From an uncultured Gemmatimonadaceae bacterium (GTDB lineage Bacteria; Gemmatimonadota; Gemmatimonadetes; Gemmatimonadales; Gemmatimonadaceae), in NCBI GenBank assembly GCA_963751275.1, contig CAVVTZ010000008.1, forward strand, positions 1-64,000: a stretch of 64,000 nucleotides of DNA, written 5' to 3'. Position 1 is the first letter of the stretch. Every line of letters begins with the position of its first letter. Made by a program: the position numbers and the translations under genes. Below the pieces are notes generated by a model. The model saw nothing but the letters and a program-made list of their open reading frames with translations, had not been told where the DNA came from and did not search any database. Positions 1 through 64,000 of this stretch are shown piece by piece.

Positions 1-127
1 CCTCATCCCGGCCGCGGCGAGTCCCGCGTCCCGCGGCCCGCGCCCGAACAACCCTAGCCTCCCCTCTGTCGCGGAGCTAATTTCCCGCGTCCAAGCGCCT
101 GCCCCCGCCATGTGGTTTTGAGGTTGA

Positions 128-1586
128 ATGAGCCCTGAGCCGTCCTCCGAGTTCGTGAAGGCCATGTCGCTCACCGATGCGACGATGCTCGTGGCCGGCT
201 CCATGATCGGATCGGGGATCTTCATCGTCTCGGCGGACATCGCGCGGTCGCTCGGCTCCCCCCTTCTCCTGTTGTGCGTGTGGGGGCTCTCGTGCCTCAT
301 GACCCTGCTCGGCGCGCTCGCCTACGGCGAGATGGCGGCGATGTATCCTCGAGCGGGCGGGCAATACGTCTTCCTGCGCGAATCAATGGGTCCACTCTTG
401 GGTTTCCTCTACGGGTGGACCCTTTTTACGATCATCCAGACGGGCACGATCGCCGCGGTGGCCGTGGCGTTCGCGCGCTTCCTGGGCGTGCTCTGGCCGG
501 CGATCACGCCGGACCTGTACCTGTGGTTCCCGCACGCCGAGGCGAGCATTCCCGGCGGTACGATCACCTTCGGACTCACCGCGCAGCGCGTGGTGGCGAT
601 CGTGAGCGTGTGGCTGCTCACGTGGGTCAATCTGCGCGGCGTGCGCGAAGGGAAGCTGGTGCAGACGTCGTTCACGCTGGTGAAGACCGCCGCGCTCGCG
701 CTGCTGCGTGATCCTTGGGATCGCGGTGGGGCGCAACGCGACCGCGGTGGCGGCGAACTTCAGCGCCGGCCATTTCGCGGTGCATGGCGACTGGACGGGC
801 GCCTTCGTCGTGGTGTTCGGCGCCGCAATGGTCGGCGCGCTCTTCTCGAGTGACGCGTGGAACAACGTCACGTTCGCCGCCGCCGAGGTGAAGGACGCGG
901 CGCGCAACTTGCCCAAGGCGCTCGCGATGGGCACGCTGCTCGTGGCGGTGCTGTACGTGCTCGCCAACGTCTCATACCTGAGCGTCCTCCCGCTGCACGG
1001 CGCGAAGGACGGCGCCGATGTGATGGCGCGGGGCATCCAATGGGCCTCGCAGGACCGCGTGGGCACCGCCGCCGCCGAGGTGATCTTCGGCGCGAGCGGC
1101 GTGACTGTCATGGCCGTCGCGATCCTGATCTCGACGTTCGGCGCGAACAACGGCCTCATCCTGTCGGGCAGCCGCGTGTACTACGCGATGGCGCGCGACG
1201 GGTTGTTCTTCAAGCAGGCCGGCCTGCTCAGCGCGCGGAGGGTGCCGGCGGTGGCGCTCGTTGCGCAGGCGGTGTGGACTTCGCTGCTGTGCCTGAGCGG
1301 CACCTACAGCCAGCTGCTCGACTACGTGATCTTCGCCGCGCTGCTGTTCTACGTGCTCACGACGATCGGGCTGTTCATCCTCCGGTCGAAGCAGCCGGAC
1401 GTCCCGCGCCCGTACAAGGCCATCGGCTATCCGTTTCTCCCCGCGCTCTACATCGTTCTCGCGAGCACGGTGTGCATCACGCTGCTGATCGCCGAGACGA
1501 AGCGTTTGCAAGCGCTCCTGGGATTGATGCTGGTCCTGATCGGTATTCCCGTGTATTACGCCTGGCGCAGAGCCGAGGCAGTGTAG
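128..1586 (+). CDS. APC-family amino acid permease (one frameshift near 705, probably a sequencing error)
   Basis: ORF 128..853 (GSMIGSGIF, YGEMAAMYPRAGGQY) and ORF 708..1586 (DAWNNVTF, SRVYYAMARDG, RPYKAIGYP) are the two halves of one APC permease; GAGG RBS upstream. Confidence 0.9.
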
Positions 1587-1600
1587 TGCAGTCGCAGTAG

Positions 1601-1624
1601 CGAGTCCCGAGTCCCGAGTCCCGA
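1601..1624. repeat. Heptamer tandem repeat (CGAGTCC)x3; degenerate copy at 18-48
   Basis: cgagtcc cgagtcc cgagtcc cga read directly; 18-48 reads cgagtcc cgcgtcc cgcggcc cgcgccc; both runs end in CCGAAC. Confidence 0.8.
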
Positions 1625-1657
1625 ACGTGAACACCCTTTATCCCAACTGCTGACCTC

Positions 1658-4079
<2,422 letters not shown>

Positions 4080-4094
4080 TCGGAGCATCGTTGT

Positions 4095-4130
4095 GGCCGG
4101 GCGGTCCTTCGGGGCCGCCCGGTCTTCTTT
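4095..4130 (+). terminator. Intrinsic terminator after hppA
   Basis: ggccgggcggtcc-ttcg-gggccgcccggtc hairpin followed by a T-rich tract. Confidence 0.75.
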
Positions 4131-4157
4131 CATTTCCTTTTCCGGTCCCGGTGGAGC

Positions 4158-5809
4158 ATGAGCTCAATCGTCACGAGGCTCTTCTCGCGCAAGCCGATCG
4201 CCGCGCTGATGGCGGAGGCCGACAATCCGAACGGCCTGAAGCGCGCGCTCGGCGCCGGCGACCTGATCATGCTCGCGATCGGCGCGGTGATCGGCGCCGG
4301 GATCTTCGGCGCGATCGGCACGGCGGCGGCGGGCGCAGATCGGGCCCGAACGGCGAGGTGCATCCGCTCCGGCGCCGGTCCGGCGCTCGTGCTCTCGTTC
4401 CTGCTGCTCGGCGGCGCGTGCGCGCTCGCGGCGCTCTGCTACGCGGAACTCGCCGCGATGATCCCGCAGGCCGGCAGCGCCTACGCGTACTCGTACGCCA
4501 CGCTCGGCGAGATCGTCGCGTGGATCATCGGCTGGGACCTGATCCTCGAGTACGCGGTCGGCAACGTCGCCGTCGCGATCTCGTGGGGCGATTACTTCAA
4601 GACGCTGCTCCAGCGGGTTCGGCTCGCAGCTGCCCGCACTGGCTGACGCACCGGCTACCGGACCGCGCTGCTCAGCTCCGATCCCGCCGTCCACGGGCTG
4701 CTGCAGACGGCGCCGCACATCGCCGGCATCCCGATCCTGATCAACGTGCCGGCGTTCGCGATCGTGATGCTGATCACCTGGCTGCTGCTGCGCGGCGCGC
4801 GCGAGAGCGCGACGCGCGAACAACATCATGGTGGCCATCAAGCTGGTGGTGCTCGCGCTGTTCGTCGGCGGTGGGCGTCATGCACATCAAGGCCGGCGAA
4901 CTACCATCCCGTTCGCGCCGAACGGCTTCACGGGCATCCACCAGGGCGCGGCGATCGTCTTCTTCGCCTACATCGGCTTCGACGCGATCTCGACGGCGGC
5001 CGAGGAGACGAAGGACCCGCAGCGCAACCTGCCGATCGGCATCCTGGGCGGCCTCGCGATCTGCACGGTGATCTACGTGGTCGTCGGGTGCGTGCTCACC
5101 GGCATGGTGCCGTACAGCCAGCTCGCGGTGGCCGATCCGCTGGCGCGCGCGCTGCAGCTCGCCGGGCATGAACGACGGTCGGGCTGGATCGTGGCGCTCG
5201 GCGCCGTGGTCTCGATGACGGCGGTGCTGCTGGTGTTCCAGTACGGCCAGCCGCGCATCTTCTTCGCGATGGCGCGCGACGGCCTGCTCCCGCAGTGGGC
5301 GGCGAAGGTGCATCCGGCAAGTACCGGACGCCGTACATCACGACGATCCTCACCGGCGTCTTCGTGGCCGCTGGTCGCTGATCGGCGACGCCGGCGAGAC
5401 CTACGACCTGACGAACATCGGCACGCTGTTCGCCTTCGTGCTCGTCTGCACCGGCGTGCTCGTGCTGCGCTACACGGAGCCGGAGCGGCCGCGCCCCTTC
5501 CGGATCGGCGGCGGATGGGTAGGCGTGTTCCTCGTGACCGTCTGTGGCGCGGCCGCATGCCTTTACGTGATGAAGGGCCTCCCGGGCGTCACCTGGGCGC
5601 GCTTCACGTATTGGCTGTACTGGGGCCTCGTGATCTATCTGGAGTACGGATTCACGAACTCAACGCTTCGAGGCGCTTCCCGTGCACCCAGCACACGGCC
5701 AAGGTGGCAGCGGGTGACGTTGCTGCTGATTCGATTGGTGGCCTACGTCCTCCTATTCGTCTTGCTCTTCCGTCTTGTGAGCCCGCTGTTCTCCGCTAGT
5801 CCGTCGTGA
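4158..5809 (+). CDS. APC-family (cationic amino acid transporter-like) permease, several frameshifts
   Basis: GAVIGAGIF, CYAELAAMIPQAGSAYAY, FFAYIGFDAIST and QPRIFFAMARDGLLP spread over ORFs 4158..4646, 4746.., 4828..5799 and 5438..5809. Confidence 0.85.
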
Positions 5810-7089
5810 ATTTTCTCCGCCGCCTCTCCCTGACCCAGTGGATCGTCATCGCGATGATCCTCGGCACGCTGATCGGCGTCATGTACCCCGACGCCGGCGC
5901 CGCCGCGAACTCGTTCACCGCCACGTCGCTCAAGCCGCTGAGCACTGTGTTCCTGCGGATGATCAAGCTGCTGATCGTGCCGCTGATCTTCAGCACGCTC
6001 GTGGTGGGCATCGCCGGCCACGGCGACGACATGAAGCGCGTGGGCCGGCTCGCGCTGCGTTCGATCATCTACTTCGAGGTCGTGACGACGCTGGCGCTCG
6101 CGGTGGGCTTGATCGCGGTGAATTGGGTGAAGCCGGGTGTCGGCGTGAACATCACGGCGGCTTCCGACGCACCGGGCAAGGAGCTCGCATCGCACCCCGT
6201 CACGATGGCGAACGTACTGGAGCACATCGTGCCGCAGAGCTTCGCCGAGGCGGCGGCGAACAATGAGGTGCTGCAGATCGTCTTCTTCGCCGTGCTCTTC
6301 GGCGTCGCGCTCGCGAAGGTTCCTGGGACCAGCAAGCAGACGATGCTCCGGTTCTGCGAGTCGCTCTCCGAGATCATGTTCAAGTTCACCAATCTCGTGA
6401 TGGCGTTCGCGCCGATCGGCATCGGCGCGGCCATCGCTGTGACGGTGGGAAAGAGCGGGATCGGCGTGTTCAAGTACCTCGGCCTGCTCGTGCTCACCCT
6501 CTACGGCGCGCTCGCGGTATTCATCCTCTTCGTGCTCGTGCCGGTCGCGCTGATCGCGAAGGTGCCGCTCAAGCGGTTCGTGAAGGCGGTGAAGGAGCCG
6601 GCGCTCATCGCATTCTCCACGGCGAGCTCAGAGGCGGCTTTGCCGCGCGCGATGGAGATCATGGAGGAATTCGGCGTGCCGCGGCGGATCGTGGCGTTCG
6701 TGATGCCCACCGGCTACTCGTTCAATCTCGATGGGAGCACACTGTATCTCGCCGTCGCCTCGGTGTTCGTGGCGCAGGCCGCCGGCATCGACATGTCGCT
6801 GAGCAATCAGCTGATCATGATGCTCACGCTCATGCTCACGTCAAAGGGTGTCGCCGCGGTGCCGCGCGCCTCACTCGTGATCCTCTCCGGCGCGCTCGCG
6901 ACCTTCGGACTGCCGCTGCAGGGCGTCGCCGTGATCCTCGGCGTGGACGCGATCATGGACATGGCGCGGACCTCGATCAACCTCGTCGGAAATTGCCTCG
7001 CGACGGTGGTGATGGCGAAATGGGAGGGGGAATTCCAGCATACCACGCCGGCGCTGGAACGGGAACTGGCGGTGGAAGGGAAGCGCTAG
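5806..7089 (+). CDS. Dicarboxylate/amino acid:cation symporter (GltP/DAACS family)
   Basis: AFSTASSEAALP, PTGYSFNLDG, TSKGVAAVP and DMARTSIN motifs; intact 427 aa. Confidence 0.93.
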   Translation: MNFLRRLSLTQWIVIAMILGTLIGVMYPDAGAAANSFTATSLKPLSTVFLRMIKLLIVPLIFSTLVVGIAGHGDDMKRVGRLALRSIIYFEVVTTLALAVGLIAVNWVKPGVGVNITAASDAPGKELASHPVTMANVLEHIVPQSFAEAAANNEVLQIVFFAVLFGVALAKVPGTSKQTMLRFCESLSEIMFKFTNLVMAFAPIGIGAAIAVTVGKSGIGVFKYLGLLVLTLYGALAVFILFVLVPVALIAKVPLKRFVKAVKEPALIAFSTASSEAALPRAMEIMEEFGVPRRIVAFVMPTGYSFNLDGSTLYLAVASVFVAQAAGIDMSLSNQLIMMLTLMLTSKGVAAVPRASLVILSGALATFGLPLQGVAVILGVDAIMDMARTSINLVGNCLATVVMAKWEGEFQHTTPALERELAVEGKR

Positions 7090-7117
7090 CCCGACCGCGA
7101 ACCCCGAAGGGCGTTGC

Positions 7118-7241
7118 TGGTCCCCCAAACTCCGTTGTTAGCAGCTGAGGTGTAGTCACGGCTAGGGCGTACTTGGCAAATACCAAGTACGCCCTAGCCG
7201 TGACTACACCTCAGCTGCTAACAACGGAGTTTGGGGGACCA
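7118..7241. repeat. Perfect 59-bp inverted repeat with 6-nt loop (long-hairpin family, copy A)
   Basis: 7118-7176 is the exact reverse complement of 7183-7241; loop caaata; lies between convergent genes. Confidence 0.95.
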
Positions 7242-7266
7242 AATACGTGGTTCGGGTCTCGCCGTT

Positions 7267-8197
7267 CTAGCTATGGACCCCGAGGTGCCTGAGTGCGCCT
7301 CGCACTGCTCCTCGCACCGCGATCACTTCCCCCGCATGCAGCTGAACCCCCGGCACCGCACTCTTCAGCCGCCGCTCCAGCCGTCTTGCGCAGCGGTCGC
7401 CCCGGCCCGATGAGCCCACCCGCGAGCGCCACCGGGCACGCTGCCCGCTCATCGCCGAACAACGACCGCGCGAGCGCGCGCACGTGCAGCACCAGCTCCT
7501 CGATCCCCAGCGTCACCAGCGCGTTCGCGCGCATGTCGCCCGTATCCGCGACGCGCGCCACCACCGGCGCGAGCGTCGCGATCTGCGCGAGACTCGCGTT
7601 CGCCGCCCACGCGATCAACTGTTCCGCGTCGTTCACCTCGCACGCGGTGAGCACCGCGCCGAGCAGCGCCGTCTCCGGCTCGCGGCCATCCACCGATCCG
7701 GTCACCACCGACAACGCGCGCCGGCCGATCCATGCGCCGCTGCCTTCGTCGCCGCACACCGGACCCCATCCGCCCGCACGCGCCGTCACCCCCGTCGGCC
7801 CGCGGCCGTACGCCATCGAGCCCGTGCCCGCGAGCAGGAGTATCCCCGCGCCATCGCCGAACGCATCATCGAACGCCGTCTCGGCGTCGGTGTGCACCAC
7901 CACATCCTCCGCCACCTCACGCGCGCTCAGCGCCTCCCAGAGTGCGAGCCGCTCCGAGTCGCGTCCGGCTCCCGCCGCGCCCACGCACAGCACGCGCGGC
8001 ACCACATTCCCCATGTCGCACGACGCCAGCGCATCACGCAGACAATCCACGATCGCGTCCGCCGCGCGGTCCGCCTCGCCCGGGCGCATCGCCCCCGCCG
8101 CGCCCTCGGCGCTGCCGAGCGGCTCGCCGCTGTCATCCGTCACGCGCACCCGCGTGTGACTCCCTCCTGCGTCCACTCCGGCGACGATCTGCGTCAT
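7267..8197 (-). CDS. BadF/BadG/BcrA/BcrD-family N-acetylamino-sugar (GlcNAc/MurNAc) kinase; C-terminal frameshift near 7385
   Basis: MTQIVAGVDAGGSHT, AGTGS and RAGGWGPVCGDEGSG motifs; likely true C-terminus (RLERRLKSAVPG...LGVHS) is in ORF 7267..7452. Confidence 0.85.
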
Positions 8198-9741
8198 CTG
8201 GCTCCGGGCGCCGCCGGCGGCGGCGCCGAATGTGTGAAGGAAACGAGCACGCCCGTTGCGAGCGTGATCGACGTCCCAATGAGAACGTACCAAGGCCATG
8301 CGATCCGCGACACCGGCGCCAGGGCACCGGCCCACGCCGGCACCGCGAGCGCGAGCGGCTTCGCGAAGACGATCGCCGCCATGGCCGCGATGCCGGTGCT
8401 CATGCCGATGATCGCATCGCGCTGCCGCGCGCGCGACCACAAGATACCCAGAAAGAAGCCGCCGAGCAGGCCGCCGTACGTGAACGACGCGATGCCGAGC
8501 GCGACCACGACGGCCGGCGTCCCCTGTTCGCGGAAGAGCAGGGCGCCGAGCGTGAGCGCGGTGCCCCAAACGAGAGCGAAGATCTTGCCCATGCGGAGCG
8601 CGCGCGGATCGCCCGGTGCGCGGCCGGTGAGCGGGAGATAGATGTCGTAGGTGGTGGCCGTCGCGAGGGAATTGATCGCGCCGGCGTGCGTGCTCATGGT
8701 GGCGGCGACGATCGCGGCGACGACGAGACCGAGCAACCCCACCGGCATTTGCTCCACGATGAACGTGGGGAATACCGAATCGGGCGAGGCGAACGAGCGC
8801 GCTTGCATCACGGCCCAGAGCCCGATGCCGATCATCAGGAAGAGGGTGAATTGAAAGAACACGGCGATGCCGCTGCCCACGAGGGCGCGCTGCGCGTCGC
8901 GCAGTGACCGCGCCGTCAGGAGGCGCTGCACGATGAGCTGGTCCGCGCCGTGTGACGCCATGGCGAGGAACGCGCCGCCGATCAGCCCGGCCATCAACGT
9001 TTGCGGGCGGTCGAAGCCGGTGTACAGATCGATCACGCGAAGTTTTCCGGCCGCCGATGCGTCATGGAGGATCGAACTCCATCCGCCGGGCGCGAGATGC
9101 CCGATGAGCACGATCGCCGCGGTGCCGCCCAGGATGTACACGCCGGCCTGCAGCAGTTCGGTCCAGACCACGGCGCGCATGCCGCCGCGCCAGGTGTACA
9201 GCACCGTGAGCGCACCGAGCACGAGGATCGCGGCCACCATCGAGAAGCGTTCGCCGGCGATACCGCCGCCGGTGAACGCTGGTCCTATGATGAGCGCCAC
9301 CGGGATCGCCGTCGCGAACACGCGCACCGAGTCCGCCATCGCGCGCGTGACCATGAACACGATGGACGTGAAGCGCCGCGTGGCCACGCCGAAGCGTGTC
9401 TCGAGCAGCGTGTACGCGGTGACGAGCTCGCCCTGGTAGTACCGGGGCAGCAGCGTGCGCGCCACCACGATGCGTCCGAGGATGTACCCGGCGGCGATCT
9501 GGAGGAATCCGAGATCGCCGATGTACGCGAGCCCCGGAATGGAGATGAACGTGAGCGCGCTCGTCTCGGTGGCGACCACGGAGAACATCACCGCCCACCA
9601 GGGAATGCGGTGTCCCGCCACGAAGTAGTCGCTGGCGTTCTCCTGGCGGCGGCCCAGGCGCAGGCCGAGCAGCGTCACGCCGGCGAGATACGCGATGACG
9701 ACGGCGAGATCGATCCACCCGAACCGGCTCGCGGCGTTCAT
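8194..9741 (-). CDS. Sodium:solute symporter (SSS/SLC5 family)
   Basis: DYFVAG, SVVATETSALTFISIPG, GGMRAVVWT and HGADQLIVQRLL motifs; stop overlaps the kinase start. Confidence 0.92.
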   Translation of the reverse strand: MNAASRFGWIDLAVVIAYLAGVTLLGLRLGRRQENASDYFVAGHRIPWWAVMFSVVATETSALTFISIPGLAYIGDLGFLQIAAGYILGRIVVARTLLPRYYQGELVTAYTLLETRFGVATRRFTSIVFMVTRAMADSVRVFATAIPVALIIGPAFTGGGIAGERFSMVAAILVLGALTVLYTWRGGMRAVVWTELLQAGVYILGGTAAIVLIGHLAPGGWSSILHDASAAGKLRVIDLYTGFDRPQTLMAGLIGGAFLAMASHGADQLIVQRLLTARSLRDAQRALVGSGIAVFFQFTLFLMIGIGLWAVMQARSFASPDSVFPTFIVEQMPVGLLGLVVAAIVAATMSTHAGAINSLATATTYDIYLPLTGRAPGDPRALRMGKIFALVWGTALTLGALLFREQGTPAVVVALGIASFTYGGLLGGFFLGILWSRARQRDAIIGMSTGIAAMAAIVFAKPLALAVPAWAGALAPVSRIAWPWYVLIGTSITLATGVLVSFTHSAPPPAAPGAR

Positions 9742-9758
9742 CGCGACCCGCGGATGTG

Positions 9759-9793
9759 AAAAGGCCCGCGACCGACAGAGCGGTCGCGGGCCT
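9759..9793 (-). terminator. Intrinsic terminator downstream of the Fe-S carrier gene
   Basis: Minus strand aggcccgcgaccg-ctctgt-cggtcgcgggcct hairpin followed by a short T run. Confidence 0.65.
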
Positions 9794-9817
9794 CGCGCGC
9801 TTCAGCGCCGCCCAAGC

Positions 9818-10174
9818 TTACGCGGTGAACGAGCTGCCGCAGCCGCAGCCGCCGGTGGAATTCGGATTCTTGAAGGTGAATCCGGATCCCTGCATCGACG
9901 TCACGTAGTCGATCGTGACACCGTTCAGGTACTGTGCGGAGAAGGGATCGACGAAGACCTTCACCCCTTCCTGGTCGACGACGATGTCGTCTTCCGCGGC
10001 CTTCTCCTCGATGAGCAGGCCGTACTTGAACCCGCTGCATCCGCCGGGCTGCACGCTGACGCGCAGGCCGCCGATGGCGTCGGTCACGCCTTCCTGCTCC
10101 ATGAACTTCTTCACCTCGACGCCCGCGGCGGAGGTGAGAGTGACGACGATGGTGGGTTCCTGGGTGGTGCTCAT
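9818..10174 (-). CDS. A-type Fe-S cluster carrier (IscA/ErpA/HesB family)
   Basis: LRVSVQPGGCSG and NPNSTGGCGCGSSF; start assigned to MSTTQEP. Confidence 0.93.
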   Translation of the reverse strand: MSTTQEPTIVVTLTSAAGVEVKKFMEQEGVTDAIGGLRVSVQPGGCSGFKYGLLIEEKAAEDDIVVDQEGVKVFVDPFSAQYLNGVTIDYVTSMQGSGFTFKNPNSTGGCGCGSSFTA

Positions 10175-10213
10175 GATGCTGGCCTCGTTATAGAGGGGTT
10201 GTGTCTGGTTTCT

Positions 10214-10242
10214 AATATAGTGACGAGTCAACGCTGATTCAA
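10214..10242 (-). promoter_or_regulatory. Sigma70-type promoter for the Fe-S carrier gene
   Basis: Minus strand TTGAAT-17 nt-TATATT, about 40 nt upstream of the ATG. Confidence 0.55.
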
Positions 10243-10287
10243 GAACGGCTGGGGCCCCCGGGTAGTTCCCGAAACCGGAGGTGTCGT

Positions 10288-10381
10288 ATCCCGTTCATCC
10301 TGTTAATCCCGTAATCCTGTCAAAGCCGTGTTCTTCAGAACTGCTTTGACAGGATTACGGGATTAACGGGATGAACAGGAT
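10288..10381. repeat. 39-bp imperfect inverted repeat built from ATCCYGTT-type subunits
   Basis: atcccgttcatcctgttaatcccgtaatcctgtcaaagc ... gctttgacaggattacgggattaacgggatgaacaggat; 2 mismatches. Confidence 0.9.
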
Positions 10382-10456
10382 GAATGCCATTGTGACTGCA
10401 ACAACACCCATCCAGCCTCATCCGGTGTATAATCCGATCACTCCAATCCCGACCCC

Positions 10457-11806
10457 ATGACCCGCTTGCAGAATCGCACCGTGCTCGCCGCCTTCGCCGG
10501 GATCGCCGGCGTCATCGCTCTCGCCTGCGCGAGCACACCGCGGGAGGACCCCGAGCCGGAGACGCAGGGGGGCCTCCAAATGACGATGGCGCAGCGCAAG
10601 GCCGCCATGAAGACGCTGCCCGGCATCACCGTGCTCCTCCGCGACAGCCTCGAACTGCTCGCGGGGAAGAAGGTCGGCCTGCTCACGAATCAGACGGGGA
10701 TCGATGAGAACCGGGTGAGCGATGCCGACCTCCTCGTCGCCGCCGCCAAGAGCGGCAAGGCGCCGGGCATGCAGCTCGTGATGCTCTTCTCCCCCGAACA
10801 TGGGATCCGCGGCACCGAGGACCACATGAACGTCGCGGGCGGCGTGGATCAGTCCACCGGCCTCCCGATCATCTCGCTCTATGGCAATAACGTGCTGCCG
10901 CCGCCCGACAGCGCGCTCGACAAGATCGATGCGCTCGTGATCGACCTGCAGGATATCGGCGCGCGGCCCTGGACGTATCCCGCGAGCGTCGTGTACGCGA
11001 TGCGCGCCGCGGCGCAGCACCACGTGATGGTGCTCGTCCTCGACCGCCCGAACCCGATCAACGGCGCACAGGTCGAGGGGCCCGTGCTCGACAGCGCGCT
11101 GGCTTGGTCCGGCTCGCAGAGCCCCGAGCGTCCGGCGCAGCCCACGGCGATCTATCCGATCCCCCTGCGCCACGGCATGACGATGGGCGAGCTCGCAAAG
11201 CTCTACAACACCGAGATGCAGCTCGGCGCCGACCTGCACGTGATCCCGATGCAGAACTGGCGGCGGTCGCGCTGGTTCGACCGCACCGGCCTGCCCTGGG
11301 TGAATCCCTCGCCGAACATCACCTCGCTGGCCGCGGCCACTTTGTACCCGGGCCTCGTCATCCTGGAGCCCGCCAACGTCTCGGTAGGCCGCGGCACGCC
11401 CATCCCCTTCGAGTGGGTGGGGGCGCCGTGGATGAACGCGAAGAAGGTGAAGAACGTCCTCGACGACTTCACGCATCCCGGCGTGAAGTTCTCCGTGGAG
11501 ACCGAGACGCCGGTGAAGCCCACCGACGGCCGTTACAACGGCAAGAAGATGAAGGGCATCCGCATCACGGTCACCGACCGCAACGTGCTCCAGACCTCGC
11601 GCCTCGGCGCGTGGATCGCCTTCGCGATCTGGAAGACGCACCCCGATTCCTTCAAGGTGGACTCCGCGGGATTCGCGCGCACCTTCGGCGAACCGGTGCG
11701 CGACCAGCTGCTGAAGGGCATGGATCCCGACCAGATCATCGACTCTTCGCTCGCGGCCACGGTCGCGTGGCGCATCCGCACCAAGCGCTTCCTGATGTAT
11801 CCATAG
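10457..11806 (+). CDS. namZ: Exo-beta-N-acetylmuramidase NamZ (DUF1343/YbbC family), predicted lipoprotein
   Basis: VGLLTNQTG, LFSPEHGIRG, DLQDIGAR, VLDRPNP, PLRHGMTMGELA, PSPNI and VGRGT motifs; ALAC lipobox. Confidence 0.88.
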   Translation: MTRLQNRTVLAAFAGIAGVIALACASTPREDPEPETQGGLQMTMAQRKAAMKTLPGITVLLRDSLELLAGKKVGLLTNQTGIDENRVSDADLLVAAAKSGKAPGMQLVMLFSPEHGIRGTEDHMNVAGGVDQSTGLPIISLYGNNVLPPPDSALDKIDALVIDLQDIGARPWTYPASVVYAMRAAAQHHVMVLVLDRPNPINGAQVEGPVLDSALAWSGSQSPERPAQPTAIYPIPLRHGMTMGELAKLYNTEMQLGADLHVIPMQNWRRSRWFDRTGLPWVNPSPNITSLAAATLYPGLVILEPANVSVGRGTPIPFEWVGAPWMNAKKVKNVLDDFTHPGVKFSVETETPVKPTDGRYNGKKMKGIRITVTDRNVLQTSRLGAWIAFAIWKTHPDSFKVDSAGFARTFGEPVRDQLLKGMDPDQIIDSSLAATVAWRIRTKRFLMYP

Positions 11807-11884
11807 CGCGGAGGGCGTTGGGTTGCTCCGCGCATCGCGGCCGGATAAGTTAATCGGCCGGGCGGCGTACGCTCGGTACGCGCG

Positions 11885-12526
11885 ATGACATTCCTCCCGG
11901 GCTGGCTCCGTTCCGGTTATCTCCGGCTCATCGATCCAGTGGCGGACGGGTTGGTGCGGTCCGGCGTCGCGCCGAACACGATCACGACCGTGGGCACGCT
12001 CTGCGCCATGACGGCCGCCGGATTCTACGCGACGGGCCACATTCGCACGGGCGGCTGGGTGCTCGGCCTCACGGCGTTGTTCGATGTACTGGACGGCACG
12101 GTGGCGCGCCGCACGGGACGGAGCACGGCGTTCGGCGCGTTCTACGATTCGACGCTCGACCGGGTGGCCGACGGGTTCGTGCTCGGCAGCTTCGCGGTGT
12201 TCTGGGCCACGCGCCCGGGCGCGTGGGCGCTCGGCATGGTGGCGGTGAGCGTGCTCGGGCTGGTGGGCGCGTTCATGACGAGCTACACGCGGGCGCGCGC
12301 CGAGACGATCGGCGTGGACGCGAGCGTCGGGATGCTGCAGCGGCCGGAGCGGGTGGTGCTGTTGTCGGCGCCGCAGGCCTTCTTCGGCCTGGCGCTGGAT
12401 GGGTACGTGTTGAGTGCGATCCTGGTGTTGTTGACCGTTACCGCGTGGCTCACGGCCGCGCAGCGGATCGCCGCCGTGTACCGGGCGGCTGACCGCGGCG
12501 GCTCGGAACGCGCGAGAGGAGAATAG
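11885..12526 (+). CDS. CDP-alcohol phosphatidyltransferase, phosphatidylinositol-phosphate synthase-like
   Basis: PNTIT, DVLDGTVAR...FGAFYDSTLDRVAD, SYTRARAE and RPER motifs; directly upstream of ino1. Confidence 0.85.
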   Translation: MTFLPGWLRSGYLRLIDPVADGLVRSGVAPNTITTVGTLCAMTAAGFYATGHIRTGGWVLGLTALFDVLDGTVARRTGRSTAFGAFYDSTLDRVADGFVLGSFAVFWATRPGAWALGMVAVSVLGLVGAFMTSYTRARAETIGVDASVGMLQRPERVVLLSAPQAFFGLALDGYVLSAILVLLTVTAWLTAAQRIAAVYRAADRGGSERARGE

Positions 12527-12529
12527 AGA

Positions 12530-13865
12530 GTGCAGGGATCGTCCACCGGCGGCGCGCGCCCCGCGCCGCGTCCGGCAACCGGCCGGCTTGGCGTCCTCAC
12601 GCCGGGCCTCGGCGCGGTCGCGACGACCTTCATCGCCGGCGTGGAGAACGCGCGCCGCGGCCTCGCGAAGCCGATCGGCTCCCTCACCCAGATGGCGACG
12701 ATCCGCCTGGGCAAGCGCACCGAGCACCGCGCGCCGCTGATCAAGGAGTTCGCGCCGCTCAGTGCCATGAGCGATCTCGTCTTCGGCGCCTGGGACCCGA
12801 TCCCGGATGATGCGCTCACCGCCGCGCGCAAGGCGGGCGTGCTCGAGGAGCGTCATCTCGCGCCGATCGCCGATTTCCTCGCGGCGATCAAGCCGATGCC
12901 GGCCGTGTTCGACAACCACTACGTCACGCGCATCACCGGCACGAACGTGAAGACCGGGAAGACGAAGCGCGATCTCGCCGAGCAGCTGCGCCAGGACATC
13001 CGCGACTTCAAGGCGGCGAACAAGTGCGACCGCCTCGTGATGGTGTGGTGCGCGAGCACGGAGATCTTCATCTCCCCCGGTCCGGCGCACGCGACGCTCG
13101 CGTCGTTCGAGAAAGCGATGGCGTCCAACGACGAGACGATCGCGCCGTCGATGCTCTACGCCTGGGCGGCGCTGATGGAAGGCGTTCCCTTCGCGAATGG
13201 CGCGCCGAACCTCACCGTCGATACGCCGGCGTTGGTTGAGCTCGCGGGGAAGCAGGGCCTCCCGATCGCCGGCAAGGATTTCAAGACGGGGCAGACCTGG
13301 CTGAAGACGGTCATCGCGCCTGCGCTCAAGGCGCGCATGCTGGGACTCGCCGGGTGGTACTCGACGAACATCCTGGGCAACCGCGACGGCGAGGTGCTCG
13401 ACGACCCGCAGTCGTTCAAGACGAAGGAAGAGTCGAAGCTGAGCGTGCTGCACACGATCCTGCAGCCCGAGCAGTATCCCGGATCTCTACCAGGGATTCT
13501 CGCACGTCGTGCGGATCAACTATTACCCGCCGCGCGGGGACAACAAGGAAGGGTGGGACAACATCGACATCGTGGGCTGGCTGGGCTATCCGATGCAGAT
13601 CAAGGTGAACTTCCTATGCCGAGACTCGATCCTGGCCGCGCCGATCGTGCTGGATCTCGCGTTGTTCATGGACTTCGCGCACCGCGCGGGGATGAAGGGG
13701 ATCCAGGAATGGCTGTCGTTCTATTTCAAGAGCCCGATGGCGGCGCCGGGGCTGCAGCCGGAGCACGATCTGTTCATCCAGCAGACGAAGCTCAAGAACA
13801 CGCTGCGGCATCTCATGGGCGAGGAGCAGATCACGCATCTCGGCCTCGAGTACTACCAGGCGTGA
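12530..13865 (+). CDS. ino1: myo-Inositol-3-phosphate synthase (frameshift near 13485)
   Basis: GLGAVATT, PFANGAPN, GKDFKTGQT and NILGNRDG; C-terminus INYYPPRGDNKE, CRDSILAAP, SFYFKSP in 13509..13865. Confidence 0.93.
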
Positions 13866-13879
13866 CGCGCCCCTTCGCG

Positions 13880-14299
13880 ATGCGCCTCGCGGCGCTGGCG
13901 GCGGTGGTGTTCGTGGCCGCGGTGTGCGGCCAGCAGCAGGAGCCGCCGAAGGGGATGCCGGGCTACACCGATCATTACGCGATGCGCATCACGAGCGACC
14001 CCGCGCCGCCGCGCGCGCGGCAGCGCACCACGTTCAAGGTCGTCGTGCGCGACAAGGAGACGGGCGCGCCGGTCGACGGCGGGGAAGGGGTCCTGTACGG
14101 CAATACGAAGGACCCGAACGTGAAGGTATGGGACACGTTCGTCGCGGGCGCGGAGCCGGGCACCTACTACGCGAACGTGAACTACGTGGTCGCCACCGAT
14201 TGGGCGATGGGGGTGCGCTTCCGCAAGGATTCCACCCAGAAGCTCGAACAGGTGGACTGGATGCAGACCGTGAACAACGCCACCGGCGAGGCCCGTTGA
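13880..14299 (+). CDS. Secreted or lipoprotein hypothetical protein, possibly YtkA/FixH-like Ig fold
   Basis: Signal peptide MRLAALAAVVFVAAVC; beta-rich body with EPGTYYA; forms the 3' part of ORF 12530..14299. Confidence 0.6.
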   Translation: MRLAALAAVVFVAAVCGQQQEPPKGMPGYTDHYAMRITSDPAPPRARQRTTFKVVVRDKETGAPVDGGEGVLYGNTKDPNVKVWDTFVAGAEPGTYYANVNYVVATDWAMGVRFRKDSTQKLEQVDWMQTVNNATGEAR

Positions 14300-14301
14300 T
14301 C

Positions 14302-14595
14302 ATGCGCCACTTCCATCGCACGCACCTCGCGCCCGACGCGGCGCTCAAGATCGCCGACGATTTCTTCCCCACGATCGGCGAGGCGCGCACGTCGTCGCTC
14401 GCGCGGTCGCGCGCTTTCTCGGGACCGCTCGGCACCATGACGCTCAGGATCCGTCCCGACGGCGGCCACTACACGTTCATCGAAGTGGACACCGACCAGA
14501 CCGGCGAGAGCCGGCTCGACCGGAACGTGAAGCGCTATTTCGTGAAAGTGCGCAAGGCGGAGATGCCGGCGCGCGCGCTCGAGGCCGCCTACTGA
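14302..14595 (+). CDS. Small hypothetical protein (97 aa)
   Basis: MRHFHRTHL...LEAAY with host-like codon usage; stop overlaps the E1 alpha start. Confidence 0.65.
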   Translation: MRHFHRTHLAPDAALKIADDFFPTIGEARTSSLARSRAFSGPLGTMTLRIRPDGGHYTFIEVDTDQTGESRLDRNVKRYFVKVRKAEMPARALEAAY

Positions 14596-15733
14596 TGGCA
14601 TCCGGCGCCGCGCATCGCCTCTCCTCCGGGGCGCCCGCGCGCGACGCGGACCGCCCCTCCGCCTCGCTCTCGAAGGAGCAGAAGCTCCAGCTCTACTACT
14701 ACATGCGGCTCACGCGCTCGCTCGAGGAGCGGCTCGTCAACCTCTACCGCCAGACCAAGGTCGTCGGCGGGCTCTTCCGCTCGCTCGGCCAGGAGGCCGA
14801 CGCGGTCGGGCAGCGCCTTCGCGCTCGACCGGAGCAAGGGCGACTTCCTCTCGCCCGCTCATCCGCAATCTCGGCTCGATGCTCGTGCAAGGGCGCGACG
14901 CCGCTCGAGATCATGCGGCAGTACATGGCGAAGGGCGACTCGCCGACGCGCGGCCGCGAGCTGAACATCCACTTCGGCGACCTGCGAGCGCGGCTTCATC
15001 GGGCAGATCTCGCATCTCGGCGACATGGTGCCGGTGATGGCCGGCGTGACGCTCTCCTTCAAGATGCGCGGCGCAGGACCGCGTGGGCCTCGTGTACGTC
15101 GGCGACGGCGCGACGTCCACCGGCGCGTTCCACGAGGGGATCAACTTCGCGGCGGTGCAGCGCTGCCCGCTGGTGGTGATCGTCGAGAACAACGGCTACG
15201 CGTACTCGACGCCGCACGAGCAAGCAGACCGCGGTGACGCGAGCTGGACGACAAGGCGCTCGGCGTACGGCGTCCCGGGCGAGCGGCCGACGGCAACGAT
15301 GTGCTCGCGGTCGTACGACGTGACGAGGCGCGCGGTGGACCGCGCGCGGCGCGGCGAGGGCGTCACGCTGATCGAGCTGATCACGTACCGGCGCAAGGGG
15401 CACGCGGAGCACGACAACCAGAGCTACGTGCCGGCGGGCGAGATCGAGCGGTGGGAGCGCACAACGACCCGCTCGACCGCTACGTGCGCGTGCTGCTCGA
15501 CGAGCGCAGGCGATAGCGCGCGGCGCTCGAGCGCGATCGATGACGCGCGTGCACGCCGAGGTCGACGCCGCGACCGACTGGCCGACGCGTCGCCGATGCC
15601 GGAGGCGGACGATGCGCTCGCCGGCGTCTACGCCGATCCGCCGCGCGTCGGACCGCTCTGGTACCGCGGCGGCGTCGGCGCCGCCGTGGCCAGCACGAGC
15701 GCTCCGCCGGACTGGGGGACGCACGATGGCTGA
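14595..15733 (+). CDS. 2-oxoacid dehydrogenase E1 alpha subunit (pyruvate/branched-chain type), many frameshifts
   Basis: GQEA, TPP-binding GDGATSTGAFHEG...ENNGYA, and YRRKGHAEHD motifs. Confidence 0.88.
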
Positions 15734-16717
15734 GGTCACCTATCTCGAGGCGATCCGCGAGGCGCTGCGTCGAGGAGATGGAGCGCGACCCCGAGCGTCT
15801 TCTGCCTGGGCGAGGACATCGGCGCGCTACGGCGGCGCGTTCAAGGTGACCGAGGGCTGCAGGCGGAGTTCGGCGAGCACGCGGGTGATCGACACGCCGA
15901 TCTCGGAGGCGGCGATCGTCGGCGCGGCGGCGGGCGCGGCGCACATGGGGATGCGCCCCGTGGCGGAGATGCAGTTCATCGACTTCATCTCCTGCGCCTA
16001 CGACATGCTCACCAACTACGTGGCCACGTCGCGCTACCGCGCGATGCTCGCCGTGCCCGATGGTCGTGCGCGGGCCCAGCGGCGGCTACGTGCGCGGCGG
16101 GCCGTTCCATTCGCAGAATCCGGAGGCGGCGTTCCTGCACACGCCGGGGCTCAAGATCGTCTATCCCGGCGACGGCGCGAGCGACGCCAAGGGGCTGCTC
16201 AAGGCGGCGATCCGGGACGACGACCCGGTGCTCTACTTCGAGCACAAGTACCTCTACCGCCGGATCAAGGAGCGAGCATGCCGGCGGGCGATCACGTGGT
16301 GCGCCGATCGGCGAGGCGCGCGTCGGCGCGCGAGGGGACGCGACCTGTCGATCATCACCTACGCGGCCACGGTGTGGAAGGCGCTCGAGGCGGCCGAGCG
16401 AGCTGGAGCAGGAGGACGGGCTCTCGGTCGAGGTGCTCGATCTGCGCACGCTGCTGCCGATGGACGACGAGGCGATCGTCGCCACGGTGCGCAAGACCAA
16501 CCGCGTGATGGTCGTGCACGAGGACACGCGCACCGGCGGGATCGCCGGCGAGATCACCGCGCGCATCAACGAGCGCGCGTTCGAGTGGCTCGACGCGCCG
16601 GTGCTGCGCGTGACGGCGGCCGACGTGCCGCTGCCGTACGCGCCGCCGCTGGAGGACTACGTGCTGCCCCAGACGGCGGACATCGTGACCGTGGCGCGAC
16701 GGCTCGCCGGATACTAG
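15726..16717 (+). CDS. 2-oxoacid dehydrogenase E1 beta subunit, many frameshifts
   Basis: MAEVTYLEAI, DTPISE, EMQFIDF, FHSQ, FEHKYLY, DLRTLLP and LDAPVLRV motifs. Confidence 0.9.
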
Positions 16718-16718
16718 C

Positions 16719-17004
16719 GTGACGGCAGGGAGCGGGGCCGCCCTCGGTGCGGCCGAAGTGGTTCGCGATCGGATGCTTGATCGATGGTGCCGGGGTTCTT
16801 CGGCGGCGGCATGGTCGGCGCCGCTGGTGGCGAAGATGGTCGGCAGCGCGCGAAATTGCGCGCCGCCGGAGGGGATGCCGGCGTGCGATACGTGGAGTTT
16901 CGTGCTCGCCGGCCGCGGTGATCGGGATCGTGCTGTTGCCGTCGCTCGTGTTGTGGCGGCTGCGGCGGGGGAAGGATGGCCCAGGGAATTCAGCGCGGAG
17001 TTGA
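16719..17004 (+). CDS. Small membrane protein between E1 beta and E2 (frameshifted)
   Basis: Hydrophobic pieces [14 protein letters not shown]...[13 protein letters not shown] and [17 protein letters not shown] distributed across frames. Confidence 0.45.
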
Positions 17005-17008
17005 TCCA

Positions 17009-18381
17009 GTGGCACGCATTGATGTGATCATGCCCCAGATGGGCGAGTCGATCGCCGAGGGCACCATGTCGCGCTGGCTGAAGAAGGTCGGCGACGAGGT
17101 CAAGCGCGACGAGCCGATCTTCGAGATCTCGACCGACAAGGTGGACGCGGAGATCCCCGCGCCGACCGCCGGCGTGCTCGTCGAGATCCTGGTGACCGAA
17201 GGGCAGACGGTGCCGGTGCAGACGGTCGTCGCGCGGATCGAGACGGAGAAGGGGGCGGCCGCACCGGCGCCGCCGCGCCCGCCATCGGCGCCCGCCGCGC
17301 ACGGTGCGCCGGCCGCCGCCGCGCCCGCGCGCCGGCACGCGGCCGCGCGCCGCGACGCCCGCCGCGCCCGCCGCGCCCGCTGCGCCCGCCGGGTCCTTCG
17401 AGGAGCGCGTCCGCACGCGCTCCTCGCCGCTCGTGCGCAAGATGGCGGCCGAGCACGGGACTCGAGATGGCCGCGATGCAGGGCACCGGCATCGCCGGCC
17501 GCGTGACGAAGAAGGATCTGCGCGGTACCTCGAGTCCGGTGGCGCGGCCGCGCCCGCGGCGCGCTCCGCGCCGGCCGCGCCCACGGCGCCCGCCGCCCGA
17601 TGATGCCGCGCGCCCTCGATGCCCGCGCCCGCGGGCGCCGCGCCGCACGGCCCGCTGCCCGAGCCGTGGGCCGGCGATGTGGTCGAGCCGATGTCGAAGA
17701 TGCGCACGCTGATCGCCGAGCACATGGTGCTGTCGCGCCGCACCTCGGCGCACGTCACGTCGTTCTTCGAGATCGACTTCACGCGCGTCGCCCGCATCCG
17801 CGCGGCGCAGCGCGCGGCGTTCGAGCAGGCGACCGGCCAGAAGCTCACGTACCTGCCCTTCATCATCAAGGCGGTCGTGAAGGCGCTCAAGGACATTCCC
17901 GATCGTCAACGCGTCGGTGGCCGGCACGAACATGATCTACCGCAAGCAGTACAACATCGGCATCGCCGTCGCGCTCGACTGGGGCCTGATCGTCCCGGTG
18001 ATCAAGCACGCCGACGACCTCTCCCTCGCCGGGCATCACGCGCACGCTCAACGATCTCGCCGAGCGCGCGCGCGCGAAGAAGCTGCGAGCCCGACGAGGT
18101 CGCAGGACGGCACCTTCACCATCACCAACCCCGGCGTCTTCGGCTCGCTCATCGGCACGCCGATCATCAACCAGCCGCAGGTCGCGATCCTCGGCGTCGG
18201 CGCGATCGAGAAGCGCCCGAAGGTGATGACCGGCCCCGACGGCGAGGACGTGCTCGCGATCCGCACGTGCGCCTACTTCTCGCTCTCCTTCGACCACCGC
18301 ATCATCGACGGCGCGGTGGCCGATCAGTTCCTCGCCTTCGTGAAGCAGCAGATCGAGACCTTCCCCGACGCGGTGCTCTAG
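17009..18381 (+). CDS. 2-oxoacid dehydrogenase E2 dihydrolipoamide acyltransferase, frameshifted
   Basis: Lipoyl domain [11 protein letters not shown]...EISTDKV, E3-binding SSPLVRK...[12 protein letters not shown], and catalytic SFDHRIIDG. Confidence 0.92.
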
Positions 18382-18384
18382 CCC

Positions 18385-18645
18385 ATGCCGCGCGCGCTCA
18401 CGCTCAAGCGGTCGATCGTCCCCGCGGGCGACCGGAAGAAGTTCCTGGACAAGTTGCGCGCGCGCCACGCGTTCTATCTCTCGGCGCAGTGCAAGCATTG
18501 GGTGTTCGAAGAAGCGGAACTTCCCGGCGCCTTCATCGAATTCATCGAAGCGGCGGATGGCGAGACGCTGTACAAGGCGCTCACCGCCGCGCCCGATCCG
18601 GTGCTCGACCCCGCGCGGATCTACCAAGAAGTGGAGCTCCCCTAA
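18385..18645 (+). CDS. Small hypothetical protein (86 aa)
   Basis: Intact ORF tightly packed between E2 and the next gene; host-like codon usage. Confidence 0.6.
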   Translation: MPRALTLKRSIVPAGDRKKFLDKLRARHAFYLSAQCKHWVFEEAELPGAFIEFIEAADGETLYKALTAAPDPVLDPARIYQEVELP

Positions 18646-18913
18646 TGCCCGTTCGCACGATCGTCGTCGGCGGCGACACCTGGGAAGTCGCGCCCGCGGG
18701 GCGGATCACGCAGTCCGACCGCGATGAATTCTCCCTCCTGTTCACGCGGCGCGTGGCCGGCGGCCGGCCGGAAGTGCGCGTGACGCGGTATTCGCCCCAG
18801 GGGGCGCGCGTGCGCGAAGCCTCCTTCGCGGAGCTGAGCGCCGCCGAACTCGAGCGCCTCTTCGGGAATCGCAGTCCAGCGAACGCTCGCCCGAGGCGGG
18901 CTACTCACGGTGA
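18645..18913 (+). CDS. Small hypothetical protein (about 88 aa, frameshift near 18865)
   Basis: MPVRTIVVGGDTWEV...YSP...; ATG overlaps the upstream TAA and the likely stop overlaps the PHP start. Confidence 0.55.
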
Positions 18914-19770
18914 CGGCCGCCGGCGGCGCCGCGCGCGTCGATCTCCACATGCACTCGACGGCGTCGGACGGCTCCCAAGCGCCCGCGGCCGTGGTCGCGG
19001 CCGCGAAGGCCGCCGGGATCGCCGCGATCGCGCTCACCGACCATGACACGCTCGCCGGCGTCGCCGAGGCGCGCGCGGCCGGCGAGACGCTCGGTGTGCG
19101 CGTGATCGCCGGCGTCGAGCTGAGCGCGGTGGATGGCGCCGGCGCCGAGGTGCACATCCTCGGGCTCCACATCGCGCGGCCCCTGCCGCTGCAGAACGCG
19201 CTCGATGTCTTCCGGATCGCGCGCCGCGAACGCGCCCTCCAGATCGTCGAGAAGCTGAACGCGCTCGGTGTGCCCGTCACGAAGGAGGCCGTGCTCGCGC
19301 AGGCGGGCGACGCGGCGATCGGGCGGCCGCACGTGGCGCGCGCGCTCGTCGCCGGCGGTTTCGCGCGCGATCACCGCGAGGTGTTCGACCGGTGGCTGGG
19401 TGCCGGACGTCCCGCCTTCGTCGAGAAGCGCCGCCTCACGATGGCCGAGGCGTTCGCGCTCATCCACGACGCCGGCGGCATCGCCGTGATCGCGCATCCG
19501 GGCCCGGACGGCACGCGCGACAAGCTCGCCGCGCTCGCGGCGCTCGGCATGGACGGTGTGGAGGTGCGTCATCCCGGCCACAGCGCCGCCGACACCGCGC
19601 GGCTCGCCGCGCTCGCCGGCGAACTCGAATTGCTCCCCAGTGGCGGTTCCGACTGGCACGGCGCGGCGGATGGCCCGCGCACCATTGGATGCATGAACGT
19701 TCCCGCGGAGTGGCTCGAGCGCCAGGACGCGCTCGTGCGCTCGCGCCTCGGCCCGGAGGTGGTGGCATGA
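18910..19770 (+). CDS. PHP-domain metallophosphoesterase (YciV/TrpH-like)
   Basis: DLHMHSTASDG, LTDHD, GVELS, HILG, GRPH, AHP and GGSDWHG motifs. Confidence 0.92.
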   Translation: MTAAGGAARVDLHMHSTASDGSQAPAAVVAAAKAAGIAAIALTDHDTLAGVAEARAAGETLGVRVIAGVELSAVDGAGAEVHILGLHIARPLPLQNALDVFRIARRERALQIVEKLNALGVPVTKEAVLAQAGDAAIGRPHVARALVAGGFARDHREVFDRWLGAGRPAFVEKRRLTMAEAFALIHDAGGIAVIAHPGPDGTRDKLAALAALGMDGVEVRHPGHSAADTARLAALAGELELLPSGGSDWHGAADGPRTIGCMNVPAEWLERQDALVRSRLGPEVVA

Positions 19771-20213
19771 CCGGCGACCCGCTCGCGATCGGCACGTACG
19801 CGCCCGCATTCGAGGCGCCCGCCAACGATGGGCAGCGATACGCGCTCACGGAGTTGCTGCAGCAGGGCGGCGTCGCCCTCTTCTTCTATCCCGGCAACAA
19901 CACGCCTGGCTGAAACAAACAACTCTCCGCCGTGCGCGATGAGATGGCAGCGTTCCGCAAAGCAGGTGTCCAGCCCGTCGGCGTGAACCCGGCGAGCGTG
20001 GAGAGCCACGCGAAGTACGCCGCGAAGTTCGCCTTCGGCTTCCCGTTGTTGAGCGATCCCGATCGCGCGATCGCGAAGGCGTATCACGCACTCAAGGAAG
20101 ACGGCCGCGGCATCCAGCGCACCGTGTATCTCATCGGGCGCGACGGGAAGATCCGCTTCGGCGAGCGCGGTGCGCCGCCGCCGGCCACGGTGCTCGCGGC
20201 GCTCGACCGGTGA
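19767..20213 (+). CDS. bcp: BCP/PrxQ-family peroxiredoxin with in-frame UGA at the catalytic residue (putative selenoprotein, 148 aa)
   Basis: FFYPGNNTPG-[TGA 19911-19913]-NKQLSAVRD continues in frame into ORF 19932..20213 (FPLLSDPD, QRTVYLIG); PxxxTxxC motif with C replaced by UGA. Confidence 0.85.
19923..19944 (+). promoter_or_regulatory. Candidate bacterial SECIS hairpin
   Basis: tctc/gaga lower pairs, cgc/gcg upper pairs, apical loop cgtgc about 17 nt after the UGA; folded by eye only. Confidence 0.45.
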
Positions 20214-20944
20214 CGTTCGCGCTCGCGGGGCGCGTGGCCCTCGTGACGGGCGCGGCCCGCCGCGTGGGCCGCGCGATCGCCCTCGCGCTCGCGGGGCGCG
20301 GGATGCGCGTGGCGGTGCACCACCACGCGTCGCCGGAGGAGGCGGACGAAGTCGTTCGCGCGCTGAAGGCCGCGGGCGGCGACGGCTGGGCCGTGCGCGC
20401 GGACCTCCGCGACGCCGCCGCGGCCGAGCAGCTCGTTCGCGATGTGGCGGCGCACTTCGGCGCGCTCGACGTGCTCGTGAACTCGGCGGCGATCATGCTG
20501 CGCACGCCCATCGACGAGGTCACCGTCGAGCAATGGGACGAGATCATGGCGCTGAATCTGCGCGCGCCCTTCTTCTGCGCGCGCGCGGCGGCCAAGGTGA
20601 TGGGCGAGCGCGGCGGCGCGATCGTGAACATCGCGGACCTCGCGGGACTCGAAGCGTGGCCCGCATACGTGCCGCACGGCATCTCGAAAGCGGGCGTCAT
20701 CCATCTGACCAGCGCGCTCGCGCGCACGCTGGCGCCGCACATCCGCGTGAACGCGGTGGCGCCCGGCGCGGTGCTCCTGCCCGAGAATTGGACGCCGGCC
20801 GACGCGGCGCGGATGCAGAAGACCACGCCGCTCGGCCGCATCGGGAGCCCGGAGGATGTCGCGCAGGCCGTGCTGTATCTGCTCGAGGCGGACTACGTCA
20901 CCGGCGACACGCTCATCGTGGACGGCGGCCGGCACATCCGCTGA
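20210..20944 (+). CDS. SDR oxidoreductase, pteridine reductase (FolM/PTR1)-like
   Basis: TGAARRVG, LVNSAA and RVNAVAPG motifs; the catalytic YxxxK position reads HGISK. Confidence 0.8.
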   Translation: MTFALAGRVALVTGAARRVGRAIALALAGRGMRVAVHHHASPEEADEVVRALKAAGGDGWAVRADLRDAAAAEQLVRDVAAHFGALDVLVNSAAIMLRTPIDEVTVEQWDEIMALNLRAPFFCARAAAKVMGERGGAIVNIADLAGLEAWPAYVPHGISKAGVIHLTSALARTLAPHIRVNAVAPGAVLLPENWTPADAARMQKTTPLGRIGSPEDVAQAVLYLLEADYVTGDTLIVDGGRHIR

Positions 20945-21015
20945 CCGCACGGGACGGGCGGCCCCTTGCGGGAGTCGCCATATTTAGACGTCGGCTTCAT
21001 TCGCGAGGACGCACT

Positions 21016-22008
21016 GTGGCCCGGACGCTCGACTACGACATCGTGATCATCGGCGCGGGGCCGGCGGGGCTCACCGCGGCGCTCTACGCGGGCCGGTCGA
21101 TGCTGCGCGCCGTCGCGCTCGAGAAGGGCGCGCCCGGCGGCGAGTTGCTCAACACCGAGAAGGTGGAGGACTATCCCGGCTTCCTGAGCGTGGACGGGTG
21201 GGAGCTCGCGCAGAAGTTCGAGGAGCACGCGAAGAAGTTCGGCGCCGAGATCGCGACCGGCGTGAACGTGATCGCGCTCCGGCGGCTCCACGACGGCACC
21301 TTCGAGACCGTGAGCGACAGCGGCGACATGTACCGCTCGCCCGCCGTGATCATGACCTCCGGCGGCACACCCGTGAAGCTCGGCGTGCCGGGCGAACTCG
21401 AGTTCGCGGGGAAGGGCGTCTCGTACTGCGCCGTGTGCGACGGGCATTTCTTCCGCGGCCACACGATCGCGGTGGTGGGCGGCGGCGATGCGGCGTGCGA
21501 GGAGGCGGACTTCCTCACGCGCTATGCCGAGAAGGTCTATCTGATCCACCGCCGCCACGAGTTCCGCGCGTCGAAGATCATCCAGAAGCGCGTCGCGGAG
21601 AACCCGAAGATCGAGGTGCTCTGGAACACGCTCGTGGAGCGCGTGGATGGCGATGCCGGGGGCCTCGTGCACAACGTGGCGCTCCGCGACGCGATCACCG
21701 GCGAGAAGCGCGGCCTGGCGGCCACCGGACTGTTCGTGTTCATCGGCTTCAAGCCGAACACCGGCATCCTGCAGGAGCACGTCCAGCACGACGCGTCGGG
21801 CTACATCATCACGGACCAGAACATGGCGTCGTCGCTGCCGGGCTTGTTCGTGGCGGGCGACGTGCGCGCGCAACTCACGCGGCAGGTGACCACGGCGGCG
21901 GGCGATGCCACCACCGCGACGATCGCCGCCGAGAAGTACCTGGCGACCCGCCGCGACCATGAGCGCGCCGCGGCCGCGGTGCACGGAGCGGTGGCCGTCG
22001 CGCGATGA
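21016..22008 (+). CDS. trxB: Thioredoxin-disulfide reductase
   Basis: IIGAGPAG, GVSYCAVCDG, VGGGDAA, HRR and AGDV motifs; GTG start after GAGGA. Confidence 0.93.
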   Translation: MARTLDYDIVIIGAGPAGLTAALYAGRSMLRAVALEKGAPGGELLNTEKVEDYPGFLSVDGWELAQKFEEHAKKFGAEIATGVNVIALRRLHDGTFETVSDSGDMYRSPAVIMTSGGTPVKLGVPGELEFAGKGVSYCAVCDGHFFRGHTIAVVGGGDAACEEADFLTRYAEKVYLIHRRHEFRASKIIQKRVAENPKIEVLWNTLVERVDGDAGGLVHNVALRDAITGEKRGLAATGLFVFIGFKPNTGILQEHVQHDASGYIITDQNMASSLPGLFVAGDVRAQLTRQVTTAAGDATTATIAAEKYLATRRDHERAAAAVHGAVAVAR

Positions 22009-22649
22009 AGGTCCGCCCGTTCGCCGTCGGGCCGTTCCAGGAGAACAGCTATCTCCTGATCGACGACGCGACGAACCACGCGGTGTTCATCGATCCGGGC
22101 GATGAGGCCTCGCGCCTGCTCGCGGCGCTGAAGGAATCCGGCGCCACCCTCGACGCGATCTGGGTCACGCACGGCCACATGGACCACGTCGGCGCGATCG
22201 CCGCGATCAAGCGCGCGGTGAACGTGCCGGTCCACCTCCACCGCGGCGACCTGCCGCTCTACCGCGCCGCGGCCGAGCATGCGCTCCTCTTCGGTGCCAC
22301 CATCGAGCAGCCGCCCGAGCCGGAACAGGAATTCGTGGATGGCGAGGTGCTGCGCGTGGGCACGCTGGAATTCACCGTGATGCACGCACCGGGCCACGCA
22401 CCCGGGCACGTGGTGATCCATGGGAACGGCGTCGCGTTCGTGGGCGACTGCCTGTTCGCCGGATCGATCGGCCGCACCGATCTGCCGCTCGCGAGCGGGG
22501 CGCAGCTCGGCCGGACGCTCGAGCGCATCGCCGCGCTCGATGGCGCGACGGTGGTCTACAGCGGTCACGGCCCGGCGACCACGATCGCGCGCGAGCGCGC
22601 CGAGAATCCGTTCCTGAACGGACTGGCGCGCGTCGCCGCGGGCCGGTGA
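22005..22649 (+). CDS. MBL-fold metallo-hydrolase (glyoxalase II/YcbL-like)
   Basis: THGHMDH, PGHAPG, GDCLF, GRTD and SGHG motifs. Confidence 0.9.
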   Translation: MKVRPFAVGPFQENSYLLIDDATNHAVFIDPGDEASRLLAALKESGATLDAIWVTHGHMDHVGAIAAIKRAVNVPVHLHRGDLPLYRAAAEHALLFGATIEQPPEPEQEFVDGEVLRVGTLEFTVMHAPGHAPGHVVIHGNGVAFVGDCLFAGSIGRTDLPLASGAQLGRTLERIAALDGATVVYSGHGPATTIARERAENPFLNGLARVAAGR

Positions 22650-22808
22650 TCTCCTGGAGCTTACCCGGCCGTTCGGGGTATGACCGCCATCGGTGGGTGG
22701 CCCCCCGTTGTCGGAATGGCCTCCCGCAATGCACCTTTCAGGCGTGACCGGCCCGCGCCGCGCCGCCGTGGCGCACCGGTCCCTCCGACCATGACACGAG
22801 GACCCATC

Positions 22809-23606
22809 ATGCGATCCTGCTTTCGTCTGTGTTCCGCCCTGCTGTTCGTCGCGGCCGCCGCGTGCGGCGTGCAGAATCCGCCCACGTCGCGCAACCTCGG
22901 CGTGATCACGCTCACCGACTCCTCGGATGGCGCCGGCGGCTACCTGACATCGCCGCAGGCCGTGTTCTGGGATGCGTCGAACGTGTCCCTCCCCGCGAGC
23001 AACGCGCCGGCCAACGCGTGTATCGATACCATCTACATCAAGCCCGATACGTCGCATGCCGTCGTGCCGAATCAGATCGACGCCGGCTCGCCCATCACCT
23101 TCGTGTCCACGAGCTCCACCGGCACGATGACGCCGGACACGATCCCCAATGTGCAGATCGTGTACCGCTATCACGGCTCGGGATTCCATTACACGCCGGG
23201 CGGCAACATCACGTTCACCATCCCGGGGGCGTCGGGCGGATTCGACGCGTCGACGATCGCGGGGCTCACCGCGAAGAAGCTGATCCTCGGACCGGTGCAG
23301 TCGCAGCCCACCGACTCGTTCCCGCTCACCTGGACCCCGGGCACGCAGGGGACGGATGCGGTGAACATCTATCTGATCTACGAGACGCCCACGTCCCTCG
23401 TCCCGGACCATCAGATCATCTGCTCGTCCGATGATGTGGGACAGATCTACGTGCCGCGGGCGATGGCGGTGCACTGGGACACGGCCGCCAACTACTATCA
23501 GCGCGTGACGGCGTTCCGCTGGGTGACGACGTTCGCGACGACCACGAACAACGGTCTCCTCTACACGTACTCGAAGTTCGACACGGTCGGTGTCGTGGCG
23601 CCGTGA
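22809..23606 (+). CDS. Hypothetical beta-rich lipoprotein
   Basis: GAGGA RBS; signal peptide ending AAAC; Ser/Thr/Pro-rich body. Confidence 0.7.
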   Translation: MRSCFRLCSALLFVAAAACGVQNPPTSRNLGVITLTDSSDGAGGYLTSPQAVFWDASNVSLPASNAPANACIDTIYIKPDTSHAVVPNQIDAGSPITFVSTSSTGTMTPDTIPNVQIVYRYHGSGFHYTPGGNITFTIPGASGGFDASTIAGLTAKKLILGPVQSQPTDSFPLTWTPGTQGTDAVNIYLIYETPTSLVPDHQIICSSDDVGQIYVPRAMAVHWDTAANYYQRVTAFRWVTTFATTTNNGLLYTYSKFDTVGVVAP

Positions 23607-25030
23607 CCGAAGCGACGCGTTCTGAGAAGGACCCACTCGGCGCGCTGGCGGTCCCCGCCAGCGCGCTGTATGGCGTGCAGACCCTGCGTGCCGTGCAGAA
23701 TTTCCCGATCAGCGGCCTCGCGCCGCTGCCGATGTTCGTGACCGCGGTCGTCTGGATCAAGCAGGCCGCGGCGCTCACGCACAAGGACACGAAGCGCCTC
23801 GACGCGAAGCTCGCCGACGCGATCGCGCGCGCCGCGGGTGAGGTGCTCGCCGGCCAGCACCGCGAGCACTTCGTGGTGGATCCGTACCAGGCCGGCGCCG
23901 GCACCTCGCACAACATGAACGCGAACGAGGTGCTCGCGAATCGCGCGAACGAGCTCCTCGGCGCGGCGCGCGGCGCCTACGCGCCGGTGCATCCGAACGA
24001 TCACGTCAACATGGCGCAGTCCACCAACGACGTGATCCCCACGGCCATCCGCCTCGGCGCGCTCGCGCTCGCGCGCGATCTCGACGGCGCGATGGCGAAG
24101 CTGCGCGATGCGCTGCTGTCCAAGGGCAAGGAATTCGACGGGATCATCAAGAGCGGCCGCACGCATCTGCAGGACGCGATGCCGATCCGCCTCGGCCAGG
24201 AATTCCGCGCATACGGCCACACCGTGGAGCGGAATCGCCTCCGGCTGGAGCAGGCGGCGGACTATCTCCGCGACCTCGGCATCGGTGGGAGCGCCGTGGG
24301 CACGGGGGTGAACGTCGAGCCGGAATATCCCGCGCTCATGGTGAAGCACCTCCGGGCGATCACGGGGCTCACCCTGCGCGAGGGCACCGACCGCATCCAG
24401 CTCATGCAGAGCATGGGCGACGCGGCCGCCTTCTCCGGCCAGCTTCGCGCGTTCGCGTGCGATCTCGCGAAGATCGCGAGCGACCTGCGGCTCATGGCGT
24501 CGGGTCCGCGCACCGGGCTCGACGAGATCCGGCTGCCCGCGGTGCAGCCTGGCTCATCGATCATGCCGGGCAAGGTGAATCCGTCCATCCCCGAGATGGT
24601 GAACCAGGTGGCGTGCCAGGTGGTGGGCAACGATGCGTGCATCGCGATGGCCGCCTCCGAAGGGCAGCTCGAGCTCAACGTGATGATGCCGGTGATCGCG
24701 CACAATCTGTTCCAGGCGATCGGCATCATGACCAACGCGCTCACCGTCTTCACCGACAAGTGCGTCGCCGGCATCGAGGCGAACCGCGCGATGTGCGAGT
24801 ATTGGGTGGAGCGGTCGGCGGCGCTCGCCACCGCGCTCGCGCCGCAGATCGGCTACGCGCGCGCCGCCGAGCTGAGCAAGCAGTCGGTGAAGGAGAACAC
24901 GCTGATCCGCGAGCTCGTGCACCGCGAGAAGGTGCTGCCCGACGACCAGATCGAGGACACGCTCGACCTCCGCAAGATGACCGAGATCGGCGTGCCCGGC
25001 GGCAAGCACGGAGGGGTGTCGGCGGGCTGA
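23603..25030 (+). CDS. aspA: Aspartate ammonia-lyase (class II fumarase superfamily)
   Basis: YGVQTLRA, QAGAGTS, HPNDHVN, GRTHLQDA and GSSIMPGKVNP motifs; a fumC assignment cannot be excluded. Confidence 0.8.
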   Translation: MTEATRSEKDPLGALAVPASALYGVQTLRAVQNFPISGLAPLPMFVTAVVWIKQAAALTHKDTKRLDAKLADAIARAAGEVLAGQHREHFVVDPYQAGAGTSHNMNANEVLANRANELLGAARGAYAPVHPNDHVNMAQSTNDVIPTAIRLGALALARDLDGAMAKLRDALLSKGKEFDGIIKSGRTHLQDAMPIRLGQEFRAYGHTVERNRLRLEQAADYLRDLGIGGSAVGTGVNVEPEYPALMVKHLRAITGLTLREGTDRIQLMQSMGDAAAFSGQLRAFACDLAKIASDLRLMASGPRTGLDEIRLPAVQPGSSIMPGKVNPSIPEMVNQVACQVVGNDACIAMAASEGQLELNVMMPVIAHNLFQAIGIMTNALTVFTDKCVAGIEANRAMCEYWVERSAALATALAPQIGYARAAELSKQSVKENTLIRELVHREKVLPDDQIEDTLDLRKMTEIGVPGGKHGGVSAG

Positions 25031-25075
25031 GCGGCCGCCCTTGTCGCGGTCGGGAAAGGTGCCTATCGTCCATCC

Positions 25076-25531
25076 ATGCGCATCACGACGTGGGCCGAGT
25101 ACGGACTGATCTGCGCGCTGCATCTCGCGCGGCGCTCCGACGATGACCCCGTGACCGGGCGCGAGATCGCCGCCCGCGAGAAGCTCCCCGCCGATTACGT
25201 CGAGCAGATCCTGCTGCGAATGCGCCGGGCCGGCATCGTCAACAGCACGCGCGGCGCACACGGCGGCTACGCGCTCGCCCGGCCGCCGGCCGAGATCTCG
25301 GTGCGCGACGTGATCAACGCCTCGGAACTCTCGACCTTCGACCTGCACTGCGTGTCGCATCCCGTGAACGAGGAGCGGTGCGATGCGGCGCAGGACTGCA
25401 GCATTCGGCCCGTGTGGATGCTGCTGCAGCAGAAGATCGACGATGTGCTCGACGGCGTGCATCTCGCCGACCTGCTGCACGACGAGCCGGAAGTGCGGAT
25501 GCGCGTGGGGCTCCCCGTGCTGCACGTCTGA
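25076..25531 (+). CDS. Rrf2-family transcriptional regulator with three clustered C-terminal Cys
   Basis: YVEQILLRMRRAGIVNSTRGAHGGYALAR and C-x9-C-x5-C. Confidence 0.92.
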   Translation: MRITTWAEYGLICALHLARRSDDDPVTGREIAAREKLPADYVEQILLRMRRAGIVNSTRGAHGGYALARPPAEISVRDVINASELSTFDLHCVSHPVNEERCDAAQDCSIRPVWMLLQQKIDDVLDGVHLADLLHDEPEVRMRVGLPVLHV

Positions 25532-25551
25532 GCCGCGGCGCGCCGCTCCGC

Positions 25552-26115
25552 ATGTTCCGATCCTTCCTCCGGCGGTGGCGCGATACGCGCGCGCGTGAGA
25601 CCAGCGCGGCGGCTTTCGTCGCGGCGATCGAGCGTGAGCCCCCCGCCGAAGATGTCGCGTGGCTCGCCGACGCGGGGACGAAGGGGGACCTGGACCATGC
25701 GCGATGGGAGCTGCGCTACGCGCGGCGCGCGCTGGGCCTCGTGACGGCGCAGCGCGATGCGCTCGATGACCGCACGGCATCCGAAGTCGCGCGCGCGCTC
25801 GATGAGGCGATGGCCGCCGATGCCGGCGTCGCCCCCGACAAGCGCCGCATCGTGGTGCATCAGCTCAACGCGCGGCTGCGCGCGTATGCCGACGCGCTGA
25901 GCCGGCGCGAAGCGCCCGGCAGCGGCTACCATCTCGGCGCCGCGCTCCTGCAGTTCGCCGGCCGGACCGAGCCGGGATCCGACGAACTGATCGCCCGCGC
26001 GGGGGACATCGCGAGCCGATACCTCACGGAGGCGAATGCGGCGCTCCGCGATTGTTACGGCGCGGCGGAACTGCCGGAGGATATCGCGCCGAGCGCGATC
26101 GTCGCTCGCCGCTGA
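25552..26115 (+). CDS. Hypothetical alpha-helical protein
   Basis: 3' part of ORF 25378..26115 starting at MFRSFLRR; host-like codon usage. Confidence 0.6.
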   Translation: MFRSFLRRWRDTRARETSAAAFVAAIEREPPAEDVAWLADAGTKGDLDHARWELRYARRALGLVTAQRDALDDRTASEVARALDEAMAADAGVAPDKRRIVVHQLNARLRAYADALSRREAPGSGYHLGAALLQFAGRTEPGSDELIARAGDIASRYLTEANAALRDCYGAAELPEDIAPSAIVARR

Positions 26116-26127
26116 ATACAACAGGGC

Positions 26128-26293
26128 CTAGTACCGCTTGAGAGGCGCGTCTTGGAGGCAGCGTGTGGTAACGCAGGGCGTGATTTGTACTAATCACTGC
26201 GGGCGCAGTGAGTGGTACCAGGCGCCAGACGCGCCGTTTGCGGTACCAATGGCGTTGTTCAATCGGTACTAGACGCTGCCGTCCACACACGCC
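26128..26293. repeat. Mosaic of three copies of the short motif M (GTACCAnACGC...CAGACGCGCC)
   Basis: Copies at 26144-26172 (-), 26215-26235 (+) and 26258-26293 (+); outer imperfect inverted repeat ctagtaccg...cggtactag. Confidence 0.75.
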
Positions 26294-26349
26294 GTACGAA
26301 CCAAGACGGGCGGCACGCGAATGCGTGCCGCCCGTCTTGGATTCGTGCG
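26293..26349 (-). terminator. Long GC hairpin downstream of tRNA-Leu (possibly bidirectional)
   Basis: cgtacgaa-ccaagacgggcggcacgc-gaat-gcgtgccgcccgtcttgg-attcgtgcg. Confidence 0.6.
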
Positions 26350-26374
26350 TTGGACCTGCAGGGACTTTACGGAG

Positions 26375-26458
26375 TGCCGAAGGGGGGACTCGAACCCCCA
26401 CGAGGTTGCCCTCACTGGCTCCTGAAGCCAGCGCGTCTACCAATTCCACCACTTCGGC
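26375..26458 (-). tRNA. tRNA-Leu(CAG); CCA not encoded
   Basis: GCCGAAG/CTTCGGC acceptor stem, D-loop GGAATTGGTAGAC, anticodon arm CTGGC-TTCAGGA-GCCAG, long variable arm, GGTTCGAGTCC T-loop. Confidence 0.96.
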
Positions 26459-26544
26459 GGGATTGCAAAGCTAGGCCGCGTGAGAATCGAAGTCAACGCG
26501 CCGCCGTTGCCCGCCGCCGGAGCGCCCTCTAACTTCCGCCCACG

Positions 26545-27012
26545 ATGGCCATCGAGGAGCGCGGCGACCAGGAGCTCATCGCCCGGAACAGGCGGGCGCG
26601 CCACGAATATTCCATCCTCGACACGTGGGAAGCCGGCATCGCGCTCACGGGCACCGAGGTGAAATCGCTGCGCAACGGCAAAGCGAACCTCTCGGACAGC
26701 TACGGCATCGTGCACGATGGCGAGGTCTTCCTGCTCAACCTGCACATCTCGCCCTACGAGCAGGGCAACCAGTTCAATCACGAGCCCACGCGCACCCGGA
26801 AGCTGCTCATGCACCGGCGCGAGATCCGCCGGCTCATCGGCGCCACCGAGCGCCAGGGACTCACGCTCGTGCCGCTCGATCTGTATTTCAAGAAGGGCAA
26901 GGCGAAGGTGACGATCGCGCTCGGCAAGGGGAAGAAGCTGCACGACAAGCGGGCCGACGAGCGCAAGAAGGACGATGAGCGCGAGATGGCGCGCGCACGG
27001 CGGGTCCGGTGA
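26545..27012 (+). CDS. smpB: SsrA-binding protein
   Basis: NRRARHEY, EAGIALTGTEVKSLR, RKLLMH and GKKLHDKR motifs. Confidence 0.97.
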   Translation: MAIEERGDQELIARNRRARHEYSILDTWEAGIALTGTEVKSLRNGKANLSDSYGIVHDGEVFLLNLHISPYEQGNQFNHEPTRTRKLLMHRREIRRLIGATERQGLTLVPLDLYFKKGKAKVTIALGKGKKLHDKRADERKKDDEREMARARRVR

Positions 27013-28223
27013 TCCATCTCGCGATCGCGCTGCAGCTCGCCGCGTCGCTGCCGGCCACGGCGCCCGGGGTGCTCAGCATCCGGTCGGGCGCCCAGACGGC
27101 CGACGTCGCCGTCGCGCAGCGCGACGGCGTCTCCTTCGTGCCGGTGATCGGACTCTCGCCCGTGATCGCGGTGCACGACAGCATCGGCCTCGGCGGGCGC
27201 CACGAGCTGCTCATCGGTGGGACGCTCGTCGAGATCGCGCTCGACCTGCCGTTCGTGCGCGTGGATGGCGAGACGATCCCTCTCGCGGCCGCGCCGGTCG
27301 AACGCGACGGCGTGCTGCTCGTGCCCTATGAGGTGTTCGCCGAGCTGCTGCCGCGCGTGACGCCGTCGCGCTGGGTGTACGACCCGCCGAACCGCGAGCT
27401 CACGCTCGTCGCGCCCGGCGAGCGCCCGCCGATCGTCGCGGTCGCGGACATGTCGGTCACGAAGAAACCGGGCGTCTCGCGCCCCGGCACGAAGAAGCGC
27501 CGGCGCCGCGTCGTGGTGGACGCCGGCCACGGCGGCGTGGACGGCGGCATGCACGGCCCGATCGGCGGCCGCTCGCAGATGCACGAGAAGGACGTCACGC
27601 TCTCGGTGGCCAAGAAGCTCGCGGCCAACCTGCGCGACCGCGGCGTGGATGTGCTCATGACGCGCACCGCCGACACGCTCATCGGCCTCTACGACCGCGG
27701 GCCGATGGCGAACAAGTGGCACGGCGACATCTTCGTCTCCGTGCACGTGAACGCCGCGCCGCTCGACTGGAAGGACCCCGGCGCGACGCGCGGCTTCGAG
27801 ACGTACTTCCTCTCCGAGGCGAAAACCGAGGACGCCCGGCGCGTCGAGCGCATGGAAAACGAGGTGATCAAGTTCGAGACGGGCGCCAACGCACCGCAGG
27901 GCGATCCGCTGAACTTCATCATCAACGACATGGCGCAGAACGAGCACCTGCGCGAGTCGAAGGAACTCGCGGAGATCGTGCAGAAGCATCTCGCCGCCGC
28001 GATGCCCGGCCCGAGCCGCGGGGTGATGCAGGCCGGATTCGTCGTCCTGAAGACGGCGTACATGCCGGCCGTGCTGGTGGAGATCGGCTTCGGCACGAAC
28101 AAGGACGACGCGAAGCTGCTCACCAATCAGGCGCAACAGCGCAAGATCGCCGCCGTGATCGCCGATGCCACCATGGAATACCTCGACCATTACGAGCGGC
28201 GGGTGCGCGGAGGCACGCCGTGA
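27009..28223 (+). CDS. N-acetylmuramoyl-L-alanine amidase (Amidase_3)
   Basis: VVDAGHGG, EKD, SVHVN and PAVLVEIGF motifs. Confidence 0.92.
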   Translation: MIHLAIALQLAASLPATAPGVLSIRSGAQTADVAVAQRDGVSFVPVIGLSPVIAVHDSIGLGGRHELLIGGTLVEIALDLPFVRVDGETIPLAAAPVERDGVLLVPYEVFAELLPRVTPSRWVYDPPNRELTLVAPGERPPIVAVADMSVTKKPGVSRPGTKKRRRRVVVDAGHGGVDGGMHGPIGGRSQMHEKDVTLSVAKKLAANLRDRGVDVLMTRTADTLIGLYDRGPMANKWHGDIFVSVHVNAAPLDWKDPGATRGFETYFLSEAKTEDARRVERMENEVIKFETGANAPQGDPLNFIINDMAQNEHLRESKELAEIVQKHLAAAMPGPSRGVMQAGFVVLKTAYMPAVLVEIGFGTNKDDAKLLTNQAQQRKIAAVIADATMEYLDHYERRVRGGTP

Positions 28224-29155
28224 CGGCCGGTACACTCGAGGTGGAGGCCGCGGGGCTGCGATTCCAGAATCCGCTCCTGCTCGCCAGCGGCACCGCGGCG
28301 TACGGGCGCGAGCTCGACGGCGTGATCGACCTCGAGGCGCTCGGCGGGATCGTCACCAAGGCCGTGAGCGTGCGCCCGCGCGCCGGGGCGCCGCCGGTGC
28401 GCGTCGCCGACTTCCCGGGCGGGATGATCAACGCTGTGGGCCTGGCGAACCCCGGGCTCGAGGCGGTGCGCCGCGACGAGCTGCCGTGGCTCGCCGCGCG
28501 TTGCCAGCGCGCGCGCACCCTGGTGAATGTGGTGGGCGATACCGTGGAAGAATACGGGGAGGTCGTGCGCGGTCTCACCGATGCAGCCGGCGTGCACGGC
28601 TTCGAGCTGAACGTGAGTTGCCCCAACGTGAAGGCCGGCGGCATGGAGTTCGGCGCGGATCCGCAGAGCCTCGCCGCGGTCGTGCGCTCGGCGCGCGCGG
28701 CGACGACCCGTCCGCTCTTCGTGAAGCTGAGCCCCGTGCTCCCCGATATCGGCGCGAGCGCGCGCATTGCCGTGGACGCCGGCGCCGATGGGATCAGCGT
28801 CGTGAACACGATCCCCGGGCTGGTCGTGGATGTCGCGGCGCGGCGCCCCGCACTCGGCTTCGGCACCGGCGGCGTGAGCGGTCCTGGATTGCTGCCGGTG
28901 GGGGTGCTCGCGGTGTGGCGCGTGCGGAAGGCACTGGGAGAACGCGTGCCCATCTGCGGCGTGGGCGGTATCGCCTCGGCTCCGGATGCGCTGCAGTTCC
29001 TGATCGCCGGTGCGACGCTCTTCGCCGTGGGCACCGCGGCGCTGCGGGATCCCCGAACGCCGGAGCGGATCGTGCGAGACCTCGAACGGTGGTGTGAGCG
29101 GGGCGGCGTGCGGTCGATCGGCGCGATCGTCGGCACGCTGGAGTGGCCAGCATGA
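28220..29155 (+). CDS. pyrD: Dihydroorotate dehydrogenase (class 1 catalytic subunit)
   Basis: NPLLLASGT, MINAVGLANPG, ELNVSCPN, VKLSP and GGVSG motifs. Confidence 0.93.
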   Translation: MTAGTLEVEAAGLRFQNPLLLASGTAAYGRELDGVIDLEALGGIVTKAVSVRPRAGAPPVRVADFPGGMINAVGLANPGLEAVRRDELPWLAARCQRARTLVNVVGDTVEEYGEVVRGLTDAAGVHGFELNVSCPNVKAGGMEFGADPQSLAAVVRSARAATTRPLFVKLSPVLPDIGASARIAVDAGADGISVVNTIPGLVVDVAARRPALGFGTGGVSGPGLLPVGVLAVWRVRKALGERVPICGVGGIASAPDALQFLIAGATLFAVGTAALRDPRTPERIVRDLERWCERGGVRSIGAIVGTLEWPA

Positions 29156-29838
29156 AGCCGCGCGCGATCGTCGCGCTGGACGTCCCCGATCTCGCCCGGG
29201 CGCAGGCGCTCACGGCGCGGCTGGGCGCCGCATGCGACTTCGTGAAGGTCGGGCTCGAGTTGTTCGCCGCGGAGGGCCCGCCGGTGGTGCGCGCGATGCG
29301 TGCCGAGGATCGCGAAGTGTTCCTCGATCTGAAGTTGCACGACATTCCGAATACCGTGCGGGGCGCGGCGCGCTCCGCCGCGGCGACCGGCGCGACGATG
29401 CTCACCGTGCATGCGTCGGGCGGGCGCGCGATGCTCGAGGCGGCAGTGGAGGGCGCCGGTGCGAATTGTCGTGTGCTCGCCGTGACTGTGCTCACGTCGC
29501 TCGACGCCGCGTCGCTCGGCGCGGCATGGGGGCGGACGGTGGCGGACCTGAGCGCCGAAGTGGTGCGCCTCGCGGGGATCGCCGCTGAGGCGGGTGCGCA
29601 CGGCGTGGTGTGCAGCGGCGCCGAGGCCGCGGCGGTGAAGGCGGCGTTCGGGGAGGAGTTGGCGATTCTCGTGCCCGGGATCAGAAGGGCGGGAGGGGCG
29701 GCGCACGACCAGGCCCGGGTGGTTACTCCCGCGGCCGCGGTGAAGGCGGGTGCTTCTTACTTGGTGCTCGGACGGGCCGTCTCAGAGGCGGCGGATCCTT
29801 CGGCGGAGCTCAAGGCTATCGTGGCAGAATTGGCCTGA
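29152..29838 (+). CDS. pyrF: Orotidine-5'-phosphate decarboxylase
   Basis: IVALD, DLKLHDIPNT, VTVLTS, PGIR and DQARV motifs. Confidence 0.96.
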   Translation: MKPRAIVALDVPDLARAQALTARLGAACDFVKVGLELFAAEGPPVVRAMRAEDREVFLDLKLHDIPNTVRGAARSAAATGATMLTVHASGGRAMLEAAVEGAGANCRVLAVTVLTSLDAASLGAAWGRTVADLSAEVVRLAGIAAEAGAHGVVCSGAEAAAVKAAFGEELAILVPGIRRAGGAAHDQARVVTPAAAVKAGASYLVLGRAVSEAADPSAELKAIVAELA

Positions 29839-30006
29839 ACGGCGACCCCCGAAGCAGGTACTTCGTCGCCCAAACGCCGCAATTGGCGCTCAATGTGTGG
29901 CAACAGCGCCGGCGCGCTTTGGATACCATTCACGCGTGAGCCGTGACCACACGCCAAGCGCCAATGGCGGGGTTTGGGGGACCAAGTACGCTTCTCGGGG
30001 TTCGCC
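29837..30006. repeat. Imperfect long inverted repeat (long-hairpin family, copy B)
   Basis: Left arm gaacggcgacccccgaag...cccaaacgccgcaattggcgct pairs with agcgccaatggcggggtttgggggaccaagtac...tcgggggttcgcc; right arm aligns colinearly with the right arm of copy A. Confidence 0.85.
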
Positions 30007-30041
30007 CCTGGCGTGCCTATGAGCACCGGCAAAGCCCTCAC

Positions 30042-30070
30042 TTGCATCCCAATCGTAAGTTGGTTATTCT
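30042..30070 (+). promoter_or_regulatory. Sigma70-type promoter of the rpmJ-alpha operon
   Basis: TTGCAT-17 nt-TATTCT, 45 nt upstream of rpmJ. Confidence 0.6.
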
Positions 30071-30115
30071 GTGAGACTTGACCGGATTTCAGTTTCGCAC
30101 CAAAACGGAGCTCCT

Positions 30116-30232
30116 GTGAAAGTTCGATCCAGCGTGAAGCCGATCTGCGAGCATTGCAAAGTCGTCAAGCGTAACGGCGTGACTCGCATCATCTGCAAGC
30201 GCAATCCCAAGCATAAGCAGCGGCAGGGTTAA
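30116..30232 (+). CDS. rpmJ: 50S ribosomal protein L36 (absent from the ORF track)
   Basis: Manual translation [45 protein letters not shown]. Confidence 0.97.
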
Positions 30233-30234
30233 TC

Positions 30235-30612
30235 ATGGCACGCATTGCGGGAGTCGATCTGCCGCGCGAGAAGCGCGTCGAGATCGGCCTGACGTACATC
30301 TTCGGCATCGGCCGCGCCACCGCGCGCAAGATCCTCGCCGACACCGGAGTCAGCCCCGACATCCGCGCGAAGGACCTGAACGACGCGGACACGAACCGGC
30401 TCCGCCAGGCGATCGAGAAGGACCTGCGCGTCGAAGGCGCGCTCCGCACCGAAGTCGCCATGAACATCAAGCGGCTGATGGACATCGGTTCGTATCGCGG
30501 CGTCCGCCACCGGAAGGGTCTGCCCGTGCGCGGCCAGCGCACGCACACGAACGCCCGCACCAAGAAGGGCCCGCGCCGCGCCATCGCCGGCAAGAAGAAG
30601 GTCACCAAGTAA
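30235..30612 (+). CDS. rpsM: 30S ribosomal protein S13
   Basis: [10 protein letters not shown] and [15 protein letters not shown]. Confidence 0.98.
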
Positions 30613-30666
30613 TCGGCGTATCGTTCACTCTGTATTCTCGACTACTGATCTAGAGGCTCGCACAGC

Positions 30667-31061
30667 ATGGCAACAGCAAAGCCCGGCGCTCCGAAGAAAG
30701 CGAAGCGTGCCGTCGAGTCCGAAGGGATCGCGCACGTGAACGCCACCTTCAACAACACGCTCATCACGATCACCGACATGCACGGCAATACCGTCGCGTG
30801 GGCGTCGTCGGGGAAGGCGGGGTTCAAGGGGTCCAAGAAGTCGACGCCGTTCGCCGCGACCGTGGCCGCCGAGCAGGTGCGCCAAGGAAGCGAAGGACCT
30901 CGGCGTGAAGCGCCTGCATGTGCGCGTGCAGGGCCCGGGCAGTGGCCGCGAGTCGGCCGATCCAGGCGCTCGCCGCCGCCGGACTCCAGATCAAGTCGAT
31001 CCGCGACGTGACGCCGATCCCGCACAACGGATGCCGTCCGCCGAAGCGCCGGAGGGTCTGA
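30667..31061 (+). CDS. rpsK: 30S ribosomal protein S11 (frameshifts)
   Basis: ATFNNT and [19 protein letters not shown] and [18 protein letters not shown] appear in other frames. Confidence 0.95.
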
Positions 31062-31065
31062 GCCG

Positions 31066-31700
31066 ATGCGCTATACGGGTCCCAGCTGCCGCCAGTGCCG
31101 CCGCGAAGGCACCAAGCTCTTCCTGAAGGGCACCAAGTGCTTCACCGAGAAGTGCCCCGTCGAGCGCCGTCCCTACGCGCCCGGCCAGCACGGCCAGAGC
31201 ACCGCGCGCCGCCGCAAGGCGTAGCGAGTACGCGAAGCAGCTGCGTGAGAAGCAGAAGGTGAAGCGCATGTACGGCGTGAGCGAGCTCCAGTTCCGCAAC
31301 ACGTTCGTGCGCGTGTCGAACGCTGCCCGGCATCACCGGGCACAACCTGCTCGCCGCGCTTGAGAGCCGCCTCGACAACATCGTGTACCGGATGGGCTTC
31401 GCGGCGAGCCGGAAGGCGGCGCGCCAGCTGATCCGTCACCGGCACATCGAGGTGAAGGGGAAGCAGGTCGACATCCCGAGCTATCTCGTGCGTCCGGGCG
31501 AGGAAGTGCGGGTGCGTCCGGCGTCGCGCGAGCAGGTGTCCGTGATCCAGGCGATGGAGCAGGCGGGACGCGGCGTGCCGCTCTCGTGGATCGCCGTGGA
31601 CAAGGAGACGTTCAGCGGCAAGATGCTCGAGAAGCCGAGCCGCACGGACATCCCGATCGCGGCGCAGGAGCAGTTGATCGTCGAGTTGTACAGCAAGTAA
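31066..31700 (+). CDS. rpsD: 30S ribosomal protein S4, Zn-binding form (frameshifts near 31222 and 31320)
   Basis: [48 protein letters not shown] and LIVELYSK. Confidence 0.95.
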
Positions 31701-31839
31701 TCCGGTTGCATCGGTGCGGGGCGCTCCGGCGCTCCGCTGCACTGGTCGGGGCTCTGATCCCCGTACGGGTTCACCGCGCATCAGAGGCGAGGTGAAGCGT
31801 GGCCGGGCTCTCCCGGTCTGACCATTCGAGGAACTGTTC

Positions 31840-32906
31840 ATGGCACAAGCAATCGATCTTACGGGCCTCGTTCGCCCGCAGCTGGTTGAGGCGACGAAGC
31901 GGGACGACAATCCGAACGTCGCGGAATTCCGGCTCCAGCCGCTGGAGCGCGGCTTCGGCCACACGCTCGGCAACGCGATGCGTCGCCTGCTGCTCTCGTC
32001 GCTGCGCGGCTCCGCGGTGTGGGGCTTCCGCATCGACGGCGTGCTGCACGAGCACCAGACCATCCCGGGCGTCGTGGAAGACGTGCACCAGATCATCGGC
32101 AACCTGAAGACGCTGACGCTCGTCCTCGCGGACGACGTGGACGAGACGGTGCTCAAGATCCGCAAGAACGGCACGGGCGCCGTGACGGCCCGCGACATCG
32201 AGGAGAGCGGCGCGGCGCGGGTCATCGACCCGTCGCACCACCTCTTCACCCTGCAGGATGACCGCGAGCTGAACTATCGAGCTCTACGTCAACAAGGGGC
32301 GCGGCTACGTCGAGAGCGACCAGCATCCCGCCGACCGCGGCGCTGCCGATCGACCTCGTGCGCATCGACGCGATCTACAATCCGGTGCGCCGCGTGAACT
32401 TCTCGGTCGCCGAGACCCGCGTCGGCCAGCGCACCGACTACGACCGCCTTACGCTGACGGTCGAGACGAACGGCACGCTGACGCCGGAGGAGGCCGTGAG
32501 CTACGCGGCCGCGCTGGCGCAGACGCACTTCCAGTTCTTCGCGAACTTCGGCTCGCACTCGCAGGGCGTGGCCGGCGTCGAAGGCGACCACTCGGGCGAC
32601 GGACACCGCTTGGCGACGCTGCTCCTGACGCCGATCGATGAGCTCGAGCTGTCGGTGCGCTCGGTGAACTCGCTCAAGAACTCGGACATCCGCACGCTGG
32701 GCGACCTCGTGCGCCAGACCGAGACGCAGATGCTGCAGGTCAAGAATTTCGGCAAGAAGTCGCTGCAGGAGATCGCCGACCTGCTCGAGCGAGAAGGATT
32801 GAACTTCGGCATGCGGTACGAGGAAGGGCTGGACGGCGTGCGCGTCACCGATTGGGGCACGCCGCCGAGCCGCGCGGCCGCCACCGCACCAGACGACGAG
32901 GAGTAG
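31840..32906 (+). CDS. rpoA: RNA polymerase alpha subunit (frameshifts near 32275-32345)
   Basis: PLERGFGHTLGNAMRR, RVGQRTDYD, LELSVRS and NFGKKSL. Confidence 0.96.
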
Positions 32907-32912
32907 AGCCCC

Positions 32913-33269
32913 ATGCGCCATCAGAAGGCAGGCCGTCAGCTCCGCCGCACCGGCGAACAGAAGCTCGCGCTCATGCGCGGGCTCGCGTCCGCGCTGATCG
33001 AGCACGGCGCGATCGAGACCACCGAGGCCAAGGCCAAGGAGCTCCGCCCGTTCGTCGAGAAGCTGATCACGAAGGCCAAGACGGGCACGCTCCACGCGCG
33101 CCGGCTCGCCGGCCGTCACGTGCAGCAGCGCGATCTGGGCGACAAGCTGTTCAAGGAACTCGGCCCGCGCTTCAAGACGCGCGCCGGCGGCTACACCCGC
33201 ATCCTGAAGATCGGTCACCGCAAGGGTGACGGCGCCGAAATGGCGCGCATCGAGCTGATCGAGGGCTGA
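32913..33269 (+). CDS. rplQ: 50S ribosomal protein L17
   Basis: MRHQK, IETTEAKAKELR, GGYTRILK and GDGAEMA. Confidence 0.97.
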   Translation: MRHQKAGRQLRRTGEQKLALMRGLASALIEHGAIETTEAKAKELRPFVEKLITKAKTGTLHARRLAGRHVQQRDLGDKLFKELGPRFKTRAGGYTRILKIGHRKGDGAEMARIELIEG

Positions 33270-33272
33270 CCC

Positions 33273-33485
33273 ATGCAGAGCAAGTGCTGCTACGTGTGCA
33301 AGAAGGGCGTGACCTTCGGGAACAACGTCTCGCACGCCAACAACCGGACGCGCCGGGTCTGGAAGCCGAATCTCCAGGTCGCGCGCATCGTCATCGACGG
33401 CAAGATCACGAAGGTCAAGGTCTGCACCCGCTGTCTCGCGGCCGGCAAGATCCAGCGCGCTCCGCGCGGGGTACCCGTCGCGTGA
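33273..33485 (+). CDS. rpmB: 50S ribosomal protein L28
   Basis: [26 protein letters not shown] and VCTRCL. Confidence 0.96.
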
Positions 33486-33512
33486 TGCACGGGGCGCCAA
33501 TAGCTTACTTTG

Positions 33513-33543
33513 ATAGGGAGCCGCAGTCAGGCTCCCTATTTTT
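33513..33543 (+). terminator. Intrinsic terminator of the ribosomal operon
   Basis: atagggagcc-gcagtca-ggctccctat followed by tttt. Confidence 0.85.
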
Positions 33544-33590
33544 CTGCCAGTGATCCGCTCCTCTCTTCGACACGCACCCCGGACGCTCCC

Positions 33591-34561
<971 letters not shown>

Positions 34562-34565
34562 CGCG

Positions 34566-35513
34566 ATGCGCCGCGCGCTCGTGACCGGCGCCGGCCGGCT
34601 TCGTCGGCCAGTGGCTCTGTCGCGAGCTGCTGCGGCAGGGCATCGACGTCACGGGTACGGCGCTCGGGGGCGACGTGCCCGCCGGCGCGCTCACCGCGGA
34701 CGAGAAGAAGGCCGTGAGTTGGCGCTCGTGCGACGTGACGCGCATGGACGATGTGCGCGCCGCGATCGAGGCGTCGAAGCCCGACGCGGTGTTCCACCTC
34801 GCGGGCGTGGCGTTCGTTCCGGCGGCCGACAAGGATCCGGGCGCGGCGGTGGATGTGAACGTCGGGGCCGCGGCGCGGCTGCTCGGCGACGTGCGGGCGC
34901 GCCACGCGCGCCGGCACGCTCGACCCCGTGGTCGTCATCGCGGGGAGCGGCGAGCAGTACGGGCGCCATGACTCGGCCGATGTGCCGCTGCGCGAGACGA
35001 CCAAGCAGCGCCCGCTCAGCGTGTACGCCGCGACCAAGGCGGCGCAGGAGGTGATCGCGCTCGAGGCGTACCGCAGCGCGGGAGTCCGGGTGATCGCGAC
35101 GCGGGCGTTCAATCACAGCGGACCGTGGCAGGCGCCGCAGTTCCTGCTGCCCGCGCTCGTCGCGCGGGCGGTGGCGGCGCAGCAGAGCGGCGCGAAGGTC
35201 GTGCCGATCGGCAACACGACGCCGGTACGCGACTTCCTCCACGTGGCCGACGTCGCGCGCGCGTACATCCTGCTCGCGCAGCGCGGCGCGCCGGGTGAGG
35301 CGTACAACATCGCGAGCGGGGTGGGCATCGACGTCGCCGCGCTCGCGCGCCTCGTGCTCGCGCGCGCCGGCGTGGACGCGATGCTGCAGCCCGATCCCGC
35401 GCTGCAGCGGCCGGTGGACGTGCCCGCGCTCGTCGGCGATGCGTCGAAGCTCCGCGCCGCCACCGGGTGGACCCCGGAGCGGCCGCTCGACACTCTCATC
35501 GACGAGTTGATCC

Positions 35514-35530
<17 letters not shown>
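34566..35530 (+). CDS. NAD-dependent sugar epimerase/reductase, Rmd-like (frameshifts)
   Basis: VTGAx[31 protein letters not shown] and RPVD motifs; directly after gmd. Confidence 0.75.
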
Positions 35531-38774
<3,244 letters not shown>

Positions 38775-38829
38775 CGCCTCGCGGTCCCCGACTCAGACTT
38801 CGCGCAACCGAACTCCAGCCACCACTACC

Positions 38830-39943
38830 ATGCCTGTTCCACTGCTCGATCTGAAGGCCCAGCACGCCACCATTCGGGACGAAGTCCTGAAGTCCGTGAT
38901 GCAGGTGGTGGACGACCAATTGTTCATCCTCGGCAAGCCGGTGGCGGCGCTGGAGAAGGCGACCGCCGAGCTGTCGCACACGAAGCACGCGATCGGCTGC
39001 GCGAGCGGCACCGACGCGCTGCTGCTGGCGATCAAGGCGCTGGACATCGGGCGGGGGGACGAGGTGATCACCACGCCCTTCACCTTCTTCGCCACCGCCG
39101 GAACGATCCACAACGCGGGGGCGACGCCCGTGTTCGCGGACATTCGAGCCCGACACGTTCAACCTGAACGTCGCGGCCGCGAAGGCGGCGATGACGTCGA
39201 AGACCAAGGCCGTGATGCCGGTGGACCTCTTCGGCCAGATCGCGCCGATCGAGCAGTATCTCGCGGCGATGCCGGGGTTGCCGCTCATCGAGGACGCGGC
39301 GCAGACCATTGGGGCGCGCCGGAAGATCGGCGGCCAGTGGACCATGGCGGGCGAGCGCGCGACGATCGGCACCTTCTCGTATTTCCCGTCCAAGAACCTC
39401 GGCGGCTACGGCGACGGTGGCATGATCGTGACGCAGGACGACGCGATCGCGGCGCGGCTGTTCAAGCTGCGGACGCACGGCGCGACCACCACGTACTATC
39501 ACGACGAGGTGGGGTTCAACAGCCGGCTCGATGCGCTGCAGGCCGCGGTGCTGCTCGCCAAGATGCCGCACTTGGCGGCGTGGAGCGCGGCGCGCCGCGA
39601 GCATGCGGCGTACTACAACGAGGCGTTCAAGGGGCACGCCGACATCCGCACGCCGGTGATCGATCCGAACAACGAGTCGATCTACAACCAGTACACCATC
39701 CGCGTGCCCCGCCGCGATGAACTGCAGGCGCATCTCAAGGCGAAGGGGATCGGCAACGCGGTGTACTATCCGCTGCCCCTGCACTTGCAGAAGTGTTTCG
39801 CCTATCTTGGCCTGAAGTCCGGGCGGTACCCGGAGTCCGAGCAGGCGGCGAAGGAGGTCCTGTCGCTGCCGGTGTATCCGGAGCTGACCCGTTCACAGCA
39901 GAACGAGACGATCGCGGCCGTGCGCGAATTCTACGGGCGCTGA
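38830..39943 (+). CDS. DegT/DnrJ/EryC1/StrS PLP-dependent sugar aminotransferase (frameshift near 39147)
   Basis: [27 protein letters not shown] and [10 protein letters not shown]. Confidence 0.92.
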
Positions 39944-40034
39944 CCGCGGTGACAACGGCTCTCTGGCGCGCGTCGATGGAGCGGATGCCAACCGCTCGCA
40001 GCGCGCCGGCCGGCCGGCTGAACGGAGCAGGGAC

Positions 40035-42002
40035 ATGAGCGAGACGCCGACACCAGTCGTCCCGATGCCTGCCGCAGATGACGCGCCCGAGCGGTCGTTC
40101 CCGCTGCTCGGGCTCGGTTTCCATGTGCGCCGCGCCCTGGTCGTCGCGCTGCAGCTGCTGCTCGTGGCCGTCAGCTACTGGACGGCGTTCGCGCTGCGCT
40201 TCGACTTCCGCATCCCGCCCGCCGACCTGCTCACCTTCTGGACGACGCTCGGCCCGCTGCTGCTCATGCGGCTGAGCGCCTTCGCCTACTACCAGCTGTA
40301 CAGCGGCTGGTGGCGCTATGTGGGCATGCGCGATCTGTACGCGCTGCTCAAGGCGGTGCTCTCGAGCAGCATCCTGTTCACCGCCGCGCTCGTGCTGCTC
40401 GGCCGGGCGCTGGCCTTCCCGCGGTCGGTGATCGCGATCGACGCGGTGCTCACGATGATGATGATCGGTGGCGCGCGTTTCACCCTGCGCGCCTTCCGTG
40501 AGAGCCGCCGGCCGCGCGGCGATGGCACGCGCAAGCGGCGCGTGCTGATCATCGGCGCGGGCGACGCCGGCGAGCTGCTGCTGCGTGAGATCCAGAACAA
40601 CCCGCGCCTCGGCTACGAGCCGGTCGGCTTCGTGGACGATGACCCGCGCAAGACCGGCTTCCAGATCCACGGCGTGGCGGTGATCGGCGCGACGGCGAAC
40701 CTCGCCGGCGTGCTGGCGGCGCATCCCGCCGACGAACTGATCATCGCGATCCCCTCGGCCTCGCGCGAGAAGATCCAGTCGATCGTCAACCGCTGCCTCG
40801 CGCTGCGCCTGCCGTTCAAGATCCTGCCGGCGATCGCGGCGCTTTCGGGTCGGGTGCTCGTGAGCCAGCTGCGGCCGGTGCGCGTGGAAGACCTGCTCGG
40901 CCGCGACCCGGTGGAGCTCGACTCGTCGGTCGTGCGCGCGGAGATCGTGGGGCGCCGCGTGCTCATCACCGGCGGCGGCGGGTCGATCGGCGCGGAACTC
41001 GCGCGCCAGGTCGCGACCTTCGAGCCGGCCGAGATCGCGCTGGTGGACCGCAGCGAGAACTCGCTCTATCTGATCGAACAGGAATTGCGGCGCAAGCATC
41101 CGAACCTGCTCGTGCGCGCGGTGCTGTGCGACGTGCGCGATGCCGCCGACATCGGCCGCTTCTTCCGCGAGGTGAAACCGGAGATGGTCTTCCATGCGGC
41201 GGCGTTCAAGCACGTGCCGATGATGGAGAACCACCTGCCGCACGCGGTGCACAACAACGTGTTCGGCACGCGGATCATCGCGTCGGCGGCCGCGGTGCAT
41301 GGCGCGAAGTTCGTGCTCGTGAGCACCGACAAGGCGGTGAGCCCGAGCAACGTGATGGGCGCCACCAAACGGCTCGGCGAGAAGATCGTGCTCTCGCTCA
41401 ACGCGGCCGGCGGCCAGCATTTCGTGGTGGTGCGCTTCGGGAACGTGCTGGGCAGCAACGGGTCCGTCGTGCCGCTCTTCGCGGAGCAGATAGCGGACGG
41501 CGGACCGGTGACCGTCACGCACCCCGATGCCACGCGCTATTTCATGACGATCCCCGAGGCGGTGAAGCTCGTGCTGCAGGCCTCCGCGCTCGACGAGGCG
41601 CGCGACAAGATCGTGATGCTCGAGATGGGCGAGCCGGTGCGCATCGTGGACCTCGCGCGGAATCTCATCCGTCTCTCGGGACTCGAGCCGGACGTGGACA
41701 TCCCGATCATCTTCACGGGGCTGCGTCCCGGCGAGAAGCTGCACGAGCAGCTGACCGACGAGACCGAGGCGACGCTGCCGACGCGGTACAAGAAGATCCG
41801 CATCGTGCAGACCGACGCGCCGGTGCCGCTCGAGGAGGGACTCGCGGAACTCTGGGATGCGCTGGATGCGCGCGACGACCGCCGGCTTCTGCGCACGCTG
41901 CAGCAGCTGGTGCCGGAGTACCTGCCGCAGTCGGCCCTTCTGGCCAGTGTGCGCGACCGGGTGAGCGGGGAAGTACGGGTTCAGAACCGAGGTGCCAGGT
42001 GA
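40035..42002 (+). CDS. Membrane-bound nucleotide-sugar 4,6-dehydratase (CapD/PglF/WbpM family)
   Basis: N-terminal TM segments, IIGAGDAG, TGGGGSIGAEL, HAAAFKHVP, STDKAV, MGATK, RFGNVLGS and GLRPGEKLHE. Confidence 0.93.
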   Translation: MSETPTPVVPMPAADDAPERSFPLLGLGFHVRRALVVALQLLLVAVSYWTAFALRFDFRIPPADLLTFWTTLGPLLLMRLSAFAYYQLYSGWWRYVGMRDLYALLKAVLSSSILFTAALVLLGRALAFPRSVIAIDAVLTMMMIGGARFTLRAFRESRRPRGDGTRKRRVLIIGAGDAGELLLREIQNNPRLGYEPVGFVDDDPRKTGFQIHGVAVIGATANLAGVLAAHPADELIIAIPSASREKIQSIVNRCLALRLPFKILPAIAALSGRVLVSQLRPVRVEDLLGRDPVELDSSVVRAEIVGRRVLITGGGGSIGAELARQVATFEPAEIALVDRSENSLYLIEQELRRKHPNLLVRAVLCDVRDAADIGRFFREVKPEMVFHAAAFKHVPMMENHLPHAVHNNVFGTRIIASAAAVHGAKFVLVSTDKAVSPSNVMGATKRLGEKIVLSLNAAGGQHFVVVRFGNVLGSNGSVVPLFAEQIADGGPVTVTHPDATRYFMTIPEAVKLVLQASALDEARDKIVMLEMGEPVRIVDLARNLIRLSGLEPDVDIPIIFTGLRPGEKLHEQLTDETEATLPTRYKKIRIVQTDAPVPLEEGLAELWDALDARDDRRLLRTLQQLVPEYLPQSALLASVRDRVSGEVRVQNRGAR

Positions 42003-43615
42003 AGGCTTCGCGAAGGTCAGGGGCGCGTCTCGCGTATGGCGTCTGGATACTGCTGCTCGGCGGCGTGAGCGCCGCCGCGGCGCAGCATCCGCTCGTTTCC
42101 ATCCCTCTCGATGATCCGATGTACGTGCAGCTCGACGCACTCATGCGGCAGGGGTGCGTCGCGGCGCGGATCTCACCCTATCGCCCCTACATCACGCTCG
42201 CGGTACGGCAGGCGCTCATCGCGGCGCACGACGAGAAGAATTGCCAGGGACCGCTCCTCGAGCTGCTCACCGCGCGCTTCACGCGCGATACCGGCTGGGT
42301 GCATGACACCGCGGGGAGCCGCCTGCGTTTCGGGTCCGTCCTTTCATTGCGGGGGACGGGTGAGTCCAACGGCACCGTCGCGCCGCTCTGGCGCGATGTG
42401 CGGTCCACCGATTCGGGGCCCCAGCCGCTCGTGGGCTACGCGGCGGCGCGCCTCACGTTCAACGGCGGCGAGCATTTCGTCGCCGTGTCGGAGCTGTTCG
42501 CGCAGACGGGTGTGCGCGATGATCCCACGATCCGGCAGGAGAGCTTCCGGCATGGGTCCGGCGTCGTCGGCTCCGACGAAGCGTACTTCACCGCGCGCGC
42601 CGGCCCCGCGTTCTTCTTCTTCGGCCGCGAGCCGGTGGCCTGGACGGGCGACGGCACGCAGTCGCTCGCGCTGAGCGCGGCGGGCCCGCCGATCGACCAC
42701 TTCGGGTTCGCGCTGCGATTGCGGCAGTGGGAATTCATGAGCTTCGTGGGCCAGCTGAGCGACGTGAGCCTCGATCCGGCCACCGACAGCGTGCCCACGT
42801 CCGAGCACTGGTATCGCACCCTCTACGCCCACGCGATCACCTTCTGGCCGGTGCGCAGCGTGGAGCTCAGCCTCGGCGAGACGGCGCTCGTCCCGCGCAC
42901 TACCGGCGGCCTCGACTGGGCGTACCTCAATCCCATCATGCCGTACCAGACCACGCAGCACGAGACCAACCAGTCCGGCAACGGTGACGCGAATCTCACG
43001 GGCTTCTTCTCGGCGCGCGCGACGCTTGGCAAAGCCTCGCTCTCGGGTGAATTGCTGATCGACGACTATCAGATCGACTCGAACGACAAGTTGATCTACC
43101 CGAACCAGCTCGCGTGGACCCTCGGCGCCAGCTACCCGATCGCGCTCGCGATGGCGTCGAGTCTCTCGATCAATTGGCAGCTCGTGCAGAGCTTCACGTA
43201 CGTGGGGCAGGAACGCTACTCGAAGGTCTATCAGAACTTCGACGCGCCGATCGGGTCGAACCTGGGGCCCGACGCGCAGACGGTGCTTGGGACCTTCGAG
43301 GTGTGGACATCGCCGCGCCTGCGCTTCGGCGCCACCGGCGGCTGGTGGGAGCGCGGCTCGCAGCGGCTGGACCAGCGTCCGCCGATCAATCGCACGGGAC
43401 ACGCGGGCGATCCGTATCCCGACACGACCGCGCTGCGCCCCAAGGTACAGTCGTCGATCATCGGCGGCTTGAGCGCGGCGTGGCTCGACGAGCGGTTCCC
43501 GATCACCCTCGAGGTGGGTGATTCGCGGATCTCGAACGTGAACAACCAGCCGACGGATGCGAAGGACTATCTGTTGGTGAAGCTCACGGCGAGTTGGCGG
43601 TACCAGTACCCGTAG
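41999..43615 (+). CDS. Outer-membrane beta-barrel protein, Wzi/capsule-assembly-like
   Basis: 3' part of ORF 41126..43615; signal peptide, amphipathic strands, ELSLGET, YLNP, GELLIDD and PIGSNLGPD; aromatic C-terminus. Confidence 0.65.
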   Translation: MKASRRSGARLAYGVWILLLGGVSAAAAQHPLVSIPLDDPMYVQLDALMRQGCVAARISPYRPYITLAVRQALIAAHDEKNCQGPLLELLTARFTRDTGWVHDTAGSRLRFGSVLSLRGTGESNGTVAPLWRDVRSTDSGPQPLVGYAAARLTFNGGEHFVAVSELFAQTGVRDDPTIRQESFRHGSGVVGSDEAYFTARAGPAFFFFGREPVAWTGDGTQSLALSAAGPPIDHFGFALRLRQWEFMSFVGQLSDVSLDPATDSVPTSEHWYRTLYAHAITFWPVRSVELSLGETALVPRTTGGLDWAYLNPIMPYQTTQHETNQSGNGDANLTGFFSARATLGKASLSGELLIDDYQIDSNDKLIYPNQLAWTLGASYPIALAMASSLSINWQLVQSFTYVGQERYSKVYQNFDAPIGSNLGPDAQTVLGTFEVWTSPRLRFGATGGWWERGSQRLDQRPPINRTGHAGDPYPDTTALRPKVQSSIIGGLSAAWLDERFPITLEVGDSRISNVNNQPTDAKDYLLVKLTASWRYQYP

Positions 43616-45685
43616 GCGGAGCGGGGTAGGGCAGGAGGATCCCGCCACCGGGGGAATCGACGCGGCGGAACAGATACCAGGTCCGGTCGCCGAACCGCGC
43701 GCGCAATCGCTCGTTGAGCGCGGCGCCCAGATCACGGGCGTAGATGATGTCCCCGCGCACGAGTCCCCGAGCGTCGAACTCGAAGAGCGGCAGGAACGCC
43801 TCGAACGCGGTGCTGTGCACGGAGTCCGACTGGAATTCGCTGGCGCACACCGGCGGCAGCGAATCCGTCCGGCGCAGCCGGGCGAATCCCGTGGGCGTCG
43901 CGATGCGCGGAGCCCCTTCCGCGGCGTTCGTCGCCCCGACGATGCGCGCCAGACGGGTCTCGGCGCTCCCGCCGAGGCTGTCTTCCCGGTCCAGCGCGAG
44001 CTGCAGATCGCACGCATCGGCGAAACCCTCTATCTGCTCCGAATTCAGGCGCCCGAGCTCGAGGGCCTCCAGGCGCGCGAAGAGCCGGCCGGTCCAGCTC
44101 ACCGGGACGAAGACGAGCGCATGATGGGCGCCGGCGATGCGGACGACCTCATCGGGGCTGGTCCGCGCATTCTCCGGTGTCGCGCGCTGCCGGACGATGC
44201 TGGCCAGCAGTGAGAAGCGCGCGCCTGGGACGAACCACGCGTACGCGAGACACAGCGGGAGCACGAGGACCATCGCCCGGGCCGTCGTACCGCCTACGCG
44301 CGCGGCAACGAGCGCCGGTGCGCGCGCGACGAGCAGCACGAAGAGCGGCATCACGCCGTACAGGAAGCGCGGCCCGAACATCTCACCATCGAACCAGTAC
44401 GCGGCGTATCCCGCGCAGAAGACGACGATCGATCGCGTAGACCAGCGCATCCCAGCGGGTGACGCGCCGGAGCGCGAGCAGTCCCGCCGCGATGAGCAAG
44501 AGCGCCGGGATCGGTCCGTATAACAGAGCCCGATTCATGAGCAGCAAGTAGGACGAAGCGAGCATGAGACCGCGGAGCGGCGTGTGTTCCACGCCATGGG
44601 GCGAAACATGGAAGCCCGGGTCATGTTCGGACCCGTTGATCGCCTGGTATCCGAACTCGAGCGGATGACCGGTGATGTTCACGTTGACCGCGAACACGAT
44701 CGCCAACGGCACGAGCCCGGCAAGCAACTGGACCACGAGCGACCGCGGCCGCCACGTCGCCCCGCGGAGTGCCGTCAGTTGGAAGGCGCCGATGACGATC
44801 GCCGAGAGCGCGGCATCATACGGCCGCACGGCGACATTCGCGGCGACCGAGAAGCCGATGATCGCGGCGCTCGTGTAGGCCGCGGGTCGCGTCTCGGCGG
44901 TGGTCCAGGTGGCGAGCGCCGCAAGCGCGATCATGATCAGCATCATCGACTCATTGTGCGTCATGCGCGTCGCGCCCATCATGATCAGGAATCCGGCCAG
45001 GCACAGCACGACCGTCGTGCCGCGAGCGACGCGCTCCCCATAGGCGCTCCGGGCGAACCGGTAGAACGCGAATACCGCGACCCCCGACGAGATCGGACCG
45101 ACGAGCCACTGCGCGCCGATCCGGTCCGTGATCGCCATGGCCGTGATAGCGCCGACCGGATTCGCCGTGAACCAGCGGTCGCCGAACGCGCCGACCGTCG
45201 GAGCGAAGAATGCGGGGTCCGGATCGCGCGGCACCCACAGCCGTCCGGCCAGCATCATACGGCCGTTCCACATCGCGTAGGCCTGCATCCATCGAGAGCC
45301 AGTGGCGGCGGAACGAGAACCAGGCGTTCGCCGCGGTGAGCAGTGCCGCCAAGGTGGCGCACGCGAGCGCGAACGTCGCGGGCGTCGGTGAGAGCACCGC
45401 GGCGGTGCTCGCGCTCCACCAGCGGTCGAGGCGTGGGCCGAGGAGGGCCGCCAGACCGTAGGCGAGCGCGAGCGTGATCGCGGTGAGGATCGACCAATGT
45501 ACCGCCGCGCCGTTCCACCATGGGTCGGGCGTCTGATCGGTCAGCAGATTCGAGAGCGGGATCAATCCGAGCGCGGCGAGGAACGCCGCGAACACGCGCG
45601 CGGGCCAGGTCAATGGCGCGCGCTCCGAGGGTGGTTCCCTTCGCGTCGCGCGGCTTGACCCCGTCGTCGAGCGCCCTCGCTTCAT
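43584..45685 (-). CDS. Polytopic membrane glycosyltransferase, GT-C (ArnT/PMT)-like; two frameshifts
   Basis: Joined ORFs 44951..46051 (from MKRGRS), 44383..45288 and 43584..44450; many TM helices, SMD(x)AY loop, VRPYD and FGPRFLY. Confidence 0.65.
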
Positions 45686-45819
45686 GCGGACCCCTCGAAT
45701 GGAACGGACAGCGCTCGTTTGATCGGCGGAAGATGCCGGGCAAGGCTCGTGACGGCAAGGCGACGAGGCGCCACGAGTGGAACCGCAACGCGATGGGCTC
45801 GCCGCTCGTCCTCTCAGGC

Positions 45820-47190
45820 ATGCAGACCACATCGACCTCTTTCCGCCAGCGCAGCGTCGCCAACTCCCCCGCGAGTGCATGGCGGTTCGTACTGTGCGCC
45901 CTGCCGTTCGCGCTCGCGTGTGCGAAACACGATACCGCGCAGTCCCCCGCTGACTCGTCCCGCCCCGCATCCACGCCCGCGAGGAGTGCGCTCCATTGCC
46001 CGCCGCCCGCCGTCGCGCTGCTGCACACGCTGGCCGGCTATACGCCGCCACCCGATCAAAGCGCCTATTCCGCGACCGAGCGCCCCCTGCCGCGCGAGTG
46101 GGGCGCGATTGCGCTCGGCATGACGGGCGGTGAGTTCACGACGCTCACGGGCGTACCGCCGCAGCCGTGCAAGGATGTGGACTGCGCGCGCCACCATCTC
46201 GGTCCCCACTCCTCGAGCGCGCTCTTCACGGTCGAAGCCGGCGCGTCGGGCCCGGCGTACCGTCCCCTCGCGAGCGACTCCGCGCCGAACTGCGCCGTCG
46301 AGCTGCTCGCCGCGTTCTTCCGTGATACGCTGGTCACGATCGAGGAGATTCGCCGCGCGCCCTGGGCGCGCGATTCGCTGATCGAGAAGTACACAGTGCT
46401 CTTCGGCGCGCCGGCAGTGACCGACAGCGACAGCACGTCGCGCACGGAATCGTGGAGCCGCGATCCCACCGTCGTGCGGCTCCGGCTGGCCTCCGCGCCG
46501 CTCGCACCGGCCGCGAAGGGCGCACCCGCGCCAGGCGCGATCCTCTCGGTCACGCTCAACGATCCCGGGCCGCAGCAGGCGGACTACATGCAGGCGGTGA
46601 ATGCGTCGATCCGCCGCGCCGATTCGATCGTGCACGCCGATTCCATTCCGCCGTCGCCCACCTGGCCGCTGCCCCGCGGCTGGGCGTCGATCACGCTCGG
46701 CATGACTGAGAGTGCCTTCGCGCTTGCCGTCGGCGCCGACCCCAAGGACTGCAGCAAGGAGGACTGGTGCCCCGACGGCGGGACGTCCTCGTACGTCCTG
46801 GTCGACAGCACCGCCGGGATGATCATCTTCCGCGAGCCGTCCAAGACGGAGAATAGCACCGCGAACCGGTCGCTCGCCGCGCAGTTCTTCGGGCGCCGCC
46901 TCTACATGCTCGTGCTGCGGACACGCTACGCGGCGGCGGTGCAGGGCGCGCCGAGTCCGTACGACTCGCTGCGCCGGCAGGCACTGAAAGACTACGGGCC
47001 GCCGAGCGATGTGCTGAACGCGGCGGATGCGTCGTTCGTCTCGTGGAACAAGGGCCCCGGTCAGTACTGGATCCGGCGCACCCGATCGCCGGATACCGAC
47101 GAGGTCACGGTGGGGTGGCTGGACTGCCGGTTGGCGGGTCCGCCGGACGGCAGGTGTCCACGTTTCTCGGGGAAGACCAACACGCCCTGA
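45820..47190 (+). CDS. Hypothetical lipoprotein with two tandem ~194-aa repeats (start uncertain)
   Basis: FALAC lipobox; PLPREWGAIALGMT and PLPRGWASITLGMT repeats. Confidence 0.6.
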   Translation: MQTTSTSFRQRSVANSPASAWRFVLCALPFALACAKHDTAQSPADSSRPASTPARSALHCPPPAVALLHTLAGYTPPPDQSAYSATERPLPREWGAIALGMTGGEFTTLTGVPPQPCKDVDCARHHLGPHSSSALFTVEAGASGPAYRPLASDSAPNCAVELLAAFFRDTLVTIEEIRRAPWARDSLIEKYTVLFGAPAVTDSDSTSRTESWSRDPTVVRLRLASAPLAPAAKGAPAPGAILSVTLNDPGPQQADYMQAVNASIRRADSIVHADSIPPSPTWPLPRGWASITLGMTESAFALAVGADPKDCSKEDWCPDGGTSSYVLVDSTAGMIIFREPSKTENSTANRSLAAQFFGRRLYMLVLRTRYAAAVQGAPSPYDSLRRQALKDYGPPSDVLNAADASFVSWNKGPGQYWIRRTRSPDTDEVTVGWLDCRLAGPPDGRCPRFSGKTNTP

Positions 47191-47327
47191 GAACTGCGGG
47201 GGCGTTTGTAGCAACTGAGCGTGTGGTCCAGCGTGCGGGCGCCGGTGCCATTGCCCACCCCCATCCGGCCCGATAACTTCAATAGCTGTAACTATTTTCG
47301 ACTTCCTGCCCGGGTGCATTTCGACGC

Positions 47328-48625
47328 GTGCGAATATCGGTCGTGGGTACGGGCTACGTCGGCCTCGTGGTCGGCGCATGCCTGGCGGAGACGGGGAACG
47401 ATGTGGTGTGCGCGGACGTCGATCGCGGCAAGATCGACGGCCTCACGCGCAACATCCTCCCCATCTATGAACCGGGCCTCGATGCGCTCGTCGAACGCAA
47501 TCAGGCGCAGCACCGGCTGAGCTTCACGACCGACGTGCCCGCGTCGATCGCGGGCGCCGAGGTCGTTTTCATCGCAGTGGGCACGCCGCCGGACGAGGAT
47601 GGCTCGGCCGATCTCCGCCACGTGCTCGATGTCGCCGAGGTGGTCGGCAAGCACATGACGCGCGAGATGGTGGTGGTCACCAAGAGCACCGTGCCGGTGG
47701 GCACCGCCGCGAAGGTGCGCGCCGCCGTCGCGAAGAGCGCGAAGTTCGCCTTCCACGTCTGCAGCAATCCCGAGTTCCTGAAGGAAGGCGCCGCCGTCGA
47801 GGATTTCCTCAAGCCCGACCGCGTCGTCCTCGGCGTGGACAGCGAGCAGGCCCGCACGGTGATGGCGGAGCTCTACTCGCCCTTCGTGCGCACCGGGAAG
47901 CCGGTGATCTTCATGGACATCGCGAGCGCGGAGATGACCAAGTACGCCGCGAACGGCATGCTCGCCACACGCATCTCCTTCATGAACGAGATCGCGAACC
48001 TGTGCGAGGCGGTGGGCGCGAACATCGACGCGGTGCGCAAGGGGATCGGCAGCGATGCGCGCATCGGGCCGTCCTTCCTCTTCCCGGGGCCCGGCTACGG
48101 CGGCTCCTGCTTCCCGAAGGATGTGCAGGCGCTGCTGCGCACCGCGCACGCGGCGCATGTGCCGCTCGACGTGGTCGAGGCGGTCGAGAAGACGAACGAG
48201 CGGCAGAAGCACCGGATCTTCGAGAAGCTCTCGAAGGCGCTCGGCTCCATGAAGGGGACGCGGATCGCGGTGTGGGGGCTCGCCTTCAAGCCGCAGACCG
48301 ATGACCTTCGCGAATCGCCCGCGCTCACGCTCATCGAGGAACTGCGCGCCGCCGGTGCCTCGGTGACGGCGCACGATCCCGTCGCGATGCCCGAGGCGAA
48401 GAAGAAGCTCGGCAGCGCGATCGCCTTCGCCGAGACGGGCTACGATGCGCTCACGGGCGCGGACGCCCTCGCGATCGTCACCGATTGGAACGAGTACCGG
48501 CACCCCGACTTCGCGCGCATGAAGGCGGCGCTCAAGCGTCCGCTCATCGTGGACGGCCGCAACCTCTACGACCCCGCGCGCATGAAGGAGAACGGCTTCA
48601 CCTATCTCTCGATCGGGCGCGGCGC

Positions 48626-48629
<4 letters not shown>
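47328..48629 (+). CDS. ugd: UDP-glucose 6-dehydrogenase
   Basis: [33 protein letters not shown] and [13 protein letters not shown]. Confidence 0.95.
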
Positions 48630-49571
<942 letters not shown>

Positions 49572-49579
<8 letters not shown>

Positions 49580-50570
49580 GCGCGTGCTGGTGACCGGCGC
49601 GGCGGGCTTCATCGGCTCGCACGTCGCCGAGGCGCTCATCGCGCGCGGCGACGCCGTGGCCGGCGTCGACAGTTTCGACGATTTCTATCCGGCGGCGGTG
49701 AAGCGCGCGAATCTCGCGGCGCTGCTCCCGCAGCCGCGCTTCACGCTCGTGGAGGCCGACGTGCGCGATGCCGCCGCGATGCGGCGCGCGATCGCGGAGT
49801 GGAAGCCGGCGGCGATCGTGCATCTCGCCGCGCGCGCGGGCGTGCGCCCCTCGATCGCGCAGCCGGCGCTGTACGCCGACGTGAACATCGGCGGCACGGT
49901 GGCGCTGCTGCAGGCGGCGCGCGAGGCGGGCGTCACGCGCTTCATCTTCGGGTCCAGTTCCTCCGTGTACGGCGACAACGCGACGCCGCCCTTCCGCGAG
50001 GACGACCCCGCGATCGCGCCGATCAGTCCCTACGCCGCCAGCAAGCGCGGCGCCGAGCTGCAGTGCGAGGCGTTCAGCGCGCTCGAGCCGGCGATGCGGA
50101 TCATCTCGCTGCGGTTCTTCACCGTGTACGGCCCGCGTCAGCGCCCCGATCTCGCCATCCACGGCTTCACGCGGCTGCTCGAGTCCGGGCAGCCGATCAC
50201 GATCTTCGGCGACGGCTCGGCGAGCCGCGACTATACGTACGTGAGCGACATCGTGCAGGGTGTCGTCGCCGCCGTGGACCGAACGCGCGCCGTGGCGGTG
50301 CGCCACGAGATCATCAATCTCGGCGAGCAGGCCACCACCACCGTGATCGAACTCGTCGCGCTCCTCGAAGCGGCCACCGGCCGCCGCGCAACGGTCACGC
50401 GCCAGCCGGCGCAGCCCGGCGATGTGCGCCGCACCTTCGCGGACATCACGCGCGCCCGCACACTCCTCGGCTATGCGCCTCAGGTGGGCGTGCGCGACGG
50501 CATCCCGCGCTTCGTCGACTGGTACCGCCGTCACGCCGCACCCGCGATCGCCGCGGGCAGTGCGCGATGA
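49572..50570 (+). CDS. UDP-glucuronate 4-epimerase-like SDR
   Basis: [42 protein letters not shown] and QPGDV. Confidence 0.85.
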
Positions 50571-51436
50571 ACCGATCTCTCACACACGGGTACCACACCC
50601 GCATGACTTTTTCCGTCCGTCCGACACGTTCCGGCCTGTCCTTCGTTGCGATCGCGTTGCTCCTCTCCGCCTGCGCGGGGGGCACGACCTTCACGCAGGG
50701 CGAAGCGTCCACCAACGCCAACTTGTTCGCCGCGTCGTTGAAGGCGGAGCAGCACAAGAACTGGGCGAAGGCCAGCAAGGGCTTCGAGCAGCTCACCTTC
50801 CAGCTCCCGGCCCGCGATCCCGCGCTGCCCCTCGCGTACTACTACCTCGGCGTGGCGCATCAGCACACGGGCGAGTTCATCCTCGCGGCGCAGGCGTTCT
50901 CGCGCGTGCCGGAGAATTTCCCGGAAGACACGATGGCATCGCTCGCGACGTACGAGGCGGGCGTCTCGTACGCGAAGCTCTGGCGGCGGCCCGACCTCGA
51001 CTCGGATTACGGCACGACGGCGATCAGCACCTTCCAGAGCTTCCTGGCGGCGTATCCGGACTCGCCGCTGCGCGACAGCGCCGCGCTCGCGATCGACCGC
51101 CTCAACGAGATGTTCGCGAAGAAGAACCTCGAGACCGCCGATCTCTACGCGAAACAGAAGGCGTTCGACTCGTCCATCATCTACTACAAGGACATCCTCG
51201 CGCGCTATCCGCAGACGAAGACCGCGAAGCCGGCGATGATGGGACTGATCAAGGCGTATCGCGCGATCTCGTACATCGATGACGCGAACGACGCCTGCGC
51301 CACGCTCCGCGAGAAGTACGGCAAGGACCGCGATGTGCAGCACCTGTGCCCGGTGAAGGTGAAGCCGGCGGCTCCGGCCGTGAAGCCGCCGCCGCCGCCG
51401 ATCGCCCCGGCCAGCACGCCGCCCGCGAAGCCCTGA
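50567..51436 (+). CDS. bamD: Outer membrane protein assembly factor BamD (TPR lipoprotein); start may be 50603
   Basis: LLLSAC lipobox; TPR-like helices with FPED, YPDS and YPQT turns; precedes nadD. Confidence 0.8.
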   Translation: MNRSLTHGYHTRMTFSVRPTRSGLSFVAIALLLSACAGGTTFTQGEASTNANLFAASLKAEQHKNWAKASKGFEQLTFQLPARDPALPLAYYYLGVAHQHTGEFILAAQAFSRVPENFPEDTMASLATYEAGVSYAKLWRRPDLDSDYGTTAISTFQSFLAAYPDSPLRDSAALAIDRLNEMFAKKNLETADLYAKQKAFDSSIIYYKDILARYPQTKTAKPAMMGLIKAYRAISYIDDANDACATLREKYGKDRDVQHLCPVKVKPAAPAVKPPPPPIAPASTPPAKP

Positions 51437-51441
51437 CGCCG

Positions 51442-52014
51442 GTGCGCCTCGGCGTTCTCGGCGGCACGTTCGACCCGCCGCATCTCGGTCATCTGCTCGC
51501 CGCGAGCGACGCGTACGAAGCGCTCGCGCTCGACCGGCTCCTGTTCGTCCCGGCGGCGCAACAGCCCTTCAAGGCGGGGCGCGTGGCGGCGTCGCCGGAG
51601 CAGCGTGCGGCCATGTGCGAACTGATGCTCGGCGTCGATGCGCGATTCGCCGTGGAGCGTTCGGAGATATTGCGGGGTGGGTTATCTTACACCGTGGATA
51701 CGCTCGCCGCGCTCGCGGCCGCCGAACCCGGCGTCGCGCTCTTCTTGCTGATCGGCGAGGATCTCGCTGATGAGGTGGGCTCTTGGCGCGAGTCCGCGCG
51801 GATCGCGGAGTTGGCGGAGATCGCGGTGATGTCGCGCACGGCCGGCGCGGCGAGCTGGCCGGCCGGCGGCTTGCCGATGCGCCGGATCGCCACGCGGCGC
51901 GTTGAGTTGTCGTCCACGGAAGTGAGAGCCAGGGTAAGGGCTGGGAAGCCGATCAACGGATTCGTCGCCGACCCGGTGGCGCGGTACATCCGCGACACGG
52001 GCCTGTACCGCTAG
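51442..52014 (+). CDS. nadD: Nicotinate-nucleotide adenylyltransferase
   Basis: GGTFDPPHLGH, SYTVDTL, LIGED, SSTEVR and YIRDTGLY. Confidence 0.95.
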   Translation: MRLGVLGGTFDPPHLGHLLAASDAYEALALDRLLFVPAAQQPFKAGRVAASPEQRAAMCELMLGVDARFAVERSEILRGGLSYTVDTLAALAAAEPGVALFLLIGEDLADEVGSWRESARIAELAEIAVMSRTAGAASWPAGGLPMRRIATRRVELSSTEVRARVRAGKPINGFVADPVARYIRDTGLYR

Positions 52015-52023
52015 AGGATCGTC

Positions 52024-55239
<3,216 letters not shown>

Positions 55240-55264
55240 GACTGCCGGCCTCCGCGGCACAGCA

Positions 55265-55343
55265 GGGGCGCATCTAGCGTCTGGTACTGATTGAACGGCG
55301 ACCCCCGAACCACGTTATTGGTCCCCCGAACTCCGACATTGGC
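55265..55343. repeat. Motif M (minus strand) fused to one arm of the long-hairpin family (copy C)
   Basis: ggggcgcatctagcgtctggtactgatt followed by gaacggcgacccccgaaccacgttattggtcccccgaactcc, which closely matches the reverse complement of 7226-7267. Confidence 0.85.
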
Positions 55344-55385
55344 CATTGGTTCGTAGGCAGTTCTAAATGCGTACGACCAACGACG

Positions 55386-55426
55386 GCACGAAAGGCGCCC
55401 GGCGATTCGCCGGGCGCTTTTCGTGC
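55386..55426 (+). terminator. Terminator-like hairpin after secA
   Basis: gcacgaaaggcgcccggcg-att-cgccgggcgcttttcgtgc. Confidence 0.7.
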
Positions 55427-55498
55427 TTCGCGCGGGATTCCGATGACCGCCGGAACTGTCCCGGACGCCACCATTCCCGGTCATCCTCGGGGAGCGTT

Positions 55499-56203
55499 AT
55501 GGCTGGCTTCGTGCAGGGGTCTGCATTAAGTATCAGGGAGATGCCGCGCGGGGAACGGCCCCGGGAGCGGCTGCGGAACAACGGCGCGGGTTCACTGAGC
55601 GCCGCCGAGCTGCTGGCGATCGTCATTGGCTCGGCGGGGGGTGGGTCGTCGGCGCTGCAATTGGGACACGAGGTGCTGGCATCGGCGGGCGGTTCACTGC
55701 GGCGGATGGCGTCGCAGCCGGTGGCGGCGATCACCGCGATGCACGGGATGGGGCCCGCGCGCGCGGTGGCGGTGCACGCGGCGCTCGAACTGGGGCGCCG
55801 GCTGGCGGCGGAGGTGCGCGACGAGGGCGCGCCAATGCGGAGCCCGCGCGACGTGGCGGCCGCATTCGCGCCGCGACTCGAGGACCTGCCGGTCGAGGAG
55901 TTCCATGTCGCCATCCTCGACGCGCAGCACCGCCTCGAGCGCGATGTCACCGTCACGCGCGGCCTGCTCAACTCGTCGCTCGTGCATCCGCGCGAGGTCT
56001 TCCGGGAAGCGATCGCCGAGCGCGCGGCGGCGATCATCCTGGTGCACAATCACCCGAGCGGCGACCCCACGCCGAGTGCGGATGACCGGCTCGTGACCGA
56101 GCAGCTCGTCGCGGCCGGCCGGTTGTTGGACATCCCCGTGCACGATCACGTGATCGTGGGGCGGGGGCGGTACACCAGTTTCGCGGAGGCAGGCCTGCTG
56201 TGA
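55499..56203 (+). CDS. radC: RadC family (JAB domain) protein
   Basis: ERPRERL, ELLAI, VHPREVF, HNHPSGDPTPS and HDHVIVG. Confidence 0.94.
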   Translation: MAGFVQGSALSIREMPRGERPRERLRNNGAGSLSAAELLAIVIGSAGGGSSALQLGHEVLASAGGSLRRMASQPVAAITAMHGMGPARAVAVHAALELGRRLAAEVRDEGAPMRSPRDVAAAFAPRLEDLPVEEFHVAILDAQHRLERDVTVTRGLLNSSLVHPREVFREAIAERAAAIILVHNHPSGDPTPSADDRLVTEQLVAAGRLLDIPVHDHVIVGRGRYTSFAEAGLL

Positions 56204-58382
56204 CGGTTCCGGTCCTCAAGAGCGTGATCCCCGGGTGGGACCTCGACACCGAGCTGCTCGCGCGGCTCGATGCCGATCTGCTCGCGCGCGCCTATCGGTT
56301 CAGCGAAACGGCGCACCACGGGCAGAAGCGCTCCTCGGGCGAGCCGTACGTCGTGCACTGCGTGCAGGTCGCGAAGATCCTCGCCGAGCTGCATCTCGAC
56401 ACCGTGACGGTCGCCTGCGGCCTCATCCACGACGTGGTGGAGGACACCGCCGTGACGGTGGCCGACGTCGAGCGCGAGTTCGGCGCGGAGATGGCGCAGA
56501 TCGTGGACGGCGTCACCAAGATCGGCTCGCTCGCCTTCCAGAGCCGCGAGGAGCGCCAGGTCGAGAATTACCGCAAGCTGCTGCTCTCGATCGCGAAGGA
56601 TGTCCGCGTCATCCTCATCAAGCTCGCGGACCGCCTGCACAACATGCGCACGCTCGACTATCTGCCGGAGGAGAAGCGGCGCCGCATCGCGCAGGAGACG
56701 ATGGACCTCTACGCGCCGCATGGCGCACCGCTTCGGCATGGCGCAGGTGCGGTGGGAGCTCGAGGACCTCTCCTTCAAGTACCTCGAGCCCGCCGACTAC
56801 AAGTCGCTCGCGAAGCTCGTCACGTCCAAGCGCGGGCATCGCGAAGGGCTCATCGCGCAGATGGAGGGTCCGCTCGAGCGCGACCTCAAGGCCGCCGGCA
56901 TCAAGGACGTCGAGGTCGTCGGCCGGCCGAAGCATCTCTGGTCGATCTGGAAGAAGATGAAGCAGCGCGACAAGCCGTACGAGGAGATCTACGACCTCAT
57001 GGCGGTGCGCGTGCTCGTCAGACACGGTGCCCGAGTGCTACCACGCGCTCGGCGTCATCCACGACGCGTATACGCCGCTGCAAGAGCGCATCAAGGACTA
57101 CATCGCGCAGCCGAAGTCGAACGGCTACCAGTCGCTGCACACCACCGTGTTCGGTCCCGGCCGCCAGCTCTACGAAGTGCAGATCCGCACGCGCGAGATG
57201 CACCAGACCGCCGAGTACGGCATCGCGGCGCACTGGCTGTACAAGGAGGCGCGCGATCCCGACCAGGCGGACCAGCAGGTCAACTGGTTGCGCCAGATCC
57301 TCGAATTCCAGCTCGACGCGAAGAATCCCGCCGAGTTCTTCGAGTTCCTCAAGCTCGACCTGTACCAGCGCGAGATCTTCGTGCTCACGCCCACCGGCGA
57401 CGTGGTGGAGCTGCCCGACGGCGCGACGCCGATCGACTTCGCGTTCGCGGTGCACTCCGAGGTCGGGCTGCACTGCCAGGGCGCGAAGGTGAACGGCCGC
57501 ATCGCCCCGCTCTCGCGCGTGCTCAAGAGCTCGGACACGGTCGAGATCATCACGTCGCCCAACGCGCGCCCCAGCCGCGACTGGCTGGCGCACGTGCACA
57601 CCGGGCGTGCGCGCCACAAGATCCGGCAGTGGATCCGCCAGGAGGAGCAGACCACCTCCGCGCGCCTCGGCCGCGACATCCTCGACCGCGAGGTGCGCCG
57701 CCGCAGTCTCGCCAAGCCGGACGACGATTCGCTGAAGGCCGCCGCGAAACTGCTCGGCCTCACCGACGCGAACCACCTGATCGCGAGCCTCGGCCAGGGC
57801 GACGTGAACAAGGAGCAGGTGATCAAGGCGATCTATCCGGCGCTCGAGACGCCATCGGAGAAGCCGGCGGGGAAGCCGAGCGCGTTCGAGCGGTTGGTGA
57901 CGCGCATGCGGGGCGCGCCGAAGGGCGTGCGCATCCAGGGCGTGGACGGGCTCATGGTGCGGTACTCGCAGTGCTGCCAGCCGGTGCCGGGCGATCCGGT
58001 GGTCGGCTACGTGACGCGCGGCCGCGGCGTGAGCATCCACCGCGCGGATTGCCCGAACGTGCTGTCGCTCTCGAGCGAGCCGGAGCGCCGGCTCGACATC
58101 GATTGGCAGGAAGTGCAGGGCCAGATCTTCCTCGTGCGGCTGGCGCTCGAAGGGGCTGACCGGCGCGGTCTCTATGCAGACGTCGCGGAAGCGGTGACGG
58201 GGACGGGCACGAACATCAAGAGCGTGGATCTGCGCTCCGGCGACGGCGGCGGCGTGAGCGGCACGATGCTCGTGGAGGTCGAGAACCTCGCGCACCTACA
58301 GAAGGTGATCCGCGTGGTCAGAAAGATCAAAGGGATCACGGATGTCGCGCGCCGGGAACGACACGCGAGCGAGGAACAGTAA
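56200..58382 (+). CDS. rel: Bifunctional (p)ppGpp synthetase/hydrolase Rel (frameshifts near 56718 and 57020)
   Basis: HDVVED, KLADRLHNMRT, RIKDY, NGYQSLHT, EVQIRT, TGS domain (TPIDFAF), CCQPVPGD and C-terminal ACT domain. Confidence 0.95.
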
Positions 58383-58560
58383 CGGCGACACTGGCGCCGC
58401 TGACGGCGAGTGTGACACCGCTGACGGCGCCTGTGATCGTTGACGTGTAGCAAAGCGCCGTCGCCACAGGTCAACGACCACACGCGCCCTCAGCGGCGTC
58501 ACGCTCGCCGTCAGCGGTTCCAATTGCGCCGTTCAATCAGTACCATACGCCAGACGCGCC
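58381..58560. repeat. Long imperfect hairpin with family termini and a 21-nt internal repeat, followed by motif M (copy D)
   Basis: 58397-58453 versus the reverse complement of 58461-58517 match at 49/57; termini aacggcg...cgccgttc, then aatcagtaccatacgccagacgcgcc. Confidence 0.85.
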
Positions 58561-58591
58561 GTTCTCAGAACCCCATTCGCCAATTCAGCTC

Positions 58592-60637
58592 GTGACGGAC
58601 TTCAAATTCACGGCCCCCTTTGAGCCCGCCGGCGATCAGCCTCGCGCCATTACCGAGCTGAACGAGGGGCTCGCGCGCGGCGACCGGTTCCAGACGCTGC
58701 TCGGCGTCACCGGGTCCGGGAAGACGATGACCGTGGCGAACGTCATCCAGCACTACGGCAAGCCCACGCTCGTGCTGAGCCACAACAAGACGCTGGCCGC
58801 GCAGTTGTACGGAGAGCTCAAGAGTTTCTTCCCGAACAACGCCGTCGAGTATTTCATCTCGTACTACGATTACTACCAGCCCGAAGCCTACGTCCCCTCG
58901 AGCGACACCTACATCGAGAAGGATGCGTCGATCAACGAGGACATCGACCGCCTCCGCCTCCGCGCCACCTCCAGCCTCATGGAGCGCGATGATGTGATCA
59001 TCGTCGCGACGGTCAGCGCCATCTACGGACTCGGCGACCCCGTGGAGTACCGCGAGCGCATGGTCAGCGTGAAGGTCGGCGAGACGCGTCCGCGCGACGA
59101 CCTGCTGCGCGCGCTCGTCGCGATCCAGTATTCGCGCAACGATGTCGCCTTCGAGCGCGGCACCTTCCGCGTGCGCGGCGACACGGTGGAGATCTTCCCC
59201 GCCTACGAGGAGCAGGCGGTGCGCATCGAGCTCTGGGGCGACACGGTGGAGCGGATCTCCAAGATCCATCCGGTCACCGGCGACGCGATCGCCAAGCTCG
59301 ACCGCGCGGCGATCTACCCGGCGAAGCACTTCGTCACCACCCGGCCGACGCTCGAGCGCGCGGTGTCGCTCATCCGCTCGGAACTCAACGAGCGCCTCCC
59401 GCTGCTGCGCAGCGCGGGGAAATTGCTCGAGGCGCAGCGCCTGGAGTCGCGCACGAACTTCGACATCGAGATGATGCTCGAGGTCGGCACCTGCGCGGGG
59501 ATCGAGAACTACTCGCGCCATCTCTCCGGGCGCCAGGCCGGCGAGCGCCCCGCGTGCCTCTTCGACTACTTCCCCGAGGATTTCCTCGTCGTCGTGGACG
59601 AGTCGCACGTCTCCCTGCCGCAGATCTCCGGCATGTTCAACGGCGATCGCGCCCGCAAGCTCACGCTCGTCGAGTACGGCTTCCGCCTGCCGAGCGCGCT
59701 CGACAATCGGCCGCTGATGTTCGACGAGTTCCTCTCGCTCACGCCCAAGGCGCTCTTCGTCAGCGCGACGCCGGGCGACCTCGAGCTGCAGCTCTCGGGG
59801 GGCGTCATCGTCGAGCAGATCATCCGCCCCACCGGCCTGCTCGATCCGGAGATCGAGGTGCGCCCGGTGCGCGGCCAGGTGGACGACCTGCTCAATGAGA
59901 TCCGCCTCCGCGAGCGGCGCGGCGAGCGCGTGCTCGTCACGACGCTCACCAAGCGGATGGCCGAGGACCTTGCCGACTACCTGCAGCAGATGCGCGTGCG
60001 GGTGCGCTACATGCACTCGGACATCGACGCGATCGAGCGGATGGAGATCATCCGCGGGCTCCGGCTGGGCGACTTCGACGTGCTCGTCGGGATCAACCTC
60101 CTGCGCGAGGGACTGGACCTGCCCGAGGTGTCGCTCGTCGCGATCCTCGACGCGGACCAGGAAGGCTTCCTGCGCAGCGACCGCTCGCTGATCCAGACCG
60201 TGGGCCGCGCGGCGCGCAATGTGAACGGCCGCGCGATCTTCTACGCCGATCGGGTCACCGGCTCCATGCAGCGCTGTCTCGACGAGACCAAGCGCCGCCG
60301 CGCGATCCAGCGCGCCTTCAACGAGGAGCACGGCGTCACGCCGACCACCGTCGTGAAGAGCACCGACGAAGTGAATTTCAGCACGCGCCTCGCCGACGCG
60401 CGCATGGAAGTGCCCGAGAAGAAGGTCGCGGAGCCGCGCGCGACCTACGCGTCCGAGATGGACGACGCCGCGCTCCTCGAGATGCTCGAGGCGCAGATGA
60501 AGGAGGCCGCCGAGGCGCTCGACTTCGAAGAGGCCGCCACCCTGCGCGACCAGGTGTTCGAACTCAAGGCGCGCATGAGCGGCGGCGGCGCGAAGAAGGG
60601 CGCGGGGCTCGGCCGGCTGCGGGCGCCGCGCGCGTGA
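58592..60637 (+). CDS. uvrB: Excinuclease ABC subunit B
   Basis: [37 protein letters not shown] and C-terminal UVR domain. Confidence 0.99.
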
Positions 60638-61059
60638 CGGCGCAGTCTCCCGTGGCGCTCACGCGCGCCGAACTCACCGCGTGGGGCGAGCGGTTCGGCC
60701 GCACCGCCGCCGCGCCGCTCGTCGTCGCGATCCGCGGCGAGCTCGGCGCCGGCAAGACGACGCTCGTGCAGGCGATCTGCCGGGGAGCCGGCGTGACGCA
60801 GGAGGTCACCAGCCCGACCTTCGCGCTCGTGCACCAGTACGCGGCGCCCAAGTGGCCCGTCTATCATCTCGATCTCTATCGGCTCGACCGTCCCGAGGAA
60901 TTGACCAACATCGGCTGGGATGAGATCGTCACCGCGCCGGCGCTCGTGCTGGTCGAGTGGCCCGAGCGCGCCGGGCCGCGCCTGCCGTCCGGCGCGATGC
61001 CGGTCGCACTCGCATACGATCCGTCCGATCCCGACCGGCGGGTCCTGACCGCCGGATGA
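60634..61059 (+). CDS. tsaE: t6A biosynthesis ATPase TsaE
   Basis: [19 protein letters not shown] and VEW. Confidence 0.95.
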
Positions 61060-61718
61060 CCAAGACCCTCACGCTCGCGCTCGACGCGGCCACCTACACG
61101 GGCACGGTGGCCGTCCTGAGCGACGGCGCCATAGTCGCGGAGCGCGCCGTCGCGATGCGAGGAGAGCACGAGGAGCGGCTCCTCCCGGCGGTGGCCTCCG
61201 CGCTCACCGAGGCCGGCGCTCAGCCGGCGGACATCACGCGCGTCGTGTGCGGCGGCGGACCCGGCAGCTTCACGAGCCTGCGGATCGCCGCGTCGATCGC
61301 GAAGGGGCTCGCCAGCGCGCGCGGCGTGCCGATGTTCGAGGTGCCGTCGCTGGCGCTGATCATCGCCGGCAATCCGCTGTCCGCCGGCCGCTATCTCGCG
61401 GCGCTCGACGCGATGCGCGGCGAGGTCTACGTCGCCGGCTACGCGCGCGACTCGGACGGGATCACGGAGATCGCGCCGCCGGCGCTCGTCGCGCGCGACG
61501 CGGCCGCGGCGGTGGCCGAGTCGCTCGGCGCGCGGCTCGCCGGTCCCGCGGAATCGCTCGCCGTCGCGCCGCACGCCCGCGGCGTCGCGCTGCTGGGGAG
61601 CTGGCTGGCCGCCGCGCCGCCGGTGGACCTGGCCACGTGGGAGCCGCGGTATGGCCGCGTCGCGGAGGCGCAGGCGAAGTGGGAGCGCGAGCACGGGCGC
61701 CCGCTCACCGGGGCCTAG
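61056..61718 (+). CDS. tsaB: t6A biosynthesis protein TsaB
   Basis: LALDAAT, GPGSFTSLRI and DAMRGEVY. Confidence 0.93.
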   Translation: MTKTLTLALDAATYTGTVAVLSDGAIVAERAVAMRGEHEERLLPAVASALTEAGAQPADITRVVCGGGPGSFTSLRIAASIAKGLASARGVPMFEVPSLALIIAGNPLSAGRYLAALDAMRGEVYVAGYARDSDGITEIAPPALVARDAAAAVAESLGARLAGPAESLAVAPHARGVALLGSWLAAAPPVDLATWEPRYGRVAEAQAKWEREHGRPLTGA

Positions 61719-61719
61719 C

Positions 61720-62172
61720 GTGGAGGCGGCCGTCACGATCCGTCCGGCGGCGCCGGCCGACCTGGACGCCATTGTCGAGATCGAGCGCGGATCGTTCGGC
61801 GATCCGTGGAACCGCGCGCTCTTCTTCGATGCGCTCTTCGCCAAGCACACCCGGTTCGACGTCGCGGTCGATGCCGCGGGCACGGTCGTCGGCTACCTCG
61901 TGGCGCAGATCGTCGCCGATGAGGGGGAGGTGCTCAACCTGGCGGTGGCGCCGGGCCGCCGGCGCGGCGGGACGGGGGCGCGGCTGCTGAGCGGGCTCAT
62001 GGCCGACGCGCGCGCGCGGGGCGTGTTAGCGGTCCATCTCGACGTGCGCGAATCCAACGCCGCCGCGCGCGCGCTGTATGCGCGCTTCGGATTCGCCGGC
62101 GTGGGGCGGCGCCGCGCGTACTACCGCGAGCCCGTCGAGGATGCGCTGGTCCTCCGCAGCGATCTGCGGTGA
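61720..62172 (+). CDS. rimI: Ribosomal-protein-alanine N-acetyltransferase (RimI-type GNAT)
   Basis: IERGSFGDPW, NLAVAP, VRESN, LYARFGF and RRAYY..PVEDA. Confidence 0.9.
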   Translation: MEAAVTIRPAAPADLDAIVEIERGSFGDPWNRALFFDALFAKHTRFDVAVDAAGTVVGYLVAQIVADEGEVLNLAVAPGRRRGGTGARLLSGLMADARARGVLAVHLDVRESNAAARALYARFGFAGVGRRRAYYREPVEDALVLRSDLR

Positions 62173-62175
62173 GTA

Positions 62176-62205
62176 GTACCATCCGCTGCCGTCCAGACGC
62201 GCCCC
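62176..62205 (+). repeat. Motif M copy
   Basis: gtaccatccgctgccgtccagacgcgcccc, 3 nt after the rimI stop. Confidence 0.75.
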
Positions 62206-62313
62206 GGCGGTGCGCCGAAGCAGGCTTCGCCGCGCGTTGGATCGGTGGCACGCGCGCGGCCCGCCCGATATACTTTCTCCGGCGATGTCATTCGCCATCT
62301 GCCAGGAGGAACC

Positions 62314-62820
62314 GTGAGCCGCAGTCTCAATAAGGTCACCCTGATCGGCAATCTCGGCGCCGATCCCGAAGTGCGGTCCGCCACGGGCGGCAACCGCGTC
62401 GCGAACTTCTCGCTTGCCACCAGCCGCCAGTGGACCGGCGCGAACGGCGAGAAGCAGGAGAAGACGGAGTGGCACCGCTGTGTGGTCTGGAATTCCAAGG
62501 TGTCCACACTCGCCGACATCGTCGAGAAGTACCTCAAGAAGGGCGACAAGGTGTACGTCGAGGGGCGGATCGAGTACCGCCAGTGGCAGGACAAGGACAA
62601 CCAGACGCGCTACAGCACGGAGATCAACGTCCGCGAGCTGATCATGCTCTCCGGCCGCCCGGGAGGGTCGGACGACGCCGAGGGCGGGGCCCGGAGCCGG
62701 CCGCGCGCGGCGGCGGCAGGGGCGGGATCCGGGTCCGGCACGTCCGGCGCGCCTGCGGGAGGCGATTTCGAGGATTTCAAGGGCAGCCTCGAAGAGACCG
62801 ACGACGATCTCCCGTTCTGA
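62314..62820 (+). CDS. ssb: Single-stranded DNA-binding protein
   Basis: SLNKVTLIGNLGADPE, TEWHR and DDDLPF tail; AGGAGG RBS. Confidence 0.98.
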   Translation: MSRSLNKVTLIGNLGADPEVRSATGGNRVANFSLATSRQWTGANGEKQEKTEWHRCVVWNSKVSTLADIVEKYLKKGDKVYVEGRIEYRQWQDKDNQTRYSTEINVRELIMLSGRPGGSDDAEGGARSRPRAAAAGAGSGSGTSGAPAGGDFEDFKGSLEETDDDLPF

Positions 62821-62824
62821 ACCG

Positions 62825-62919
62825 CGGGGGCGCCTGTGGTGGTTGACGTATGGCACGGCAGGGGCGCGGTTCGCGCCCCTGCCGTCGTCTGTACCATACG
62901 CTATCCCCAGACGCGCCCC
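62825..62919. repeat. Inverted pair of motif M copies flanking a GC hairpin
   Basis: Degenerate M(-) at 62825-62856, hairpin acggcaggggcgcg-gtt-cgcgcccctgccgt at 62855-62885, M(+) gtaccatacgctatccccagacgcgcccc at 62891-62919. Confidence 0.75.
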
Positions 62920-63062
62920 TTGGCCGTAACCCGTTGCCTTATCACGCGTCTTAGTAGGGAACCCGCGCGCGCCCCGGTGTTTTGCCGGGGGCGCTCGGTT
63001 CCGTTTTCTTTCGGGAACCGCGCACCTGTTGCGCACCGAGTGAGGACCACGAGGACTCCGCC

Positions 63063-64000
63063 ATGATCCAGAATCCGATGCGCTTCTCGCCCTTCGTCCG
63101 TCGCGCGTTCGCGCTCGCCGTCGCCGCTGCGACGCTGGCTGCCTCGCCGCTCGCGGCGCAGGAGCCGACCGCGATCCCCGCGACCCACACCGTGAAGAAG
63201 GGCGATACGCTCTGGGACATTGCCAAGATGTACCTGAACGATCCCTTCCTCTGGCCGGAGATCTACCGGCTCAACACGAACATCGTGGAGGATCCGCACT
63301 GGATCTATCCCGGTGAAGTGTTGACGCTCCCTGGCGGGACGCCGCCGGTCGCGGAAGGCCCCGGCGGTGCCCAGGTCGTGTCGGAGGATCAGGTGGAGCA
63401 GCCCGCGGCGCCGATCGCGGAAGCGCCGCGCCAGCCGGTGGGTGCGACCGTCTTCGCGGCGGCGAACCGCAAGCGGGCGATCAGCGCTTCGCGCTTCGGC
63501 GGCACGGCCAATACCTACCAGCACACCGCCGTGCGCGCGGCGGAATTCTACTCGGCGCCCTGGCTCGACTCGTCGCAGGGTCCGGCCGGCACCGGCCTCA
63601 TCGTCCGCACGGCGAACATCCCGGGCGAAGTCCGGGGCGTCCAGCGCGACAAGTTCAACATCAACGATTACGTGTTCATCACGCTGCCCAAGGGCGTCGT
63701 GGCCGCCAAGGGCGACCAGCTCCTCGTGTTCGACTATGGCGCCGACCTTGGCAACGGTTCGCGTGTCATGCGTCCCACCGGCCAGGTGAAGATCATCAGC
63801 ATCGAAGGCACCGATGCGGTGCTCGCGCGGATCACGAACTTCTACGGCGAGATCTGGATCGGGCAGCACGTCATGCCGCTCGAGCATTTCGCGATGAATC
63901 CGGATGCCCGCCCGGCGCCGCTGCTCCTCGGCACGGAAGGGAAGGTCGTCTATATCCCGCCGCAGGTGACGATCGGTTCCCTGCAGGACTACATCATCCT
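63063..64000 (+). CDS. Secreted LysM peptidoglycan-binding protein (runs off the window end)
   Basis: Manual translation: signal peptide, then HTVKKGDTLWDIAKMYLNDPFLWPEIY...DPHWIYPG; GAGGA RBS. Confidence 0.9.
   Translation, partial: MIQNPMRFSPFVRRAFALAVAAATLAASPLAAQEPTAIPATHTVKKGDTLWDIAKMYLNDPFLWPEIYRLNTNIVEDPHWIYPGEVLTLPGGTPPVAEGPGGAQVVSEDQVEQPAAPIAEAPRQPVGATVFAAANRKRAISASRFGGTANTYQHTAVRAAEFYSAPWLDSSQGPAGTGLIVRTANIPGEVRGVQRDKFNINDYVFITLPKGVVAAKGDQLLVFDYGADLGNGSRVMRPTGQVKIISIEGTDAVLARITNFYGEIWIGQHVMPLEHFAMNPDARPAPLLLGTEGKVVYIPPQVTIGSLQDYII

Follow-up and report, generated by a model that had tools for sequence, protein, structure and literature searches.

An in-frame TGA at the catalytic position of a BCP-like peroxiredoxin gene from Gemmatimonadaceae is very probably read as selenocysteine

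The window, i.e. the whole stretch of 64,000 nucleotides analysed here, stems from an uncultured Gemmatimonadaceae bacterium and contains on its forward strand a peroxiredoxin gene that is interlocked with both of its neighbours. Inspection of the sequence showed that the ATG at 19767 overlaps the TGA stop codon of a PHP gene (ATGA). The frame is open from there up to its own stop codon (TGA at 20211–20213), which overlaps the GTG start of an SDR gene at 20210, just as the original prediction had described it. Within this frame, which reads FFYPGNNTPG-TGA-NKQLSAVRDE, lies an internal TGA at 19911–19913 that constitutes codon 49. The locus comprises the following features:

18910–19770, + strand: PHP-domain phosphoesterase gene, upstream, whose stop codon overlaps the start codon of the peroxiredoxin gene; conserved neighbour
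19755–19759, + strand: GGAGG motif resembling a Shine-Dalgarno sequence, within the 3' end of the PHP gene and 7 nt before the ATG; identified from the sequence, putative in function
19767–20213, + strand: peroxiredoxin gene of the BCP/PrxQ type, 148 codons, with one predicted selenocysteine (Sec) and no Cys (Pfam, NCBIfam, AlphaFold, Foldseek)
19890–19913, + strand: PxxxTxxU active-site motif (P42, T46, U49) with the in-frame TGA at 19911–19913 (alignment, orthologue conservation)
19923–19943, + strand: candidate core of a bacterial SECIS, CTCTCCGCCGTGCGCGAYGAG (silent-site freeze; weak predicted hairpin)
20118–20120, + strand: codon of the catalytic Arg118, invariant in the alignment and aligned to the Arg of 5enu
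20210–20944, + strand: SDR gene, downstream, whose start codon overlaps the stop codon of the peroxiredoxin gene; most similar to pteridine reductase, though below the cut-off; conserved neighbour
21016–22008, + strand: thioredoxin reductase gene trxB, two genes downstream (TIGR01292, 351.5 bits; cut-off 343.45)

Genetic code table 11 cuts the gene into two open reading frames (19392–19913 and 19932–20213), which is the division that the original prediction had noticed in its ORF track. When the TGA is translated as Sec, a product of 148 amino acids is obtained, and this read-through translation has zero Cys, as had been claimed. The product matches the Pfam family AhpC-TSA (PF00578) with 112.5 bits (cut-off 26). 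The best NCBIfam match was BCP (PRK09437) with 74.4 bits versus a cut-off of 140, and every NCBIfam cut-off was missed. An AlphaFold model, obtained from a 41-sequence alignment with C substituted for U, had a pLDDT of 95.6. Its top Foldseek matches were Bcp structures with TM-scores of 0.85–0.88, and AhpE structures reached fold scores nearly equal to those of Bcp. By sequence, the best solved relatives were BCP/PrxQ proteins (30–34% identity), and the closest named relatives (84–86% identity) belong to Gemmatimonadaceae. In an alignment with solved BCPs the TGA codon falls on the peroxidatic Cys (PKDNTPGC in 5enu), in agreement with the predicted position of the UGA on the Cys of the PxxxTxxC motif. 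P42, T46 and R118 were invariant in the 41-sequence alignment, R118 being the Arg of QRTVYLIG that had been described as conserved and intact. Judged by the NCBIfam cut-off and the active-site signature, the protein belongs to a divergent BCP-like branch and is not an equivalog of E. coli-type Bcp.

The surroundings of the gene were compared in a locus set from GTDB genomes. The PHP neighbour was matched at 34 of 45 loci and the SDR neighbour at 36 of 45, and trxB was present at all 33 Gemmatimonadota loci that had at least 1500 nt of downstream sequence. Between positions 14000 and 24000 we found no promoter-like sites and three terminator-like sites, the latter being as many as chance predicts. 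It is the overlaps between the genes that suggest an operon structure.

The original prediction was to be checked by a tally of TGA versus TGC/TGT among the homologues. To this end we used a first set of 61 related genomes, which includes the source genome (G000). In all of the 25 best orthologues (55–99% identity, three families) TGA is the catalytic codon, and each of them holds exactly one TGA. One of these orthologues (G012) comes from an unpublished genome, and the conclusions are independent of it. Five more loci examined in this set all carry TGC or TGT; they comprise four 2-Cys BCPs of the ordinary kind and L038, a divergent member of the subfamily. Another scan, of GTDB genomes, provided 45 loci, 33 with TGA and 12 with TGC/TGT, the latter from Gemmatimonadota (7), Vampirovibrio (4) and Neomarinimicrobiota (1). 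Five of the 33 TGA loci duplicate the first set, such that the distinct TGA orthologues amount to 53 in total, from Gemmatimonadota. No Cys whatever was found in 20 of the 25 TGA orthologues of the first set, the other five having scattered, unconserved Cys, and a Cys at +5 from the Sec occurred in none of the 53 TGA forms.

A search of the protein collection gave 428 matches; the best 120 of them comprised 44 fragments beginning just after the TGA and 76 long proteins. These C-terminal fragments contain no Cys at all, and U was recorded in none of the 120 matches. Among the 76 long proteins the strict active-site pattern was found with a catalytic Cys in 64, with Arg in one and with Ser in one. 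The pattern missed the remaining ten, and the six of these that were inspected all read PGC. The Arg and Ser at the catalytic position of P0056 and P0079 are each one base away from TGA or TGC, and these two records may represent errors or inactive copies. We also looked for raw sequencing data: among the 24 runs listed there was none of the source genome, no run containing more than 0.14 of the words, and no RNA run with the gene was listed. The gene is covered by contigs from 4 of these runs, which represent relatives of about 90% identity; among the differences listed, none falls at 19908–19951, an observation to which we give no weight.

The sequence that follows the TGA is unusually uniform. 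In the 25 orthologues the commonest codon accounted for 94% at the 9 conserved positions among codons +1 to +10 versus 67% at 61 conserved positions elsewhere (Mann-Whitney p of 6e-5, a value that is overstated as kin are not independent). The 21-nt core at 19923–19943 had no mismatch in any of the 33 TGA loci and 1–10 mismatches in each of the 12 Cys loci; the 7 Gemmatimonadota Cys loci had 1–4 mismatches despite a nearly identical peptide. The 21-nt stretch is thus constrained at the nucleotide level. It folds into a small hairpin with the predicted loop CGUGC (19931–19935), which starts 17 nt past the UGA and has G as the second and U as the third nucleotide. The model of the bacterial SECIS in PMC13188914 describes a loop of 3–9 nt, 16–37 nt past the UGA, with a G within the first two loop positions and a stem of −7.5 kcal/mol or lower. 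The predicted hairpin conforms to the spacing and loop-G rules of this model, and its energy, which depends on the stretch that is folded (−5.4, −6.5 for 27 nt and −7.6 kcal/mol for 31 nt), is borderline with respect to the limit of −7.5.

For the 27-nt hairpin a z-score of −1.49 was obtained, with 14 of 200 shuffles folding equally well, and the hairpin folds in more than one register. As the core is invariant, it provides no covariation signal. Long stretches past the UGA folded no better than shuffles (z of 0.33 to 1.42), such that folding energy alone is no proof of a SECIS. In the orthologue L021, which has three changes in the element, the hairpin still forms with CGUG in the loop. We infer that the 21-nt stretch acts as the SECIS of the gene.

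Decoding of UGA as Sec requires dedicated genes, and the original prediction had expected selA, selB, selC and selD elsewhere in the genome. For three of them this was borne out. A tRNA with UCA anticodon was detected by ARAGORN at C11:351797–351893, the sole one of its kind among 45 tRNAs found; it scores 73.2 bits on the Rfam model of tRNA-Sec and is located directly after selD (384 bits, a Cys form with CAGC). The selB gene at C4:18831–20658 includes the SECIS-binding wing domain and has one extra base at C4:19113, i.e. a frameshift, with respect to two genomes of the same genus in which selB is intact. The expectation did not hold for selA, for which the assembly (83% complete) gave no match. 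The gene is present in 4 of 5 genomes of the same genus. Of about 90 kb around selA in one genome of the genus (G005), only paralogue-level matches were obtained in the source genome, and valS, thrS, glyA, purH and eno from this region had no tblastn match. Since these hard-to-lose neighbours are absent as well, selA would lie in an assembly gap, and the region is probably unassembled. Within the window, several genes at 12530–13865 and 14595–18381 (presumably an inositol-phosphate-synthase-like gene and subunits of a 2-oxoacid dehydrogenase) are seemingly broken into separate frames, which suggests an assembly that is prone to indels.

The TGA form of the gene and the Sec machinery occur together. 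In the 25 TGA genomes of the first set we found selA in 22, tRNA-Sec (at least 63 bits) in 24 and the SelB wing in 24, with at least one of the three in all of them. Nine of the 61 genomes have neither selA nor the SelB wing nor tRNA-Sec, and none of these nine carries a TGA orthologue. A second set was composed of 28 of the 33 TGA-form genomes from the GTDB scan (the 5 duplicates being excluded) and of all 7 Gemmatimonadota Cys-form genomes. Here, selA was present in 26, tRNA-Sec in 24 and at least one of them in all of the 28 TGA-form genomes; in the Cys-form genomes selA and tRNA-Sec were each found in 0 of 7. The genomes of the second set come without completeness values and the 7 Cys-form genomes form a single clade, such that Fisher p values overstate the co-occurrence. 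Apart from the source genome, selA was missing in G040 and G054 of the first set and in 2 of the 28 TGA-form genomes of the second set. G040 (95% complete, 240 contigs) possesses the TGA gene, selB and selD; selA and tRNA-Sec gave no match in this genome, and a search for tRNA-Sec within 4 kb around selD was likewise negative. The selD gene of G040 (C95:16904–17830) has an in-frame TGA in an N-terminal GAG-U-ACK motif and itself encodes a selenoprotein, whereas the selD of the source genome has Cys. G055 contains the divergent Cys form L038 beside full Sec machinery.

Further candidate selenoproteins were sought in the source genome with a genome-wide screen based on codon bias and a hairpin filter. 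The screen returned 232 candidates, the filter having passed many obviously false ones at a GC content of 68%. Two of them were taken to family scans, and the selenoproteome remains incomplete. One, at C11:78509–79015 (+), encodes a Prx-like protein of 168 amino acids with the motif HRGFW-U-PNC (UxxC) and a Pfam AhpC-TSA match of 83 bits; its UGA is followed, at a distance of 21 nt, by the GGG loop of a strong hairpin. The other, at C7:343270–343518 (+), encodes a protein of the SelW/Rdx family with 82 amino acids and a CxxU motif, which exceeds the cut-offs of both NF041051 and TIGR02174 and likewise has a hairpin past the UGA. In many relatives we observed TGA-bearing, weaker matches to the peroxiredoxin query. 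Two additional sites in the source genome, C10:48913 (−) and C9:322964 (+), show an in-frame TGA flanked on either side by sequence of coding-like codon bias, with no nearby restart and no obvious redox motif; errors, gene borders or additional recoded sites could explain them.

From these data we conclude that the TGA at codon 49 is very probably decoded as Sec at the catalytic site, and that the locus is one intact gene, neither an error nor a pseudogene. The 1-Sec BCP/PrxQ without resolving Cys that had originally been proposed is supported by the conservation, the fold, the SECIS-like element and the co-occurrence with the Sec machinery. Alternatively, the TGA could be an erroneous base call or a recent nonsense mutation, or the locus could consist of two short genes; this would be in line with the apparent frameshifts elsewhere in the assembly and with the practice of public gene callers to record the C-terminal piece as a separate protein. 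This is refuted by the 53 distinct orthologues from independent assemblies that share the TGA within a frame that is open and conserved on both sides. The C-terminal piece, moreover, has no catalytic residue, and the subfamily also includes full-length Cys forms (55–70% identical), which prove that both halves are one protein, such that we give this explanation practically no credence. A nonsense pseudogene whose homologues all carry Cys is ruled out by the same orthologues.

The missing selA match and the frameshift in selB could also mean that the gene is a Sec gene by descent that is dead in this particular strain, with selA lost, selB broken and UGA stopping translation. The Sec machinery has indeed been lost in some relatives, namely the nine of 61 genomes described above. 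However, what has no orthologous match is the entire region of about 90 kb around the selA of G005, hard-to-lose genes included, and this stretch has probably not been assembled. The genome also retains tRNA-Sec, selD, the SECIS core and two other TGA genes in intact form, and one-base indels look like assembly errors in view of the apparent frameshifts in housekeeping genes of the window. We therefore regard a dead gene as very unlikely. We rate slightly lower still a recoding of the UGA that bypasses the route via SelA, SelB and tRNA-Sec, e.g. as Cys via a suppressor tRNA or through SelA-independent synthesis of Sec. The absence of selA matches from the five TGA-form genomes listed above and the thermodynamic weakness of the hairpin would be compatible with it. 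Yet the sole UCA tRNA is a standard tRNA-Sec adjoining selD, and of the TGA-form genomes 22 of 25 and 26 of 28 possess selA. In addition, TGA serves as an ordinary stop, since it terminates the peroxiredoxin gene as well as the two genes that overlap it, and the Cys-form genomes in which the machinery is lacking (0 of 7) carry TGC instead. The original prediction had held such a recoding in reserve in case the sel genes were lacking; it is not needed, since selB, selC and selD are present and the whole neighbourhood of selA is absent from the assembly.

With the TGA read as Sec, the ribosome would start at the ATG at 19767, and upon reaching UGA 49 the complex SelB-GTP-Sec-tRNA(Sec) on the in-frame hairpin would insert Sec such that termination does not take place. 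Judging from the chemistry of the family, the U49 selenolate, positioned by P42, T46 and R118, would reduce H2O2 or organic hydroperoxides and would thereby be converted to a selenenic acid. The general peroxiredoxin cycle has been described previously (PMC8113037). As the chain has no Cys, the selenenic acid would have to be resolved by an outside thiol. We slightly favour thioredoxin as the reductant, which would be recharged by the product of trxB two genes downstream; a low-molecular-weight thiol or another redoxin would be the alternative donor. In the source genome we found one clear thioredoxin and a single weak match to a glutaredoxin domain (25.9 bits); glutathione synthetase (TIGR01380) was not found in the 83% complete assembly. 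The presence of thioredoxin together with the negative search for glutathione synthetase leans towards a thioredoxin donor. The neighbourhood of trxB may just be old synteny. According to PMC8945050 most prokaryotic BCPs have no resolving Cys, and thioredoxin reduces the 1-Cys BCP of Burkholderia cenocepacia, although glutathione/glutaredoxin does so better.

That Sec-containing peroxiredoxins exist, as the original prediction had stated, is documented by a catalogued family. A selenoprotein family "Peroxiredoxin (Prx)" (PF00578/COG1225, TxxU or PxxxTxxU) was described with 43 genes from the Sargasso Sea (PMC1088965) and with 91 proteins in 78 organisms (PMC5029168), and it appears in Table 1 of PMC13188914. 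Our gene belongs to this known TxxU family. It shares with it the PF00578 domain, the PxxxTxxU motif, an in-frame UGA with a predicted downstream hairpin and, in the host, selB (with one frameshift in the assembly), selC and selD, and its UGA at the peroxidatic position is paired with Cys in the homologues; the stem energy of the hairpin is borderline, and selA gave no match in the assembly. It differs in that the SECIS core is identical across three families and in that the chain is free of Cys. Furthermore, the Cys forms in Gemmatimonadota appear to be derived from Sec, unlike the Cys-to-Sec changes recorded for the family in Table 1 of PMC1794560.

Among BCP/PrxQ proteins (comparison structures 5enu, 3drn and 5epf) the predicted protein resembles above all 1-Cys BCPs such as that of Burkholderia cenocepacia (PMC8945050), with about 150 amino acids, a Prx fold, a Pro-Thr-Arg site and no resolving Cys. 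In contrast to these proteins, Sec takes the place of the peroxidatic Cys, and the active site reads PGNNTPGUNKQLS versus the signature PKxxTPGCTxEAC. By analogy, the protein would work like a 1-Cys BCP equipped with Sec. We also considered PrxU (NF040737, peroxi_PrxU), which we take to be the Sec peroxiredoxin of Eubacterium acidaminophilum with Sec at the peroxidatic site. Membership was rejected: the score was 42.8 versus a cut-off of 270, the model having 233 positions and thus being much longer than the protein. The literature searched contained no description of the gene in Gemmatimonadota, and the supplements of PMC5029168, PMC1794560 and PMC13188914 may list Gemmatimonas selenoproteins or more cases of Sec-to-Cys changes.

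How the Sec and Cys forms are related was addressed with a quick tree of 140 rows and 148 columns in which the catalytic site was masked. The Cys forms were scattered among the Sec forms, corresponding to 9 changes, at least 3 of which are forced by starred branches. A monophyly test was carried out on 63 of the 140 rows, retaining 18 of the database proteins and excluding 6 long branches as well as 18 locus rows that were near-duplicates. When rooted on the Vampirovibrio-type 2-Cys proteins, these 63 rows rejected the Sec rows as one clade (p-AU of 2.5e-12). Most of the branches that split off first within Gemmatimonadota are Sec, at a support of 83–89% (not starred). The nearest outside relatives are the Vampirovibrio 2-Cys proteins (L098–L101), which come from a different phylum and have 44–47% identity. 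A second Cys is found at +5 in 18 Cys proteins of the Gemmatimonadota branch and at +6 in 3, nested inside 1-Cys clades. The +5 position is the classic resolving position, and its Cys would have arisen when TCC became TGC within what would be the former stem of the SECIS. TGC was verified at the DNA level for the 7-locus clade and L038, most other Cys forms being protein records.

We consider it moderately probable that the BCP branch gained Sec once, whereupon the SECIS became frozen, and that several reversions to Cys followed in lineages losing the Sec machinery, some of which added the Cys at +5. One gain with several reversions is the simpler history, because with repeated gains an identical 21-nt element would have had to arise each time. 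The decayed element in the Cys forms fits a reversion. In Table 1 of PMC1794560 five Cys-to-Sec and no Sec-to-Cys events are recorded for Prx, and PMC13188914 describes changes from Sec to Cys as rare events that are largely confined to FdhA and SelD.

The gene encodes a peroxiredoxin that is common across Gemmatimonadales and is publicly recorded as a catalytically empty C-terminal fragment (44 among the best 120 of 428 matches), such that the use of selenium is hidden in this group. As close Sec, 1-Cys and 2-Cys versions exist (55–70% identical), the benefit of Sec to a peroxiredoxin becomes directly testable, be it in the rate, in the resistance to over-oxidation or in dispensing with a resolving Cys. 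The frozen 21-nt element provides a clean, minimal candidate SECIS for a little-studied phylum. If the proposed history is true, these proteins would represent a natural series from 1-Sec via 1-Cys to 2-Cys, in a direction that is called rare in PMC13188914.
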